Virus record (IMG/VR): IMGVR_UViG_3300038345_000076
Coordinates: 1-64,000 of that record
Length of the DNA stretch: 64,000 bases
Source of the DNA: a virus
Lineage: Duplodnaviria > Caudoviricetes
Direction: 5' to 3' (one strand)
Shown piece by piece: positions 1-64,000 of the stretch (positions are counted from its first letter, which is position 1; each line of letters opens with the position of its first letter). Both the position numbers and the translations under genes were made by a program. Under the pieces are notes generated by a model. It was not told the DNA's origin. It worked only from the letters and a program-made list of their open reading frames with translations, and did no database searches.

Positions 1-633
1 CAAAAGACCTTGCGAACCCTCAAAGATGTAGCAGTCATAGCCAACTGGAGGCAGATATGTGATTACTGCAAACTTATTTAGCCATACAACGGCTTCGATA
101 AACTTCTTATCCAAATCTTCATTCATGTCAGTCTCGTAATAAGAGCGTACCATGTTTAAAGATTCTACAGGGTCTGTATTGGCTACAAGATAGGTAAGTT
201 TTCTACCTTTTTTCCCGCGCAGGAACGTATGATAGATACCTTCACCACATGAGCCATGAGAAAGAACTTTCTTATCTGCCTGATTTGCTGCAACGTCATA
301 GTGAGTAATGATACTCAAATTGGGGTGTAAGTATAGTTTCGGTGTGATACCCTGCTTCTGCAACTGCTCAAACTCGATCTTTGTCGAAATTGGGTCAATC
401 ATCACATTCTCATTGAGAAATGTCGGAACGCCAAGCAAAGTACCGCCACCAAAGGAACTGCATACATGTTCGATGCCATTGCAGATGATACGGTGTCCTG
501 CTTGTGAACCGCCAGAGTATCGGATAACCAAAGGCTTTTCTCCACGTCCAATGGACTCTTTGCAGAGCCATTGAACCGTAGAGCCTTTGCCTTCGTCGCC
601 GAAGAATGTACCAAGAACTACTTGCGTCTTCAT
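1..633 (-). CDS. purA: Adenylosuccinate synthetase-like protein (PurA family, divergent); runs off the window edge
   Basis: Not in the ORF track. Manual translation: MKTQVVLGTFFGDEGKG...RYSGGSQAGH...HGSCGEGI...IFEGSQGLL, giving the PurA GDEGKG, AGH and FEGxQG motifs. Its ATG overlaps the vWA stop (TGATG). Confidence 0.85.
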   Translation of the reverse strand, partial: MKTQVVLGTFFGDEGKGSTVQWLCKESIGRGEKPLVIRYSGGSQAGHRIICNGIEHVCSSFGGGTLLGVPTFLNENVMIDPISTKIEFEQLQKQGITPKLYLHPNLSIITHYDVAANQADKKVLSHGSCGEGIYHTFLRGKKGRKLTYLVANTDPVESLNMVRSYYETDMNEDLDKKFIEAVVWLNKFAVITYLPPVGYDCYIFEGSQGLL

Positions 634-1529
634 CACAGAGTTATCTTTTGTTCTGGTTTTACTTCACCAACGTTGTTCGCATTGTCGTTAGACTGGCTAA
701 CGGTGTTTGAACTTTCGTTATAGACATTGCAGATAATGGACGAAACGACAGGAACAAGGTTGTAGTTCTTTCGAGGAAGAACAACCAAGCGGTCATTGCC
801 AATCAGCCCGCGCCACTTATTGATAGTGGAACTGTAGATAGGCAGGTCGCCCATGTGAATGTGATAGAGTTCCCACTGCTCACTTGCCTCTTCAATGAGG
901 GTAGAAGACAGTATGCCAGACTGAGTACCATCACCGAACAAACCGACGATGTTGCTCTGAGGTATCTCTGCCAGACACGGCTCGTCACCAATGGTAATCA
1001 GCACACCTTTCTTGTGGCGTTTCTCCCATGAGTCGGTAACGGTGTGTCGGCTTGCAAAATACCATGCGAGGTTGTAACTCTCACCTGGGTTATTACCGCC
1101 ACCACCTTCGAGATAGACCTTCTGAAACCACTTCTCCATAAGTTCGTCGCTGCTCTCAAACTGTCCGCACTGGATAGGTGCATTGTCAAAGTAGCAGTCG
1201 CCGACACCAATGAAGCAGACTTGCGGATCGGGAATACCAGCGTCAATGATGGACTTCATAATCTCAGGGAACGAGCCTTTTATCAAGTCCATCGGGATAT
1301 GTCCCATGCTGCCAGTGGTGTCAAGCGCGATAATGATTGGGAACGAATTGGGGTGTTCCTCTGAGTCGCGGCTTTCACGTACTTTGCCCTTGATTATCAT
1401 TTCATCGTCGATGCTCTTTTTCGTAAACGCCTGTTCCATGGCCGCAGATTCCGTCAAAACGGAATAAGCAGCCATTCTTTCGGTGCTACGGTCATGAGCG
1501 GACATGTAAGAATAACTACCTCCACCCAT
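633..1529 (-). CDS. von Willebrand factor A (vWA) domain protein
   Basis: MIDAS-like IIIALDTTGSMG, EGGGGN-PGESY and ITIGDE motifs. Confidence 0.85.
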   Translation of the reverse strand: MGGGSYSYMSAHDRSTERMAAYSVLTESAAMEQAFTKKSIDDEMIIKGKVRESRDSEEHPNSFPIIIALDTTGSMGHIPMDLIKGSFPEIMKSIIDAGIPDPQVCFIGVGDCYFDNAPIQCGQFESSDELMEKWFQKVYLEGGGGNNPGESYNLAWYFASRHTVTDSWEKRHKKGVLITIGDEPCLAEIPQSNIVGLFGDGTQSGILSSTLIEEASEQWELYHIHMGDLPIYSSTINKWRGLIGNDRLVVLPRKNYNLVPVVSSIICNVYNESSNTVSQSNDNANNVGEVKPEQKITL

Positions 1530-1532
1530 GAC

Positions 1533-1940
1533 TTAGCCCTCCTTCTTGATGTTGGACTTCCATTCAGGCATGAGGTATGGCTTCACCTTATTCATGTCTG
1601 GGTATTTACCAAACAAGGTCTCGTAGTCGTTGACAAGAATGCCAAGGCGTACAGACTGCTCACGACGTGCAATAAGCGTATTGACACGGTTGTTCATCAG
1701 TTTGTCAGCATCGAACTGACTTGGACTGATACCCTGTCCTGCATTGGTAGGTAAGATGTCGAGGATGGCATCTTCGAGGTCACGGTCACACTGACGTACT
1801 TTCGCACAGACATCTTCAATCTGGCGGCGATACTTCAACTCAGAATCTTCGAGCATTGCATCAATGCGCGAATCCTTGATCTGCTTAAAGGTCTGTTTAA
1901 GGGTAGAACCTAAGATACCCGTTGTATTTTTTTCGTCCAT
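1533..1940 (-). CDS. Hypothetical protein
   Basis: 135-aa ORF tightly packed in the leftward operon. Confidence 0.7.
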   Translation of the reverse strand: MDEKNTTGILGSTLKQTFKQIKDSRIDAMLEDSELKYRRQIEDVCAKVRQCDRDLEDAILDILPTNAGQGISPSQFDADKLMNNRVNTLIARREQSVRLGILVNDYETLFGKYPDMNKVKPYLMPEWKSNIKKEG

Positions 1941-1988
1941 AACTGAAGTTATTAAGTAACTATTAAGTAATTATTAAGTTCTGAAGGG

Positions 1989-2408
1989 TTATTCTTCATC
2001 CTCTTCTTCGTCTTCGGATTCCAGAAGTTTCTCCAGTTCCTTGATGGACTTCTTCTCCAGTGCTTCGTCCTGCTTGCGGGCGATAATCTCCAGAAGTTTC
2101 TTGTTGTTTGCCTTCGCCTCGGCTTTCTTCTGAGCCTTTTCTTCGGCAGACTTCTTCGTGAGATAGATGTCTTTGAGGATTTCAAAGCGCAGTTCATCGT
2201 CGGTTGCCTTAGTCTTTGCGGGGGAGTCCAGGAACGAAAGTTCGCTGTCATTGACCTCGCCAGAAGACTTCTTGGCGTCTTCACGGGCTTTGATTACCAA
2301 CTGACGGATTTCCTCTTTCGGTAAATCCCAGAGTTGTTCGACTGGTAAAGAACCACGATTTGTGGAGAAACGGAGTTTCTTTTTGCTTGCTTTCTTGTAA
2401 ATTTCCAT
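1989..2408 (-). CDS. Phage coiled-coil hypothetical protein
   Basis: 139 aa, LRFxTxRGxLxVEQLWDLP N-terminus, A-rich translation initiation region. Confidence 0.7.
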   Translation of the reverse strand: MEIYKKASKKKLRFSTNRGSLPVEQLWDLPKEEIRQLVIKAREDAKKSSGEVNDSELSFLDSPAKTKATDDELRFEILKDIYLTKKSAEEKAQKKAEAKANNKKLLEIIARKQDEALEKKSIKELEKLLESEDEEEDEE

Positions 2409-2434
2409 AATTTGAAAGTTTTGAACGTTAATAA

Positions 2435-2599
2435 CTATTCATCTTCTATTACTATTAAATTTCTTCTTTTTGCTTCTTCGAGAATCGAATCATCCGATGC
2501 GTATTCAAGATTATCTTCGATAAAACTTTTCTGTTCATCCTTCCGTAAATCATTGAACGCATCTTCTACATCAACTTCTACACTTGCTTTGTATTCCAT
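2435..2599 (-). CDS. Small acidic hypothetical protein
   Basis: Manual translation MEYKASVEVDVEDAFNDL..., 54 aa, fills the operon gap. Confidence 0.5.
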   Translation of the reverse strand: MEYKASVEVDVEDAFNDLRKDEQKSFIEDNLEYASDDSILEEAKRRNLIVIEDE

Positions 2600-2612
2600 A
2601 ATTCTTAAAGTT

Positions 2613-3272
2613 TTAATTACCAGAGTTTACTTCTATCAAATGTTCGAGAGTGAGGTTTCGCACGTCTTCGCCAAACTTCTCATTCAGTGAGTCGTAGTTG
2701 TCTGCACACTTCTTGATAATGTCCTTTACTACGGGGTAACGTACCATTGCAAACAAGATTTGTGCTGCAATCATCGTAGGATCACCGCCAATGGTGAAAC
2801 AATTTCCTTCGTCACCAACAAACAGGAAACTTGCTTCTTTGCCTTGTAACTGCTCAAGGAGTTTCTGAGCCATGCGTTGAATCTTCTTGATTTCTGTCTT
2901 TTCCATATCAGACTTTTGTTCAAGTTCATCTTCCAACATGAGACCACCATTCAGGACATGTTCAATAGAACCATCACTAAGAGTTTGGAGTTGTTCAAAC
3001 GTCGGGCGTACCCAGTTGTGAACCTCAAAAGCCATAACGTTTGCAATCTGTTCTGTTACGGTCTGGTCGTGCATCATCGTTCCATGATCGCAATGACGAC
3101 ATTTGATAGTGAATGGTGTCACACCCTTATCTTTGTATCTGGTGTAAAACTGCTTACCGCATTTCTTGCAGACATACACATCAACGCCTTTGTTACGACC
3201 ATCAAAAATCTTTGCTGTTTCGATGCGAGAAACAAGTTCGTCATACTGTTGTTTAAGTTCTTCCTTATTCAT
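2613..3272 (-). CDS. Hypothetical protein with Zn-ribbon (two CxxC)
   Basis: CKKC and CRHC motifs. Confidence 0.65.
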   Translation of the reverse strand: MNKEELKQQYDELVSRIETAKIFDGRNKGVDVYVCKKCGKQFYTRYKDKGVTPFTIKCRHCDHGTMMHDQTVTEQIANVMAFEVHNWVRPTFEQLQTLSDGSIEHVLNGGLMLEDELEQKSDMEKTEIKKIQRMAQKLLEQLQGKEASFLFVGDEGNCFTIGGDPTMIAAQILFAMVRYPVVKDIIKKCADNYDSLNEKFGEDVRNLTLEHLIEVNSGN

Positions 3273-3747
3273 TTTCTTTCTTGTTTAAGTGTTCCATAAC
3301 TTTGTTTACTATCTCACCAATAACGTCAGAGTTTTCTTCCTTCGTCCATTCTATTGCGACTTGATAGGTTAGGTTGTATTCAGGGCGTAGCTCCATAGCA
3401 GAAACTTCGTGATGCGCAAGTTTGCCCTCAGTAGGCTTCAGACCATTCTCATGCAATTCACACTTTCCATCGTGGTAACAGATACAGCAACCGTCAACTT
3501 TACTGCCAGTGCTCTTCAACTGAACCATCGGAATAGGCTGTCTCGTATGTCCTAATGCCATCCCTGCAGCCCACTCAGTATAGCAAACTTTGTCTATGTA
3601 ACCTGCTTCGATCAGAGCAAGAATATCATGCGGAGTACCCAAGCATGGAGTACGTTGGCACATCTGCTTGCACTTCTCGCAGTTGCAGGATATAGGCTGT
3701 TTGCCAACCTGCTTTGCTATGCGGTTGAAAACTTCTTTCCTTGTCAT
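3265..3747 (-). CDS. Cys-rich YkgJ-like metal-cluster protein
   Basis: CNCEKCKQMC...C...CCIC...GKCELH...KPTEG. Confidence 0.55.
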   Translation of the reverse strand: MTRKEVFNRIAKQVGKQPISCNCEKCKQMCQRTPCLGTPHDILALIEAGYIDKVCYTEWAAGMALGHTRQPIPMVQLKSTGSKVDGCCICYHDGKCELHENGLKPTEGKLAHHEVSAMELRPEYNLTYQVAIEWTKEENSDVIGEIVNKVMEHLNKKENE

Positions 3748-3750
3748 ATT

Positions 3751-3936
3751 CTATCCAAGCCTTAAATCAGATGGATTTGTTGCTTTGGAATTTACGTCGC
3801 TACCGTATCTTACGAAAGCATATCTATCATTCACGCTGGTAATCACACCATATTCGTGAAGTTTAGAATCACAGCCCTCAAAAGGTATATAGGTAACATT
3901 CCTACCAACATTTTCTTTACATTCTTGTATTGTCAT
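3751..3936 (-). CDS. Small hypothetical protein
   Basis: 61-aa ORF in operon. Confidence 0.55.
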   Translation of the reverse strand: MTIQECKENVGRNVTYIPFEGCDSKLHEYGVITSVNDRYAFVRYGSDVNSKATNPSDLRLG

Positions 3937-4145
3937 AATTGTACGAAATTAAATGGTGTCTATGAGATTGGTTACTCATACGAGACTGTTTTTGCTGTGA
4001 GACAAGTACAAATTTGCTCCTGTAGCCGCCCATTGCAGTAGTTGCAGACCTACATCATACGATGCACTTCATAGTTATCTACGCCTTTTATCCTCAGTGG
4101 GCTGTTCATGCTTGCGTCTTATTCCGCCAAGACACCATTATTATT

Positions 4146-6260
4146 TTAGAATTGAACTTTGATGATACGCTTATGAGAGCCTTGCAGACGCAGCACAACC
4201 TCGTCGCGGACGGTGGCATTGAATCCAAGACCAGAGAGTTGTCCGTCTGTTGACTCAACCTTCAGTGTTGCACCAAGAACTTCCATCACCTTACGGTGCT
4301 CAAGAAGTTCGGGAATCAGAAACTCGTTGTGGAAACCACGAATAGCCTCTGGTGCCTTTGCACCGTCGAGCATGAAGAAGTAGTGCTTGTTACCTACACA
4401 GCCATCCCAATGATTCGGTGAAAGGCAGACCAAGTTCACTTTGTGGAACATATTGGTTTCAAGTCCGTAGATTTCCGCAGATGTTGCATTGCTGTCAACC
4501 AGATACTTCGACTGGTCAACATGGTCGATCATGCCATTCTTGATGTGAACGGTGGCAATGTCAACATTACGCATGATCTCATGGTCAACAACGTATGTGA
4601 ACACTTCGTCGCCGAAAGCAATTTCAGCCTTTGCGCCACTGTTATGCTTACTGTTGAAGTTCACGATGAAGAAGCGGTACTTACCATCTTTGATACGCTC
4701 TGGTTCATCCCAGAAGATGTTTTCAACACCGACATTGACAGGATCAATCATATCAACATCAAGCATACCACCGCAAACAGGAGTCTTGTAACCTTTGTAA
4801 GAACCATAATATATCTCAGTACCAGTCGGCTCTATTGCGTGAGCATCGAGGTCAACGATTGAACGTCCGTCCTCGTTCCACATGATAGAGAAACGGAAAG
4901 GTGCATTGACAAACCCACCTGCTGCTTTCACAGCTTCCTTAATCTCTGATTTACCAGCCAGATTGCCGTTGTAAGTCCAGCCAAAGTTGTTGCCCCATTT
5001 GAAGATAGGCTTGCTGTCCTTGTTGACGGGAGTTGTCAGAGTGACAAAGTTGTTTTTGTGAGAGTTCAGGAGGAACACCTCCACCGATGTGCAACCAGGC
5101 AGGATATCCTTCATAAACTTGTCAATGGTGACAACCTCTACACCATCAAACTCGCTACGCTTGTGACGTGTAGAAGTCGGCTTGATACCATCCAAAACTG
5201 ATACTGGCTTGATGTTGCCATCACCTACGTTGGCATGGAGAATGTCAGATACCTTGATGTCTTCCATCGTAGCGCAGCGACGGTTGAAAGAATCCTCGTA
5301 GCCGTTTTCAGCGAGGAAAGCCTTTGCGTTGTCAATCATTTGCTGAGTAATAGGTGCAGTGGCTTTCATGTAGTTTGCAGGATCGACACGCTTGTTCCAG
5401 TCCAGGCAGGCGGCATTAAGTTCTTTGCCCTCTGACAACTCTACGCAAAGAGTACCAATAAGCTCGTTCCTGAAACGTGCAAGATTGTACTTGTACGACT
5501 TAACCCAGCACCAGTTATCCTTCTCTGCTGCTGAAAGAGAGTTGTATTGTCTGGAGAGATTCAGGAACTCCACAACCTTATATTTATGAGTGTCGCCATT
5601 CAGCAGAGAACCTTGGTCTATCAGGTCGATAACCAGTTGCAGGGTGTCTGCTGGAATCTCGTCGAGCGCACGTTTAAACACGTTCTTGTCTTCACGCAAA
5701 CGAGCCTGAATAGCATCGACCGTATCATTTCCGAAGTGAATAAACTCACGCGGAACACTTACGCAGAAGTGGACAAAAGTACGGGTCTCGTTAGGTTTGA
5801 CAACACCGAACTTCTCTGCCTCTTCCTTCGTGTAGCGTTTCACGGTGTGGTCGAGATTGAGAGCATACATCGAATCATTCTTGCTACAGCGGGCATACAC
5901 CGCATTATAGAGATAGTCGAAAGTCTCTACAAAGACATTCTCAACAGGTGCAGCAATAAGCAGATTTCTCATGTTGGCGAAAGACTGACGGTATTCGTCA
6001 TTGACTTCACCGTCAAACATCGTCATAATAGTGTTGTCTTCTGCAATGGCTACGATGTTGCCGTAACGGTGGAAGAAGTGCTTACACTGGTTACAGTTAT
6101 GCACCGATGATTCAGGGTCACGGAAGATGGGGTCTTCACCGAAACCTCTCATGTAGGCTTCCCAGAGTTGGTCGCCTGTAACTTTACTACGGAAGAGTTT
6201 GCCAGTGGCACACATCTTCAAAAACTGCTCTTGCAGCATCTTTGATTCTAATTGTTCCAT
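4146..6260 (-). CDS. Large phage protein with YfaP/DUF2135-like C-terminal region
   Basis: 704 aa; DLDAHAIEP...GMLDVD...VENIFW motif. Confidence 0.65.
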   Translation of the reverse strand: MEQLESKMLQEQFLKMCATGKLFRSKVTGDQLWEAYMRGFGEDPIFRDPESSVHNCNQCKHFFHRYGNIVAIAEDNTIMTMFDGEVNDEYRQSFANMRNLLIAAPVENVFVETFDYLYNAVYARCSKNDSMYALNLDHTVKRYTKEEAEKFGVVKPNETRTFVHFCVSVPREFIHFGNDTVDAIQARLREDKNVFKRALDEIPADTLQLVIDLIDQGSLLNGDTHKYKVVEFLNLSRQYNSLSAAEKDNWCWVKSYKYNLARFRNELIGTLCVELSEGKELNAACLDWNKRVDPANYMKATAPITQQMIDNAKAFLAENGYEDSFNRRCATMEDIKVSDILHANVGDGNIKPVSVLDGIKPTSTRHKRSEFDGVEVVTIDKFMKDILPGCTSVEVFLLNSHKNNFVTLTTPVNKDSKPIFKWGNNFGWTYNGNLAGKSEIKEAVKAAGGFVNAPFRFSIMWNEDGRSIVDLDAHAIEPTGTEIYYGSYKGYKTPVCGGMLDVDMIDPVNVGVENIFWDEPERIKDGKYRFFIVNFNSKHNSGAKAEIAFGDEVFTYVVDHEIMRNVDIATVHIKNGMIDHVDQSKYLVDSNATSAEIYGLETNMFHKVNLVCLSPNHWDGCVGNKHYFFMLDGAKAPEAIRGFHNEFLIPELLEHRKVMEVLGATLKVESTDGQLSGLGFNATVRDEVVLRLQGSHKRIIKVQF

Positions 6261-6301
6261 GTCTCAACTTTTTTTATTTTACTCTATTGTCTGGTTAGTG
6301 T

Positions 6302-6706
6302 CTAACATTTCTTTATCGCTTTTTCAATTTCTATTCTTGTCTGTCTCGGAGAAAGATTAAAGACAAGTACAAAATCCTTTACAAAGTCTCTGCCATTACG
6401 GGTGTAGATAAACTTACTGATATTCGTCTTGTTCTTGATATGATCAACCTCAACCACAACGATTTTTGTTGCCGCCACCCTTGCATCTGGATGGGCGAAA
6501 TGTCCTCTGAGACTATTGCAGACCACATTTCTGACTTCTTCAGCCGTTGTATCTACGACCTCAGTGGTCTGAACGTCTTTACCACGGCTGCATCTAATGA
6601 TGAACGACTTTTCGTATGTAGGCTTGATTCTCATATTTAATAAAAGTGAGGGCAAAGGAATCAGCAGCCTATTGTGGAACTCTGCTACTTCTTCCAATGT
6701 CCTCAA
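6302..6706 (-). CDS. Hypothetical protein
   Basis: ORF downstream of a leftward promoter; start uncertain. Confidence 0.45.
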   Translation of the reverse strand: MRTLEEVAEFHNRLLIPLPSLLLNMRIKPTYEKSFIIRCSRGKDVQTTEVVDTTAEEVRNVVCNSLRGHFAHPDARVAATKIVVVEVDHIKNKTNISKFIYTRNGRDFVKDFVLVFNLSPRQTRIEIEKAIKKC

Positions 6707-6757
6707 TATTTCTTATTACCTGCCATTGAGCTCCACCTAAATGGCGTTTAACTGGTG

Positions 6758-6765
6758 CAAATGTA
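6758..6765 (-). promoter_or_regulatory. Bacteroidetes -7 promoter element for the leftward operon
   Basis: TACATTTG matches the TAnnTTTG consensus. Confidence 0.5.
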
Positions 6766-6819
6766 GAAAGGAATTTTGGAACCTCAATAACTTGTTAATT
6801 GTACGTATTTCTTATTTGT

Positions 6820-7070
6820 ATGGTCATATTCTGTATTTTTGTGTCATATATTGACCTATATGACCATTTTTGGCATAAATCTCAGGATGCAAGTTTAACG
6901 TTTTTATCTTTAGTTTGAAAACGGATGTTATAATGTGACAGATTTTAGGTTTTATTTTCAAGCTAAAGTTAAAAACGCAGGGTTAAAGTTAAAGTTTAAA
7001 TCGCAAATATACCTTGTTGTACGTGTCATGTGGTCATATATATTGACCTATATTGACCTATATGACCAAA
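6820..7070. repeat. Clustered TGACCTATA / GGTCATAT / GTGTCAT repeats
   Basis: gtgtcatatattgacctatatgacc (6841) and gtgtcatgtggtcatatatattgacctatattgacctatatgacc (7023). Confidence 0.6.
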
Positions 7071-7598
7071 TAATCAATATTTTTTACATTTAACACTTCT
7101 GTGTTCGCTTTTGGAGGTTTTGATTTTTATACATATCTTTGCAGCGCAATCGTCGGGGAGCGATGCGATCCAGATATGAGTATCAAGGCTTCGGCACATG
7201 ATATTAGAGACCCTGCAAAAGACTTCCCGCTTTTGCGGGGTTTCGCTTTTATAGCGTTGGTGATTTTTGTTCCATCAGTTGCCACAAATAAGCCGCAAAA
7301 TCCGACAAAAAGCACCTTTTTGAGTAACAGAACGCTAATCCTGCTCTGTCGCGCCCTGACAACAGGTCACACCGAAGCCCTCACAAGGGTCAATATAAAG
7401 CGAAAGGTTAAGACTGTAATTGGAGAACCCTATCTGTTGCTTGGGTCTGAATCCGATATAAAGGACAATGACACAAACCTCCCCTACAACCCCTGTTTCG
7501 GAGGTAAAGGGCGAACTATAAACATAATGATTATGAAAAAGAATATGAGTGGTGTCGAATGGTATAGATTTGTTTGTAACCAAAGCCGATGTTAGCGT

Positions 7599-7850
7599 AT
7601 GAAATGCCACTACGAGAATATAAAAGGTGTAGGCAAAGTGCTGATACCGGGCTGCATGGCTGTTGCAGTATCTCAGGACATCCAAGATTGCACCTGCCAT
7701 CCTACAACGATACGACAGTTTGAAACTTCCAAGTACAAAGAACACGTTGAGGAACTGAAGAAGCGGATTCGTGAACTTGAAGATGAAAACGACTTCTATG
7801 CAAAGGTTCTGGCAGACAACGAGATTAAGAATCCATATAGGAAAGGGTAG
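7599..7850 (+). CDS. Hypothetical protein
   Basis: 83 aa, followed by a hairpin. Confidence 0.6.
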   Translation: MKCHYENIKGVGKVLIPGCMAVAVSQDIQDCTCHPTTIRQFETSKYKEHVEELKKRIRELEDENDFYAKVLADNEIKNPYRKG

Positions 7851-7869
7851 GATTTGGTTCCTACCCTTT
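7841..7869. terminator. Hairpin between convergent genes
   Basis: AAAGGGTAGGA-ttggt-TCCTACCCTTT-type inverted repeat. Confidence 0.6.
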
Positions 7870-7872
7870 GTC

Positions 7873-9045
7873 TTATCTGATGTGCTTCTTTATCTCTTCG
7901 GCAATCGTATCATCGAGTAATCGCGCATACGCCTGTTCCGTCTGCCTGATGCTCGAATGACCGAGAATCCTGCTAACGACACTGATAGGTACGCCTGCAT
8001 TAAGAAGTATATAGGCACACGAGCGACGGCCATCGTGACTTGTCATTTGCTTGTCAATCCCCGCTGCATCTGCTACAAGTTTCAGTTTGACGTTGTACTT
8101 TTGGTTTGGTAGTTTCGGGAGGTGGTACTCATATTTCTCCAAAATTGCCTTTGCCTTTGGTGTAAGGACGAAAGTGAACAGTACTCCAGTCTTTGAACGG
8201 TAGCCGCTGAATACAGAATAGTTATTGGCGTTAGTACACTGAGTGAAGTCGTAAGCCATAAGGTCAACGTATGACAGCCCCGTGAACACTTGGATCAGAA
8301 ACAAATCTCTTGCCTCAGACAGACTTTTTGTGGGCATTCCAGCATTTTCAATCTTCTCAATCTCTTTTTTTGTGAGAAACTTGTCTATCCTGGTGCTGCC
8401 TTTGTCGATCTTGATACGCTTGGTAGAGTAGGGGTTATCCTTAACATACCCGTCAACCATGGCATCGTTGATAAATACTTTGAGGTTCTTGTGCATTGAT
8501 CCGATGCTTGCCTGAGAATACTTTCGTGTTACCTTCTTTCCAAAGCGGTCTTTTTCTTCCCATGTGACAGTATGCAGGTATTCGTCCCATTTTCTGATGT
8601 TTGATTCAGTAATGTCTCTGAAGTATTGCATCTTTCCCCATTCCGTAAAACGGGATAAGAACACATGATAGGCTTTCTTGGTATAGTCAGACACCTGTTT
8701 TGCCTTCATTCTCTTGTGGATATAGTCTTCAAACGTGATATCCGTGTCTTTCTGCTTAATAAGTGATGGTATTGCGTTGAGGTCAATGTTCTCTGCATCT
8801 ACCATTTCTCCGATGATTTTAAGCGCACGTTTTCTTATCTTCATAAGCATGGCATTGTCTTCCTGTGAGCTGAGTGACTTGATGCTTTCGTGTGCATCGT
8901 ACCACTCTCCAGGAAAGCACTTAACGCCAGTAGTGATGAACTTCTGCTTACGGTTGAAAGTAATGCGCAGTTCAATGACACCCTTTTTTATATTGGATGC
9001 CAGGTGCTTGCGGTCAAATACAAATTTTATCTGAGGTATAATCAT
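7873..9045 (-). CDS. int: Phage integrase (Bacteroidetes-type tyrosine recombinase with arm-binding domain)
   Basis: N-terminal IELRITFNRKQKFITTG arm domain; FTGLSYVDL, HDGRR, LGHSS and catalytic Tyr (QAYA). Confidence 0.93.
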   Translation of the reverse strand: MIIPQIKFVFDRKHLASNIKKGVIELRITFNRKQKFITTGVKCFPGEWYDAHESIKSLSSQEDNAMLMKIRKRALKIIGEMVDAENIDLNAIPSLIKQKDTDITFEDYIHKRMKAKQVSDYTKKAYHVFLSRFTEWGKMQYFRDITESNIRKWDEYLHTVTWEEKDRFGKKVTRKYSQASIGSMHKNLKVFINDAMVDGYVKDNPYSTKRIKIDKGSTRIDKFLTKKEIEKIENAGMPTKSLSEARDLFLIQVFTGLSYVDLMAYDFTQCTNANNYSVFSGYRSKTGVLFTFVLTPKAKAILEKYEYHLPKLPNQKYNVKLKLVADAAGIDKQMTSHDGRRSCAYILLNAGVPISVVSRILGHSSIRQTEQAYARLLDDTIAEEIKKHIR

Positions 9046-9067
9046 TTCTTTATCTTTTAAATTGTTA

Positions 9068-9417
9068 GTATTACATTTTTAAATCTCTACTATTCAATAA
9101 GTTACGATTTTGTATATACTTTCTATATCATATTTGGTATTACTTTTAAATTGTTTGGTATTACATTGGGTATTACATTTTGTGTCATATAGGCAAATAA
9201 CTTGGTCGTATTGGTCAATATTTCACAAATGCTCAGAGAGTTTAAATTCCCTTATTTATTTGAATATCAGTGATTTATGTTGTAACATACTGAAAGTCAG
9301 ATAACTAAAAAAGGGGCTTTGTAGCCCCTTTAGGTAGTCGATAGGGGAATTTGTTATATAGTTCATTATCAAATATTTACAATTCACAAAACGTAATTGG
9401 TATTACAATGGTATTAT
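9068..9417. other. Putative attP: tRNA 3'-end core plus arm-type repeats
   Basis: Core 9334-9351 reads AATTCCCCTATCGACTAC on the minus strand (tRNA T-arm/acceptor 3' half). It is followed by a terminator (9307-9331). (G)GTATTAY direct repeats lie at 9068, 9136, 9157, 9169, 9399 and 9410. Confidence 0.7.
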
Positions 9418-9428
9418 AGTTTGTCTCA

Positions 9429-9899
9429 TCACACGTTTTTGAATATAATATTAGTAATATTATTGAACCGCTCCTGTCCGTTGCGGATCATCTGGTCATT
9501 CTGACGAATGAGCATTTGGTACATGGCGGTCTGTTCGCTATGCAATGACATGAGTTGTTTAACGAGTTCTATCAACTCTTCTCTGGTAAGCATAGAAAGT
9601 GTTTCTTCTGAAACGTGTTTTTCTGTCATTGTGTCAGAAGTTCTATTATTCAGCATTTCTCCAGAACCCTCCCATATCCAATCAGGAGAGATAATCCCGC
9701 CAAATATCATACAGAAAGACTTGATGAACTTGTACGTGAGGTATCTTTCTTCCCCTCTTAGTGCTGAACGCACATTATTTGGGTGTCTATCCACCTTTTC
9801 GGAAATCTCCTTAACAATGTCTGTGCCGTCAATCATCTTGTTGTTGACGAGATAACTGATGGCTTTCTCCAATCTTTGTGGTCTGTTTTCTTTATCCAT
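9429..9899 (-). CDS. CI-like HTH repressor
   Basis: N-terminal HTH (EISEKVDRHPNNVRSALRG) and SPDWIWEGSGEM; divergent from the lytic operon and next to int. Confidence 0.7.
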   Translation of the reverse strand: MDKENRPQRLEKAISYLVNNKMIDGTDIVKEISEKVDRHPNNVRSALRGEERYLTYKFIKSFCMIFGGIISPDWIWEGSGEMLNNRTSDTMTEKHVSEETLSMLTREELIELVKQLMSLHSEQTAMYQMLIRQNDQMIRNGQERFNNITNIIFKNV

Positions 9900-9965
9900 A
9901 GGTGCAAAAGTGTTAAATTATTGTTAAATACTTCATTTTAGAATGATATTACTTTAAAATACTTT

Positions 9966-9973
9966 ATCTTTGC
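9966..9973 (+). promoter_or_regulatory. -7 element of the rightward (lytic) promoter
   Basis: TATCTTTG(CA). Confidence 0.6.
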
Positions 9974-10041
9974 ACCAAGTTAGTAAAAACAAAGGTGCGG
10001 ACTCCCACGGTTTGAACAACCGTAGAACACATTTGGCGATG

Positions 10042-10049
10042 CAAATATA
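10042..10049 (-). promoter_or_regulatory. -7 element of the leftward (repressor) promoter
   Basis: TATATTTG(C) on the minus strand. Confidence 0.5.
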
Positions 10050-10117
10050 CGATAAAATCGTGAGAGTGCCAAACCTTTTAAGAGATTATTTAGTATAAAC
10101 AAGTAAATTAACGTAGA

Positions 10118-10354
10118 ATGGTTGCAGACAAAATTTCGACGAATGACATTCAGGGCATCGGTAAAGGCGGGATGCTTGAGGTGACTCTTCCAGACTACAA
10201 GGCTTGTATGTCGGCTAAGAATCTTGTGACGTACACGAAGAACATGTACCCGCGAGAGGACGGCATGACTTACACCTGTAGTATCAACCGCGATACGCAC
10301 ACCATTACTATTAAGGTGGTGAAGCCGGAAGATGTGAACAGGAAACAATCGTAA
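10118..10354 (+). CDS. Small protein in the Cro position
   Basis: First gene of the rightward operon. Confidence 0.6.
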   Translation: MVADKISTNDIQGIGKGGMLEVTLPDYKACMSAKNLVTYTKNMYPREDGMTYTCSINRDTHTITIKVVKPEDVNRKQS

Positions 10355-10370
10355 AAATAGAGGGATTGCT

Positions 10371-11213
10371 ATGGAACAAAGTGTGATTGAGTTTGGCGAT
10401 AGCTGTAAGGTGAACGAGGTGCAGATTTTCAATAATCCGCAGTTCGGTGAAATTAGGGTACTTGGTACTCCTAATGCCCCCCTATTCTGTGCAATGGACT
10501 TATGTAAGGCACTTGGTTATTCAAATGGACGTGATGCTGTTGCTAAACACGTTGATGATGATGATGTCGCAAAATGCGACGCCACCGATTCTATGGGTAG
10601 AAAACAGCAACTTACATACGTAACAGAGTCAGGAATGTACTCTTTAGTTATCGGAAGCAAACTAAAAACTGCCAAACAATTTAAAAAGTGGGTTACGAGT
10701 GAAGTATTGCCCAGCATCCGCAAGACTGGCTCCTATTCTATTCAGAACCTTTCTCGCAAGGAATTGGCATTGATGGTGATTCAGGCAGAGGAAGAGAACG
10801 AGCGTCTGGCACTGGAGAACAAGCAGCAGGCAGAGGTTATTGTAGAGCAGAAGCCGAAGGTCGTGTTTGCAGAAGCTATCGTTGGCAGTCAGTCAAGTTG
10901 TCTGATAGGTGAACTGGCGAAGATTATCACTCAGAACGGTCATAAGATTGGTCAGAACCGCTTGTTTGAGTGGCTGAGGAAGAATCACTATCTTGGTACG
11001 AAAGGAGAATACTACAACATACCTAACCAGGAGTATATTGAGCGTGGTCTGTTTGAGATTAAGAAGACCTCTCACTCTGAGAATGGTGTGATGAAGACCA
11101 CTTCGACACCAAAAGTTACAGGTAAGGGGCAGCAGTATTTCGTGAACCTGTTCCTAAATGGTGACAACGACCTGTTTGAAAGAGAAATCGTATTACCTAA
11201 TAAGGAGGGCTGA
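10371..11213 (+). CDS. Phage antirepressor (Bro-N + KilAC/ANT)
   Basis: FNNPQFGEIR, FKKWVTSEVLPSIRKTGSY, KPKVVFAEA, IGQNRLFEWLR, VTGKGQQYF. Confidence 0.92.
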   Translation: MEQSVIEFGDSCKVNEVQIFNNPQFGEIRVLGTPNAPLFCAMDLCKALGYSNGRDAVAKHVDDDDVAKCDATDSMGRKQQLTYVTESGMYSLVIGSKLKTAKQFKKWVTSEVLPSIRKTGSYSIQNLSRKELALMVIQAEEENERLALENKQQAEVIVEQKPKVVFAEAIVGSQSSCLIGELAKIITQNGHKIGQNRLFEWLRKNHYLGTKGEYYNIPNQEYIERGLFEIKKTSHSENGVMKTTSTPKVTGKGQQYFVNLFLNGDNDLFEREIVLPNKEG

Positions 11214-11216
11214 ATT

Positions 11217-11555
11217 ATGATGTCGGACGTAGAACTGAGGAAACTGGCTCACTACATTGTAGTGGAAGCGCGTGAAGATGATGATCTTCTTTCCAAGATC
11301 GCCAAGATGTTGCAGAAGCAGTCTGTAAAGCAGGATCGCCGCAATGTCAATGCCAAGGTAGCCAGTGATATGCTTGGTATATCGGTTAGGCAACTACGCC
11401 GCATCAAGGAAAATTTCTCCTATGTGAAGACAGGAACGTCGAAGCAGTCAGGCATTATGTTCAACGCCAACACACTGCAACAGGAATACGACGCTTACAT
11501 AGCGTTGAAGCAGAAGACGTTTCAACTTAAACCGCTGAAGGCGGCTAATGGCTGA
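11217..11555 (+). CDS. HTH DNA-binding protein (excisionase-like)
   Basis: NAKVASDMLGISVRQLRR. Confidence 0.6.
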   Translation: MMSDVELRKLAHYIVVEAREDDDLLSKIAKMLQKQSVKQDRRNVNAKVASDMLGISVRQLRRIKENFSYVKTGTSKQSGIMFNANTLQQEYDAYIALKQKTFQLKPLKAANG

Positions 11556-11930
11556 GAATAAAACAATTAAAATCTATAAAGAGATATAGATATATAGCCA
11601 TTACCGTAAATGTCGATACGGTGGCTTACTTACGAGAATGCCCTATTGTTCGAGTAGCAATCAAGAAAACGGGGCAATTTGAGGAATGAGCGACACATAT
11701 CCTCTCATGCGGAAGAAACGCATGGTGCGGCAACTGCATAGGACGAAAAGTGAAGGCATGACCGATGAACTGAAGGTAGTCAAAGTTGTTGGCGGGAGAA
11801 AGCCGCCTATACTGAAAGGGTTAGTACGTAAGGAACGCTCCATGAAGAAAAGTTGAAGGCTAAATACGAATTTTAGCCGTGAGGTATGTCCTCTATGAAA
11901 AGAAATAGGTAACGCTATTCGCGGCAAATC

Positions 11931-12003
11931 CAGTCCATAGCTCAGTTGGTAGAGCACCACACTTTTAATGTGGGGGTCGAGGGTTCGAGCCCCTCTGGAC
12001 TGA
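11931..12003 (+). tRNA. tRNA-Lys(TTT)
   Basis: Acceptor CAGTCCA/TGGACTG, D-arm GCTCAGTTGGTAGAGC, anticodon arm CCACA-CTTTTAA-TGTGG, GGTTCGAGCC. Confidence 0.92.
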
Positions 12004-12115
12004 CACAGATTTGGTAAAACATTATTTTAATGGCTTGTGAAAGACGTAGAGACTGAAAATTAGCAAAGTAAAGCTCATAGCCACCCCCTTGTGAAAGTCG
12101 ATGGCTTTTTTTAAA

Positions 12116-12200
12116 GGAGAGTTGGCTGAGTGACCGAAAGCACTGCACCGCTAACGCAGCATACGGAAACGTATCGGGGGTTTGAATCCCTCACTCTCAG
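12116..12200 (+). tRNA. tRNA-Ser(GCT), atypical
   Basis: GGAGAGT/ACTCTCA acceptor, long variable arm ATACG-GAAA-CGTAT, loop CCGCTAA, GGGGGTTTGAATCCCTC. Confidence 0.8.
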
Positions 12201-12609
12201 CAAAATCCTTTCGTATTGCATATCAGGCAGGTCGTTTCGTATGTCGATTAAAAGTTCTGTCTTACATTAACCTCAGATCCTTGTCAATACAGCATAAGAT
12301 GGCGAGACTGCGTTTAGAACAGAATGATAGAGGGTGGTAGCGCACTCCCGCGACCTGATTTTCTTTGGAGAAATTCTTTTCTTGGCGCATAAGTATAGGA
12401 TGTGTTTAAGCCCCGTGGCAATACGGTCACGGGGCATTTGGGAAAGAAAAATCGCATACGAACATAATTGATTGAATTTAACCACAGAACCGCTTGCCTG
12501 TGAAGGTAGGCGGTTTCTATTTTTTGATTTGTTTTAGTAGATTAGTTTTAAGTTGTTTGCGCCTCCTTGCTTTCGGGTGATGGGGCTTTTTCTTTCTTTG
12601 CGGAGAAGC

Positions 12610-12801
12610 ATGAGTTGGAATGAGAAATCACAGGAGATATCCGAAAGTGTTCTGGAGAAAATGGAGAATGGAGTGCTAAACTCCTATACCCGCGACGATG
12701 TGCTGAACGGGCTGAAAGAAGCGGCTATGCAGGGCATGGCTTACGAGTGCGATATTGCAGTGATGCCGTTGCTGAATAAGATGAATAAAGACAAAGAATA
12801 A
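12610..12801 (+). CDS. Hypothetical protein
   Basis: MSWNEKSQ... ORF. Confidence 0.5.
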   Translation: MSWNEKSQEISESVLEKMENGVLNSYTRDDVLNGLKEAAMQGMAYECDIAVMPLLNKMNKDKE

Positions 12802-12816
12802 ATATATATATAAGGT

Positions 12817-13362
12817 ATGGAGAAAACATATATTGGTATTGACCCAGGGCAGGTAGGTTTTATTTCTGTCATTTTCCCAAATGGAAAGTTTGAGTTCTAT
12901 TCGATAGACGAGAATGACGATTTAGACCTCCATCGTATTTTGAAGAGTGTTAAGGAACGGTCTTGGCAGGTTACTGCCGTAATGGAAGACGTACACGCTA
13001 TCTTTGGTGCTTCAGCAGGAAGCACTTTTGCTTTCGGTGAAATCAAAGGCATACTGAAAGGCTTTCTTATTTCCGAAGAGATAACCTATACTCTTGTAGC
13101 ACCCAAAGACTGGCAGAAAGAGATATGGATTCATCAAGACGAAATCTACATAACCAAGCAGCGCACTTTCACTGACAAGGTAAGTGGAGAAAAGTCTGTA
13201 AAGTCCTACAAAGCCGTCGATCCGAAGCCGACATCAATCAATGCTGCAAGGCGAATATTCCCCAATATAGACCTACGCAAGAATGAACGATGCAGGAAGA
13301 TTGACGATAACAAGGTTGACAGTCTGCTGATGGCAGAATACGCCCGTAGAAAAAATCTTTGA
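12817..13362 (+). CDS. RuvC-like Holliday junction resolvase
   Basis: YIGIDPG, MEDVH, STFAFG, DNKVDSLLMAEY. Confidence 0.85.
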   Translation: MEKTYIGIDPGQVGFISVIFPNGKFEFYSIDENDDLDLHRILKSVKERSWQVTAVMEDVHAIFGASAGSTFAFGEIKGILKGFLISEEITYTLVAPKDWQKEIWIHQDEIYITKQRTFTDKVSGEKSVKSYKAVDPKPTSINAARRIFPNIDLRKNERCRKIDDNKVDSLLMAEYARRKNL

Positions 13363-13462
13363 AACCTTTTTTGGACTACATAAGCTAATATTTAGATGTT
13401 ACAATGTATTTTGTGACGGATGTCGGATTGGTCGGGAGATTAGTCCGACATTTTTATTTTTT

Positions 13463-13666
13463 ATGGATTCAGAGTTGTTTAAGATATTGAAATCATTGCG
13501 TGATAATCGCAGGAACAGGCATATCTTTCCAGAGTTCATCCCGTTCAGTGAAATTCCGAAACGTGACGGCTTACGCGGTTTGTTGAATGAGGCATACAAA
13601 GAAGGGTATATCAAGGTTCACAGGGGAATAAACCAGAACTTGATAGAACTTGTAAAAGAAGAATAA
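13463..13666 (+). CDS. Hypothetical protein
   Basis: 67-aa ORF. Confidence 0.5.
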   Translation: MDSELFKILKSLRDNRRNRHIFPEFIPFSEIPKRDGLRGLLNEAYKEGYIKVHRGINQNLIELVKEE

Positions 13667-13686
13667 TCACCTAATTAATATATAAG

Positions 13687-14664
13687 ATGGAGAATTTTGT
13701 AGCAGAACCGATTATCGTTGGTCTTGACAACGAAATCTATCATCGTGGCGAGGGCTATGACCAATATCTTTCCTCGACACAGATTAAGGATTACTTGGTA
13801 TCTCCGAAATACGCCAAGTACAAACACGACCATCCAGAGGAATTTGTCATTTCGGACGATGCGCTGGAGTTTGGCAGTATGTATCATGCTTACATGGAAA
13901 GCCTGTTGAAGCATGGTGATTCGTCGGAGTTCGACAAGCAGTATCGGGTGTTTGATGCTCCTGTCAACGAACGGACTGGCAAGCCATACGGACGTGACAC
14001 GGCAAAGTATATTGCCGCACTTGAAGCCGTCAAGCAGGAACACCCCGATTGGGAGTTTGTATCGGAAGAGCGAGTTGCCCTTGTCAAGGTGATGGTTGGT
14101 GAACTTCTGAATAACTGTGGCGAGACATCGAAACAGGTAAAGACCATTCTCAAACAAGGTCAGTCAGAGGTCAGTCACTTTGTCGAGTACGAGGGGTGCA
14201 AGTTCAAGTTTCGACCAGACGTGGAGACTAAGCGTAAGATTGTTGACTGGAAGACCGTTAGCCTTGAAAGTCTGCATCCAGGAGCGATTGCAAAGACTAT
14301 CACGAAGTTCGGCTACGGCATATCAGCCGCTTTCTACCAGTTCTTCGAGCATGAGCAGAGTGGTGTGTGGAAAGACTTCTATTGGGTGTTCCAACAGAAG
14401 ACACCGCCATACGATGCCGTGATGGTGAGTGCCGCACAATGGGCATACTCCTACAACAAGGAATACGATGTGGTGAGCATGGGACCGAGTGCCTTGCTCT
14501 TCAAGAAACTTCTTGATCAGTATATCGAGTGTCAGAAGACGGGCATCTATCAAGGTGCTGAGATTTTCATTGAGCCTGGCTTCAGGGGTCACAGAATTAT
14601 GGAAGTTGACGCTCCTATTTCAAGCAACGAGTTTAGGTTTTACAATTCAAGTAATAAGGAATAA
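13687..14664 (+). CDS. RecE/ExoVIII-like PD-(D/E)XK exonuclease (DUF3799-like)
   Basis: YH...LSSTQIK, FGSMYH, KFRPD...IVDWKT, YGISAAFY; lies upstream of recT. Confidence 0.85.
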   Translation: MENFVAEPIIVGLDNEIYHRGEGYDQYLSSTQIKDYLVSPKYAKYKHDHPEEFVISDDALEFGSMYHAYMESLLKHGDSSEFDKQYRVFDAPVNERTGKPYGRDTAKYIAALEAVKQEHPDWEFVSEERVALVKVMVGELLNNCGETSKQVKTILKQGQSEVSHFVEYEGCKFKFRPDVETKRKIVDWKTVSLESLHPGAIAKTITKFGYGISAAFYQFFEHEQSGVWKDFYWVFQQKTPPYDAVMVSAAQWAYSYNKEYDVVSMGPSALLFKKLLDQYIECQKTGIYQGAEIFIEPGFRGHRIMEVDAPISSNEFRFYNSSNKE

Positions 14665-14669
14665 CGATT

Positions 14670-15611
14670 ATGGCAGAACAGAAGAAAAACGAAGCCCAGC
14701 AGCAGGACGCATTTGAGAACAATGCTGGCACACAACAACCTGCTGGAGAAGCAGCAGGCACGACGGCACAACCGCAGCCAGAGCCACAGGCGCAGAACGC
14801 GCAAGCACCGCAACCGCAGAAAGACGAAGATGGTCTTGTGAAGATTTCGCAAGGTCTTCCACCTCAGTTGAAGCCTTTGCAGAACTGCTTCACAGCACCT
14901 TACAAGACTTTCCTCCAGAACGGCAAGACTATTCAGGACTTGCAGCGTGAGTGTAACTTTGCGGCGCAAGCCATGTTGAACAACCCCTATCTGATTACTT
15001 GCGCACAGCAGTACCCAGACCATTTCGTGAATGCATTGAAGAATGTGGTGCTGACTGGCATGACGCTGAATCCTACCTTGAAACTCGCGTACCTTGTGCC
15101 TTACAAGGGTAAGGTTGAACTCCAAGCCTCTTATATGGGTAAGAAGAGTTTCGGCGTGAATACAGGTCTGGTTCTTGACATGGAAGCCTACCTTGTCTAT
15201 AAGGGTGAGTCGTTTGAGATTGAGCAGGGCAGTAACGCCCATATCACTCACAAGCCAAACCCTTGGGGATCGAAGAAGAAGGAGGACATTCTCGGTGGCT
15301 ACTACCTGATTAAGTACCCGAACGGCACACAGCAGTTCGATACCATGTCTATCGACGAGATAGAGGGTATTCGCAAGCGCAGCCCGTCAGTCGGTAAGGG
15401 CAAGCAAAGCCCCTGGGACACTGACTACACGGAAATGTGCAAGAAGACGCTGATCAACCGTGCCTACAAGCAGATACCGAAGCAGGGTATGTCTGAGAAA
15501 GCGGCAAAGGCACTGGAAATTCTCAACCGTGTTGACGATATGGCTGCAAAGGATATTAACTACGGTCAGAATCCTAAGATTGACGATTTCGACGAGGCAG
15601 AAGAGGTATAA
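14670..15611 (+). CDS. recT: RecT family recombinase
   Basis: GMTLNP..KLAYLVPYK, SPWDTDYTEMCKKTLI. Confidence 0.9.
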   Translation: MAEQKKNEAQQQDAFENNAGTQQPAGEAAGTTAQPQPEPQAQNAQAPQPQKDEDGLVKISQGLPPQLKPLQNCFTAPYKTFLQNGKTIQDLQRECNFAAQAMLNNPYLITCAQQYPDHFVNALKNVVLTGMTLNPTLKLAYLVPYKGKVELQASYMGKKSFGVNTGLVLDMEAYLVYKGESFEIEQGSNAHITHKPNPWGSKKKEDILGGYYLIKYPNGTQQFDTMSIDEIEGIRKRSPSVGKGKQSPWDTDYTEMCKKTLINRAYKQIPKQGMSEKAAKALEILNRVDDMAAKDINYGQNPKIDDFDEAEEV

Positions 15612-15614
15612 GGT

Positions 15615-15995
15615 ATGGAGATACAAGGTAAACTTATAGCGGCAATGCCTACACAGTCAGGCGTGTCGCAAAGAAGTGGCAATCCTTGGATGTCACGGGA
15701 GTACGTTATTGAGATTCCTGGTCAATATCCGAAGAAGATGTGCTTCAAGATATTCGGTGAAGACCGACTGAAACAGTTCAATCTCCGTAAAGACGAGACC
15801 GTTATCGTTCAGTTCGACATTGACGCGCATGAGTACAACGGTCGTTGGTTCAACGAGATTCAGGCATACAACATTCTGAGACCGCAACAGCAAGCACCTG
15901 CTCCAGCACCACAGCAAACACCCGCGCAAAATCTATTCCCGCCCGCTCAGCAGGATAATGGTGGTGGTAGTGCAGACGATCTCCCTTTTGATTAA
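15615..15995 (+). CDS. DUF3127 single-stranded DNA-binding protein
   Basis: MEIQGKLI...QYPKK...REY/NGRWFN, acidic DDLPF tail. Confidence 0.85.
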   Translation: MEIQGKLIAAMPTQSGVSQRSGNPWMSREYVIEIPGQYPKKMCFKIFGEDRLKQFNLRKDETVIVQFDIDAHEYNGRWFNEIQAYNILRPQQQAPAPAPQQTPAQNLFPPAQQDNGGGSADDLPFD

Positions 15996-16028
15996 GGGGC
16001 TTGTGGGAGCAATATCCCGCAAGCCCCT
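15995..16028 (+). terminator. Intrinsic terminator-like hairpin
   Basis: AGGGGCTTGTGGGA...TCCCGCAAGCCCCT. Confidence 0.55.
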
Positions 16029-16099
16029 ATTTCTCTTTTGGCTTCTGCCACTGAGCCGTATGATTGACCTCATGCGGCTCAACTTATTCTGATGAACGA

Positions 16100-16303
16100 A
16101 TGAACAGACTTGAAGAAAGAAAGATATTGTCGGCATACTACGCCAACACACCGAACAAGGAATTGGCGCAGATGCTTGGTATATCGTTATCGCTGGTTGG
16201 AAAGCGTGCTTTCCTGTTGGGGCTGAAGAAAGACCCGAAGTATTTGAGTGATACCAATCGAAAGTGTGCTCAGTTTAGAAGAAACGTGAAATGTAATGGA
16301 TAG
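16100..16303 (+). CDS. Small HTH protein
   Basis: NKELAQMLGISLSLVGKRAFLLGLKK. Confidence 0.55.
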   Translation: MNRLEERKILSAYYANTPNKELAQMLGISLSLVGKRAFLLGLKKDPKYLSDTNRKCAQFRRNVKCNG

Positions 16304-16309
16304 ATAGTT

Positions 16310-17155
16310 ATGGATATAACATTAACCAGCGCATTTCTTGAGCAATTCACTCCTACTGAGCAGTTGGTGATGATTCATTTACTACTCACAGCAGACGATT
16401 ACGGAACCGTTGAGTTCAGTGACAGGAAGGTTTCTAAATCCACTGGTGTACCATACCAACAGGTTCGTACTATTCATCAAAAATTATTGCGAGAAAGAAT
16501 TATAAGTAACGCACAATCTAACGCAGCCACTAACGCAAAACAACAATTTGTATCTTTTTGTAAATGTGATAGTTATAAAGGTTTCAAACGTAGGACTAAC
16601 GCACAATCTAACGCAGATGCTAACGCAATTGAGCAGTTTGAAAATATTTGGAATCTATATGGCAAGAAAGTTGGTCGTACAAAGGACTTGGTAAAGAAAT
16701 GGTGCAGTCTGACATCAGATGAAAGACATCAGATCTTTGAGTTTGTTCCTGCCTATGTTGCATTAACAGAAGAATCGTTTAGGAAACAATTCTCCACGTT
16801 CATTAATCAGAGGACGTGGGAGAACGAAAAAATATACACTCACAATATAGCCGTACCGTTTGGCAGTTTCAATCCGAAACTGGTTGAAGACCCTAATCTT
16901 TTTCCTCAGTTCGTGGAGCGTTTTAACATGAAAGTTCGTGGAAGCGGGATAACACCCGTCGATATGACTAACGGTTTAACAGAAAAAAGGCGTGTCCTGT
17001 TCAATATTGCCTATTGTCTGCATTTCCGTCAGATTAAGGGTGTGATAGAGAAAGCGATGAAGAATCCGCTTTTGAACGGTGGTACGGGGTTTTCGGCAGA
17101 TTTCGACTATATTTTTGAACCAAATAATTTTCTCAGGATTTCAGAAGGTAGATGA
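16310..17155 (+). CDS. Putative replication initiator
   Basis: N-terminal wHTH-like region, FENIWNLYGKKVG and STFINQRTWENE; internal iterons; lies upstream of dnaB. Confidence 0.7.
   Translation: MDITLTSAFLEQFTPTEQLVMIHLLLTADDYGTVEFSDRKVSKSTGVPYQQVRTIHQKLLRERIISNAQSNAATNAKQQFVSFCKCDSYKGFKRRTNAQSNADANAIEQFENIWNLYGKKVGRTKDLVKKWCSLTSDERHQIFEFVPAYVALTEESFRKQFSTFINQRTWENEKIYTHNIAVPFGSFNPKLVEDPNLFPQFVERFNMKVRGSGITPVDMTNGLTEKRRVLFNIAYCLHFRQIKGVIEKAMKNPLLNGGTGFSADFDYIFEPNNFLRISEGR
16507..16627 (+). repeat. Iteron-like repeats, candidate replication origin
   Basis: TAACGCA at 16507, 16519, 16531, 16597, 16609 and 16621 (12-bp period). Confidence 0.65.
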
Positions 17156-17158
17156 TTT

Positions 17159-18550
17159 ATGGCAGACAGAACCCCTTTGCACGATGATCAAGCCGAGGTT
17201 TACGTTGTAGGATCTTTGCTGTGCTATGAGGAATGTTATTTTTCTGTTGCAGACAGGTTAAAACCGTATCTGTTTTCAAACGCCAAACTTGCGAGGTTGG
17301 TGGAAGTTATTATAGCCTTGTATAATGAAGGTTCTAATGCGAACATTGTCACAGTTACAGAATATCTTTATGCGCATCCAGATCCAAACAATCCAGAAGT
17401 ATGGGAAGTTGCAGAATACTCGTCTAATGCTATTTTATCTGCTTTTGAGGACAGTTTCAATGTAGTAGAATCGCTTTATATTCGCCGTCGTTATTTTTCT
17501 CTTGGGTCAAAGTTGATGGAGTTTGGTACGAATCCGACAACGACATTAGAGGAAGTACAAAGGGAGATAACTGGTGTATTGGAAGAAGGTGCCGAGAAAA
17601 AGAAACGAGTAAAATCCCTGCGTGATGCAAACAAGGAACTGAAGGAGCGTGTCGAGAAGAACTACAATGGCACATCTGACACGATGATACCTACAGGTTT
17701 TAAGGAGATAGATGAAAGGGGCGGTTTGCAGGTTGGCGACTTCGATGTTTTTGCTGCAGAATCATCAATGGGTAAGACCTCACTGCTTACCTGCATCATG
17801 GTCAATGCCGCAAGTGTCGGTATTCCCTGTATGCTGTACTCGATGGAAATGATGTCACCACAACTTGCGGCGAGAATCGTTTCCCCGAAAGCAAAAATCA
17901 GTTCAGGTATTATTCAGTACAAACGTCTTGATGACTGGCAAATGAATGAATTGTCACAGGCATTGAAACTGACAGATGGTTTGCCAATCTATTTTGACGA
18001 TGAATCTACCATATCAGCAGACAGTATCATCAGCAGTATCAGGCGTAACGTGAAACGTCTTGGTGTGAAACTTGTAGGAATAGACTATTTGCAGATCCTT
18101 GCTTCAACAGGGAACATTAAAAACCAAGAGCAGTTCCTTGGCTCAATAGCCAGGAAACTGAAAAACCTTGCCAAAGAGTTGCAGATATGTATTGTTGCTC
18201 TGTCACAACTTGCCCGTAATATCACAGAACCGAAGCCGACACTTGGACGTGTAAGGGCATCTGGGCAGATTGTAGAGGCTGCTGACGATGTTTTTATGGT
18301 ATGGAGGCCGTCTGTGTACGGGAAAGGTTATGACGATTACATTTCTGTTCCAACCGAAAACACAGCAGAACTTATAATTGGTAAAGGTAGAAATATCGGC
18401 ACATTTACCTGTATCGTTGGATTCGACATGTCAACGACCTATTTCTACAATTACGAAGGAGAAGTCAGGAAGGCTGGTGAGATACATATAGAGAGTAAAA
18501 AGAATAACAAACAAGAACAGGAACCAGAACAAGGTGAATTGCCGTTCTGA
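17159..18550 (+). CDS. dnaB: Replicative DNA helicase (DnaB family)
   Basis: AAESSMGKTS, YSMEM, IDYLQI, ALSQLAR, ASGQIVEAAD, KGRN. Confidence 0.93.
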   Translation: MADRTPLHDDQAEVYVVGSLLCYEECYFSVADRLKPYLFSNAKLARLVEVIIALYNEGSNANIVTVTEYLYAHPDPNNPEVWEVAEYSSNAILSAFEDSFNVVESLYIRRRYFSLGSKLMEFGTNPTTTLEEVQREITGVLEEGAEKKKRVKSLRDANKELKERVEKNYNGTSDTMIPTGFKEIDERGGLQVGDFDVFAAESSMGKTSLLTCIMVNAASVGIPCMLYSMEMMSPQLAARIVSPKAKISSGIIQYKRLDDWQMNELSQALKLTDGLPIYFDDESTISADSIISSIRRNVKRLGVKLVGIDYLQILASTGNIKNQEQFLGSIARKLKNLAKELQICIVALSQLARNITEPKPTLGRVRASGQIVEAADDVFMVWRPSVYGKGYDDYISVPTENTAELIIGKGRNIGTFTCIVGFDMSTTYFYNYEGEVRKAGEIHIESKKNNKQEQEPEQGELPF

Positions 18551-18554
18551 AGTC

Positions 18555-18572
18555 ACATTACAGGAATAAAGT
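18555..18572 (+). repeat. Recombination site A1
   Basis: agtcACATTA-CAGGAA-TAAAGT; inverted partner is A2. Confidence 0.8.
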
Positions 18573-18576
18573 AGCG

Positions 18577-19593
18577 ATGGAAGTCAACAGAGTATATAAT
18601 GAAGACTGCCTTACTGGATTGAAGAAACTTCCAGACAACTGCATTGACTGCTGCGTGACATCGCCACCATATTACGCCCTGCGTGACTATGGCATGGATG
18701 AGCAAATAGGACTGGAGGAAACACCACAAGCGTACATCGACAGACTGACGGACGTGTTCATGAATGTGTACCGAGTGCTGAAACCTACGGGCACCTGCTG
18801 GCTCAACATTGGCGACAGTTACAATGGCAACAAGAAAGGCAACACCGAGACCAACAAGAACAAGCGAGTAGCCGAGAGCAACCATTTCGAGAAAAAGCTA
18901 TGGGACGGCGCAAAGCAAAAGGACTTAATCGGTATTCCCTGGATGTTGGCTTTCACGCTGCGAGCAAAAGGCTGGTATCTGCGACAGGACATCATTTGGC
19001 ACAAGCCTAACGCAATGCCAGAAAGCGTTACTGACAGGCTGACAAAGAGCCATGAGTATATTTTCCTTATGAGCAAAAGCAGCAAGTATTACTTCGACCA
19101 TGAGGCAATACAAGAAGTCGCCACGGGGTATGATGGAAGAAAAGACACCATGATGCACGGCTCTCCTAAGTATAACATTATTCCTGTAATGCCGCATGGA
19201 AAGCGTCAAGATCTTACAAAGAACGAGCATCAGCGGTGGCGTTTCAAGAACCTACAAGAAGATGGTCAGCAGCCAAACACCATGCACCTTCGCCGTGCTG
19301 AAGGACTTCCTGATAAGCAATACCCTATCAGGAACAAACGAGACGTGTGGTCTGTGAATACCAAACCAGACCATAACGCCCATTTCGCTGTCTATCCTGA
19401 AGAATTGATAAGACCTTGCATCCTTGCAGGTTGTCCGAAAGACGGTATCGTTCTTGATCCGTTCATGGGTAGTGGTACGACGGCGAGAGTAGCACGGCAA
19501 TATGGCAGGAACTTTATCGGCTACGAATTGAATCCAGAATACATCAAAATTATAGAGCGTAAAATTGTCGTTGAACAGGATATGTTTATCTGA
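18577..19593 (+). CDS. Beta-class amino-MTase (SPPY; N4-cytosine-like), currently ON
   Basis: CVTSPPYY near the N-terminus, LDPFMGSGTT near the C-terminus. Confidence 0.92.
   Translation: MEVNRVYNEDCLTGLKKLPDNCIDCCVTSPPYYALRDYGMDEQIGLEETPQAYIDRLTDVFMNVYRVLKPTGTCWLNIGDSYNGNKKGNTETNKNKRVAESNHFEKKLWDGAKQKDLIGIPWMLAFTLRAKGWYLRQDIIWHKPNAMPESVTDRLTKSHEYIFLMSKSSKYYFDHEAIQEVATGYDGRKDTMMHGSPKYNIIPVMPHGKRQDLTKNEHQRWRFKNLQEDGQQPNTMHLRRAEGLPDKQYPIRNKRDVWSVNTKPDHNAHFAVYPEELIRPCILAGCPKDGIVLDPFMGSGTTARVARQYGRNFIGYELNPEYIKIIERKIVVEQDMFI
19175..19192 (-). repeat. Recombination site A2 (intragenic)
   Basis: ACATTA-TTCCTG-TAATGC; shares CATTACAGGAATAA (14 bp) inverted with A1. Confidence 0.8.
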
Positions 19594-19594
19594 C

Positions 19595-19612
19595 ACATTA
19601 TCTTTGTAATGT
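19595..19612 (-). repeat. Recombination site B1
   Basis: ACATTA-TCTTTG-TAATGT. Confidence 0.88.
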
Positions 19613-19844
19613 CGCCCCAATTCTTTTCTGCACTATCAGGATGCAGCACTTTGTGGGCGATTACGGCAGGTTGCTTGTTGATGTCTGGGTTCGCATCTTC
19701 TTCTGGATCGAACTCAGCCCAACCTACCAACTCGTAATCGAAATCTGGATAAATCTCCCGTAACCTGTTGAGAGCCAATGCCTGTGAGCCATATCCGGCA
19801 CAAATCTCAAATAGCCTAAGTTTATTATTTCTATTGTACTTCAT
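19599..19844 (-). CDS. Inverted N-terminal 82 codons of a cytosine-C5 DNA methyltransferase (motifs I-III)
   Basis: LRLFEICAGYGSQ (motif I), ELVGWAEFD (II), NWGDITKI (III); antisense to the operon. Confidence 0.9.
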
Positions 19845-19849
19845 AAGTC

Positions 19850-19867
19850 ACATTACAAAGATAAAGT
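19850..19867 (+). repeat. Recombination site B2
   Basis: agtcACATTA-CAAAGA-TAAAGT; 15-bp perfect inverted repeat (ACATTACAAAGATAA) with B1. Confidence 0.88.
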
Positions 19868-20415
19868 GGCAGGATTTACCCGACTTTGACCTTCTGAGTT
19901 ATTCCACGCCTTGCCAGAGTATCAGCCAGGCAGGGTTGCAACATGGCTTTACTGAAGGCAGCGGTACGAGGTCGAGCATCATCTGGAATGTGCGAGACTG
20001 CGTAAAGGCTAAAAGACCAAAGTTTCTGATGTTAGAGAACGTGAAGGCAATGGTCAGCAGCAAGTATGTCGGATTGTTCAATGTCTGGCAGCGAGAATTG
20101 GAGAAGTTAGGATATGCCAATTTCGGTCAAGTGCTAAATGCTAAAGATTTTGGTGTTCCTCAGAATAGAGAGCGCATTTTTCTTATTAGCATAAGGATAG
20201 ACGATACAGAGCCGAAGTATTTCTTTCCAGAGCCGAGACCTCTGGAGGTGTGCCTCGCAGATGTCCTTGAAGAAGAGGTTGACGAGAAGTATTTCCTCAG
20301 TGACGAAATGCTTGCAAGGTTCTGTGAGAAGAGTCTGGAAGAAGAGAATGAAACTGTACCAGAATCGCAGGAAGATGGCGAAACCGACTTTGAAGACTTC
20401 TTTGTTGCTCAGTGA
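19852..20415 (+). CDS. Cytosine-C5 MTase catalytic part (motifs IV-VIII); lacks its start in this orientation
   Basis: YSTPCQSIS (IV), LMLENV (VI), GVPQNRERIF (VIII). Confidence 0.9.
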   Translation: MTKIKWQDLPDFDLLSYSTPCQSISQAGLQHGFTEGSGTRSSIIWNVRDCVKAKRPKFLMLENVKAMVSSKYVGLFNVWQRELEKLGYANFGQVLNAKDFGVPQNRERIFLISIRIDDTEPKYFFPEPRPLEVCLADVLEEEVDEKYFLSDEMLARFCEKSLEEENETVPESQEDGETDFEDFFVAQ

Positions 20416-20544
20416 CGATGTGATTGTGGCAGGACGTATCAGTTCGTCTCAAGACGGGATAGTTGTTATGGGGGGGGTATTTCCCCATGCCATACAGCAG
20501 GACACGGAAACTGCCCGAAAATTGTGGTCATTATCGAGAATTAA
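20348..20544 (+). CDS. TRD mini-gene M1 (frameshifted at G8; start uncertain)
   Basis: ...DDVIVAGRISSSQDGIVVM-(G tract)-GISPCHTAGHGNCPKIVVIIEN*. Confidence 0.6.
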
Positions 20545-20677
20545 GCCGCAGAATGTTTGTCAAGGTGGAGTTGCCTGTACTCTTAATACAAGATATGAAA
20601 ATGCGGCGATCAAAGACTATATCAGTTTGAGACACTATCCCCAAACTTGCGTGATGTATGTTTTTGAAACATTGTAA
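20522..20677 (+). CDS. TRD mini-gene M2
   Basis: ...RIKPQNVCQGGVACTLNTRYE...CVMYVFETL*. Confidence 0.6.
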   Translation: MWSLSRIKPQNVCQGGVACTLNTRYENAAIKDYISLRHYPQTCVMYVFETL

Positions 20678-20833
20678 ATTACCCCCCCCAATCGTCTTAT
20701 TGGACTTCCAACCACAGCAGATGGGATAGCACCGACGATTACAGCAGTCTATGAGACTACGGGGCCTGCAAATATGATAAGTGTAGCCCATTATCCGAAA
20801 ATGGGTATCGGAGTAATCTATGAAACAGAGTAA
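20664..20833 (+). CDS. TRD mini-gene M3 (frameshifted at C8)
   Basis: TTG-KHCKL-(C tract)-NRLIGLPTTADGIAPTITAVYE...GIGVIYETE*. Confidence 0.6.
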
Positions 20834-21011
20834 ACTAACTGGTGGCAAGCGATTCCAGAAATGGATTGAGAAAGGCGACCTTCCAAATGGGGGGGGGTAT
20901 TTTATCGACATTTACAATCAGATGTATAACAAGCAGGGAATCGCAGGTACTATACATACAAGAATCAACGATGGAAACTATTGGTGGGTCACACAGGTTG
21001 TTGAGACGTAA
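20820..21011 (+). CDS. TRD mini-gene M4 (G9, in frame)
   Basis: ...KQGIAGTIHTRI...WVTQVVET*. Confidence 0.65.
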   Translation: MKQSKLTGGKRFQKWIEKGDLPNGGGYFIDIYNQMYNKQGIAGTIHTRINDGNYWWVTQVVET

Positions 21012-21165
21012 TTTTGCCCCCCCCAGAATTTTACCATTGAATCCGATGCCAGACGGCACTTGCAGGACATTGAAAGCAGTTTACTATAAAACAGGCAGAA
21101 TCAATTTCCAATATCACAATGATTGGGGAACTACTGGAGTAGCAGTTGTGTATGAGACAGATTAG
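21001..21165 (+). CDS. TRD mini-gene M5 (C8, in frame)
   Basis: ...LNPMPDGTCRTLKAVYYK...GVAVVYETD*. Confidence 0.65.
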   Translation: MRRNFAPPRILPLNPMPDGTCRTLKAVYYKTGRINFQYHNDWGTTGVAVVYETD

Positions 21166-21307
21166 GAATATCTATTACGGGTGGTCGAGAAATGCCAAAG
21201 GTGAGATTGACAACTGGTACAAATGCGATATATCAAACTCTATCACAACTTTTGTCGGTGGTGGATGGAACACTTCACCCAAAGTAGCTGTAGTCTATGA
21301 AACGTAG
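21152..21307 (+). CDS. TRD mini-gene M6
   Basis: MRQIRNIYYGWSR...DISNSITTFVGGGWNTSPKVAVVYET*. Confidence 0.65.
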   Translation: MRQIRNIYYGWSRNAKGEIDNWYKCDISNSITTFVGGGWNTSPKVAVVYET

Positions 21308-21461
21308 GGACAAGGTGATACAGTGTGGCTATTTGTTCTTTACAGATAGCAATTCACAGGCATGGAGGGTATATGACAAGTACGGGATTTCACCAACACT
21401 TGATTGCTGTAGCGGTGGAAACAGACAGCCAAAGATCTTGGTTGCTTATGAGACGGAGTGA
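21297..21461 (+). CDS. TRD mini-gene M7
   Basis: MKRRDKVIQCG...RVYDKYGISPTLDCCSGGNRQPKILVAYETE*. Confidence 0.75.
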   Translation: MKRRDKVIQCGYLFFTDSNSQAWRVYDKYGISPTLDCCSGGNRQPKILVAYETE

Positions 21462-21603
21462 TAAGATTATTATTGTTGGAAATGTGTGGAATAGTAGGCA
21501 AAACGGCAGCGTATTGGACGTAAGAGGCATTTCGCACTGCATTACCATTGGTCAGCATTCAGGTACAGAACCTAAGATTAGAGTAGTCTATGAAAACGAT
21601 TAA
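21448..21603 (+). CDS. TRD mini-gene M8
   Basis: MRRSDKIIIVGN...VLDVRGISHCITIGQHSGTEPKIRVVYEND*. Confidence 0.7.
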   Translation: MRRSDKIIIVGNVWNSRQNGSVLDVRGISHCITIGQHSGTEPKIRVVYEND

Positions 21604-21754
21604 GGCTATTGGTTGTGCAATCCGAGGCCGTTCAAAAGGAGAATGGCATAATAGTGAACACAGGCAGATGCTTGAAATGAACTCAGACCGCTTCAGCAAT
21701 GCAGTCAGTACAGTTCAAAAGGATTTTATGGTAGCTATGCTTTATGAAACATGA
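21590..21754 (+). CDS. TRD mini-gene M9
   Basis: MKTIKAIGCAIRGR...QMLEMNSDRFSNAVSTVQKDFMVAMLYET*. Confidence 0.7.
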   Translation: MKTIKAIGCAIRGRSKGEWHNSEHRQMLEMNSDRFSNAVSTVQKDFMVAMLYET

Positions 21755-21890
21755 TTATATTGTTTTAGCTCTTGGAAATTGGAGCGATTGGCAGGATGAT
21801 AGAGTATTTGACACCGAAGGTATCAGCATTACCTTAGACACTAACTGTAGTAAGAGACCATTACTAAGGATTATAAATGAAACTGATTGA
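21744..21890 (+). CDS. TRD mini-gene M10
   Basis: MKHDYIVLALGNW...DRVFDTEGISITLDTNCSKRPLLRIINETD*. Confidence 0.7.
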   Translation: MKHDYIVLALGNWSDWQDDRVFDTEGISITLDTNCSKRPLLRIINETD

Positions 21891-22071
21891 TGTGCGACGT
21901 ATATCTCGTACAAGAACGGCAGAAGAGAGATTGAGGCGGCATTTGTACGGAGAGACGGGTGCAACCTTTTCAAAGGGCAAGTACATGACTTTGGGCGGTC
22001 ATGTGATGGGTACAATAACTACATTCATCAATAAGGATAATCTTGTTGCGGAAATTTATGATACTATCTGA
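21877..22071 (+). CDS. TRD mini-gene M11
   Basis: ...RTRTAEER...VMGTITTFINKDNLVAEIYDTI*. Confidence 0.65.
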   Translation: MKLIDVRRISRTRTAEERLRRHLYGETGATFSKGKYMTLGGHVMGTITTFINKDNLVAEIYDTI

Positions 22072-22201
22072 TGCTAAGAACGGAGCAAAACGGATGCGTG
22101 ATCACAAGATGGTATTTGAATGTGGTAATGAAAGTTTTTGCAATGCGCTGACACAAAATATAGATCATAGTTTAATAGTTTTACTATATGAAACAGAATA
22201 G
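22058..22201 (+). CDS. TRD mini-gene M12
   Basis: MILSDAKNG...SFCNALTQNIDHSLIVLLYETE*. Confidence 0.6.
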   Translation: MILSDAKNGAKRMRDHKMVFECGNESFCNALTQNIDHSLIVLLYETE

Positions 22202-22730
22202 AGTTTTTCACAGACAAGTTCGTGTTGTTTACAGGGCTTGCAGAAGACTTTACGGGAAAGAACGGACGCAGGATGAATGCCTAAAGTTATTTAAGATAAT
22301 CTTTCCTGAGTATTACAAAGCCAAAAATTCTAATGAGAAATACAAACAACTATCGGATGAATCTTATAATAAGTTGAATGCTTTGCTTTCAACGTGGATT
22401 CCAGAAGATGGTGCTTTGCATGATGTGATATGCTATACTCTCAATGAAGCAGATAGATGTATGTTACGTGAAGAGTTCTTGCAATTCTGTGAGGACATCA
22501 TGCCAGTTGTGATGCGTATAAGGAAACTTACACCGAGGGAGTGCTTTCGCTTGATGGGCGTTTCAGAGCCAGACATTGACAAGATGCTGAACAGCGGGAT
22601 ATCGAACAGTGCTTGCTATCGGCTTGCAGGCAATTCAATAGTAGTCGATGTAATGGTAGCTTTGTTTGATAAATTATTAGTCAATACGGAGGAAGAAAGA
22701 AAATTTGGAACTCAATTAACCCTTTTTTGA
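22188..22730 (+). CDS. Cytosine-C5 MTase C-terminal subunit (motifs IX-X)
   Basis: RIRKLTPRECFRLMG (IX), YRLAGNSIVVDV (X). Confidence 0.88.
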   Translation: MKQNRVFHRQVRVVYRACRRLYGKERTQDECLKLFKIIFPEYYKAKNSNEKYKQLSDESYNKLNALLSTWIPEDGALHDVICYTLNEADRCMLREEFLQFCEDIMPVVMRIRKLTPRECFRLMGVSEPDIDKMLNSGISNSACYRLAGNSIVVDVMVALFDKLLVNTEEERKFGTQLTLF

Positions 22731-22731
22731 T

Positions 22732-23298
22732 ATGGAAGAAGAATGGAAAGCCGTAAAAGGTTACGAGGGTAAATATGAAGTATCTTCTACAGGACTTGTC
22801 CGCTCTATAGGGAATTATTATCCGATTCGTGGTGGTGGGCAACAGTTTAGGGATGGTAAGATATTAGCGCAGCGTATGATGTCTAATGGCTATGTTAGCG
22901 TATGCCTCAGTAGAAATCATAAAACGAAAACAAAATATGTTCATCGTTTAGTCGCAGAAGCATTTGTGGCGAATCCTTTTCAATATGGAGAGGTAAACCA
23001 TAAAGACGAGGATAAAACTAACAATAGTAAGGAGAATTTGGAATGGTGCAGTCATTTATATAATATAAACTACGGAAATTGTCGTGCGAAAATAAGTTCA
23101 TCAAGACGTAAAAGTCCACTAATAGGGGAAAAAGTATCTCAATACACATTAGACGGAAAATATATAAAGACATATAAATGTGCGCAAGATGCCGGAAGAG
23201 AAACTGGGTGTGACCCATCGGCAATAAGGAAATGCTGTAATAGAAAAAAGAAATTTAATACTGTTCATGGTTTTATTTGGAAAAATGCGGATATGTAG
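22732..23298 (+). CDS. NUMOD4-HNH-NUMOD1 homing endonuclease
   Basis: EEWKAVKGYEGKYEVS, VHRLVAEAF, VNHKDEDKTNN..NLEWC. Confidence 0.9.
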   Translation: MEEEWKAVKGYEGKYEVSSTGLVRSIGNYYPIRGGGQQFRDGKILAQRMMSNGYVSVCLSRNHKTKTKYVHRLVAEAFVANPFQYGEVNHKDEDKTNNSKENLEWCSHLYNINYGNCRAKISSSRRKSPLIGEKVSQYTLDGKYIKTYKCAQDAGRETGCDPSAIRKCCNRKKKFNTVHGFIWKNADM

Positions 23299-23356
23299 AA
23301 GAGAGATAACTATAAAATAATAAATGTGAGTTAAACTCATAAAAACTATACTAATT

Positions 23357-23713
23357 ATGAAGAATCTGTTATTTGATGATTTCCGGCAATGGCGTGTATG
23401 CCTTTGGTCTGGAGTATGTAAAGCCGCATGGGGGCTGTTGAGAATACTTACTTGTATCATCTTTGGTATTGTGAGTATAATAGCTTACTGCTTCAAGCAG
23501 ATAGGTGCTTTCTGTAAGCGGGAGTTTATCGCGTCACTTATCATCGGTGTTCTGTTTGTTTTGCTTGTGGCTGGTTGGCTGACTACTTTCATGTCAGAAC
23601 GTGCGCACCGTGTCAATGCGGAAATGCAGCGTGATCGACTGAGTTATGAACTTGATTCTGTCAAGCTGTTGTCGCCAGTAAAGAACCATTGGAGTAAAGA
23701 CGATGAAGACTAA
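23357..23713 (+). CDS. Membrane protein
   Basis: Two hydrophobic segments. Confidence 0.65.
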   Translation: MKNLLFDDFRQWRVCLWSGVCKAAWGLLRILTCIIFGIVSIIAYCFKQIGAFCKREFIASLIIGVLFVLLVAGWLTTFMSERAHRVNAEMQRDRLSYELDSVKLLSPVKNHWSKDDED

Positions 23714-23900
23714 GGACGGTCAATATTACTATGCGCCACATCGCAGGCAGTGGGGTGTCTGGCAGTATCACGATCATGGTAATGGCTATGGCAGTGGTAC
23801 TTTTGTCAAAGACCTGCCGACGAAAGAAGATGCGAGGAAAGAGGTTTACAGGCTTAATGGATGGTCGCTATAATATAGCGACATACTGAACAAAAGGAGT

Positions 23901-24215
23901 ATGAAACAGAAATATAAGAAACAGAACAGTCCGAGGCTTGCAAATGCGATTAGGCGAGCTTGTGGGTATGCCCACTGTCATAGTGGTTGGTGGTATGCAT
24001 TCCGTTCAGACGATTTGGGAAGGTTGATTTATGACTTTGCTTACAAGGCAGACAAGTATGATGTGTTGAACAGGCTTTGTCCTGGCGCACAGACAAGTAT
24101 CGTAACTTTTGCCAGAGGGGACATCAGGCATCGTAAACGGATTGACCTTGCTGAAATGTTGGCTATGATTGCTGTCGCTATTGTCGCAGTAATCTTGATG
24201 CTCAGTCCTGAATAG
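23901..24215 (+). CDS. Hypothetical protein with C-terminal TM segment
   Basis: 104-aa ORF. Confidence 0.55.
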   Translation: MKQKYKKQNSPRLANAIRRACGYAHCHSGWWYAFRSDDLGRLIYDFAYKADKYDVLNRLCPGAQTSIVTFARGDIRHRKRIDLAEMLAMIAVAIVAVILMLSPE

Positions 24216-24275
24216 GATGCGGAATCAGGTGATAGACTAATTATTGATAATCATATAAACAAAAGAGAGAAATCT

Positions 24276-24557
24276 ATGTCACATTTATCAAGACGTTACA
24301 CCGAACACTTCTATGTGGAAGGTGCAAAAGGGAAGTTGGAGAAGAAAGATGTGTTGCATCTTAATTCACCGAAGTATATCAGAATGCAGCAAGCGCAAGG
24401 AATTGTCGCACAGCCGTATGAAATGCCTAATGCGGTATTTCCCTGTCAGCATGAAGAGCGTGGCTTTGTCTCTGCGAAAGGTAAAAAGAGCAACCGCACT
24501 CATGCCCGTTACAAGCGCAGGAACAAGGCTCGTATCAGAGCGAGAAAAGCAAAGTAA
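24276..24557 (+). CDS. Basic hypothetical protein
   Basis: 93-aa ORF. Confidence 0.55.
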   Translation: MSHLSRRYTEHFYVEGAKGKLEKKDVLHLNSPKYIRMQQAQGIVAQPYEMPNAVFPCQHEERGFVSAKGKKSNRTHARYKRRNKARIRARKAK

Positions 24558-24583
24558 ACAACCAATTTAAACATTTAGGAATT

Positions 24584-25087
24584 ATGGCAAATTTAAGAAA
24601 TCGATCAGGCTTCTGGATGGAAGCAACGTTAATTTTTAACGAAACAAATGAAAAGGGTATTACAAAGGAAGTTCGTGAGCGTTATGCTGTGGAGGCTGCA
24701 TCGTTTATAGACGGTGAAAAGAAACTCCGCGACGAACACAACTATGCCAACCGCCCCATCAAGCGCGTTGACGGTATGATACGCCCGAAGTATGGTACTA
24801 TCTGTTTCAGCGACGATGCAACTGCCGAGTCGTTCTATAAGGTGAAAGTCGTGATCACTGAAGAGATTGAGGTGAAGACCCGCAAGGGGGGTGTTCGCAC
24901 CAAGACCAAGGCTGTGTCTCACTTCCATCTGGTACAGGCACCGAGTGTTGAGGCCGCACGTAAGGCAGTTGTAGATGTCGTTTACAAGGACAGCAATGCC
25001 GACTACGAGATTGCCGACGTGGTGAAGACCCGCATCCTCGACGTGCTGGAGAATGACAAGCACCTGAAAAAGAAGGACGAAGAGTAA
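24584..25087 (+). CDS. DUF4494-like protein
   Basis: ERYAVEAASF, FYKVKV, HLVQA, YEIADVVKTRILDV. Confidence 0.75.
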   Translation: MANLRNRSGFWMEATLIFNETNEKGITKEVRERYAVEAASFIDGEKKLRDEHNYANRPIKRVDGMIRPKYGTICFSDDATAESFYKVKVVITEEIEVKTRKGGVRTKTKAVSHFHLVQAPSVEAARKAVVDVVYKDSNADYEIADVVKTRILDVLENDKHLKKKDEE

Positions 25088-25165
25088 AGGACTGCAACAC
25101 GGTTGCAGCATACGTAACATTTAGCCCTGCCTCTTTTGTGGAGGTGGGGCTTTATTTTTCAGACT

Positions 25166-25660
25166 ATGAAGAAATATAAGAAATATGTTATTACGTTGTC
25201 TCAGGTGTTTCCTGTGACTCATTGCAGGTCGGGCGAAGAAACGGGGTTCAAGGATAAGTTCCTTGCTGCCATCGGTGAGGAAGTTGGTGACTGGCTTAAA
25301 CTCCATACCATCAGAGCCAACTACGATCTTTGGAAGAAACGTTTTGAAGAGATTGAGGCTGGCAGGGCTTGTCTCTGCATCCGGCAATGGAGTGGTAAGC
25401 CATATTGTTCCAAACAAGTAGAGATTGCGAGACTTACCCGTGAAGACGGCATAGGCTTGCAGGAACTACGAATCGTTAATGAAAAATATAAAGGACGGGG
25501 TATTATGCTTGGCTACGTTGATGGAGAGCAAAAAAATGACTTCTTTCATACCTTATCCCAAAACGATGGGCTTAGTTTCAATGATTGGCTTGAGTGGTTT
25601 AAAGGTTATAACTTTAACAAACCATTGGCCATAATTCAGTTTACGAATTTCCGCTATTGA
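25166..25660 (+). CDS. Conserved Bacteroidales phage protein
   Basis: KLHTIRANY..W, RQWSGKPY.SKQ, NDGLS..DWLEWF. Confidence 0.7.
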   Translation: MKKYKKYVITLSQVFPVTHCRSGEETGFKDKFLAAIGEEVGDWLKLHTIRANYDLWKKRFEEIEAGRACLCIRQWSGKPYCSKQVEIARLTREDGIGLQELRIVNEKYKGRGIMLGYVDGEQKNDFFHTLSQNDGLSFNDWLEWFKGYNFNKPLAIIQFTNFRY

Positions 25661-25799
25661 CGATGGTTTCTATTCAAAAAGACAAGAAGGGCTGTTGCTA
25701 TTTCATTTCTCATAAACGATGTGGAATAACTGAAGGTACATTCTTTACGCTGGATGAATTGGTAGAAATAAGAGATTTAATAAACGAGATTGTAAAGAA

Positions 25800-26195
25800 A
25801 TGAGTGGAGGATATTGGGACAATCAGCAGTGGCACATTAGCAACATTGCTGACGGTATTGAGCAGGAAGTCATAACGATTGGCAAGCCTATTCCGAAGAA
25901 TAGATGGAATCGCAATGAAAGGCAGGAATATGAGGAAACTCATAAACAGCCTATGAACTACGCTTATCCAGAATCGACTTTGCGCAGGATGGAGGAAGCC
26001 GTGTATGCTCTAAAACGTGCCGCCATATATGCACAGAGAGTTGACTATCTATTATGTGGTGACGATGGTGAGGAAAGTTTTGAAGAAAGACTTCAGAAGG
26101 AACTTGAGGAACTTGACTCTAAATCGAAGATGGGTGAGAATGGCGTAATGTACTACGTTATTGACAGGTCGAAAGACCCTTACGAAGACTATTAA
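25800..26195 (+). CDS. Hypothetical protein
   Basis: MSGGYWD...DYLLCGDDGEESF. Confidence 0.65.
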   Translation: MSGGYWDNQQWHISNIADGIEQEVITIGKPIPKNRWNRNERQEYEETHKQPMNYAYPESTLRRMEEAVYALKRAAIYAQRVDYLLCGDDGEESFEERLQKELEELDSKSKMGENGVMYYVIDRSKDPYEDY

Positions 26196-26206
26196 AACTT
26201 ACAATT

Positions 26207-26431
26207 ATGTTTGAAACAACTCTTTTCTATGCAGTAAACCGTAGCGGCCAAGGTTGTATCTTCATGGAAGAGCCGAGGCGTGACACCGTGTTTGAAAGAT
26301 GGGTTGGAGAGTATCATCCAAGCGTAACTCTTACCATTGACAGAATGACAGCGTTGGGATTCGTGTTGCCTAAACTTTCGTGGCCAGACGAGCCAGTTAA
26401 AATCAAACTTACGTTGAATTATGAAGCATAA
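26207..26431 (+). CDS. Hypothetical protein
   Basis: 74-aa ORF. Confidence 0.55.
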   Translation: MFETTLFYAVNRSGQGCIFMEEPRRDTVFERWVGEYHPSVTLTIDRMTALGFVLPKLSWPDEPVKIKLTLNYEA

Positions 26432-26876
26432 CTATCTTGTCTCTGTCTTTGTTGACGGACGAAATGTGGATTCGTATTTCTCAGAGAATCTTGATGACTT
26501 GGTGACGATAAAAGCCATGCACAAAGGCTGTGAGATTAGCATATTTGACCTGCGTAATAATGTCAAGATGACACAGGAGCAGGTTCTTGTTGAGATCAAG
26601 AAGAGTGGTGAGCGGTGGAAGAAGTCGATGGAGAAACCTGTTGAAACCTCGACTGGTACTGTGGTGAAAAAGAAGAAAAAGCGCGAGAAAGTGAATAAGT
26701 TCTGGGAGCGACCAGTGCGTTGTGTCGAGACGGGGCAGGTATTTTCCACCATTCGCAAATGCAGCAATTACTTCAAGATTTCATACAAGTCTATATGGAA
26801 CGCTATTAACAGTGGTAGAGCCAGACACGGGTTGCATTTTGAGAGCGTAAAAAAAGATAAGGATAAGACTGAATAA
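26421..26876 (+). CDS. Protein with C-terminal NUMOD1-like HTH
   Basis: PVRCVETGQVFSTIRKCS. Confidence 0.6.
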   Translation: MKHNYLVSVFVDGRNVDSYFSENLDDLVTIKAMHKGCEISIFDLRNNVKMTQEQVLVEIKKSGERWKKSMEKPVETSTGTVVKKKKKREKVNKFWERPVRCVETGQVFSTIRKCSNYFKISYKSIWNAINSGRARHGLHFESVKKDKDKTE

Positions 26877-26994
26877 AACAATAAAAAAATGAAAGACGAA
26901 AAGACAATGTACCCGTACTTTTCGGAGTGGATGCCGATTGGTGATGGTTGCTGTACTACAGCAGCATACGGGACGATAGAGAAAGGAGATTATT

Positions 26995-27702
26995 ATGGAT
27001 AAGCAGCATGTGATTCCTAATTCTTTGCGATGGTTTTCATTAGAGAATTATCATGGCGAAATTTGGAAGGAAGTTGTTGGCTACGAAAAATATTACGCAG
27101 TTAGTAATTATGGGCGAGTAAAATCTTTAAAACGTTTTGTTCCTGTAACCACGCTTGACGGTAAGACTTATTTACATCCATATAGAGAAAAAATAATGAA
27201 ATGTATAAAGGATAGATTAGGCTATCTTACTGTTGATCTTCGGTGTTTAGGAAAAAGAAAAACATTTAAGATACATCGTTTGGTGATGCTAAATCATGTT
27301 CCAAATCCGAATAATTACCCAACAATCAACCACATAGATGAAGATAAGACAAACAATATTGTCACTAACTTAGAATGGTGTACGGTTTCCCACAATATAA
27401 CTTGGGGTGAAGGTCATAAACGAAGGTGCAAAAGTTTTATAAACAATAATAGATCTAAAGTTGTATTTCAATATGACGAAAAACTAAATTTTATAAAAGA
27501 ATATCCTTCTGCAGCAGAAGCAGAACGACAAACAGGTATATCAGGCAGAACGATTCGTTGTGTCTGTGATTTGAGATTACTATATGCAGGTGGTTATATC
27601 TGGTTACATAATAAATCTGATTTAGAATTTTGGAAAAATAAAAAGAAAAATGCGAAAAGAAATGGAAGATACAAAAAAAACAGAGCAACTAAGTTTGTAT
27701 GA
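26995..27702 (+). CDS. NUMOD4-HNH homing endonuclease
   Basis: EIWKEVVGYEKYYAVSNYGRVKS, INHIDEDKTNN..NLEWC. Confidence 0.9.
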   Translation: MDKQHVIPNSLRWFSLENYHGEIWKEVVGYEKYYAVSNYGRVKSLKRFVPVTTLDGKTYLHPYREKIMKCIKDRLGYLTVDLRCLGKRKTFKIHRLVMLNHVPNPNNYPTINHIDEDKTNNIVTNLEWCTVSHNITWGEGHKRRCKSFINNNRSKVVFQYDEKLNFIKEYPSAAEAERQTGISGRTIRCVCDLRLLYAGGYIWLHNKSDLEFWKNKKKNAKRNGRYKKNRATKFV

Positions 27703-28117
27703 CTTACGGATTGGAGATTACATACAAGAATGGAGAGAAATACCAGGAGTTTTCTCTATGCCTATGTATGTAAGTTGTATTTTTGATGATGGTGACTTGT
27801 ATCTGAACTTTGACGGTAATGAAGCAGACCCGTGGGATGCCAACGTGAAAGATGTGTATGACATACCGATAGACTGGGGAATATTGCCGCATTTCGGGTT
27901 CTTTGAGGAAGACCACCACTTGTTTGAGTTGGAGCAAGGTGACTGGATGGTTATGGTTCATGTTTTGAAGATTTGCAATATTTTCCATGCTAACGTGATG
28001 CTGTCAAATAAGATGAACGGCAAGGCTGTTCTTCTTGGTTGTGTTTACTCTATCCGTGAACTCCAGCACAAATTCTACGACGAGACCAAAGAGCCGTTGA
28101 AGCTGACTTTTGAGTAG
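27662..28117 (+). CDS. Hypothetical protein
   Basis: DLRIGDY...PID..IL..FGF...ELQH. Confidence 0.6.
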   Translation: MEDTKKTEQLSLYDLRIGDYIQEWREIPGVFSMPMYVSCIFDDGDLYLNFDGNEADPWDANVKDVYDIPIDWGILPHFGFFEEDHHLFELEQGDWMVMVHVLKICNIFHANVMLSNKMNGKAVLLGCVYSIRELQHKFYDETKEPLKLTFE

Positions 28118-28157
28118 GCCATATTTTAATGGTTTTTAGTTATATATAAGTTGTTTG

Positions 28158-28197
28158 GCGCAGTTTGTAGGGGTGTCTCCCTGCGACTGCGCTTTTT
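28158..28197 (+). terminator. Intrinsic terminator
   Basis: GCGCAGT...ACTGCGC followed by TTTTT. Confidence 0.55.
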
Positions 28198-28209
28198 GAT
28201 TGAGAGACG

Positions 28210-28758
28210 ATGAATAAGAAACTACGTTTGATGGTTACGGCAAATTGCCCGAACCATTGTCCGCTGTGCTGCAACAAGCAGTTCAACTTTGACAATATCC
28301 TTGTTGTTGACAGATGGGACTATGACGAGATAATGATTACTGGAGGTGAGCCTCTGTTGTACCCCGAAAGAATTGAGAGACTTTGTAAGAGTATTCGAGA
28401 CGTGACGGAACAGATGGGTAAGACTCCAAAAATCTACATCTATACTGCAAGAGCGATATGGCATCATATCGAAAGAGCCATCAGATACTATGCTGACGGC
28501 ATCGTAGTTGCTCCACACAGCAAAGATGATATCGCTTTCTTCCGTGAGACTAATAACTGTCTGTTAAAGCATTATCGTTACGGGAACACTTTTGATTGCA
28601 GTTTGCGCCTTAAAGTCTTCCCCGAAGTGAAAGATGCTTTGCCAGAGAACTTGAAGTGTTGGAAAGTCTCTGAATCGGAATGGATAGAGAACTGTCCTTT
28701 GCCTGAAGGTGAGGATTTCCGTCGTGTTTCAAGATTATGGACTGAAGATAAATGGTAG
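28210..28758 (+). CDS. Short radical-SAM-like 4Fe-4S protein
   Basis: TANCPNHCPLCCN (CxxxCxxC) and ITGGEPL. Confidence 0.75.
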   Translation: MNKKLRLMVTANCPNHCPLCCNKQFNFDNILVVDRWDYDEIMITGGEPLLYPERIERLCKSIRDVTEQMGKTPKIYIYTARAIWHHIERAIRYYADGIVVAPHSKDDIAFFRETNNCLLKHYRYGNTFDCSLRLKVFPEVKDALPENLKCWKVSESEWIENCPLPEGEDFRRVSRLWTEDKW

Positions 28759-28761
28759 GCT

Positions 28762-29079
28762 ATGGGAAAGACGGTCTATATTTCATTACCGATTGCAGGG
28801 CTTGACTTGCAGGAGCAGATAGCCCATGCTGAGAACGTTGAGAAGACTTTGGAACACTTCTATGACAAAGTTCTGAATCCATTTGACAACGGTGTTCCTC
28901 TTGATGCACACCCAAGCCTGCACATGAGAGCCGATTTCAAGATGCTGTTGGAAGCAGACACGATATTCATGTGCGAGGGCTGGGAGGAAAGTTCCGGCTG
29001 TGTTGCCGAATGGACTGTGGCTAAGTGCTGTCACATGGATATTAAGTACGAGAGTGATACCGCAAAATACTTTAGGTAA
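28762..29079 (+). CDS. DUF4406 family protein
   Basis: VYISLPIAG, VLNP, GWEESSGCVAE. Confidence 0.75.
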   Translation: MGKTVYISLPIAGLDLQEQIAHAENVEKTLEHFYDKVLNPFDNGVPLDAHPSLHMRADFKMLLEADTIFMCEGWEESSGCVAEWTVAKCCHMDIKYESDTAKYFR

Positions 29080-29285
29080 TGGATGAAAGATTAAAAACTA
29101 TTGATAGTGTCATTGCTGAGAATAACAAAGTCAGCAATAAACTGAACAAAAAAGCGAGTGAGGCAAGGCAGAAGATGTCTAAGGCTGATCGCCAGAGGCG
29201 TTTTGACTTGCATAATGCCAACTACCATCTTGAAAGAGCAAAGTTCTTGATAACACAAACTCTGGCAAATGACTATGAAGTATAA
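29079..29285 (+). CDS. Hypothetical protein
   Basis: 68-aa ORF, translationally coupled. Confidence 0.55.
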   Translation: MDERLKTIDSVIAENNKVSNKLNKKASEARQKMSKADRQRRFDLHNANYHLERAKFLITQTLANDYEV

Positions 29286-29398
29286 GTGCAAGTATTGTGG
29301 TCGCATTGTACCTCAGAAGTGCGCTCACAACTGCAATACAGGATTTCGGAAACGACATCTGGAATGGGTTGAGATTGAAGATGAAGAAAAGTAATAGT

Positions 29399-29914
29399 AT
29401 GAAAGAGGTTTGGAAAGACGTTGAAGGTTACGAAGGTCTTTATCAAGTGAGTAACCTTGGACGGGTAAAAAGCCTACCCAAAATGATTGGAAGAGGTGTT
29501 CAGTATCATGTTGGCGAGCGCATAATTACGCCTCACAAAGCCCCTAATGGGTATCTGCGTTTACATCTTGACAAAAACGGTAAAAGAGCATTCTTTTCAG
29601 TTCATAGGCTTGTTGCGAAAGCCTTTGTAGCGAATCCTCACAACTATCCTCATGTAAACCATAAGAATGAGGTGAAGAATGACAATGTTGCTTCTAATCT
29701 TGAATGGTGTACCCCAAAATATAATTCCAATTACGGAACAAGAAAATCAAGAATATCTCAAAGTAAAATGGGGCATATCGTTTCAGAGGTAACAAAAGCT
29801 AAACTGAGAGAAGCAAACTTAGGCTCAAATAGTCCATCTTTTGGAAAGAAGAGAACCGATGAAACGAGAATGAAAATCAGTAAAGCATTGAAGCGTTTTT
29901 ATTCAGAAAAGTAG
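29399..29914 (+). CDS. NUMOD4-HNH-NUMOD3 homing endonuclease
   Basis: EVWKDVEGYEGLYQVSNLGRVKS, VNHKNEVKNDN, GKKRTDETRMKIS. Confidence 0.9.
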   Translation: MKEVWKDVEGYEGLYQVSNLGRVKSLPKMIGRGVQYHVGERIITPHKAPNGYLRLHLDKNGKRAFFSVHRLVAKAFVANPHNYPHVNHKNEVKNDNVASNLEWCTPKYNSNYGTRKSRISQSKMGHIVSEVTKAKLREANLGSNSPSFGKKRTDETRMKISKALKRFYSEK

Positions 29915-29916
29915 CC

Positions 29917-29934
29917 ACATTATCGCTATAATGA
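29917..29934. repeat. Orphan recombination site E1
   Basis: ccACATTA-TCGCTA-TAATGA. Confidence 0.65.
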
Positions 29935-29950
29935 AACAAACTGAATTATT

Positions 29951-30274
29951 ATGAACAAAGAAGAGTATTTGAAAGCAGAGAAAGCCATTAAGGAAGAGTT
30001 TGAAGGAAAAAGAAAGCAACTCGCAAGAGAGTTTGCCTCTTCAAACAATCCTGTAAAGATAGGTGATATTATTACAGACCACTACAAGACTATTCGTGTA
30101 GAGAAGTTGTTGTGGGGTCATAACTTTGGCACTCCATTCTCTTGTATGTTTTATCGCGGTACTCGATTGACTAAGAATGGTCAACCTGCGAAGCGTGAGG
30201 CTGAAGATAACAGAGTGGCACAAACGGATATTAGAGAGATTAACGGCAGACCTTACAAATACGAGTTGAAGTAA
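29951..30274 (+). CDS. Hypothetical protein flanked by sites E1 and D1
   Basis: 107-aa ORF. Confidence 0.65.
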   Translation: MNKEEYLKAEKAIKEEFEGKRKQLAREFASSNNPVKIGDIITDHYKTIRVEKLLWGHNFGTPFSCMFYRGTRLTKNGQPAKREAEDNRVAQTDIREINGRPYKYELK

Positions 30275-30291
30275 CATTATGGAGGTAATGT
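30274..30291. repeat. Orphan recombination site D1
   Basis: taACATTA-TGGAGG-TAATGTgact. Confidence 0.7.
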
Positions 30292-30302
30292 GACTGAATA
30301 CA

Positions 30303-30320
30303 ACATTATTCGTGTAATGT
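30303..30320 (-). repeat. Recombination site C1
   Basis: ACATTA-TTCGTG-TAATGTaact. Confidence 0.85.
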
Positions 30321-30325
30321 AACTT

Positions 30326-30994
30326 ATGAAACCAATTAGTGACGTTTATAATATAGATTGTCTGGAGTATATGAAAACACAGCCAGACAAGCGATTCGAT
30401 ATAGCCATTGTTGACCCGCCTTACGGACTGCCTGCAAAAAGTACACACGGGCAAGGTAAACTGAAGAACAGAAGCCTTAACAGGGGAAATATACACCAAT
30501 GGGATTTTAGACCACCAAAGGAATACTTTGAAGAGTTGTTCAGAGTATCGAAGAATCAGATAATTTGGGGTGGCAACTACTTTGAACTGCCTCCGTGTCG
30601 GTGTTTTGTCTGTTGGGATAAAGAACAAGTGTGGGAGAATTTCAGCCAATGCGAATTTGCTTGGACTTCATTCGACAAACCTGCAAAGATGATAAGGCTT
30701 GCTAATCGTGGTGGTGATGCAGACAAAGCAAAGTTCCATCCAACAGCAAAGAACGTGAAACTCTATGAGTATCTGCTGAAGACGTTTGCCAACAAAGGAG
30801 ATTTTATCTTTGACTCTCATTTGGGTAGTGGACCGTCAAGGATTGCAGCCTATAAGTTGGGATTCGATTTCGTTGGCTGTGAGATAGATGCAGATTATTA
30901 TCGTCTCGCTGATGAACGATTCAAGCGTGAATGTCTTGGAGAGTACACAATGAAAGACGGGAGAGTTGCAAAGCAGTTAGACCTTTTTGGATAA
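30326..30994 (+). CDS. Beta-class adenine-N6-like DNA MTase, currently ON
   Basis: IAIVDPPYG, QIIWGGNYF, FHPTAK, DSHLGSG. Confidence 0.92.
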   Translation: MKPISDVYNIDCLEYMKTQPDKRFDIAIVDPPYGLPAKSTHGQGKLKNRSLNRGNIHQWDFRPPKEYFEELFRVSKNQIIWGGNYFELPPCRCFVCWDKEQVWENFSQCEFAWTSFDKPAKMIRLANRGGDADKAKFHPTAKNVKLYEYLLKTFANKGDFIFDSHLGSGPSRIAAYKLGFDFVGCEIDADYYRLADERFKRECLGEYTMKDGRVAKQLDLFG

Positions 30995-31011
30995 CATTAC
31001 ACGAATAATGA
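30994..31011 (+). repeat. Recombination site C2
   Basis: ACATTA-CACGAA-TAATGA; 17-bp inverted match to C1. Confidence 0.85.
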
Positions 31012-31020
31012 GAGCGAACG

Positions 31021-31539
31021 ATGAACAAAAATATTGAAATTTGGAAGCCCGTATTGGTCTTGTTTAGTAGAGATAGCAAATGGAATCTGACGGATAGATA
31101 TGTTTTTCCGAAAGGTTTGTATTATGTTTCAAACATGGGACGTTTTCGTGTTAGAAATAAAATAAAAGAAACAAAACCAGACAGTGTTATGACTATCACT
31201 TACTGCCTAAACGGTCATAGGTTTAAACTACACGAAATCATCCTTCAGACATTTATGCCAGAAGGAAATATAGATGGTTTTTCGCCAGACCACATAAACA
31301 AGAAAAAGCGACTTGATAACAGATTATGCAATCTTAGATGGGCAGACCATCGCACTCAATATGCTAACCGTGAAAACAAAAAGTATAAGTTTAAAAAAGT
31401 TTTTTGCAAAGAGAAAGGAATTGTCTATGATTCCTGTCAGCAGGCAGAAAAAAGTCTTGGGCTTACTTTTAACACCGTTTCTCGTGTCGCAAGGGGTGAC
31501 AGAAAATCTATTCATGGATTCACTTTCGTTTTTGTGTAA
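31021..31539 (+). CDS. HNH/NUMOD1 homing endonuclease-like protein
   Basis: EIWKP, YYVSNMGR, PDHINK..RLDNRLCNLRW. Confidence 0.8.
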   Translation: MNKNIEIWKPVLVLFSRDSKWNLTDRYVFPKGLYYVSNMGRFRVRNKIKETKPDSVMTITYCLNGHRFKLHEIILQTFMPEGNIDGFSPDHINKKKRLDNRLCNLRWADHRTQYANRENKKYKFKKVFCKEKGIVYDSCQQAEKSLGLTFNTVSRVARGDRKSIHGFTFVFV

Positions 31540-31770
31540 AATATCATTGAAGACAAAGCAGAACTGAGAGAACCGACTTTATTCTAACCATAAAATAATA
31601 AGAGTATGATTAATAAAATTTGTGATTTGTACTGCCCAGACTTTGGTTATTGCAACAACCGTTGTTCTGGAAAAGAGTGTGAGGGCTTTATCCCTATGGA
31701 TTCCGACGAGGAGGAACATGACCCATTGGAAGAGAAGTTGGAACGAGCAACGTATTGAGTTTTTTAGATT

Positions 31771-32757
31771 ATGAATGAACAGCAAATAAGATGGAGTGAA
31801 GAGGAATTGCTTGAAATCGTGAGGGCAGTTCCTCTTTCTGTTTTGAAAGACAACTCAAAGATGGAGAGTTGGTATAAGGATAACGGCTACAACGAAGTAG
31901 AGTTGGCTGCTATCCTTACAGTTGTTGGAACTTCCGTGCCGGACTTTAGGCTGATTTCCGTAAAGCCTGATACGGAACTGACTTTCGGTGAACTCTACGA
32001 CTTCTACGAACGTGCGCAGGTGCAGTTTATCGTTATCCATCGTGTAAACTACCTTCTGCATTATCTGATGATTGAGATTTATGAACTTCTTGACAAGGAG
32101 AAATGTCTGAAATTTTTGGTAAATAAGTATAAAAAAAAGGCAGAAGAAGTATGGGATGGTTACGAAAGTCCACGTTTTAAGAGCATGACGATTGAGGCGT
32201 GGTCAACATTCCATGACCACATGAGAATCACCAAAGATATTCTACAGCCGAAACTTGATAAGGTCTATGAGGCAATACGAGACTATATGATAAGGCTTGG
32301 TTGGAGAGATATTGAAGTGAAGGCAAGGGTTGAGTTAGTCTTTCTGTTGTGCAAGGTTGACCGGCATAGTTTTCGTGCTTTCTTTAAAGAGTTCGAGGAT
32401 GCCAGTGGCGCAGACTTTTCCAAATGCTTTGAAAATTCAGACCTACAGCAGATGGTGAAGTATTTCGCTATGATGGCTGAGAGTTTGGGAATCAAGACTG
32501 AGGCAGATAAGTTTGGGCTTCCAGACATCAAAGGTTTCGATTGTGATGCCAATGTCCGTGTGAAATGGGCATGGAGTGACTTCATCAAAGACTTGCAGGA
32601 CAATGACCTTATGGACGAAAGTGCATTACGCGCTATTGAACTGAATCCGAAGATGAAGGCAGACTATGAAAGATTACTCGAAGAGGATGATCAGAAGCAG
32701 TTGGATGATGGACTTGACAAACTCAGTGAGAAATTCAAAGTAACAAAACAGAAATGA
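31771..32757 (+). CDS. Hypothetical protein
   Basis: 328-aa ORF. Confidence 0.7.
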   Translation: MNEQQIRWSEEELLEIVRAVPLSVLKDNSKMESWYKDNGYNEVELAAILTVVGTSVPDFRLISVKPDTELTFGELYDFYERAQVQFIVIHRVNYLLHYLMIEIYELLDKEKCLKFLVNKYKKKAEEVWDGYESPRFKSMTIEAWSTFHDHMRITKDILQPKLDKVYEAIRDYMIRLGWRDIEVKARVELVFLLCKVDRHSFRAFFKEFEDASGADFSKCFENSDLQQMVKYFAMMAESLGIKTEADKFGLPDIKGFDCDANVRVKWAWSDFIKDLQDNDLMDESALRAIELNPKMKADYERLLEEDDQKQLDDGLDKLSEKFKVTKQK

Positions 32758-32758
32758 T

Positions 32759-33544
32759 ATGGAAAAGTATGTGATTTTCAGAGAAGATAAAGACAAGCAC
32801 GGTGTCTATCTCTTTGTGAAGAAATTCGTGCCTAAGAAATGGTTCAGGAAAGAGAAGATTGGGTATTGCATCAGTGCTGACCAGGCAGAGACGTTTGAGC
32901 CAGATGTGATGGCGAAAGTCTGTGAGCGAATCAAACGTGACTACCCCAATGCTGAGATTATCTGCGAGGACTACAGGACTTTCACTGACAGGATGGTGAA
33001 GCACAGGTTCTGGGTTGTCGGTCGTTGGCGTGAGGACAGCACGGAAGAGTTCTATTGTGACAGTGACAGGCATGGCAAGCCAGAGTACACGACGGACTTG
33101 CAGGCGGTACGTTTCTCTTTGTCGGAGAGTGCTGCCAACGAGACGCTGAGAACTATCCGCAAATGTACGCGAGACAGGGTATATACTCGCATGGTTTTCC
33201 TCAGTCTGGAGAATGAGTTGCTTTCGCCCTGCATGATGATTACGTGTACGAGCAAGGGGAGTCAGGTGACGAAATACTTTGCGAGAGAAGAGGGCAAGCG
33301 GCTACGGCTTGTTACCACTTCAAATGCGGCTGCAAAGTTCAGTTATGACGGGGTTTTGATAATGTTTGAGCATCTGAGGACTGAAAACAAGAATTTCCTC
33401 TACGCTGTTCTTCCAGAGTTCAAGGACAATGTGAATTGTAAAAACATTGAGACTTATATGCGGGAGAAGAAAATTTCGCGGATGATAGTCATGGATGTGC
33501 AACTAAAGCATTTGAACAGACATATTAGTGTACGAAATGAGTGA
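32759..33544 (+). CDS. Hypothetical protein
   Basis: 261-aa ORF. Confidence 0.7.
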   Translation: MEKYVIFREDKDKHGVYLFVKKFVPKKWFRKEKIGYCISADQAETFEPDVMAKVCERIKRDYPNAEIICEDYRTFTDRMVKHRFWVVGRWREDSTEEFYCDSDRHGKPEYTTDLQAVRFSLSESAANETLRTIRKCTRDRVYTRMVFLSLENELLSPCMMITCTSKGSQVTKYFAREEGKRLRLVTTSNAAAKFSYDGVLIMFEHLRTENKNFLYAVLPEFKDNVNCKNIETYMREKKISRMIVMDVQLKHLNRHISVRNE

Positions 33545-33872
33545 TATATTTGATTTTACAAGACAGAGTAAAGTCCAGAAAGACGAAATGGAACTCATTG
33601 AAAAACAAAGGCATGAGTTCAAGTATGTAAAAAGCGAAAGGAAAGTTTCCGGTCACACAATGTTCTCGTACAACATAAATACAGGAGAAATCAAGGTTGC
33701 ACCAGTTGAGCATTGCAAAGACATAGACTTCTCGACACTTTTGCCTTTGTCGCGTGACAGGATTGTAATAGAGAAAGATTGCGTCTATAGGCAGGCTCTC
33801 AACAAGAAGAACTTTGTCAAAAGGCTTATTAGGGAGGGTATAATTGCAAAAAAGAATGAGTACAAAATGTAG
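33537..33872 (+). CDS. Hypothetical phage protein
   Basis: GHTMFSYN..TGEIK, YRQALNKKNF. Confidence 0.65.
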   Translation: MSDIFDFTRQSKVQKDEMELIEKQRHEFKYVKSERKVSGHTMFSYNINTGEIKVAPVEHCKDIDFSTLLPLSRDRIVIEKDCVYRQALNKKNFVKRLIREGIIAKKNEYKM

Positions 33873-34140
33873 AATATGCAAATGTAATGCGCAGTGTTGC
33901 TACAACATCCCATTCGACAGAGGCGAATTGGATAGGTTCAATGACAAGATAGTGAACAAGGTTCTGTTTCTGTTGCCGATGCACGGTGCGCAGGTGGCTT
34001 TCACGGATGAAGACCCGGGCAAGAACAAATGTCCGTTTCTCAGAGCGGACTATAAATGCAACATATACGAGAACAGACCCGATGTTTGCAGGAAATTTGG
34101 GGTTATACCCGAACTTCCGTGTAAGTGGATAAAGAGATAG
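33856..34140 (+). CDS. YkgJ-like Cys-cluster protein
   Basis: CRIC...CC...CPFL...CNIYENRPDVCRKF. Confidence 0.75.
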   Translation: MSTKCRICKCNAQCCYNIPFDRGELDRFNDKIVNKVLFLLPMHGAQVAFTDEDPGKNKCPFLRADYKCNIYENRPDVCRKFGVIPELPCKWIKR

Positions 34141-34379
34141 GGCTGCAATGATTTTGCAGCATACGAAACGAAAAGGAAAGAATGTGAAATAAAACAGGTG
34201 ATTATGGAAAACGATCTTAGAACAAAAATGCGAGAGGCTAAGAGTTGTTGCGAGAAAAAGATTCTCTCAGCAATAAATGAATTTTCCGAAACAACTGGCT
34301 TACAAGTAGTAGAAATAGATTTTAAACGGGAACATTTCGGTGGATGTCTAAGCCAGAGTGTTGAAATACAGACAAAAAT

Positions 34380-34658
34380 ATGAGATGCAAGCAAGCGATA
34401 CAAATAGGGAGTAACGTGACGGACATCATGCGGTTGCCGTGTGTGATTTCTGCACATAAAAACGCCGTTGGCAATGAGAGTTTTATCTATTACAAACTGT
34501 TTGGCGATACTATTACGTCGATGTTTGCTTGGAATGAAACTATCACTGCTTACTCTGGCGATTGGCTGTGTGAAGACTATGACGGGCGGTGGCATCTGTT
34601 GAGTGATAAGGAATATAAAGATGGGGTTGAAGATAGAGAACAATGCGCAGGTGCGTGA
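34380..34658 (+). CDS. Hypothetical protein
   Basis: 92-aa ORF. Confidence 0.55.
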   Translation: MRCKQAIQIGSNVTDIMRLPCVISAHKNAVGNESFIYYKLFGDTITSMFAWNETITAYSGDWLCEDYDGRWHLLSDKEYKDGVEDREQCAGA

Positions 34659-35517
34659 GAAGGTCAGGCAGAAGAACGTGAGAGACTACTTCCTGCAATA
34701 CTCGCAGGCGGTAAGACCGTGGCTGAAGGAACTGGCTGAGAAGTATAAGGCAAAAGGGGAGTTTCCGCTGATGCCGATACAGATATTGCCGTCGTACTAC
34801 AACAGCTTACAGGACAAGGAGATTGCTGCTTTCGCCTCGCTGCTGATACCTGAGACGGAGAATGTTCTGAAGAATATCGGTGAGTTCAGGCAGATGCTTA
34901 GCGAAAGTCCCTGGGAGTGGTTTAAGAATCGGGGATTTGTAAGATTGGGTATCGGGAAAGTGCAGGATAAGCGGACGGGAGGGGTGTTTAACTGGAAGAT
35001 TGCAAAACTGATGGATAGGCTATGGGAAGAACACTTTGCTAAGACCACAAAGGCGGCATCAAGCATCGGGCAGACTATCAGACTGATTGCCGATATTGAA
35101 CGATGTTCGTACTTCGATGTGCTGACGTATATTTGTGAGGACTGTGGGGTAGGTGACTACTTCTACAAACTGAGGCTGCTACTGATGATTGCGGCTACCT
35201 CTGACGGCTTCGGACTTGGCTTGTGGAGTGTTGAACCACCTGAGTTGAAAAGTCCGCTCACAAACGATTTGCGGACGTTTCTGAGCACGTTCTTTCCTGA
35301 CTACAGGAGGCTTGGTTCAGTGGATGAAGCCATACACTTGTTTGGGTTTGAGAGAGATTGCGATTTCTTTTATGCCTGGCATGCTTACAAAGAATTGCAG
35401 AAAAGAAATCCGAAGGTGTGTAGTAAGTTTGCTACGACTTATCTGAGGTGGTATGAGATTGGGGCAAGGAAGAAACCTTTTGAGTTCAGGGAGATACTAC
35501 CAAAGATTGAAAATTAG
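34621..35517 (+). CDS. Hypothetical protein, weak DUF2400/TIGR02757-like N-terminus
   Basis: P.Q.LP.YY...QDKEIAAFASL. Confidence 0.55.
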   Translation: MGLKIENNAQVREKVRQKNVRDYFLQYSQAVRPWLKELAEKYKAKGEFPLMPIQILPSYYNSLQDKEIAAFASLLIPETENVLKNIGEFRQMLSESPWEWFKNRGFVRLGIGKVQDKRTGGVFNWKIAKLMDRLWEEHFAKTTKAASSIGQTIRLIADIERCSYFDVLTYICEDCGVGDYFYKLRLLLMIAATSDGFGLGLWSVEPPELKSPLTNDLRTFLSTFFPDYRRLGSVDEAIHLFGFERDCDFFYAWHAYKELQKRNPKVCSKFATTYLRWYEIGARKKPFEFREILPKIEN

Positions 35518-35551
35518 AAAAGACAAAAGGCTAAGATTCGTATTAGTTGGT

Positions 35552-35590
35552 GCAGGGAGTGGCGATCGGGCTGCTCCCTGCGTTTTTTTT
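35552..35590 (+). terminator. Intrinsic terminator ending the rightward operon
   Basis: GCAGGGAGTGGC-loop-GCTGCTCCCTGC followed by T8. Confidence 0.75.
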
Positions 35591-36428
35591 AGTGGTTGAA
35601 GAAATCCCTTGCATCATCACCAATGTTGTTGATGTCAACACAGACGTAGTGCTTGCTCGTAGTCTGGGAATTTGTGTGTCCTGCGAGTTTGGCAATGATC
35701 TCAACGGGTACACCACGGACTGCAAGGGCTGTGACGTAAGAGCGACGGCTGCTGTGCATGGTAATCCATTGATATTTGGGCTTGGTCTGCATACGCCCGT
35801 TACAGAAGAGTGTTATTTCCTCCGTAAATCCGAGTTTCTTGCAGATGCGCTGGATGGTACGGTTGACTACGCTTCGGTCAACTTCTTTTGTCGGATTCAT
35901 CTTTAGGTACTTTACAAGTCGTGCGTGAAGCGGTTGCTCAACGGCTACTTTCGTTTTCTTGCTGACGTATGAAAGCGTTTCGCCATGTACGTTGTCTGTT
36001 GACATGGTTCGGCAGTCGCTTGAACGTGCGCCGGAGAAAGCACCACGCATGAAAAGAATCTTGACATTCATTTCTGTCTCGCTCTTCGGCTTGTATTCGT
36101 CGAATAGGATAAGTTCTTCTTCCGTCAGGCAGCAGTGCTGAGACGGAATGACCTTTACCTTCAGAGCCTTGGCATAACGCATGGTTGGCAGTTCAACTTC
36201 TTCGCATACGTTGTTAAGGAATGCCTTGATGATGGAGCAATAGACCTGTGCAGAGTTCTGTGCGAGACGTTGGAGCATCAATTCCCGTACTTTGTTGAGG
36301 TTGCTCAGTGTGAGGTCTTTCCACTGGACTTCCTTTACTCCGATGGCTTCACGCATGAATCGGAGAATCTGGATTCTGCCCGGATTGCTCCGTTCAAATT
36401 CCTGTTCAAATGATAAAACTTTGTTCAT
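35589..36428 (-). CDS. Tyrosine recombinase without arm-binding domain (invertase/Xer-like candidate)
   Basis: Likely start MNKVLSF (279 aa); SGARSSD (R), KKT (K), HSSRR, LAGH, KHY. Confidence 0.88.
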   Translation of the reverse strand: MNKVLSFEQEFERSNPGRIQILRFMREAIGVKEVQWKDLTLSNLNKVRELMLQRLAQNSAQVYCSIIKAFLNNVCEEVELPTMRYAKALKVKVIPSQHCCLTEEELILFDEYKPKSETEMNVKILFMRGAFSGARSSDCRTMSTDNVHGETLSYVSKKTKVAVEQPLHARLVKYLKMNPTKEVDRSVVNRTIQRICKKLGFTEEITLFCNGRMQTKPKYQWITMHSSRRSYVTALAVRGVPVEIIAKLAGHTNSQTTSKHYVCVDINNIGDDARDFFNH

Positions 36429-36586
36429 ATTGACTTTTAATTTAACTTGTTCGTAAATAGTGAGCGCACTGCCATGTTGCTGACTGTGCGCCTGTCTAAC
36501 CAAAAAATAATTAATTATGATTACTATATTATAGCAATATACGGGACAAAGGCGGTTATCTGTATCTATAGATAGTCGCCTTTGTG

Positions 36587-37786
36587 TCAAGATACCCTGT
36601 ATGGAAATATGCAGAGGTCAGAAAAACCACTAAAGAATTTTCTAACGTCGTCTGTTGCGGGCTGTTGTTCTGCCTGTATTCTCAAAATTTTCTGACGGCA
36701 GTCAGCATGAATGCTGCCGATGTCGTTGCACTGTCTTATCACCTCCTGAGTGCTGACATAAGCGCATTGAACGCGGGTTATCTCTGCACCAGAGAAGTAA
36801 AGCATATCGCCACAGCCTGTAAGTTTCTCGGCACCTATCTGGTCTATGACCACACGGCTGTCCGTTCCCGTCGTGGTGCGGAATGCAATACGTGTCGGGA
36901 AGTTTGCCTTGATGTTACCCGTAACGATGGTTGCAGACGGTCGCTGGGTGGAGATTACGAGGTGCATCCCAACGGCACGGGCTTTCTGTGCGAGTCGGCA
37001 GATGTAATATTCGATATTCCGTCCGTACTGGCGATCCATTACAAGGTCGCCGTACTCGTCGATGACAATGACGTAATACTCCATCGTCTTTTCGCTTACA
37101 TCGTTGTACTCCTTGATGTTTCTTGCGCCAACCTCGTTGAGCATGGTGTAACGCTTTTCCATGAGGCGACAAAGCGCATCGAGCATGGTCTGAGCATGAG
37201 CCGCCTCAGTTATGATTGGTGGCATACCAAGCATCTGCGTGATGTATGGTCGTGCTATCGAGGTGTATGCTGACAGTTCGACTTTCTTTGGGTCGATTAG
37301 CACTAACTTCAACTCTTCTGGTGTCTTCTTATGCAAGAGCGACATGAGCATAACGTTAAGTCCAACAGACTTTCCTTGCCCTGTAGCACCTGCAACGAGA
37401 AGATGCGGCATTTCGGCAAGGTCGGCCATGAAGATTTCATTAGTCACGGTGCGTCCGATGGCTAACGGAAGAGCCATATCAGATGTAAGATATTCCTGGG
37501 ATTCAAGAATATCTGAGAGTGGCACGATTTCACGCTGTTTGTTCGGAATCTCGATTCCTACGCAACCATCGTACATCGGTGCAATGATGCGGACGGACGG
37601 GACGCGGAGAGCGGCAGCGATTTCGTTCTTGATGCCCGTGATGCGAGAGATACGCATGCCGAGCATTGGACGGAACTTGTAGAGCGTGACGTTTGTACCA
37701 CGCAGTTCCTCGAAGTCGTAGGTCTGTATCTTGTAGGACAGCAGTACGGACTTGAGGAAGTCGGATTGTGATTGTTGTTCGTTCAT
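36587..37786 (-). CDS. ftsK: FtsK/SpoIIIE-like DNA translocase motor (no membrane domain, no evident gamma domain)
   Basis: SVRIIAP..GCVGIEIPN (alpha domain), MPHLLVAGATGQGKS, VIVIDEYGDL, RLAQKARAVGMHL, GAEKLTGCGDMLY. Confidence 0.92.
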   Translation of the reverse strand: MNEQQSQSDFLKSVLLSYKIQTYDFEELRGTNVTLYKFRPMLGMRISRITGIKNEIAAALRVPSVRIIAPMYDGCVGIEIPNKQREIVPLSDILESQEYLTSDMALPLAIGRTVTNEIFMADLAEMPHLLVAGATGQGKSVGLNVMLMSLLHKKTPEELKLVLIDPKKVELSAYTSIARPYITQMLGMPPIITEAAHAQTMLDALCRLMEKRYTMLNEVGARNIKEYNDVSEKTMEYYVIVIDEYGDLVMDRQYGRNIEYYICRLAQKARAVGMHLVISTQRPSATIVTGNIKANFPTRIAFRTTTGTDSRVVIDQIGAEKLTGCGDMLYFSGAEITRVQCAYVSTQEVIRQCNDIGSIHADCRQKILRIQAEQQPATDDVRKFFSGFSDLCIFPYRVS

Positions 37787-38081
37787 AATTAGTCTTTTTA
37801 TTGATTTATCGTACTTCCATCCTTTGCAAAGAGGATAGAAGTGAAAAGACTACTTGCACCAGTCGATGCAGGCAACACCGTACTTGTCAAGATTACGAAT
37901 CATCAGGTCGGCAACGATGAACGAGCCTTTGTAGCATGGATCATTTTCTTTGCCTTTGAGACGCTGAAGGGCTTTCTGTCCTTGTTCGTTGGAGATACGA
38001 CCTGCAACAGCCATACGGTAGTAGAAACAATCCTCTACCAAATCGTTTGGGTGGATTTGCAGGTCGGGGATGGAAGATGCT

Positions 38082-38357
38082 TCACTCTTTGTCATCGTCA
38101 TCAGGAATCTCAACGGTATCAATGGCAAAGCCCCATTCTCCCTTTTCAAACGCATAATGCGCTTGTTCGTTTTCATCGTCATTCTTCCCGATGTACTCAG
38201 TTTTGACGTATTCGTTGAGTTCAGACAAAAGCTGCCGTGCTTGCTCCTTAGACATTGGTATAAAATCTGTAGAGCCACCATCTTTGTAATCGGCAATGCT
38301 GCCTACATACTTGCTTGTATTTCCGTTTGGGAAATACTCTACTGAATAAGTCTTCAT
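38082..38357 (-). CDS. Acidic hypothetical protein
   Basis: MKTYSVEY...; -7 element TAACTTTG upstream at 38376-38383. Confidence 0.55.
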   Translation of the reverse strand: MKTYSVEYFPNGNTSKYVGSIADYKDGGSTDFIPMSKEQARQLLSELNEYVKTEYIGKNDDENEQAHYAFEKGEWGFAIDTVEIPDDDDKE

Positions 38358-38522
38358 TGTCTTACTAATTTTTTGCAAAGTTAAACATTAAATTGAATAA
38401 TATCGTTGTTTCAGTATGTGAAATTTAGTCACAGACTGAATTTTTTCGGAAATATTTACAAAACTCCATTTGTGTTTGTTGTAATGTGTCGTACTTATCA
38501 GGTACAACACATCTGGAGAGAG

Positions 38523-39770
38523 TTAGGCGGCAACCATATCCACGATAGTTGCCGTTTGCTCAACCTCAATACAATCGTGGACTTCACGATGTTCTGGGTC
38601 GATAACATAGTCGCCATCGTTACGTAGCATAGGCATCTGTAGAAGCAGGTCGAAATTGTCAGTGACAATATAGGTGGCACGGTCGTGCGACTGTATGCAA
38701 ATGCCGTTGAACGGTGTCGTGCGGAAACGTTGCAGTGACAATCCAATGCCTTCGGAGATTGGTGATGGCTTCTTCATGCGGAAACTTGCAGAATATTCCC
38801 GGTCGAAATCGTAGTCGTAATAGTCGAAATACATTCTATCGCTGCCAGCATAGACGCTGACGTTGATATTGTGAACACATATATTCTTGCTGATGGATTT
38901 CTGCCACTTGCGCAAAGCCTGAATATCGTCGGGATGAATCTCGTAACGTCGCATGGTCTTCATGTCTGGCAATACGCTTCGCCAGTTGGGATAACGACCA
39001 ATAGAGTTCGTGAACTTCACCTTTGCGTCACCGAGTTTTGCAATCATCGTGCAGAGGCTTGGATCGTCTTCGTTGTCGCTACCGTCGTACTGATAGACAT
39101 CGAACAGGATATCCGTCTTGTTCTTCTTTGCATAGTCTATGAGCCGTTTCCAGTCATTCTTAGGAATCAGCACCATGTAGTTGTGCTCAAAATCACAATC
39201 AGAAGTCCAGTTGCCAGGCTTATTGGTTATTATAGCCAATGAGTGACCTTGCGATGCGACAAAGTTAATACTCTGTGCAGACGTGTTGACCTCCATGAGC
39301 ACGTTGTTAAGAACGGGACGGAGTTCGTCGTCTGCGCAGTGGTCGATGATAGTCTTGGCAGTATTGAGATTGTCGAATCCCACGCTTACCTGACAAATCA
39401 GTTCGCCCTTTGGTTTTTCCTCGTATGTAAAATAGAGTTCATTACGATTCTTAGCCAGAGACTTGAACTGTTCGAGCAAGGCATGAGAGAAAAGAGTATC
39501 ACCACGAAACTCGCAGTGGTAGGTGTCAACGTCAATAGATTCTACGTCGAAGTCTATTCCCTTGACTTGTTCCTGCTTGGAATAGTCGTAATAGCCGTAT
39601 AGGGCGTTACTCCATTCCTTGCACTTCTTCAACTCTGCCAGTGAGATAATTGACTTTTCGGCCATAAACTCACGAAATGCTTCATTCTCTTCGACTGCAC
39701 GGTTGAAATACTTGTCTGCAATCTCTAACATAGCCTGATAGATGGCTTGGTCTTTCTGTAAATCGTTCAT
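38523..39770 (-). CDS. Protein containing a DNA polymerase III beta-clamp-like region
   Basis: ADDELRPVLNNV, FVASQGHSLA, LIPK, GRYPNWRSVLP. Confidence 0.7.
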   Translation of the reverse strand: MNDLQKDQAIYQAMLEIADKYFNRAVEENEAFREFMAEKSIISLAELKKCKEWSNALYGYYDYSKQEQVKGIDFDVESIDVDTYHCEFRGDTLFSHALLEQFKSLAKNRNELYFTYEEKPKGELICQVSVGFDNLNTAKTIIDHCADDELRPVLNNVLMEVNTSAQSINFVASQGHSLAIITNKPGNWTSDCDFEHNYMVLIPKNDWKRLIDYAKKNKTDILFDVYQYDGSDNEDDPSLCTMIAKLGDAKVKFTNSIGRYPNWRSVLPDMKTMRRYEIHPDDIQALRKWQKSISKNICVHNINVSVYAGSDRMYFDYYDYDFDREYSASFRMKKPSPISEGIGLSLQRFRTTPFNGICIQSHDRATYIVTDNFDLLLQMPMLRNDGDYVIDPEHREVHDCIEVEQTATIVDMVAA

Positions 39771-39848
39771 AATTGAATTGAATTAAATTGGTTAAACATT
39801 AGAAATCGTAACTTGTATAGGTTGTAGGTCTATACAAGTTTGTGCAAG

Positions 39849-40241
39849 TCAGAAAGAATCATGCCAAACAAGTCTATTGCTATCGTCAATGAGAATGTCA
39901 ACACAGCCTTCATCGTTGTCGAAGAAACTGGTTGCACATTCTTTTGAGCAGAAGCAATCAGTACCGTCAAAGACGTAGCCTTCAGTAATCTGCTTGCCAC
40001 AGACGGAACATTTGCGAATGACTTTATCATCGGGGATAATGTCATAGTTGAGGCTCCACATTTCAGCCACAAAGTCAACGGCTTTCTCAATCTCTATCCG
40101 TTTGAGGAAACTGATAGTATCAGCGTCTTCGACTTCGTTCAAAGTCTCAATGTAGTCATTGACTAACTGTTGTCCGTCGATGATTTCACCTTTTGGATAG
40201 CCATAAACCCCTTCGGGGTCGAATGTAATGTTGATTTTCAT
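39849..40241 (-). CDS. Hypothetical protein, C-terminal CxxC...FCSxxC
   Basis: 130-aa ORF. Confidence 0.6.
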   Translation of the reverse strand: MKINITFDPEGVYGYPKGEIIDGQQLVNDYIETLNEVEDADTISFLKRIEIEKAVDFVAEMWSLNYDIIPDDKVIRKCSVCGKQITEGYVFDGTDCFCSKECATSFFDNDEGCVDILIDDSNRLVWHDSF

Positions 40242-40253
40242 AGTGTCAATGAT

Positions 40254-40403
40254 TTAGTTTTCAACATCCATCAAATAACCTTGAGAGTGACAACAAGGAC
40301 AAACGTCCTCGTCGTAGTTCACGATAATGTTCTGACCACACCAGTTGCAACGGACTAAATCACCGTCACAGATGCTTTCGTTGTGATAATCTTTTGCGTT
40401 CAT
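40254..40403 (-). CDS. Small Zn-ribbon protein
   Basis: Manual translation ...VRCNWCGQ...DEDVCPCCHSQG. Confidence 0.5.
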   Translation of the reverse strand: MNAKDYHNESICDGDLVRCNWCGQNIIVNYDEDVCPCCHSQGYLMDVEN

Positions 40404-40469
40404 AATGTTTGAATTTTATTGGTTAGTTAGTACCCACAATGTTTGTTATTACATTATGAGTTAGAGAGA

Positions 40470-40685
40470 TTAGTCAGTGAAAGTGAGATTGTCAGACCAT
40501 TCCCAATCAAGTCCTTTTTTGTCAAACTCATCAACGCTGCTTTCTGGCTCTTCATCGGATGCCCACATGAGCGTTTCCTGTCCGCAGTTAGGACATACAT
40601 CTTCACCATAGGCAATGAGCATTTCGTTTTCACAACTGTGACAATACACATGATCGCCTTGTTCTACATAACATTTTACAGCCAT
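40470..40685 (-). CDS. Small Zn-ribbon protein (similar to its neighbour)
   Basis: CHSC...GEDVCPNCG. Confidence 0.6.
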   Translation of the reverse strand: MAVKCYVEQGDHVYCHSCENEMLIAYGEDVCPNCGQETLMWASDEEPESSVDEFDKKGLDWEWSDNLTFTD

Positions 40686-40750
40686 AAATCTTATTTTTAA
40701 TTTGTTAGTAGTCCTGCGGCAGTTGTCGGACTGCTTGCAGGTAGAAGAGT

Positions 40751-41227
40751 TTACTTGTTCTCGATGATTGCAGCAATGATATAGCGCAGTTCGTCAAGCG
40801 AGAGACGTTCAACATAATCGTGGTCTGGGTCTGAATCTTCTTGATAGCATACTCCGTCATTGTAGAAGCAGTAATACTTCAGATTCTCGTTGCCATCGGC
40901 ATCCTTCACGATGTAGAATGCCCAATAGGTAGCATAGTGGAAAGACTTCTCCAGTTTGTCGAAAATCTCGAATCCTTCGTCATGCCTGCCAATGTCGCTC
41001 AAAGTTTCGTCGTTGACCTTGAATTGGCGTGCAAAGGCGCAGCCTATTTCAGATGTGTCGAGGACATGAGTAATCTCCACACCATCTTCGTCTTCTTCAT
41101 ACATACCAAACTCATTGTAGAAATAATCACTCATTTCTTCACCATGTTCACGTACATACTCTGTGAGGGCTTTGATAAGTTGCTCCTGGCAGTTGCGGGC
41201 AACCATAATTAAATCTTTAATATCCAT
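40751..41227 (-). CDS. Hypothetical protein
   Basis: 158 aa, acidic. Confidence 0.6.
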   Translation of the reverse strand: MDIKDLIMVARNCQEQLIKALTEYVREHGEEMSDYFYNEFGMYEEDEDGVEITHVLDTSEIGCAFARQFKVNDETLSDIGRHDEGFEIFDKLEKSFHYATYWAFYIVKDADGNENLKYYCFYNDGVCYQEDSDPDHDYVERLSLDELRYIIAAIIENK

Positions 41228-41291
41228 AACTTAATTGATTTTGATTAGACATTGGTAGCAGTGCCGATTATCGTATCAGCACCGCTTAAAG

Positions 41292-41705
41292 TTACTCAAT
41301 GGTACGCTCGATGATGTGACAATCTGGGTAAAGTTTCTCACCAGAACGCTCGTCACGCTCTGCCAGAGCCTTCTCTGCTTTCTCATAGGAGCCGAAGACT
41401 CGCGCATAGACTTTCTTAACTGGTAAGTCCTGCACAATCAAATAAACTTTCTGTTCCTTTGGCTCCTGAATCACGATGCACCACCAGCCTCCATCAAGTT
41501 CTTCGTCGTTGTAGTCTGTCTCAAAGTCTGCAAGTGTCGGTTCTCTCGACTGCCAACTATATTGGTCGGCATTGTAGAACTTCACTTCGTCGTCTGGAAG
41601 TCTCTGTAACATATCCAGAACTTTTTGCGGTTGGTCACAGAGATTGTCAAACTCATGTCGGTCATAGTTGAGCGAGTTGCCAACTTTGTAAAATGCGATA
41701 GTCAT
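41292..41705 (-). CDS. Hypothetical protein
   Basis: 137 aa. Confidence 0.6.
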   Translation of the reverse strand: MTIAFYKVGNSLNYDRHEFDNLCDQPQKVLDMLQRLPDDEVKFYNADQYSWQSREPTLADFETDYNDEELDGGWWCIVIQEPKEQKVYLIVQDLPVKKVYARVFGSYEKAEKALAERDERSGEKLYPDCHIIERTIE

Positions 41706-41775
41706 AATTGAAAATGTTTATTGGTTTGAAAATAGTGACCATCTTCGTGACTGAACGAAAATGGTCTGAGAGAGT

Positions 41776-42510
41776 TTAGTGAGCAACCGAGGTGTAATCT
41801 TCCCAATTTTCACCGTTGGAATCATCAGGACAAAGAGGTGCATCTTCTTTCCATTCCGTTTTTGCAAACTCCAATGCTTCTTCATAAGAGGATGCTTCGA
41901 TGTCGAATGTGCGAGAGTATGAGCCGGACACTCGAATGACAAACTTTTGATTTGTCTTGCTTTCAACGTAGGCAATTAGTTTGTCAAGGTCATCTGAAAG
42001 CAGACTTTCGCATTGGTCACTGTAAGAGCAGTGATGATGATGGTTTTCAATGCAGAAACAATCATCCTCATCAATATACAATGATTCTACGCCAACAGAT
42101 AGCGTTTCTCCATTAATAGACAGTCTGGTGGCGAAAGTTCCGTCGAACTTTATTCGTCCACCATTCCGCTTAACGATTTCTCGTAGGTGGGAAAGTTTCT
42201 TTTCTCGTACTTCTTTCTGCAAGTGGTCGAGAATGTCAAGGAATGATTCAGGGTCATAGGCAAAAATAGTTTCCCCTTCAATTTTCTCTGTTTCCTGAGC
42301 AACGTTATTGACATGGAAGATAACCATTCCATCATTGTCAGTCTCAACGGCTGTGCATTCTTCTGTTGTGGCTGTATCACCTTCAACATAATGAACAAAG
42401 AATGTTTTGGTAAAATCGTGTTTGCAACCATAACCAAGAATGTTCCTGATTTCATTCAGAATATCGTTCTTGACATTCATGATTCTCTCTGCATAATCTT
42501 TTCTTTCCAT
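41776..42510 (-). CDS. Hypothetical protein, DpnD/PcfM-like C-terminus
   Basis: Likely start MERKDY; SRTFDIEASSYEEALE. Confidence 0.6.
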   Translation of the reverse strand: MERKDYAERIMNVKNDILNEIRNILGYGCKHDFTKTFFVHYVEGDTATTEECTAVETDNDGMVIFHVNNVAQETEKIEGETIFAYDPESFLDILDHLQKEVREKKLSHLREIVKRNGGRIKFDGTFATRLSINGETLSVGVESLYIDEDDCFCIENHHHHCSYSDQCESLLSDDLDKLIAYVESKTNQKFVIRVSGSYSRTFDIEASSYEEALEFAKTEWKEDAPLCPDDSNGENWEDYTSVAH

Positions 42511-42574
42511 AATAAACTGAATTTTAAAAGTTAGACAATAGTGAATCGCCCAAGTATTAAGTTGGGCGAAACTC

Positions 42575-43006
42575 TTAGTCAATGAACATACCAAAATCAA
42601 TCTTCTTTGCCTTTTGTCCGTTAAGAACTGGCTTGGTGGAAAAGACATAGGTATGCACATTGTCTGTAATGCAGTGACTTCCAAAGATGTGATAGCCCGC
42701 TTTCTGAATAGCCTTAAACACGGCTTTCATTTCACATGTTCTGACCTTCATACTGAAAGGGTATCTCCTCTTGTCAATCTTCTGTGTTACTATACCAGTC
42801 ATTTTAGTCATTGCAGAAGATTCATAGAATATATGTACTTCTGCACTTTTGTCTGAATAGTCCCAGATTCTCAGGGTGTAGAAACCTTTTTCCAGACCAT
42901 TTTTCATCCAATAGATGATGTGGTTGCAGATGTCATGAACAACTTTTGCTCTCACTTCTTTTGGCTGAACGTAATCGTTAGCCGGAATATTTACCTGTAC
43001 TTTCAT
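42575..43006 (-). CDS. Hypothetical protein
   Basis: 143 aa. Confidence 0.6.
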   Translation of the reverse strand: MKVQVNIPANDYVQPKEVRAKVVHDICNHIIYWMKNGLEKGFYTLRIWDYSDKSAEVHIFYESSAMTKMTGIVTQKIDKRRYPFSMKVRTCEMKAVFKAIQKAGYHIFGSHCITDNVHTYVFSTKPVLNGQKAKKIDFGMFID

Positions 43007-43077
43007 GTGAATTGAATTTTATAAATTAGACAATAGGCAGTAAACACGATGCTTGGTCGTGCTTACCGATAGCGAGT

Positions 43078-43332
43078 TTAGCCATAGACGGCATCCCAAT
43101 CTACCTCAGAAACTTCTTTCTCGGCTGTAATACCCATATCGAGGTTGATGTGTGGGTCGGTGTCCTGGTCTTCAACATACTGCATACAGAAATCAATGAA
43201 GCAACAAGTTCTGGCTTCATTCTCATGGTCATTCTTTGGGAACTTAATACCGCGAGCAACGATCTCTTTCTCAAACATTTCGCCAAGCACGGCAATCTCA
43301 CCGTAAGATGGCTGATACTGATATGTACTCAT
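43078..43332 (-). CDS. Hypothetical protein
   Basis: 84 aa. Confidence 0.55.
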   Translation of the reverse strand: MSTYQYQPSYGEIAVLGEMFEKEIVARGIKFPKNDHENEARTCCFIDFCMQYVEDQDTDPHINLDMGITAEKEVSEVDWDAVYG

Positions 43333-43400
43333 AATTTTAAAATTTAGAATTTATCGTACTCTCTGCATTTGTCAGGACACAGAGAGAGGTAGATAATAGA

Positions 43401-43652
43401 TTAAATTCTTGACTCCATTGCTTTTTGAAGGATAGTTTTGTTTTCGCTTGAAAGTGAATCAATATCCAAATCACCTTCAAACTCAAAACATCCGACGTGA
43501 ATGAAGATTTTATCCTCTTTGTCGGAATACCAAATGCTTTCAACATCTACTTCGTTGTCGAAAATGCGGAGTCTTACTTTTAGGTCTATTGCATAGAAAT
43601 TCTGTTCATTTCTGTGCATAAAGTCCATTGCTGTTTCTTGAATTGTACTCAT
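43401..43652 (-). CDS. Hypothetical protein
   Basis: Likely start MSTIQET. Confidence 0.55.
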   Translation of the reverse strand: MSTIQETAMDFMHRNEQNFYAIDLKVRLRIFDNEVDVESIWYSDKEDKIFIHVGCFEFEGDLDIDSLSSENKTILQKAMESRI

Positions 43653-43717
43653 ATTATATTCTTTTAATGTTAATCGTACTCCAATCTGTTTTTGAGCAGA
43701 TATGGAGTGAGAGAGTT

Positions 43718-44248
43718 TTAGAATGGCATCTTGTCGCAGGCTTTCTGCAACTTTTCCAGATAGGCTTCGTAGTCTTCGTAGTGCTCTTTTATGTTGTCGA
43801 ATGGTACTCCATTGCCAGGCTGTCCGTTTTGCCACCACGAAAGAACTGTCTCGTTGATGTCGAAATTGTCAATGTACTCTTGCAAATTCTTTTTCCGTAC
43901 CTTGTCAAGCGAGATAATCATGTCTTCGCCTGCATCGGTATAGCACTCAAGTTCTCCGTCGCCATTCGATGTGATGTCGAAGTCTTCAAGATAGAGTTCG
44001 TTGATGTAGTCTCTCCACGGTTCTCCATCAATAGTGAGTTTACATAAATCTCCATCCCATTCTACATCACAGAAATGACTTCCGTTTAAGTCATAGACAG
44101 AAACAGTGAATCCGATTGTTCCATAGGAACAGAACAATGGCTGTGTCTCGATTTCACGACCGTACCACGAATTTCTTCTTCTGTAATTCTCGTCGTTGAA
44201 TCTGTCTTCGAGAATCGCCTTGCATAGTCTGATTAAATACTTTTCCAT
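43718..44248 (-). CDS. Hypothetical protein
   Basis: 176 aa. Confidence 0.6.
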   Translation of the reverse strand: MEKYLIRLCKAILEDRFNDENYRRRNSWYGREIETQPLFCSYGTIGFTVSVYDLNGSHFCDVEWDGDLCKLTIDGEPWRDYINELYLEDFDITSNGDGELECYTDAGEDMIISLDKVRKKNLQEYIDNFDINETVLSWWQNGQPGNGVPFDNIKEHYEDYEAYLEKLQKACDKMPF

Positions 44249-44288
44249 AATCTATTGAATTTTGTGGTTAGTGCGACTATTGCAGATA

Positions 44289-44492
44289 TTACCCTGCAAA
44301 TAGTCTTTTGATGTTCGGACGTGAACGCAAACCATCTTTGATAACTCTTGCGTTTGCTCCATGGCCGTAGTTCCCATACTTACCATACCTCCAGAACCAT
44401 CGGAAGTGTGGCTTGTCTGCATACTTCTCAACGAAATACTTTTCTCCGTTGATCTCGTAGTCTTTGGAGTTCTTTACGATAGTCATAATCAT
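44289..44492 (-). CDS. Hypothetical protein
   Basis: 67 aa. Confidence 0.5.
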   Translation of the reverse strand: MIMTIVKNSKDYEINGEKYFVEKYADKPHFRWFWRYGKYGNYGHGANARVIKDGLRSRPNIKRLFAG

Positions 44493-44548
44493 TGAATTTT
44501 AGGGGTTAGTGTGCCATGCTCAACTGTTAATTCAAACATGACTGAGAG

Positions 44549-44770
44549 TTAGTAAGTTATCCATTCCGCTTTGTACTTCTTTCCGTTTATAGAAAAGATA
44601 ACTTTGGTATAAGCACTTCTCACATAGATGTTGTACTCTCTGACAGTTCTGTCAAGCCAGTCAACCCATCCTCTAAAATGCTCAGTCATTTCTCTACGGT
44701 TGTTTCCGAAAAGTTTCTTTTCGTACAAACATTCCTTGTAGTTCGTTTGGAATTTGTAAAGTGGTAGCAT
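44549..44770 (-). CDS. Hypothetical protein
   Basis: 73 aa. Confidence 0.5.
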   Translation of the reverse strand: MLPLYKFQTNYKECLYEKKLFGNNRREMTEHFRGWVDWLDRTVREYNIYVRSAYTKVIFSINGKKYKAEWITY

Positions 44771-44824
44771 AATCTTTGAATTTTTGGTGAATAGTAAAGA
44801 CTTGGGTTGTTAAGCCAAAATCTT

Positions 44825-45298
44825 TCAAAAGTCTGTCATGTGCAATTCGTAAGGCATTATGTCACGTTTCACTCTTGCGCCATGGCCGAAGATTAAACTT
44901 TCAGACAAAGTGTTTCCGATTTCAATACCTCAGAATAGACGAATGTTTCTCAGTTGGTCTTTGTCTGCACACAATTCACGTACTTTCAAGCGAACCGCAT
45001 ACACGCAAACTTTGTCGTAAGGATATGCGATTTCACCGAACAGACGTGCAGAAGAAGGAAACACGCTAAGATAGACGTAACCGATTTTGCTCTGATAACT
45101 GTTTCTGCGCTTTCTGCTTGTTCTTAGCAGTCCTTCGCTTGCAATGTCGTGCCGTGAAGACGTGCCGTGATAAAGTATGATATATTCTTCTCTATATTGG
45201 CGCAGGATTTGAGCAAACTGCTTTATTTCTTTTGCCGTGGGAGTGTCGTTATATACATACTTTTTTGTTTGCTCATAGTTTCGCAAATCAATCTCCAT
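44825..45298 (-). pseudogene. ADP-ribosyltransferase-fold gene with internal TGA at 44930-44932
   Basis: LYHGTS...EGL...GYVYLS...ARLF; the frame continues 34 codons beyond the TGA to a stop next to the following intergenic hairpin. Confidence 0.55.
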
Positions 45299-45359
45299 AG
45301 ATAATTTGAATTTATTTGGTTTATTGCAGAACGCGGAGAGGTAAACCTCCGCACTCCGA

Positions 45360-45902
45360 TTAGTAATTGAAACTCTTGTCTTTCGGAACTTCCGAATAGT
45401 GTAACTCTTCGCTCCAGATACGATACTCGAAAGTATCATAGTCGATGCGCACAAAGATGGTTTGACTTCTCTTCGGATTCTTGCTCACGTCCCCCATAAC
45501 GCTATCGCCAAAGACTTTAAGGAACACTTTCTTGTGGTCTTCTCTTGCTCTCCAAATTTGCAATGCAACATGGTTTCGCATGAGTTTGATTGCATCTTCC
45601 AACCTTGCAAAGTGGTGGTGGCCAGTGCTCCAGCCGTGGTCGTTCACTTCACATCTGATAAAGTAAACTCTTTGCGGTCTTGCGTCGATGGCATCTTCCA
45701 GACCTTCAAGATACTCAATCATCTGTGCGGAAGTTCTGTGCGTGTTTACTTGACTAAAAGGATAAGGAGGAAATTCCGTTCCGTTGCTTGACGTGTAAAG
45801 ATACCAAGTTCCGTTCTTTCTTCCGAGCCGCAAATCAGTCTTCGCTTTCTCGTTGATGCGCTTCACCTGATTGTTGATGATTTCTTTGTTTGTTATAGCC
45901 AT
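45360..45902 (-). CDS. Hypothetical protein
   Basis: 180 aa. Confidence 0.6.
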   Translation of the reverse strand: MAITNKEIINNQVKRINEKAKTDLRLGRKNGTWYLYTSSNGTEFPPYPFSQVNTHRTSAQMIEYLEGLEDAIDARPQRVYFIRCEVNDHGWSTGHHHFARLEDAIKLMRNHVALQIWRAREDHKKVFLKVFGDSVMGDVSKNPKRSQTIFVRIDYDTFEYRIWSEELHYSEVPKDKSFNY

Positions 45903-45963
45903 AATTGTAAGAATTAAAAGTTGTGCTCCAGACAGAAACTTTGCTTTCGGTCTGGAAAGAGAG

Positions 45964-46191
45964 CTATCTACGGAATCGTATAAGCAACTTTGCTTCTTCG
46001 TAAACTTCTGGAGTTACGTTGTAGATGTATTGTCCGCAGCGAACAAGTTGCGCACTTTTCCCGTAAAACTGCTTTTTCATACCTGCAACGCTTCCACTTG
46101 CATGAAAATTAGGGAAGTTGCCTAACCCTAACTTACTTGCAAACTCCTTCCGTACCCTCAATAACGGGTAAGTTTTGCCTGAATCTGTCAT
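45964..46191 (-). CDS. Hypothetical phage protein
   Basis: FPNFHASGSVAGMKK.FYG. Confidence 0.6.
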   Translation of the reverse strand: MTDSGKTYPLLRVRKEFASKLGLGNFPNFHASGSVAGMKKQFYGKSAQLVRCGQYIYNVTPEVYEEAKLLIRFRR

Positions 46192-46245
46192 AACTGAAAA
46201 GTATTGGTTAATGTACTTCGCAGGGGTGTTGCGCCCTGCAAAGTT

Positions 46246-46689
46246 TTAGGCCGTGAACTTCTTCTCGTACTCAAGAATCTCTTCCCAAGAAATCCATTCG
46301 GGCTTCAGGTCGTCAGGAATCTTGTTCCAATGCTCTTTCATACTCTCAATCATTTCTTTTGCAGTCTGCCAGTGCGCATTGTTGTAATGACTTGCAGATT
46401 CGTAATACTTGCAATCCATCTGCATACGTGAAAGCATCATGTAATCAAACTTAAACGCTCTCTCACGCTCTTCACGTTCAGAACGTGGATTTGCGATTAC
46501 GATTTTACACTCAATCATTTTGTCTGGCTCGCCCTCGGAATCTGTTGCGGGGGAAAGACGATAAACGACTGAAATTTCGTTGTTCTTTGGCTCATCATGG
46601 CAATCCACATAATAATATCCTTTGGAATCTTGATAAAGATTTCCGTCCATTCTGTGTTCGCCAACTCTTGTAAGTTCTAAAGTCTTCAT
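46246..46689 (-). CDS. LPD11-like domain protein
   Basis: YMMLSRMQMDCKYY...MKEHWN...KPEWISWEEI. Confidence 0.7.
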   Translation of the reverse strand: MKTLELTRVGEHRMDGNLYQDSKGYYYVDCHDEPKNNEISVVYRLSPATDSEGEPDKMIECKIVIANPRSEREERERAFKFDYMMLSRMQMDCKYYESASHYNNAHWQTAKEMIESMKEHWNKIPDDLKPEWISWEEILEYEKKFTA

Positions 46690-46750
46690 AATCGTAAATA
46701 TTTTAATGAGTTTTATCGTACTTTTGGGCGGTTGTAGGTCGCCCGAAAGT

Positions 46751-47242
46751 TTAGAGATTTAGCATCTTGTCAAGCCAAGTCGATTCGTCGATGATGTCGG
46801 CCATAGCATAGTAGTATTTGCCACTGGCTTTGTCGTAGAGATATTGACCGTAGAAAGTCATTGTCGTACACTCTCCGATAAAGAACATTGAATAACGCTC
46901 GTTACGAATCCACCTCTTAGGCGGCAAAACATTCAGAGCATAGTCGTATTCTTCCTGAGTTATCTCCTTTGGCTCTTTGCTCAACCACTTATCACGCTGG
47001 AGTTTGCAATACTCTTCCCATGTAACGGCACGGAAGCCGGATTGGAGAATCTTTGTAACTTTTTCAAGTTGAAACTGCCAGTGGTCTGACATGTTAGGAT
47101 AGTTTACGAGGTGGCTTTCATACAAAGCCTTGTCTTTCTCATAAAACTCCTTTGCACGTTCGATGTTGGTACTAACTTCAGATTCCTTGCAAGTGGTGAA
47201 GCAATCAAAATACGCATTGTTGATAATCAATAAATCTTCCAT
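46751..47242 (-). CDS. DUF1419-like protein
   Basis: EITQEEYDYALNVLPP..W...FFIGE. Confidence 0.6.
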   Translation of the reverse strand: MEDLLIINNAYFDCFTTCKESEVSTNIERAKEFYEKDKALYESHLVNYPNMSDHWQFQLEKVTKILQSGFRAVTWEEYCKLQRDKWLSKEPKEITQEEYDYALNVLPPKRWIRNERYSMFFIGECTTMTFYGQYLYDKASGKYYYAMADIIDESTWLDKMLNL

Positions 47243-47301
47243 AATAGTTTGAATTTTAGTGATACATTGCAGTCGTGGGAGTTTTGAGGCTCCCATGACT
47301 T

Positions 47302-47778
47302 TTAGAGTTCGATCTTGATGTCATTCCACTCTTCCGGCAAAGTTCTAATCTGCTGCAGAATGTAGTCAACAATCTTGCGGTCGTAGATGTAGAAATGCCA
47401 AGCGTAAGAACACTCTCTCAGATTCCCGATAAAGACCCAGCAATTCGTTTCTTCAGCCCAATAAAGATTTACGCCGATATGACGGTCAGGCGTGTAGCCG
47501 TTCTTTCTAATGAAGTCGAATCGCTCTGCAATAGTGCAACCAGGCTGATAAGATGAAGGAATGTTGCAGTCAACGTACTTGTAGCCAGTCTTTCGGAAAT
47601 ACATCAATCTAACCGCCATTTCGTGACGCGAAAGTACTTCGTATTTCTTTGCGCATTTGTCGATGCGATGGAAATACGATTTCACTCCATTAACAACCAC
47701 AAAGTAATCTGTGTAGTTTCTGTCTTCACAATTCCAACGTGAAAACTGCTTGTAATCGTTCTTGATAATCTGTACCAT
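47302..47778 (-). CDS. Hypothetical protein
   Basis: 158 aa. Confidence 0.6.
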   Translation of the reverse strand: MVQIIKNDYKQFSRWNCEDRNYTDYFVVVNGVKSYFHRIDKCAKKYEVLSRHEMAVRLMYFRKTGYKYVDCNIPSSYQPGCTIAERFDFIRKNGYTPDRHIGVNLYWAEETNCWVFIGNLRECSYAWHFYIYDRKIVDYILQQIRTLPEEWNDIKIEL

Positions 47779-47841
47779 GATAATTGAATTTTTGTTAATT
47801 ATAGTTTTGTCAGTCAGAGAGTTTTCAGGCTCTCTGAGAGT

Positions 47842-48078
47842 TTAGGCAACCTTGCGAAATACTTCTTTCAAACCTTGTTTGGTGTACTTCAAGACCTTAA
47901 CAACATTCAGCCCTAAATCTTTCCAAGTCGGAAACTCTTCGAGTGCTGCTGCAACCGCTTCTTTGTTGTTCTTGAAAATTGCAGGACTGCTAACAGATGG
48001 CGCATCGTCTTCCGTGCAATACTCTACACGATAGTTTGGATAATGCTTGCCGTCATAGTCAAAATTGAATTTGTTCAT
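47842..48078 (-). CDS. Hypothetical protein
   Basis: Likely start MNKFNF. Confidence 0.55.
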   Translation of the reverse strand: MNKFNFDYDGKHYPNYRVEYCTEDDAPSVSSPAIFKNNKEAVAAALEEFPTWKDLGLNVVKVLKYTKQGLKEVFRKVA

Positions 48079-48383
48079 AATCTTTTGAATTTTGGTAAAA
48101 ATAGTAGGTGCTTCCATCAATCAAAATGGCCGCACCCGAACACACTAAAATTAGCAAACTATGAATGTTGTGCCGTTCCAAACCATTTGCGACTGAAATC
48201 GTCGGAATCTTTGCAGTTGAAAACTATTCCGATACACTTACGATTCTGTTTCGCAAACTCTTCACGTTTCTTTAGAAACTCTTGCTCGGTTATTGGCTCG
48301 TATGGAGCCATCACATAGTAGTTAACCATAATCTTTTGATTTAATTTCGTACTTTGGGGAGTTGCAACGCTCCCCGAAAGTGT

Positions 48384-49043
48384 TCAGGCACACATTCTTT
48401 CGATGTTCTCACGTTTCTTGGAAACTTTGAAGCGGTACACCCAACGATGGTCGGAAAACTCATTGTAGTATTCTATTCCGCGCTCATCCATCAAACTCTT
48501 TACGTCGGCAATATTCTCTTCTGCATGGAAGTTGTAGAAGACCCAAACACCGATACCGTAAGTGGTGGGATAGACCAAGAACCGATTGTTATAGCCGCGT
48601 TCCTTGCAAAGTCTTTGCATAGCCATCGCAAACTTTCCGTATGTTCCGGCATAGACCTTGCGATCCTTCTCAACAAGTTTCTGGACGTACTCGACCGTGA
48701 TGACTTTCGACTTGACGTTTTCTTTCTTGACAAGCATCTGACCGCCATCGTGCTCAACGTATAAAGTATCGTACTCGTAAGGTGATGCGTGACGTTCCCA
48801 CGTCTGGTCTGCAAACTTTCGGCACTTTTCTTCAAACTCTTCCATCGACTCATAAAGTACGTTTGTTCTGCCTTCTTCAGTGGCTTTACTTCCTCGCACA
48901 TTGTCTTTGTTGTAGTTGTAGGAAAAGTCGTACATTTCCTGCCAGACTCTTTTCTTGAACTCTTCGTAAGTTTCCTCTGGAAACCAACGTACATTGATAC
49001 CCTGAACCTTCAGTGCATCAATAGTTTCTTTACTGATTCTCAT
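48384..49043 (-). CDS. Hypothetical protein
   Basis: 219 aa. Confidence 0.65.
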   Translation of the reverse strand: MRISKETIDALKVQGINVRWFPEETYEEFKKRVWQEMYDFSYNYNKDNVRGSKATEEGRTNVLYESMEEFEEKCRKFADQTWERHASPYEYDTLYVEHDGGQMLVKKENVKSKVITVEYVQKLVEKDRKVYAGTYGKFAMAMQRLCKERGYNNRFLVYPTTYGIGVWVFYNFHAEENIADVKSLMDERGIEYYNEFSDHRWVYRFKVSKKRENIERMCA

Positions 49044-49102
49044 AATTGCTGAATTTTAAATGATTAGTCGTACTTTCGTGGAGTGTCACCTCCACAAAAG
49101 TC

Positions 49103-49780
49103 TTAGGCTGCATCCTCGTAGATGCCGTTGAACTCTGTGCCATCCTCATAATAGAGTTTGTCAGGCCAGTTTGCGGAAATCATATCTCCAATAGATTCGT
49201 CTGACATTCTGTAATCATCTTCATCTGACCAAAGTCTCAGATAGTGATGGAAACAATCATCAAATAAATCGTGTAGAGATATGTTCCAATCGGGACTTTT
49301 GTACCATTCAAAGATTTTGTCTAAGATGTCGCAATCGTAGCACATTCCAGTAAACGGACAATCCTGCTCAACCCACCAGATATGAGAATAACGCTTGACG
49401 TGTTCCAGTCCGACAGGATGCTCTGAATCTTTTGCGTGAGGAACAAGTTTGCCGTAATACTTGCGGCTGCGAATGTCGTAGTAATACTTGTTGAGGAATC
49501 TCCAGAGATACTTTCCGCAAAGTTCCTCAGAGTTTGCGTCAAGTTCTGAATCCTCAAAGTGCCAGGTGATGAAACGATACTGATGGTCATAGTCAATTTC
49601 ATAGCGTATGCCAAAGACTTCGCAAAACTTATCCAGAGTGGCGCGTCTTTCATCTGCGTCTGTTTCTTGACAAATGTACCAATAGCCGTAAGTTTCTTCA
49701 CGGTCACGTTCACAAACTTCGTGTTTCGCATCTTTCGACAACTCGTCAAAATGATACAACTTTACAGTTACTTCTTTCAT
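49103..49780 (-). CDS. Conserved phage early protein
   Basis: MKEVTVKLYHFDELS.DAK, CPFTGMCYDCDIL, YYEDG. Confidence 0.7.
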   Translation of the reverse strand: MKEVTVKLYHFDELSKDAKHEVCERDREETYGYWYICQETDADERRATLDKFCEVFGIRYEIDYDHQYRFITWHFEDSELDANSEELCGKYLWRFLNKYYYDIRSRKYYGKLVPHAKDSEHPVGLEHVKRYSHIWWVEQDCPFTGMCYDCDILDKIFEWYKSPDWNISLHDLFDDCFHHYLRLWSDEDDYRMSDESIGDMISANWPDKLYYEDGTEFNGIYEDAA

Positions 49781-50512
49781 AGTCTCATAATTTTAATGTG
49801 AATAATATCGTACTCTCCACGATTGCAACATCATGGAAAGTATTTTGATCAGCACTTGTAAAGTGAGGGCTTGACGAATCTTATTCCGTCTTTCCAAAGT
49901 TCTGTACCTTTGCACTTTGCGCAAATCTCAGCAAACTTGCCGACAAATGGAAATCCCATCGGCTTGACAATTCTTCTTCTCATAATTGATATACTTTTTA
50001 TTGGTTAGTCGTACTTCCGACCATTGCAACAAGATCGAAAGCAAAAGTTTCAGAAACATAATCCAAGATTTTTCTGACAGATGAAAAACTTCTCAGCAGT
50101 AGCAAGCATCTTTTTTGTACCATAACCTTTCAGGTACAAAGTGTAAATCCGCTCAATCTGTGCGGAAATATCGCAAAAAGACTTTTTCATAAAAACTCCT
50201 TTCCTTAAAGATTTTATCGTACTGCCAACAAACGCAACTTTGTCGGCAGTAGGTTTTAGATCTCAAAGTTTTCATAAACAAACTTTGCAGCGGCATTGAA
50301 ATCGTTGCCGAAATTCTTAATCTCTCCGTTTGGTAATTCTACGTAATACATAATTGAAACTTTTTTTGGTAAAACATTATCGTACTTTCAACAGTTCTAA
50401 CACTATTGAAAGTAATAGCCCTCACGGGTTTCATAAAACACAATAACTAAAAACCTAAAACTAATATCGTACTGCCAAGAACTTTCACGTACTCAGCAGC
50501 CTGGTCGTACTC

Positions 50513-50722
50513 TCAAATCTCGTACTTTGTCACCTGAATGTTTATCTTCCAGAACTCCAGCCAGAACTTTCTGATTCTCGTACTGAACTTTGGAGAGTTC
50601 CAGACTAACACGGCATAAGCAATCGCAAAAGTTACATAAAGCAGACTATTGCAGCATAATGCCATGACGATGGGCGCAAGTATCAAAGTACCTGCAACGT
50701 AGATAAAAATTTTCTTTGCCAT
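50513..50722 (-). CDS. Small membrane protein
   Basis: Two hydrophobic segments. Confidence 0.55.
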   Translation of the reverse strand: MAKKIFIYVAGTLILAPIVMALCCNSLLYVTFAIAYAVLVWNSPKFSTRIRKFWLEFWKINIQVTKYEI

Positions 50723-50762
50723 AACTTGATTGAATTTTAGAAATAGAATACCAAACTATTAG

Positions 50763-51230
50763 TCAGATAGTTTGGTATGCGAAAGACTTTGCAGCTTTGA
50801 AGTCAAAACCGAAACTCAACAAAGTTTCCTTTGATATGCGCAAGTCCTTCATCTTCTCTTTCAGGCGCATAAACCAGTTGTCGCGTCTTTCGAGAAAAGA
50901 AAGTTTCTGTGATTCATCTTTGAATCCGTGAGAGAGTTCATCTTTCAGATCCTCAAAGTCGAAACGCGCAAACTTGCAAACTCTTTCGACCATTGGAATA
51001 GAAAGCAAAGTATCAAGCGCAACTTTGTTGCCATATTCAGTCAACTTGTTACGCGCATCATTGGCAAAGATCGGCTGAGAAACTTTTCTCGTACTCTGAC
51101 TTTGCCAGTAGTTTTGTTCCTTCATCTTCAGGAAATTCCAAAACTCTGTGTAGGGAATCTTCTGATCGATGGCTTCACGCTCCCAATCTTCTAAGATTGA
51201 GGAGGAAATAAAAGTCTTTTCTTGTTTCAT
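50763..51230 (-). CDS. Hypothetical protein
   Basis: Likely start MKQEKTF. Confidence 0.5.
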   Translation of the reverse strand: MKQEKTFISSSILEDWEREAIDQKIPYTEFWNFLKMKEQNYWQSQSTRKVSQPIFANDARNKLTEYGNKVALDTLLSIPMVERVCKFARFDFEDLKDELSHGFKDESQKLSFLERRDNWFMRLKEKMKDLRISKETLLSFGFDFKAAKSFAYQTI

Positions 51231-51795
51231 CTTTTTCTGTAAAATTGTAGGCAGCACAAAGTCTTTCATTTGCACTGCCTGGATTATGGCCTGATAGTGA
51301 CAAACTTTTGAGCCTGCAATGCCATACCTACTATATTGCCAAAGTAAACTTTGACCAGGGCTCGTCACCACTGCGTTTGGAGATTGCAGAAAGTTTTTCA
51401 CCACCAGACCGAACTAATGATAAAATTCAATTATGGACTTTTTCTAATATCGGCACATATAGTTTGCGGCTTCCATTTCACACGCAAAAACAACTTTATA
51501 AGACTGAATAATGCACTCAAACCTTTTGTTCCCAAACTTTGAAATGCAATACTTTCAGCCCGAAAGTTATTCCGATCTAAATAAGTCTGTCAAGTAAGAA
51601 CCGCCACAAAGAAACTTTGCAGCATGGGAAATGATTCTCACAAGACAAAGAACAAATAAAAGATGCAACCAGATAGAAAGTATTTCATTTCGTTTCCGGC
51701 TGCAAAAATTAGTGGCTCTCAAGTTACTCAAAAACTTTTGTACGTCAAATAATCGTATTAGCCAAACTTTTGCGACACCAAAAATAAAAGCATGA

Positions 51796-51832
51796 AAAAA
51801 GGGCTACAGACTTTTTGCGGTCTGTAGCCCTT
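51796..51832 (-). terminator. Intrinsic terminator
   Basis: AAGGGCTACAGAC-loop-GTCTGTAGCCC followed by T6 on the minus strand. Confidence 0.75.
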
Positions 51833-51845
51833 CTAACTTTGAGAG

Positions 51846-52631
51846 TTAAGAGAAAACTCTTTCCAAAATTGCGCTTATTTGCTCTTTCGAAAAATTGTTT
51901 TCCTTTGCTTTAGCAATCGACGTTTCAACATTGACCAAGATACGGCGGTAATCTGCAATTTGATTGCTCAACTTCTTTTGTGCTTCCTGCTTACTTGAAT
52001 AGTAACGAATTGCCAATAAAATATTGGCTGTTGTTATATCTCTATATTCAACAAACAGATTGACAGTGAAAGATACACCGTTTTCTTCAGCCCTCAAGGT
52101 GCAATCTGTATAACGGTTGTTGCCGTCTTTGTCTTGACATTGGTTGCCTCTGAAAATTGCAACCTTGCCGCCTTCGATATAGTTTGACTCTTTCAACTCT
52201 AAAACCTTGCAAGCGGTTAAGACCTTATTATATAAAGTCTTGTTTTCCTGCAACTTCTCCAGAACTTCAGCAAATGTAAGATTATTGGCAGCGTCGATCT
52301 CGTCGGTGTGTGCTTCAAGATACTTCTTCTTTGCGTCTGCAATCGTAACCGCTTTAGTCTCTTCTGTCATAATTCCAGATTCAACTAAAGGAGTTAACGC
52401 CTTCTGTAGTTCAGAGTCGTCAAACTTAATAGGACAAAAATAGTCTGCAATCTCAATAGAAAAAAGTTGATTTTTGTCGATTTTCTCAATAGCCTCCTCC
52501 GCTTTTGCAGATTCAACTAAATTAAAATTGCCACTAACTTTGCCCTTTGTCTGTGTGGCGTCCTTTACTTCAACTTCTGGAAGGTTGTTACTATTATTCA
52601 CAACGTTTTCCTTCTTTGTCTTTTTACTCAT
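51846..52631 (-). CDS. Hypothetical protein (first gene of the leftward arm)
   Basis: 261 aa; -7 element TATCTTTG at 52716-52723. Confidence 0.7.
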   Translation of the reverse strand: MSKKTKKENVVNNSNNLPEVEVKDATQTKGKVSGNFNLVESAKAEEAIEKIDKNQLFSIEIADYFCPIKFDDSELQKALTPLVESGIMTEETKAVTIADAKKKYLEAHTDEIDAANNLTFAEVLEKLQENKTLYNKVLTACKVLELKESNYIEGGKVAIFRGNQCQDKDGNNRYTDCTLRAEENGVSFTVNLFVEYRDITTANILLAIRYYSSKQEAQKKLSNQIADYRRILVNVETSIAKAKENNFSKEQISAILERVFS

Positions 52632-53218
52632 AATTGCTAATATTTAAGGGTGTTACAAAATGTCAATTTTTACCGCTTTTTTTGCGGTGGTTACTCTCTC
52701 GTAACCTTTCACCTGCAAAGATACATTATAATACTTAATAATACAAAAAATAATACTTTAAATTACGTTTATAATGTGACTTTTTCCGAAATATTTACAA
52801 AATTAAAATTGAAGGTATTATTTTGCAATCTCTACTTTGCAAAATAAAGCTTTTTTGTCGGATCTGACTTCATGAAATGATATATATTATATAAAAAAAT
52901 CTATTGTTTAGGCTGTTCTTCTCAATACCTATATATATATTAAGTATGATTATTATTTGCGCTTAATTTGCGCTTTATGGTTGTTATAATATAATAAAGT
53001 GGTATTATTTACCTTTGCATCTATTTGCAACCAGATACGACATAATACGACGTAATACATGATATTATATATATAGAGAGAGAAAAAAAAAGAAATGTAT
53101 TTATATTGTTTGTTTGTTTGTTTGTGATTTATTTTATTTTGTGATGCAATTTTGTTAAGAAAAAAAGACTTTAGTACGATATTTATAAGTATTTGATTTT
53201 CAAGCGGTTAGAGATGTT

Positions 53219-53236
53219 ACATTATAGTTATAATGT
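53219..53236. repeat. Orphan recombination site F1
   Basis: gttACATTA-TAGTTA-TAATGTgact; degenerate copy AAATTA-CGTTTA-TAATGTgact at 52760. Confidence 0.65.
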
Positions 53237-53560
53237 GACTTTTTTTGTGTTGTTTTTTGTCGTTTTTTTAGACGGGTACCCCCCTTTTAACAACTTTGGG
53301 GAGCCCTACTGACCTCTCGCCGAGATTTTTTATTTTTATTTTTTAAAATTTTCGTTTTGATTTTCAAATTTTTGTGAATTTAGTGTAGGTTATTGGAAAT
53401 CCTACACGGAAAAATGCAGAAATCGTTCATTGTCTGAAAGCCTTATAAATAAAGGGTTTATTTTTGCACAATGTAGGTTGTGAACGATAAATAGCACTCC
53501 TATATAGGTTTTTTGTAATTTAATAAAAGGGTGATAATAATATATATATAATCGTACATT

Positions 53561-55039
53561 ATGGCGAAAAAGGGTGAAAAATCGTGCATTAAGGACGTTT
53601 TACAGGCTGAGATTGGCAGATATTCGGGTCAATTACAGTCATGTATTGACAAGGGATCGTTGCTGAGAGCCTATCAGACCCGTCGCAGGAGCGAACGCCT
53701 TTATGCCTATCACTCGATACTCCGTGATGCCTGTTGCAGTTGTTTCCGAGGTACATCTATGAGTAATGACGGCAAGAAGTGTGTTGTCTGGGGATTTAAT
53801 GGTAAGTATTGGACTCCGTTATCCCCTGTTGTCTTCCGTGACAGCGTAGGTCAGGCATTGATAGCCGCTGCTGGAGCAGGTGATTTCGTTGTCAAGGGTG
53901 ACTGGATAGAGAAGCAGAATACGTTATTGCAGAGTGCATACGCAGGTGTATGCGTATCACCCTTGGAGAAGAACCCTGCTGTTGTCGGTTTCAGGAATGG
54001 TGTATGGGATTTCACTGATATTGAGAATCCCGTCTATCACTCGTTTACGGACATGATGCCTGTTACCGATTTATTGGGTTATGATTATGATCCTACGGCA
54101 TCATGTAAGATGTGGCAGTCGTTCCTAAGTATGATGCTAAACCAGAAAGACATCTTGAAGTTGCAGAAGTACCTTGGTCTTGGCTGTGTCAATCGTCGTT
54201 TGATGTCAAATGTCGTTGAGGACACCTTGTGGCTCATTGGCAGTGGTGCGAATGGTAAGACCACCATTGAGGATGTAGTCAGAGCCGTTTATGGCTATGA
54301 TAATGTCAGCGAGGCTTCGATGGGTGAACTGTTAGACAGGAATCAGATCAGCCGTATGCTGACGATGAGCAATATCGACGGCAAGATATTCAATATCTGT
54401 AGTGAGGTTGACATGAGTGATATCAGCAGGGGCAGTGATGCCTTCAAGCGTCTGTGCAGCGGTGAGCCTCAGAATGCGAGAGGTATTGGTGAGAATGTCC
54501 GCAGGATATATGACATACCGTTTCTGATATTCTCGATGAACCAGCGTCCCGTGAATAAGCGAATGGATGCCGCCTTCAGACGCAGGATAGTTGAGATTGT
54601 CTTCAATCAGTCTATAAGAGAGGAAGACATGGATGCTGGTTTGGGGGATAAGTTGAAGAAAGAATTGCCGGGTATCAGGAACTGGATGATAGAGGGTTAC
54701 AAGATGCTTGTCAGAGACGGATTCCGCTTTGACCATTGTAATTCCGAGGACTATATGGAGTACAATGACCAGTTCTTTGACATCTTCGCCCGTCACGACG
54801 GATTACGTGCGAGTGCGTGGGCGGGTCGTGGTGAGAAGGCTCAGTTGGTAAGTTTTGCCACTCTCTACGACAAATACGTTGATTTCTGCAAGCGCAAAGG
54901 CTATGGTCAGGAAACTCCGTCTGAGAAATCTTTGTCCCAGGATTTGAAGCGTCTGAACTTCCGCAAGGTGCGCAAGGCTGCAGGTGTATTCTACGAGGTA
55001 TATTGTGAGAACGAACTTGAATATGCAGTGAAGTTATGA
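53561..55039 (+). CDS. D5/P4-family SF3 helicase (primase-associated)
   Basis: VGFRNGVWD, YDPTASC.MW..FL, GSGANGKTT, FKRLCSGE, AFRRRI. Confidence 0.88.
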   Translation: MAKKGEKSCIKDVLQAEIGRYSGQLQSCIDKGSLLRAYQTRRRSERLYAYHSILRDACCSCFRGTSMSNDGKKCVVWGFNGKYWTPLSPVVFRDSVGQALIAAAGAGDFVVKGDWIEKQNTLLQSAYAGVCVSPLEKNPAVVGFRNGVWDFTDIENPVYHSFTDMMPVTDLLGYDYDPTASCKMWQSFLSMMLNQKDILKLQKYLGLGCVNRRLMSNVVEDTLWLIGSGANGKTTIEDVVRAVYGYDNVSEASMGELLDRNQISRMLTMSNIDGKIFNICSEVDMSDISRGSDAFKRLCSGEPQNARGIGENVRRIYDIPFLIFSMNQRPVNKRMDAAFRRRIVEIVFNQSIREEDMDAGLGDKLKKELPGIRNWMIEGYKMLVRDGFRFDHCNSEDYMEYNDQFFDIFARHDGLRASAWAGRGEKAQLVSFATLYDKYVDFCKRKGYGQETPSEKSLSQDLKRLNFRKVRKAAGVFYEVYCENELEYAVKL

Positions 55040-55422
55040 AAAAATTGAAGTTTAACATACCTATATACGACTTTGATATTACTCTTGTTCAGATTGAAGA
55101 GAAGAGTGACAAGGATAAGGTTCTTTCCGTGCTGAAAGAAATTAAGTGCACACAAGAACACATGGATAGTGTCTCTGATTATATTGATAGAGGCTGTTAT
55201 GGTGGTGGTGACACTTTCTACAACTTTGACATAAGAGCAATGGTTATTGTCTTTTACACATTTAGGAGTGAGGAAAGCAGATGGGAGGTGTATTCTCACG
55301 AAAAGAGGCATATTGAAGACAGGGTGCTTCAGCACTCTCACGTTGACGATATTGAATCGGCAGGACTTCTTGCAGGGTATCTTGGAAGGAAGTTTTATCA
55401 TTTTATGCAATTAGTAAAGTAG
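55036..55422 (+). CDS. Small HExxH protein
   Basis: SHEKRH...ESAGLL. Confidence 0.6.
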   Translation: MKKLKFNIPIYDFDITLVQIEEKSDKDKVLSVLKEIKCTQEHMDSVSDYIDRGCYGGGDTFYNFDIRAMVIVFYTFRSEESRWEVYSHEKRHIEDRVLQHSHVDDIESAGLLAGYLGRKFYHFMQLVK

Positions 55423-55430
55423 AGATAGTT

Positions 55431-55784
55431 ATGGTAATAGATAGTGATAAGTATTTCATACACTCTAACGCATGGTGGTGGGGCGTTGACTGTCGGATTA
55501 TCCGTAGGGATGGTGCAGGTGTTGTCAATATCAATTTTGATAATTCAATGCCAGAGACCTGCTACATCGAGGGATTGAGTGTTGTTGAGAATGAGAGGGG
55601 GAACGGCATTGGTCGAAGTCTTCTTGAACTCTGTGAGGTGGTTGCAAGGCAGGAGGGTAAGACTTTTCTTTCTCTTTCTGTCGAAAAGGATCATCCGTGG
55701 TTAGTGGAATGGTACAAAAGAATGGGTTTCTGCATCTACAGTATCGAAGACCATACTTTTCTTATGATTAAATGCTTGAAGTAA
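55431..55784 (+). CDS. GNAT acetyltransferase
   Basis: LSV.ENERGNGIGRSLL, WYKRMGF. Confidence 0.85.
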   Translation: MVIDSDKYFIHSNAWWWGVDCRIIRRDGAGVVNINFDNSMPETCYIEGLSVVENERGNGIGRSLLELCEVVARQEGKTFLSLSVEKDHPWLVEWYKRMGFCIYSIEDHTFLMIKCLK

Positions 55785-55799
55785 CAAATTTTTTGAATT

Positions 55800-56324
55800 A
55801 TGAAAGAATACAAGATTTTGTTTGCCGATTTGGATGGCACGTTGATCACTACGGCGAGCGGCAAGACGTTTTCCGAGGATTGTACGGATTTCCGCGTTCG
55901 GAAAGAGGTTCTTGACAAGATTAAGACGATGAAAGGTCTGGAATACCTGTCAATCGTCACGAATCAAGGAGGCGTTCCTCAGTTTATATCTCAGCATGAC
56001 GTTGAGGTGAAGATTAGGAGTATTGCGGAGTTTATTCGCTTATATTTTTCTCAAAAACCTTTCAATCCAGAAGATAATGAGGGTCTAAAAATCATTTGTG
56101 AATATTGCGCTTCGATGGAGAAAGACCACCCATGCCGTAAACCAAACACTGGTATGCTCGAAAACTTTTTGAAATATTCTGGTTGTAAGAAAGCTGACAA
56201 GTCTGTTATGCTGATGATTGGTGATGCCAGTGGAAAGCCAGGGCAATTCTCTGACAGTGACAAGAAGTGTGCCGAGAACTTTGGCATTGATTATCTGGAC
56301 GTAGAAGATTTCTTAAATGCTTGA
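55800..56324 (+). CDS. HAD-IIIA phosphatase (polynucleotide 3'-phosphatase-like)
   Basis: DLDGTLI, IVTNQGG, RKPNTGML, MIGDASG...SD. Confidence 0.88.
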   Translation: MKEYKILFADLDGTLITTASGKTFSEDCTDFRVRKEVLDKIKTMKGLEYLSIVTNQGGVPQFISQHDVEVKIRSIAEFIRLYFSQKPFNPEDNEGLKIICEYCASMEKDHPCRKPNTGMLENFLKYSGCKKADKSVMLMIGDASGKPGQFSDSDKKCAENFGIDYLDVEDFLNA

Positions 56325-56327
56325 ATT

Positions 56328-56570
56328 ATGGAAAAAGCAAGGGATAAGTTCAGGATTGGTCAGTTGGTTCAGATAATAGTCCACAACTCGCATTATCATG
56401 AATTTGGAAGGATTGTGGCATTCGACGAACACAACGAGTACAATGTCAAAGTTCAGTTTGATGATAATTTCGCGCAGGGCTATATGGTAAGCGAATTGAG
56501 ACCTGTTCCGAGACTTGGGGAAAAACTTCCATTAAATAAGAAACTTAGATCAATATTTCGTAAGTTATGA
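56328..56570 (+). CDS. Small SH3/KOW-like protein
   Basis: FRIGQLV. Confidence 0.5.
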   Translation: MEKARDKFRIGQLVQIIVHNSHYHEFGRIVAFDEHNEYNVKVQFDDNFAQGYMVSELRPVPRLGEKLPLNKKLRSIFRKL

Positions 56571-56824
56571 GGATATTAAAGAAAATAAAGAGATTGTGGT
56601 ATCGGTGGCGCAATAGCGATCCCGTCCACAAATGTCCTGTTTACAAAAACGAGGGCTGTGTGTTTGTCGATGGCATTTTTTGTCCGTTCCCAGATTGTGA
56701 CATAGTTCACAAGTACCTTGGTCATAAGTTTGTCGGATGCGCATATTGCCAATACAATCAAGAATGCTGTAGCAGGAATTACGGGCTTGGTTGTTATGAC
56801 GGTAAACCTGATAATTCTTGCTAA
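56567..56824 (+). CDS. Cys-rich hypothetical protein
   Basis: 85 aa, 10 Cys. Confidence 0.5.
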   Translation: MRILKKIKRLWYRWRNSDPVHKCPVYKNEGCVFVDGIFCPFPDCDIVHKYLGHKFVGCAYCQYNQECCSRNYGLGCYDGKPDNSC

Positions 56825-56902
56825 TTCTTTCAAGAGTTGCAAGAAATGGAAAGAACTGAAAAGAACTGAAAAGAAACTTTATTCACAAAAACTTTAAGAT
56901 AT

Positions 56903-57193
56903 ATGAAGTACAAAAAGAAACCAGTCATTATTGACGCAATTCAAGTGAGTGCAAGGAACTTTGACCGTATCTGTGATTTTATGGGATGCACGCCAGAGCA
57001 GTATCTTAACCCTATGTCAGACATTGACGAGTTTGGTGACAGCCGTGACTCTTATCTTGGTGTCTATGTTGAAACATTGGAAGGCAAGATGCTTGCCAAC
57101 ATCGGCGACATGATCATCAAGGGTGTCAACGGCGAGTTCTACCCTTGCAAGCCTGACATTTTCGCAAAAACTTACGAGAAAGTAGAAGAGTAA
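56903..57193 (+). CDS. Conserved phage protein (KKPV..EFYPCKPDIF family)
   Basis: KYKKKPVIIDAIQ, TLEG.M.A..GD.IIKGVNGEFYPCKPDIF. Confidence 0.8.
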   Translation: MKYKKKPVIIDAIQVSARNFDRICDFMGCTPEQYLNPMSDIDEFGDSRDSYLGVYVETLEGKMLANIGDMIIKGVNGEFYPCKPDIFAKTYEKVEE

Positions 57194-57221
57194 TTTGTTT
57201 CACTTTTAAAAATTTAGATTT

Positions 57222-57716
57222 ATGGATTTCGGAAAAGCAATTATCGCTCTGAAACAGGGCAAAGCCATTCAGAGAAGTGGCTGGAATGGTAAGGGATTGT
57301 TTGTCGTTAAGCAGATTCCTGCCAGTATTAACGCCGACATCATCCCGAAGATGCAGTCGCTACCTCAGTCCGCGAAAGACATTCTTATGTCACGCGAGAA
57401 TCCGCACATCGACTACACTAATCAGATGCTTATTGTGAATCCCGACGGTCGTGCCGACTCATGGGTTCCGTCTTCGTCAGACGTTTTCGCAGAAGACTGG
57501 CGTATCATCGGCGAGGAAGAGACTTTCCTTACCCGTCTGAAGGAAGAGGCAGCGGAACTTTATTACAGACATGAGAAACTTGGCGAGTTCCTTGGCTCTG
57601 ATAAAGTTGATGTTGTGTCTGACAAACAGAAAGAGTTACTGAAGCGTCAGTACGATGCCATGACGGAGTACGGAAAGATACTCGACGAGCGTATTGTAGA
57701 TATTGAGAACAGTTAA
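57222..57716 (+). CDS. DUF2829/Tad2-like domain fused to a helical C-terminal domain
   Basis: MDFGKAI.ALK.GK...R.GWNGKG, WVPSSSDVFAEDW; C-terminal RL..E..EL..R..KL...Q...M..Y..IL..RI. Confidence 0.75.
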   Translation: MDFGKAIIALKQGKAIQRSGWNGKGLFVVKQIPASINADIIPKMQSLPQSAKDILMSRENPHIDYTNQMLIVNPDGRADSWVPSSSDVFAEDWRIIGEEETFLTRLKEEAAELYYRHEKLGEFLGSDKVDVVSDKQKELLKRQYDAMTEYGKILDERIVDIENS

Positions 57717-57748
57717 TACTATTGTTTCACTTTTAATTTGTTTTTATT

Positions 57749-58270
57749 ATGGGAATTATTATTGTTGGACAGAAAAAGCAGAAGACCGTTAATATGGGCG
57801 GTGTAACTATTGTGCCTGACAGCGGTGTAAATGCAGCTAACAAAGGCGGCATGACTGCCGAAGAGAAGAAGGCTCTGGTTGAGAAAATTATGGAAATGCC
57901 GAAAGACCAGATTGTTCCTGAGTTGCGCAAGCACGGCTTCACTGACATTGCCGACATTACCGAGGCTCAGATGAAGGAAGCTGAGAAAGATGCGCAGGAA
58001 GATGCCCGTGAGAAGCGTCTTGCCGAGATTATGGCTCTGCCTGTTGACGAGCGTCTGCCACTGTTGCTTGCCGAGGGTTACGAGGATGAAGCCAAGAAAC
58101 TCTCTGAGGAACTTGCAGCCGAGCAGGGTGGAGAGTCTTCTGGAAATGCAGAAGACACTACGGCTGAAGACGGCGAGGGCGAGAAAACTGAGACCGATGA
58201 TGGTGACGGCGATGGTGAAATTGAGCCTGAGAAGAGAAAGGTCGGTCGCCCTAAGAAGAGTGAAGAGTAA
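57749..58270 (+). CDS. Acidic hypothetical protein with C-terminal GRPKK
   Basis: 173 aa. Confidence 0.65.
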   Translation: MGIIIVGQKKQKTVNMGGVTIVPDSGVNAANKGGMTAEEKKALVEKIMEMPKDQIVPELRKHGFTDIADITEAQMKEAEKDAQEDAREKRLAEIMALPVDERLPLLLAEGYEDEAKKLSEELAAEQGGESSGNAEDTTAEDGEGEKTETDDGDGDGEIEPEKRKVGRPKKSEE

Positions 58271-58287
58271 TTCAAGAGTTTTGTGCT

Positions 58288-59025
58288 ATGAGTAAGATTG
58301 ATAGACTTAATAAACAATTCACTGCATTTGTAAACCAACTGACTCCTGACCAAGTTCGGGAGCAGTTGGTTCTCGCATATCTCCAGATGGAGAAATGTCA
58401 GACGGTGTTGAGGGGCTACGACGTTGAGCCTGTTGAAATGATGGATAATGGCGAAAGTTCCGACTTGGAACTTTTCTACCGTTGCAAGAAAGCCGCCGAG
58501 GAACTGGCTTATCTGAACCAGATGGTTCACGATGGTAAGAAAGTCGGTGCTATTGAGTTGAAAGTGAAAGTTGACACCGATCCTGCCATACTTAGCCTAA
58601 AAGAACTTCGTGAAGAGTTCTGCAAGATGGCAGATTCAATGAAGCCAAAAGCCTTGCAAGTTGGGTCAGTGGTCTATTTCCTCAATAAAGGGCGCATCCA
58701 CAAGTCCACGATAAAGGACGTATGTGGATTACATGCAGTAACTTTTGAGCCTTGCTTCCATGTCAATGGTTATGACAATGTTTTTCTTGCCAGTTCCATC
58801 TATGATTCCGCTGTTCGTTTGGCTTCTACTATTGGCAAACTTGTAAATAACCATATTTCTGTTTCCTCAGACCATGAATCGGCATATTTTATAGACCAGA
58901 CAAGTCGTGTATTCAAAGCCGCCAAATGGTATCTGGAAGAGCAGAAGATAGAACATTTTAAAAGTTTGAATGCTATGAGGGAGTATCTGCTAAAGAATAT
59001 TGTTGATGACACTAAAATAGAGTAA
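58288..59025 (+). CDS. Hypothetical protein
   Basis: 245 aa. Confidence 0.65.
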   Translation: MSKIDRLNKQFTAFVNQLTPDQVREQLVLAYLQMEKCQTVLRGYDVEPVEMMDNGESSDLELFYRCKKAAEELAYLNQMVHDGKKVGAIELKVKVDTDPAILSLKELREEFCKMADSMKPKALQVGSVVYFLNKGRIHKSTIKDVCGLHAVTFEPCFHVNGYDNVFLASSIYDSAVRLASTIGKLVNNHISVSSDHESAYFIDQTSRVFKAAKWYLEEQKIEHFKSLNAMREYLLKNIVDDTKIE

Positions 59026-59027
59026 TC

Positions 59028-59645
59028 ATGGAAGAGAAAAAAACGGAAAATTTGAGCACGATACCTTACGGTAAGCCTGCGAGAATCGGTAATTTCAAGA
59101 TTTGGAAGAGCAAGTTTGAACTTGTGAGCGACCCGACCGAAGATCATCGTAAAAAGGTTGCTGAAGAAAGCAAAGGGAAAAAGAAAGCGGTTCGGCAGAA
59201 AGTGACTATTGACTGCATCAACGTTTCAATTCTTGATGGCTCCTGGATGGTACGTATTCCACAGACTTTTGAGCAGTTTGCCATGCTCAGTCTTGCTTAT
59301 GCGTGGTCTCTGAGTGATGACAAGGATGAACAGGTAAAAGGAAGTGACTATCTGCGTACAGCCATATCGAATATGTACTACGTTTCCTGCATCTGCAACG
59401 GATTCTTCCATCATGGCGTTGAAATGGTTACGTCTGCATACGTTGATCCCGAATTGCTCAAAGAGAATGAGCGTCACGAGGCTTTCCTGAAAGATGCCAA
59501 ACTGACTATTGAGCGATTCCTGGACTGGCGCAAGGGATATGACGAAATGGTAGCAGCAGGAGAGCCGAGTGACCGTGAACTTCATCAAGACGAGATTGCA
59601 GAGCAGGCAATGGAGATTCTTGCCGATGGAGATAAGAAAGAATAA
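59028..59645 (+). CDS. Hypothetical protein
   Basis: 205 aa. Confidence 0.65.
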   Translation: MEEKKTENLSTIPYGKPARIGNFKIWKSKFELVSDPTEDHRKKVAEESKGKKKAVRQKVTIDCINVSILDGSWMVRIPQTFEQFAMLSLAYAWSLSDDKDEQVKGSDYLRTAISNMYYVSCICNGFFHHGVEMVTSAYVDPELLKENERHEAFLKDAKLTIERFLDWRKGYDEMVAAGEPSDRELHQDEIAEQAMEILADGDKKE

Positions 59646-59677
59646 AACCTACCGATTTCGATAGGTTTAAGTGCAAT

Positions 59678-59704
59678 AAAGTGGTCGAATTTGACCACTT
59701 TTTT
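59678..59704. terminator. Bidirectional terminator between convergent arms
   Basis: AAAGTGGTC-gaattt-GACCACTTTTT. Confidence 0.65.
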
Positions 59705-60293
59705 ATTCTTCTGCATCAAGTGCAGCTTGAATTATCTTCTTTGAAAGTTTGATTACCCTGCCCATTTCAACGGGACGGATAATATTTCCTTTTTCATCCT
59801 TGCATTTCTTTGCTTCCTCATTATAGGCATAGAGTAGGGGACACTGGCTGCATTTTGAAGGGAAATAGAAATTAATTGCATCTGTATCGTCTTCCGTACC
59901 TTGCTCATTCTCTTTCTTGATGTCATTGTACTTTGCATAGAGGTCTGCACGTTCTTTGGAGCCTACTGGCTGCTGTTTTGCAGAACAAAGTATCTCTTTC
60001 AATACTTCCTCAGTTCCAATCAATTCCACTTCATCAATAGAGACAGGCGTTGCAGAGCCGTCTTTTACTCTCTGCTTGCGTTTGTCGAGAAGTTTCTTGA
60101 ACTTCGCGCTTTCTACAATGTTCTTGCGTATGCTGTCATTCTGTTGTGAAGCCAGTGCTTCGTTTTCAGGGAAAGCAATGGCGTAGGCATCCTGTTCGGA
60201 ATACCCAACCGCTATAAGATCAGCCATGACTAAATACTGGACGGTGACGTTCAGTTTCTTTGCTTCTGTCTGTTTTTGCTTTGATAGTTCCAT
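59703..60293 (-). CDS. Hypothetical protein, possibly terminase small subunit-like
   Basis: In the head operon; QDAYAIAF helix motif (weak). Confidence 0.45.
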   Translation of the reverse strand: MELSKQKQTEAKKLNVTVQYLVMADLIAVGYSEQDAYAIAFPENEALASQQNDSIRKNIVESAKFKKLLDKRKQRVKDGSATPVSIDEVELIGTEEVLKEILCSAKQQPVGSKERADLYAKYNDIKKENEQGTEDDTDAINFYFPSKCSQCPLLYAYNEEAKKCKDEKGNIIRPVEMGRVIKLSKKIIQAALDAEE

Positions 60294-60294
60294 C

Positions 60295-61173
60295 TTATTC
60301 TAAGTTTTCAATTTGTTCTTTCGTAAAAATAGGAATGGCATAACAACAGCATGAAGGATGAACGGGCAAAACTCCATAAGCCTCTTGAATCGGGTGGAAT
60401 CCGCAGTTGTCGTCGCATGGGGAACAGGGATAGCTGCTGCCACGTAAGACGTATAAGCCTGCCGCACCTTGCTCTTTGTAGTCCATGACCTGTGAGCGCA
60501 TCCATACCATTTGCAAGGTTGTCTTTGCCATGTTTGTCACATTGGTACTGCCGTTATTCGATAGTCCGACATTACCTTTTACGACACCACGACTGCGTAT
60601 ATATGTCGCATTGAATGATTCTGCCTGTTTGAAAGCCTGTTGTACCTCTGGTATGGTATATATGGTATGCAGATGTGTCTTAGCCTTAGTGATGGCTTGT
60701 GCGAGAGGTATGTTTGCGTATTTCAATGCTGCCACAGCCGCCTCTATGTCTTTCATGAACTTGTAGAGGTAGGTGTCGAGGGTCTGCTGCAAGTTACGGT
60801 TGTTTCGGCCAAGCAAAAGCATCCAAGCCAGCAGGGTTTTAGCACTGTCTTTGTCGGTTGTGACACGGGTTGAATATTCCTCTATCAGACTGAGAATTTC
60901 TTCTTCCGCTTCATCCATTGCCTCCGAGATTTCATTCATCATCTGTTCGTTAAATCCGTTACTGAGATAAAGCAGTTTCGGGTCAACGTCGTAACGATAG
61001 CAAATAGTGATGATACGCTCCATTGCATCCGCAAGAACTTCATCAATACGTGATTGCAGTAATTGTGCGTATTCCTCTCGCATGAGGACAAAACGCTTTG
61101 CAGCGTTTATATCCTCCTGCGTAGGAATAGCGTATTTGCTTGTATCGAGTGAAATCTTAATACTTTCAGCCAT
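60295..61173 (-). CDS. Minor head/morphogenesis protein (SPP1 gp7/Mu F-like)
   Basis: Follows the portal; C-terminal CSPC...PVHPSCCC. Confidence 0.7.
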   Translation of the reverse strand: MAESIKISLDTSKYAIPTQEDINAAKRFVLMREEYAQLLQSRIDEVLADAMERIITICYRYDVDPKLLYLSNGFNEQMMNEISEAMDEAEEEILSLIEEYSTRVTTDKDSAKTLLAWMLLLGRNNRNLQQTLDTYLYKFMKDIEAAVAALKYANIPLAQAITKAKTHLHTIYTIPEVQQAFKQAESFNATYIRSRGVVKGNVGLSNNGSTNVTNMAKTTLQMVWMRSQVMDYKEQGAAGLYVLRGSSYPCSPCDDNCGFHPIQEAYGVLPVHPSCCCYAIPIFTKEQIENLE

Positions 61174-61193
61174 AACTTATCATCTTAACAGAT

Positions 61194-62957
61194 TTAATGG
61201 GTATCGTTCCAGTTTCCCCAGTTGTTGCGACCTTCCCAGTTACCATTGCTATCATATTTGCGCCCACTCCGATTCGGTCTGCCAGAGCCACGTCCTGTTG
61301 CTACGGAGTATTTCCTTTTTGTGGTTGATCTACCTTTTTTTTCTTCCTTGGTATCAATCTGATTCTGAGCCTTTATAACTTCTATCTGCTGTTCTGTCTG
61401 TATGCCAGCGAGTTCTTCCTGCATTTCAACGTTTGCATCATTCTGTATCTCAAGTTTCTGCTCTTCAAGTAACAACTGCTGCATCTGCTCGTCATGTTTC
61501 TCCTGTAGAATCCTTTCCCACTCTTGCGGAGTCGAATAAGGTAATTTTTCTGAGGCGGTCTGTTTAGACAGGAAACCACCGAGTACCGCAGTGTTAAGAT
61601 TCTGAGTAAGTTCACTGACATTTAAGTGAATGTAAGGCTCGATGTAGTGCCGGATATTGGTATTGAGGAAAGCCAGTCGCATTTCACACTCGATACCGTA
61701 GCCCCAAGAGAAGATGTCAATCATCTTATCTACGCATCCGTCATACTCCTGTGAGTCGGTCATTGCTTTTTCGTAGGCATCGGAGTACATGATTTTCAGA
61801 GAAACGCCTGGTGTGTCGCCTGACTTCAGTTCTGGTGTCTTGACTGCAAACGACTGCTTGTAGATATTGTCTTCGAGTTTGTCAAGTTCTGCCTTGTAAG
61901 CGTTTGACGCATCCTGCCTGTTGAGGAAACCTATCTCTCCGTCAGACGGCAGAATCATAATCTTAGAGGCATACGACATGTCCTGTGTGGTTATTTCCTC
62001 ACTGCCTTCGCCCTTCACATACATGATAGGCAACCCGAAATCGTGGTTGCTGTGAGCAAGGTTTGAGAAAGCAATCTCATAGTTTTCAATCGTCTCTTCC
62101 GAGTAAGTCCAGCAGGGGCCGTTATCGTCACGCATATAGGCGACAGGTATGGAGTCGAATCCGTGCGCCTCCATCCATTCCAGACGGTAGCCATCCGTAT
62201 TGAAAAGTTTGAAGATAAGATTTTTTGCTTTCTCAAAGATGTTTGTAGGATCACCGTCGGCAACAAAGCGGTAGTAGTAGGTATCATCCCACACGTCGAT
62301 GTATCGTTTTGTCACAGAGCCGTTTTCCGCATAGTTGCAATAGGTTCGTGCAAAAGTGCTGAGTTTACCCGTTTTTAAGTCGTAGTGCGGGAATAGCTTG
62401 TCACCGTTGAGGAACGACAGGACTTTCCATCCGAACTTTCCTTTGTCGAGGAAGCCGACGAAAGCACCGTCACCCGTTGCTTTGACAGACTTTGCCAGTT
62501 GATACCAGGCAACCTCCATATTCTTGTTCGCCCATCCGTTCTTGAACTCGTTGAAGACCTTGTTCGTCTCGTCGTCAACTTTCTTGTCAGAGAGTTCAAA
62601 CTGTATGTCGTTTCCGCAAAGATGTGTCAGATGCTTAACGAGGATAATCTGCTGATAGGAGAAAGCATAACGAGGAATCTCCTGAATGTACCACTTTCCG
62701 TCCTCTTCATTTTCCTGCCAGATGTCAGGAAACAACTCTTTGTCGTTGATAAGGTGTCCGGCAGGGTCGAGTTCACGCAGGAAATCCTCTTGCGTGACAA
62801 TCTTTCGGTACAGCCTGTCATGTGTGACTGGCATTTCCGAAACTTCATTCCATACATACCCGTGGTCGTAGTGACCATCAGGAAGGATTCGAGTAAAAGG
62901 CTTCTTTGTAAGAAGGTCTCTTAACGTTGTGTTGGTCTTTTCTAAAACTGCATCCAT
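61194..62957 (-). CDS. Portal protein (SPP1-like)
   Basis: 587 aa after terL; HGFDSIPVAY, TPGVSLKIMY, LSKQTASE. Confidence 0.8.
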   Translation of the reverse strand: MDAVLEKTNTTLRDLLTKKPFTRILPDGHYDHGYVWNEVSEMPVTHDRLYRKIVTQEDFLRELDPAGHLINDKELFPDIWQENEEDGKWYIQEIPRYAFSYQQIILVKHLTHLCGNDIQFELSDKKVDDETNKVFNEFKNGWANKNMEVAWYQLAKSVKATGDGAFVGFLDKGKFGWKVLSFLNGDKLFPHYDLKTGKLSTFARTYCNYAENGSVTKRYIDVWDDTYYYRFVADGDPTNIFEKAKNLIFKLFNTDGYRLEWMEAHGFDSIPVAYMRDDNGPCWTYSEETIENYEIAFSNLAHSNHDFGLPIMYVKGEGSEEITTQDMSYASKIMILPSDGEIGFLNRQDASNAYKAELDKLEDNIYKQSFAVKTPELKSGDTPGVSLKIMYSDAYEKAMTDSQEYDGCVDKMIDIFSWGYGIECEMRLAFLNTNIRHYIEPYIHLNVSELTQNLNTAVLGGFLSKQTASEKLPYSTPQEWERILQEKHDEQMQQLLLEEQKLEIQNDANVEMQEELAGIQTEQQIEVIKAQNQIDTKEEKKGRSTTKRKYSVATGRGSGRPNRSGRKYDSNGNWEGRNNWGNWNDTH

Positions 62958-62974
62958 ATCGTTCTGTTTTTGTG

Positions 62975-64000
62975 TTAATCCCTATGCCTTGGTGTAAGTT
63001 TCCTTACAGTTCTGATACGGCTTCTTCCGTTATTTCCTTTTTTAAGCCATTTTGGTATTACGGCTTGCGTATGTTTAATATCGAAAATCTCCCTCATAAA
63101 CAAAGCCTCGAAGAAGTCAGGTGAGTGTCCGACAACCGCTTTGTTCTTCATCTGTTCCTTATGAATGAGACACCAGCCCTTGTCTTCCTTAGACATATCC
63201 TGCTTGACGCATTTTCTTTCGAGTTGCAGAATGTCGTAGAGCGTTTTCGTTTCTTTGCCAATCTTGTATTTGCGTTTGAGAAGACTTGGCTCAATGCTCC
63301 AATCTCCTTGCTGTGTCCGTTCTGCAAACTTATATGCGCATTGAGATTTCTTATTGTCGTAAAGTCCTTTGTCTTTTTCTGCAACGGCTTCCTGGTTATT
63401 GAATGGTACGGCTCTTGGGAAAGCCCCCTTCAAAACTTGCCCCATGCCGTTCAAGTCATAGGCGAAGTTCTGTTCCAAAACTCCCCATTCCTGAAGTTTC
63501 GCCCTTAATAGTCCGACGGTTGTATATGGGTCACGTCGGCAGACATAGACATCGGCAACATGGTTTCCAATCCAGAGCCATGTCACGCAGTTGTCGCCAC
63601 CTGTTCCGGCAACGTCGCAGGTTGCACGGCGAACACCGTCGCCAATCATCTGTGCGTTCTGGAAGATTTTGTCAAGATGATAGGCTTGAATTATATCATC
63701 TCCCATCTTTATGATGTCCCAGTTTCCGTCAAACTCTCTGGCTCTTACTTCTGGCGGCTGGTTAAGAAGATTGGCTATATATCCTGGGTCTTTCTTTATC
63801 AGTTCCTTGTTCTCGTTCAAAGCTGCTTTCTTGAACGTGACAGACTTGACAAAGAAAGAAGTTTTTGTGTAACCATACTGTTCCCATTCGGGATCCCATG
63901 CGTCATCAATCAGTTCACGGCATTGCTCATAAACTTCTTCTGGCGTATCTCCCCAAATGATATTGTCAACAGAATCGTCCGGCATATAGCAATAGCGAAC
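62975..64000 (-). CDS. terL: Terminase large subunit, C-terminal part (truncated by the window)
   Basis: DPGYIANL...DGNWD, ATCDVAGTGGD (RNase H-like nuclease), HSPDFFEAL. Confidence 0.8.
   Translation of the reverse strand, partial: VRYCYMPDDSVDNIIWGDTPEEVYEQCRELIDDAWDPEWEQYGYTKTSFFVKSVTFKKAALNENKELIKKDPGYIANLLNQPPEVRAREFDGNWDIIKMGDDIIQAYHLDKIFQNAQMIGDGVRRATCDVAGTGGDNCVTWLWIGNHVADVYVCRRDPYTTVGLLRAKLQEWGVLEQNFAYDLNGMGQVLKGAFPRAVPFNNQEAVAEKDKGLYDNKKSQCAYKFAERTQQGDWSIEPSLLKRKYKIGKETKTLYDILQLERKCVKQDMSKEDKGWCLIHKEQMKNKAVVGHSPDFFEALFMREIFDIKHTQAVIPKWLKKGNNGRSRIRTVRKLTPRHRD

Follow-up and report, generated by a model that had tools for sequence, protein, structure and literature searches.

Positions 30303-31011 of the window, by which we mean the whole 64,000-nt stretch of DNA analysed here, hold one complete methyltransferase gene bracketed by two short inverted sites. 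A perfect inverted repeat of 17 nt (100% complementary) has its arms at 30304-30320 and 30994-31010 with 673 nt between them. Read as 18-mers, these arms correspond to the recombination site C1 (30303..30320; ACATTA, spacer TTCGTG, TAATGT) and to its inverted partner C2 (30994..31011; ACATTA, CACGAA, TAATGA), which carries the same spacer; no strand is assigned to these or to any other site of the family. The two sites match at 17 of 18 positions, and the sole difference is a base of the outer arm that is also carried by relatives. Between the arms, an ORF of 222 aa extends on the plus strand from an ATG at 30326 to 30994, separated from C1 by a gap of only 5 nt (AACTT), and the final A of its TAA stop codon (30992-30994) is also the first base of C2. 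The upstream neighbor ORF (29951-30274) stops at a further site, designated D1, and the downstream neighbor ORF (31021-31539) begins past C2, such that both lie outside the C segment. The exact 17-mer occurs in the window only as the two C arms; when up to three mismatches were allowed, five matches were found against 0.26 expected, a count reached in none of 100 shuffles.

The gene is located inside a plus-strand replication and DNA-modification operon spanning ~10.4 to 35.9 kb of a phage genome that forms a single contig of 105,850 bp with 42.6% G+C. An identical contig is present in SRR1725612. This genome encodes a portal protein, terminase, DnaB, RecT, and primase, the RecT-like annealing protein being accompanied by an exonuclease at 13687-15611. 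A megablast search with the 12 kb around the cassette produced no match among cultured phage records, and the nearest cultured relatives by protein, which are Bacteroides, Phocaeicola, and Flavobacterium phages, share only ~41-51% identity (the portal is ~41% identical to those of Bacteroides, Phocaeicola, Parabacteroides, and Riemerella phages). Because the nearest cultured relatives are such phages, a Bacteroidota host is inferred, although not shown. A scan for sigma-70-type promoters and terminators around the cassette detected weak consensus matches only and no terminator; it was set aside, since Bacteroidota promoters are not covered by a scan of this type.

The cassette cargo (30326..30994, plus strand) scored 54.3 bits against the PF01555 (N6_N4_Mtase) profile, for which the cut-off is 26.7. 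It carries DPPY at residues 30-33 and, near the C-terminus, the SAM motif FDSHLGSGPS at residues 162-171 (LGSG at 166-169). The position of DPPY ahead of the SAM motif is the motif order typical of the beta-class, and the membership criterion for a PF01555 methyltransferase is met. In this methyltransferase family the DPPY form indicates N6-adenine rather than N4-cytosine modification, and the best solved-structure relatives of the cargo are the adenine methyltransferases MboIIA, CcrM, and DpnA. From sequence alone, the cargo is thus a predicted beta-class N6-adenine-type DNA methyltransferase. The original prediction for this locus had described a DPPY methyltransferase gene with C1 ending 5 nt before its ATG, C2 beginning on the last base of its stop codon, and a 17-bp inverted match between the two, bracketed so precisely that inversion would not affect the neighboring ORFs. 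Each of these claims held: the nature of the gene by the PF01555 score and the DPPY at residues 30-33, the site positions exactly to the base, and the bracketing by the location of both neighbors outside the segment as well as by their untouched state in inverted relatives. In two relatives (L009 and L012), an 81%-identical methyltransferase gene is found without the sites in a fixed co-directional context, which indicates that the sites do not belong to the gene itself and were added in this phage lineage. Separately, the methyltransferase ORF of L003, L008, L014, and L006 has no stop before C2 and runs through the recombination site, so that its C-terminal tail (for a total of 228, 245, or 286 aa) depends on orientation in those relatives.

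C1 and C2 belong to a wider family of sites with the form ACATTA-N6-TAATGT, of which the 105,850-bp genome contains 10 copies, starting at 18555, 19175, 19595, 19850, 29917, 30274, 30303, 30994, 52760, and 53219. A logo built from 52 distinct copies, drawn from the genome and its relatives, reads GT(C/A)ACATTA for the left arm, T-N4-(G/C) for the spacer, and TAATGT(G)AC for the right arm, which corresponds to 9-bp palindromic arms around an asymmetric 6-bp spacer. Such a layout is that of a tyrosine-recombinase core site, as in dif, loxP, or FRT. Six of the 10 copies comprise three adjacent inverted pairs whose spacers match at 6/6 positions, namely A (CAGGAA), B (CAAAGA), and C (CACGAA). In pair A, the site A1 (18555..18572, spacer CAGGAA) lies ahead of a 338-aa methyltransferase and A2 (19175..19192, TTCCTG) lies inside the gene encoding it; pair B consists of B1 (19595..19612, TCTTTG) and B2 (19850..19867, CAAAGA). 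When the genome and its relatives are taken together, the conserved palindromic arms are common to at least six different pairs, whose spacers differ, and partner spacers change jointly: both C partners of L002 carry the variant TTTGTG/CACAAA, and pair A of L058 carries CTGGAA/TTCCAG. The spacers of A (TTCCTG) and C (TTCGTG) differ at one base only, and full independence of the pairs is therefore not shown. Beyond 53.2 kb no ACATTA-type site was detected save two look-alikes with two mismatches, at 74186 and 80184. In the distant loci that were fetched the family was essentially absent, with a single match in L050 (the scan covered ~940 kb, close relatives included). Two of the copies in the window (52760-52777 and 53219-53236) are unpaired, stand in direct orientation with different spacers, and are each followed by GACTTTTT; they lie in an AT-rich gap of 900 bp that separates divergent gene blocks and precedes the primase gene, and could conceivably act as a resolution or regulatory site for the same recombinase.

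The remaining two copies are orphans that lie close to the cassette. D1 (30274..30291, spacer TGGAGG) is an outer site whose partner in relatives, D2 (CCTTCA), is located just past C2; the site at 29917..29934 (spacer TCGCTA) is an F-type right-hand site, F2, whose partner in relatives (TAGCGA) lies ~1 kb upstream, the pair bracketing a whole gene. Compared with its relatives, the window thus holds a reduced version of the locus, in which D2, the cassettes designated E and F, and a second methyltransferase are all absent. HNH homing-endonuclease genes (NUMOD4/NUMOD3 and I-HmuI-like) are present at 29399-29914 and 31021-31539 of the window. The former, with its ATG at 29399, takes up the F slot, and the latter takes up the slot of the second methyltransferase and D2 in the relatives. 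Our reading from the comparison with relatives is that each HNH insertion removed one site and orphaned its partner (29917 and 30274, respectively). Since the locus has been remodelled and two of its slots hold HNH genes, the C switch of the window itself is possibly a relic.

The orientation of the cassette was analysed in relatives fetched from IMG/VR and metagenomes using the methyltransferase, which were aligned with blastn to positions 22-40 kb of the window and mapped for sites. The gene points in the same direction as its flanks, as in the window, in L002 (identical to L010), L013, L014, and L035, and is inverted against colinear flanks in L007 (identical to L001), L003 (identical to L011), L008, and L015. 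The architecture of L006 is complex: it appears inverted on a short right-flank match, and its state was left unassigned when orientations were tabulated. Counting it, four direct and five inverted arrangements were observed among nine distinct relatives with callable orientation. An invariant orientation of the gene in all relatives would have refuted the original prediction; this was looked for and is not what we found. Within L006 (positions 1-2121), C is flanked by two divergent 5' ends of genes resembling the second methyltransferase, 75% and 98.8% identical to L003, so that a different architecture or a chimeric short assembly is possible there.

The positions of the breaks were resolved at the level of the sites. 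For one inverted relative, L007, the contig spans 26.7 kb, and its flanks on either side of the cassette align colinearly with 23.7-38.1 kb of the window. In L007, L003, and L008, C1 (TTCGTG followed by TAATGT) leads directly into the reverse complement of the 3' end of the gene, and the reverse complement of the start codon precedes C2. The linkers to the outer D sites and the imperfect outer arm of C2 (TAATGA/TAATGG) have not moved, this arm remaining on the right-flank side whichever way the gene points; the crossover must therefore have occurred inside the C sites. L015 instead has both the linker and the TAATGA arm on the left, and was apparently flipped at the outer D pair. In a maximum-likelihood tree of the cassette with eight taxa, orientation requires three to four changes, which is no fewer than shuffled labels require, and opposite C states are found in the sister pairs L015/L013, L008/L014, and L007/L002. 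These observations satisfy three of the criteria for a tyrosine-recombinase inverton, namely flanking inverted repeats, core-site anatomy, and both orientations with breaks at the repeats. The prediction that the inverted gene lies antisense to the operon held for its orientation in relatives, with silencing remaining an inference from geometry; the overall claim of a whole-gene invertible cassette is likewise supported, with switching within one population inferred.

No near-identical strain with a flipped C cassette was detected among contigs encoding identical proteins, each methyltransferase variant being seen in a single C orientation; a gene identical to that of the window is present in only one further contig, where it points the same way, and the closest pair with opposite C states is only ~90% identical. 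Recent switching is consequently shown for E and F and not for C. It should be considered that look-ups by identical protein are blind to the opposite state in lineages whose ORF continues past the site, since inversion then alters the C-terminal tail.

Further flipping cassettes built on the same site family were found in the relatives. The E cassette (TTTTCC/GGAAAA and variants) encodes a 287-290-aa PAPS-reductase-domain protein and the F cassette (TAGCAA/TTGCTA or TAGCGA/TCGCTA) a protein of 310-333 aa that gives a weak radical-SAM match, a complete gene being bracketed to within a few bases in both; a D pair (TGAAGG/CCTTCA) is nested around C. Between L127 (498-1402) and L128 (420-1324), which come from different samples, we observed a clean inversion of E exactly between its sites, spanning 905 bp at 99.78% identity, and the 901 bp beside the cassette are 100% identical; this is the most recent flip seen for the site family. 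E is also inverted between L013 and L015, and F is inverted between L003 and L008 at 99.0% identity and located on the minus strand in the 87-kb scaffold L136. As for the other pairs of the window, the segment of pair B is inverted in L047 and that of pair A in L058 and L068. The cassette order F, E, D, C is constant in all relatives, and only the interiors flip.

Other features of these loci vary between relatives. In L136 (300-2105), the C5 cytosine methyltransferase is intact (601 aa) and lacks B-type sites; not all members of the lineage, therefore, share the B switch of the window. To the right of the C cassette, L003 (on the reverse strand), L007, L002, and L136 carry a second PF01555 methyltransferase of 273-274 aa, whose ATG lies in the outer arm of C2 (TAATGA) and whose codons 7-12 run through D2. 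A flip at the outer D pair would cut the start of this gene, and nested C and D could therefore set the two methyltransferases independently. In L014/L133 (454-1395), the E slot is taken by an unrelated gene of 313 aa that matches Sigma70_r4 and RNA_pol_A_CTD. The flanks of L003 and L014 are 99.4% identical and their C cassettes only 82%, which, together with this difference in the E slot, suggests that cassettes are apparently exchanged between phages besides flipping.

Three intact tyrosine recombinases are encoded by the genome, and no match to a serine recombinase (PF00239) was detected anywhere in its 105,850 bp. The candidate invertase is an Xer-like tyrosine recombinase of 279 aa (35589..36428, minus strand; PF00589) in which the catalytic residues R..K..HxxR..H..Y are all present and which lacks an arm-binding domain; its gene stands last in the same module, 4.6 kb downstream of C2, and adjoins an FtsK/SpoIIIE-like gene (36587..37786, minus strand). 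The recombinase and FtsK/SpoIIIE-like genes remain adjacent in all relatives examined (L007, L045, and L136). Synteny of the pair extends to L007 and L136, two site-bearing relatives whose recombinases are 48-50% identical to that of the window, the first 36 residues being identical between the window and L007. In a more distant relative (L045, 53 kb), a homologue 47% identical is likewise accompanied by the FtsK-like gene, yet the sites are lacking, and no comparable inverted repeats were detected around its methyltransferase genes; the link between recombinase and sites consequently remains unproven. With the candidate recombinase as the sole query, no viral contig was retrieved, and a two-sequence alignment added only L045. 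That the 279-aa enzyme drives the C inversion is an inference which we consider as plausible as its negation, and another phage recombinase or a host enzyme may act instead. The second tyrosine recombinase (7873-9045, 390 aa) has the arm-binding domain typical of integrases. The third, at ~90.4 kb beside a tail-fibre shufflon, is an unlikely driver, with no site of the family in its stretch; the recombinase/shufflon region (85.5-92.5 kb) has a different short repeat only.

Taken together, the reading that we regard as likely is that 30303-31011 constitutes a site-specific inversion switch with one complete methyltransferase gene as its cargo. The site anatomy, the occurrence of both orientations in relatives, the breakpoints inside the sites, and the matching changes of partner spacers are shown; we infer which recombinase acts, that switching is reversible within one population, that inversion turns expression ON and OFF, and that the phage benefits from it. 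In the proposed mechanism, C1 and C2 would serve as tyrosine-recombinase core sites with inverted arms of ~9 bp and identical 6-bp spacers, and conservative strand exchange within the spacers would flip the 673-bp interior. In the orientation of the window, the gene is co-directional with the plus-strand operon and would be transcribed from it; because C1 abuts the ATG, a promoter specific to the gene cannot fit, and its transcription has to come from the operon. In the flipped state it would lie antisense to the operon and presumably be off, the sequence of its neighbors remaining unchanged. No conserved ORF was detected on the other strand of the cassette, and the longest forward ATG-initiated ORF inside the inverted cassette of L007 has 76 aa, which argues for an ON/OFF switch rather than a swap of two alternatives. 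The differing spacers of the other pairs would keep each switch largely independent, and the resulting mixture of methylation states in a population may serve as a hedge against restriction that cuts unmethylated or methylated DNA.

Three rival explanations were considered. According to the first, the inversions are rare accidents of short-homology recombination or template switching at the 17-18-bp repeats, for instance via the RecT/exonuclease of the phage. This phage does encode an exonuclease and a RecT-like protein, and the lack of a near-identical pair with opposite C orientation is compatible with such an origin. However, at least six pairs keep their arms while their spacers differ, which is needed by protein recognition and not by homology; the breaks are clean at the sites even between contigs that are 99-100% identical; partner spacers change together; and orientation is no better ordered over the tree than shuffled labels are. 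We consequently regard accidental inversion as unlikely. The second rival retains a switch that once worked in the lineage and holds that the C pair of this particular genome is a fossil, the gene having been fixed ON through decay of the array. In its favor, D2, E, F, and the second methyltransferase have been lost in the window, HNH genes occupy two slots, and the gene points the same way in the sole other contig that carries an identical copy. Against it, C1 and C2 still match at 17 of 18 positions with a single difference common to relatives, the candidate recombinase keeps all its catalytic residues, and pairs A and B are intact in the same genome; the fossil reading is thus also improbable. 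The third rival, a regulatory RNA or DNA hairpin (an operator, a processing site, or a boundary resembling the PeSL elements that delimit cassettes in T4-type phages) with orientation differences arising from modular shuffling, can draw on the small palindrome in each site that is able to form a hairpin, the location of all sites at gene boundaries, the variable cassette content (the E slot of L014; the 99.4% and 82% identities of L003/L014 flanks and cassette), and the two unpaired copies in a large AT-rich intergenic region, but it leaves unexplained both the exact reverse-complement, co-varying partner spacers and the flips confined to the interior with both flanks colinear, and is very unlikely.

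The site-specific inversion switch was compared with known systems, beginning with Cre/loxP and FLP/FRT, for which heterospecific spacers (lox511, lox2272) and engineered FLEx switches have been developed. The phage sites resemble these in their palindromic arms and in the short asymmetric spacer that sets orientation and must match between partners; inverted partners flip the interior, and different spacers keep pairs on one molecule independent. As in FLEx switches, the unit that is turned around is a whole coding sequence, and the promoter lies outside it. In comparison with Cre/loxP, the phage arms are ~9 bp and not 13, the spacer is 6 bp and not 8, the array is natural and not engineered, and the recombinase is unidentified. 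Among bacterial systems, the type I hsdS "epigenetic invertons", such as the ivr locus of S. pneumoniae with its PsrA/CreX tyrosine recombinase (PMC7096588, PMC7672463), and the methyltransferase inversions described in gut bacteria (PMC11741434, PMC9881135) resemble the proposed phage switch in that a tyrosine recombinase changes methylation through several distinct pairs of inverted repeats, partly nested in one another. Those systems reshuffle half-genes for specificity domains in chromosomes, whereas here a complete Type II-like methyltransferase gene without an alternative partner is turned in a phage genome.

Invertible segments are also known from phages. The G segment of phage Mu and the C segment of P1 (Gin/Cin) are likewise phage-borne invertible whole genes with the promoter outside the segment; they depend on serine invertases with an enhancer and Fis and swap two alternative sets of tail-fibre genes. 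In contrast, this genome lacks a serine recombinase and the cassette lacks a conserved ORF on the opposite strand, so that the locus does not qualify as a Gin/Cin/Hin-type system. Nor does it qualify as a shufflon of the R64 Rci type, given the pair-specific spacers, the constant cassette order, and the flipping of interiors only. In Bacteroidales, invertons comprise invertible promoters as well as partial intergenic and intragenic segments (bioRxiv 10.1101/2023.03.11.532203), and the first candidate viral invertons were reported as 16 candidates in one study (PMC13501310), which does not mention methyltransferases. The likeness of the proposed switch to these invertons lies in the host phylum, which is the same by inference, and in short inverted repeats and tyrosine recombinases leading to population heterogeneity. 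The Bacteroidales inverton classes flip a promoter or part of a gene, and whole-gene flipping is not mentioned in the literature that we searched; this literature also contained no phage methyltransferase as a whole-gene inversion cassette and no natural array of such pair-specific spacers.

A bolder reading is that one Xer-like recombinase, possibly with the FtsK-like protein, runs at least six incompatible lox-like pairs, each of which independently flips a whole DNA-modification gene or its 5' end. The genes concerned would be two or three N6/N4 methyltransferases, a C5 methyltransferase, and PAPS-reductase-like and radical-SAM-like enzymes. We put this forward tentatively, since we judge the balance to tilt slightly against it. 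Should it prove true, one lineage would release virions with up to 2^n DNA-modification patterns, a natural counterpart of engineered multi-lox FLEx logic that would serve as a hedge against methylation-sensitive as well as methylation-dependent restriction.

Promoters, the tips of tail fibres, and specificity subunits are familiar targets of programmed inversion. What flips in the present locus is an entire enzyme gene, trimmed to the base pair within a densely packed operon of the phage, and several DNA-modification genes share this design, with one site family and pair-specific spacers. Provided that the switch is active, it would offer a possible genetic tool in the form of a small recombinase and a compact set of naturally occurring orthogonal recombination sites. 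These phages would then phase-vary their own epigenetic coat gene by gene, with implications for the way in which phages of the gut and rumen deal with diverse restriction systems.
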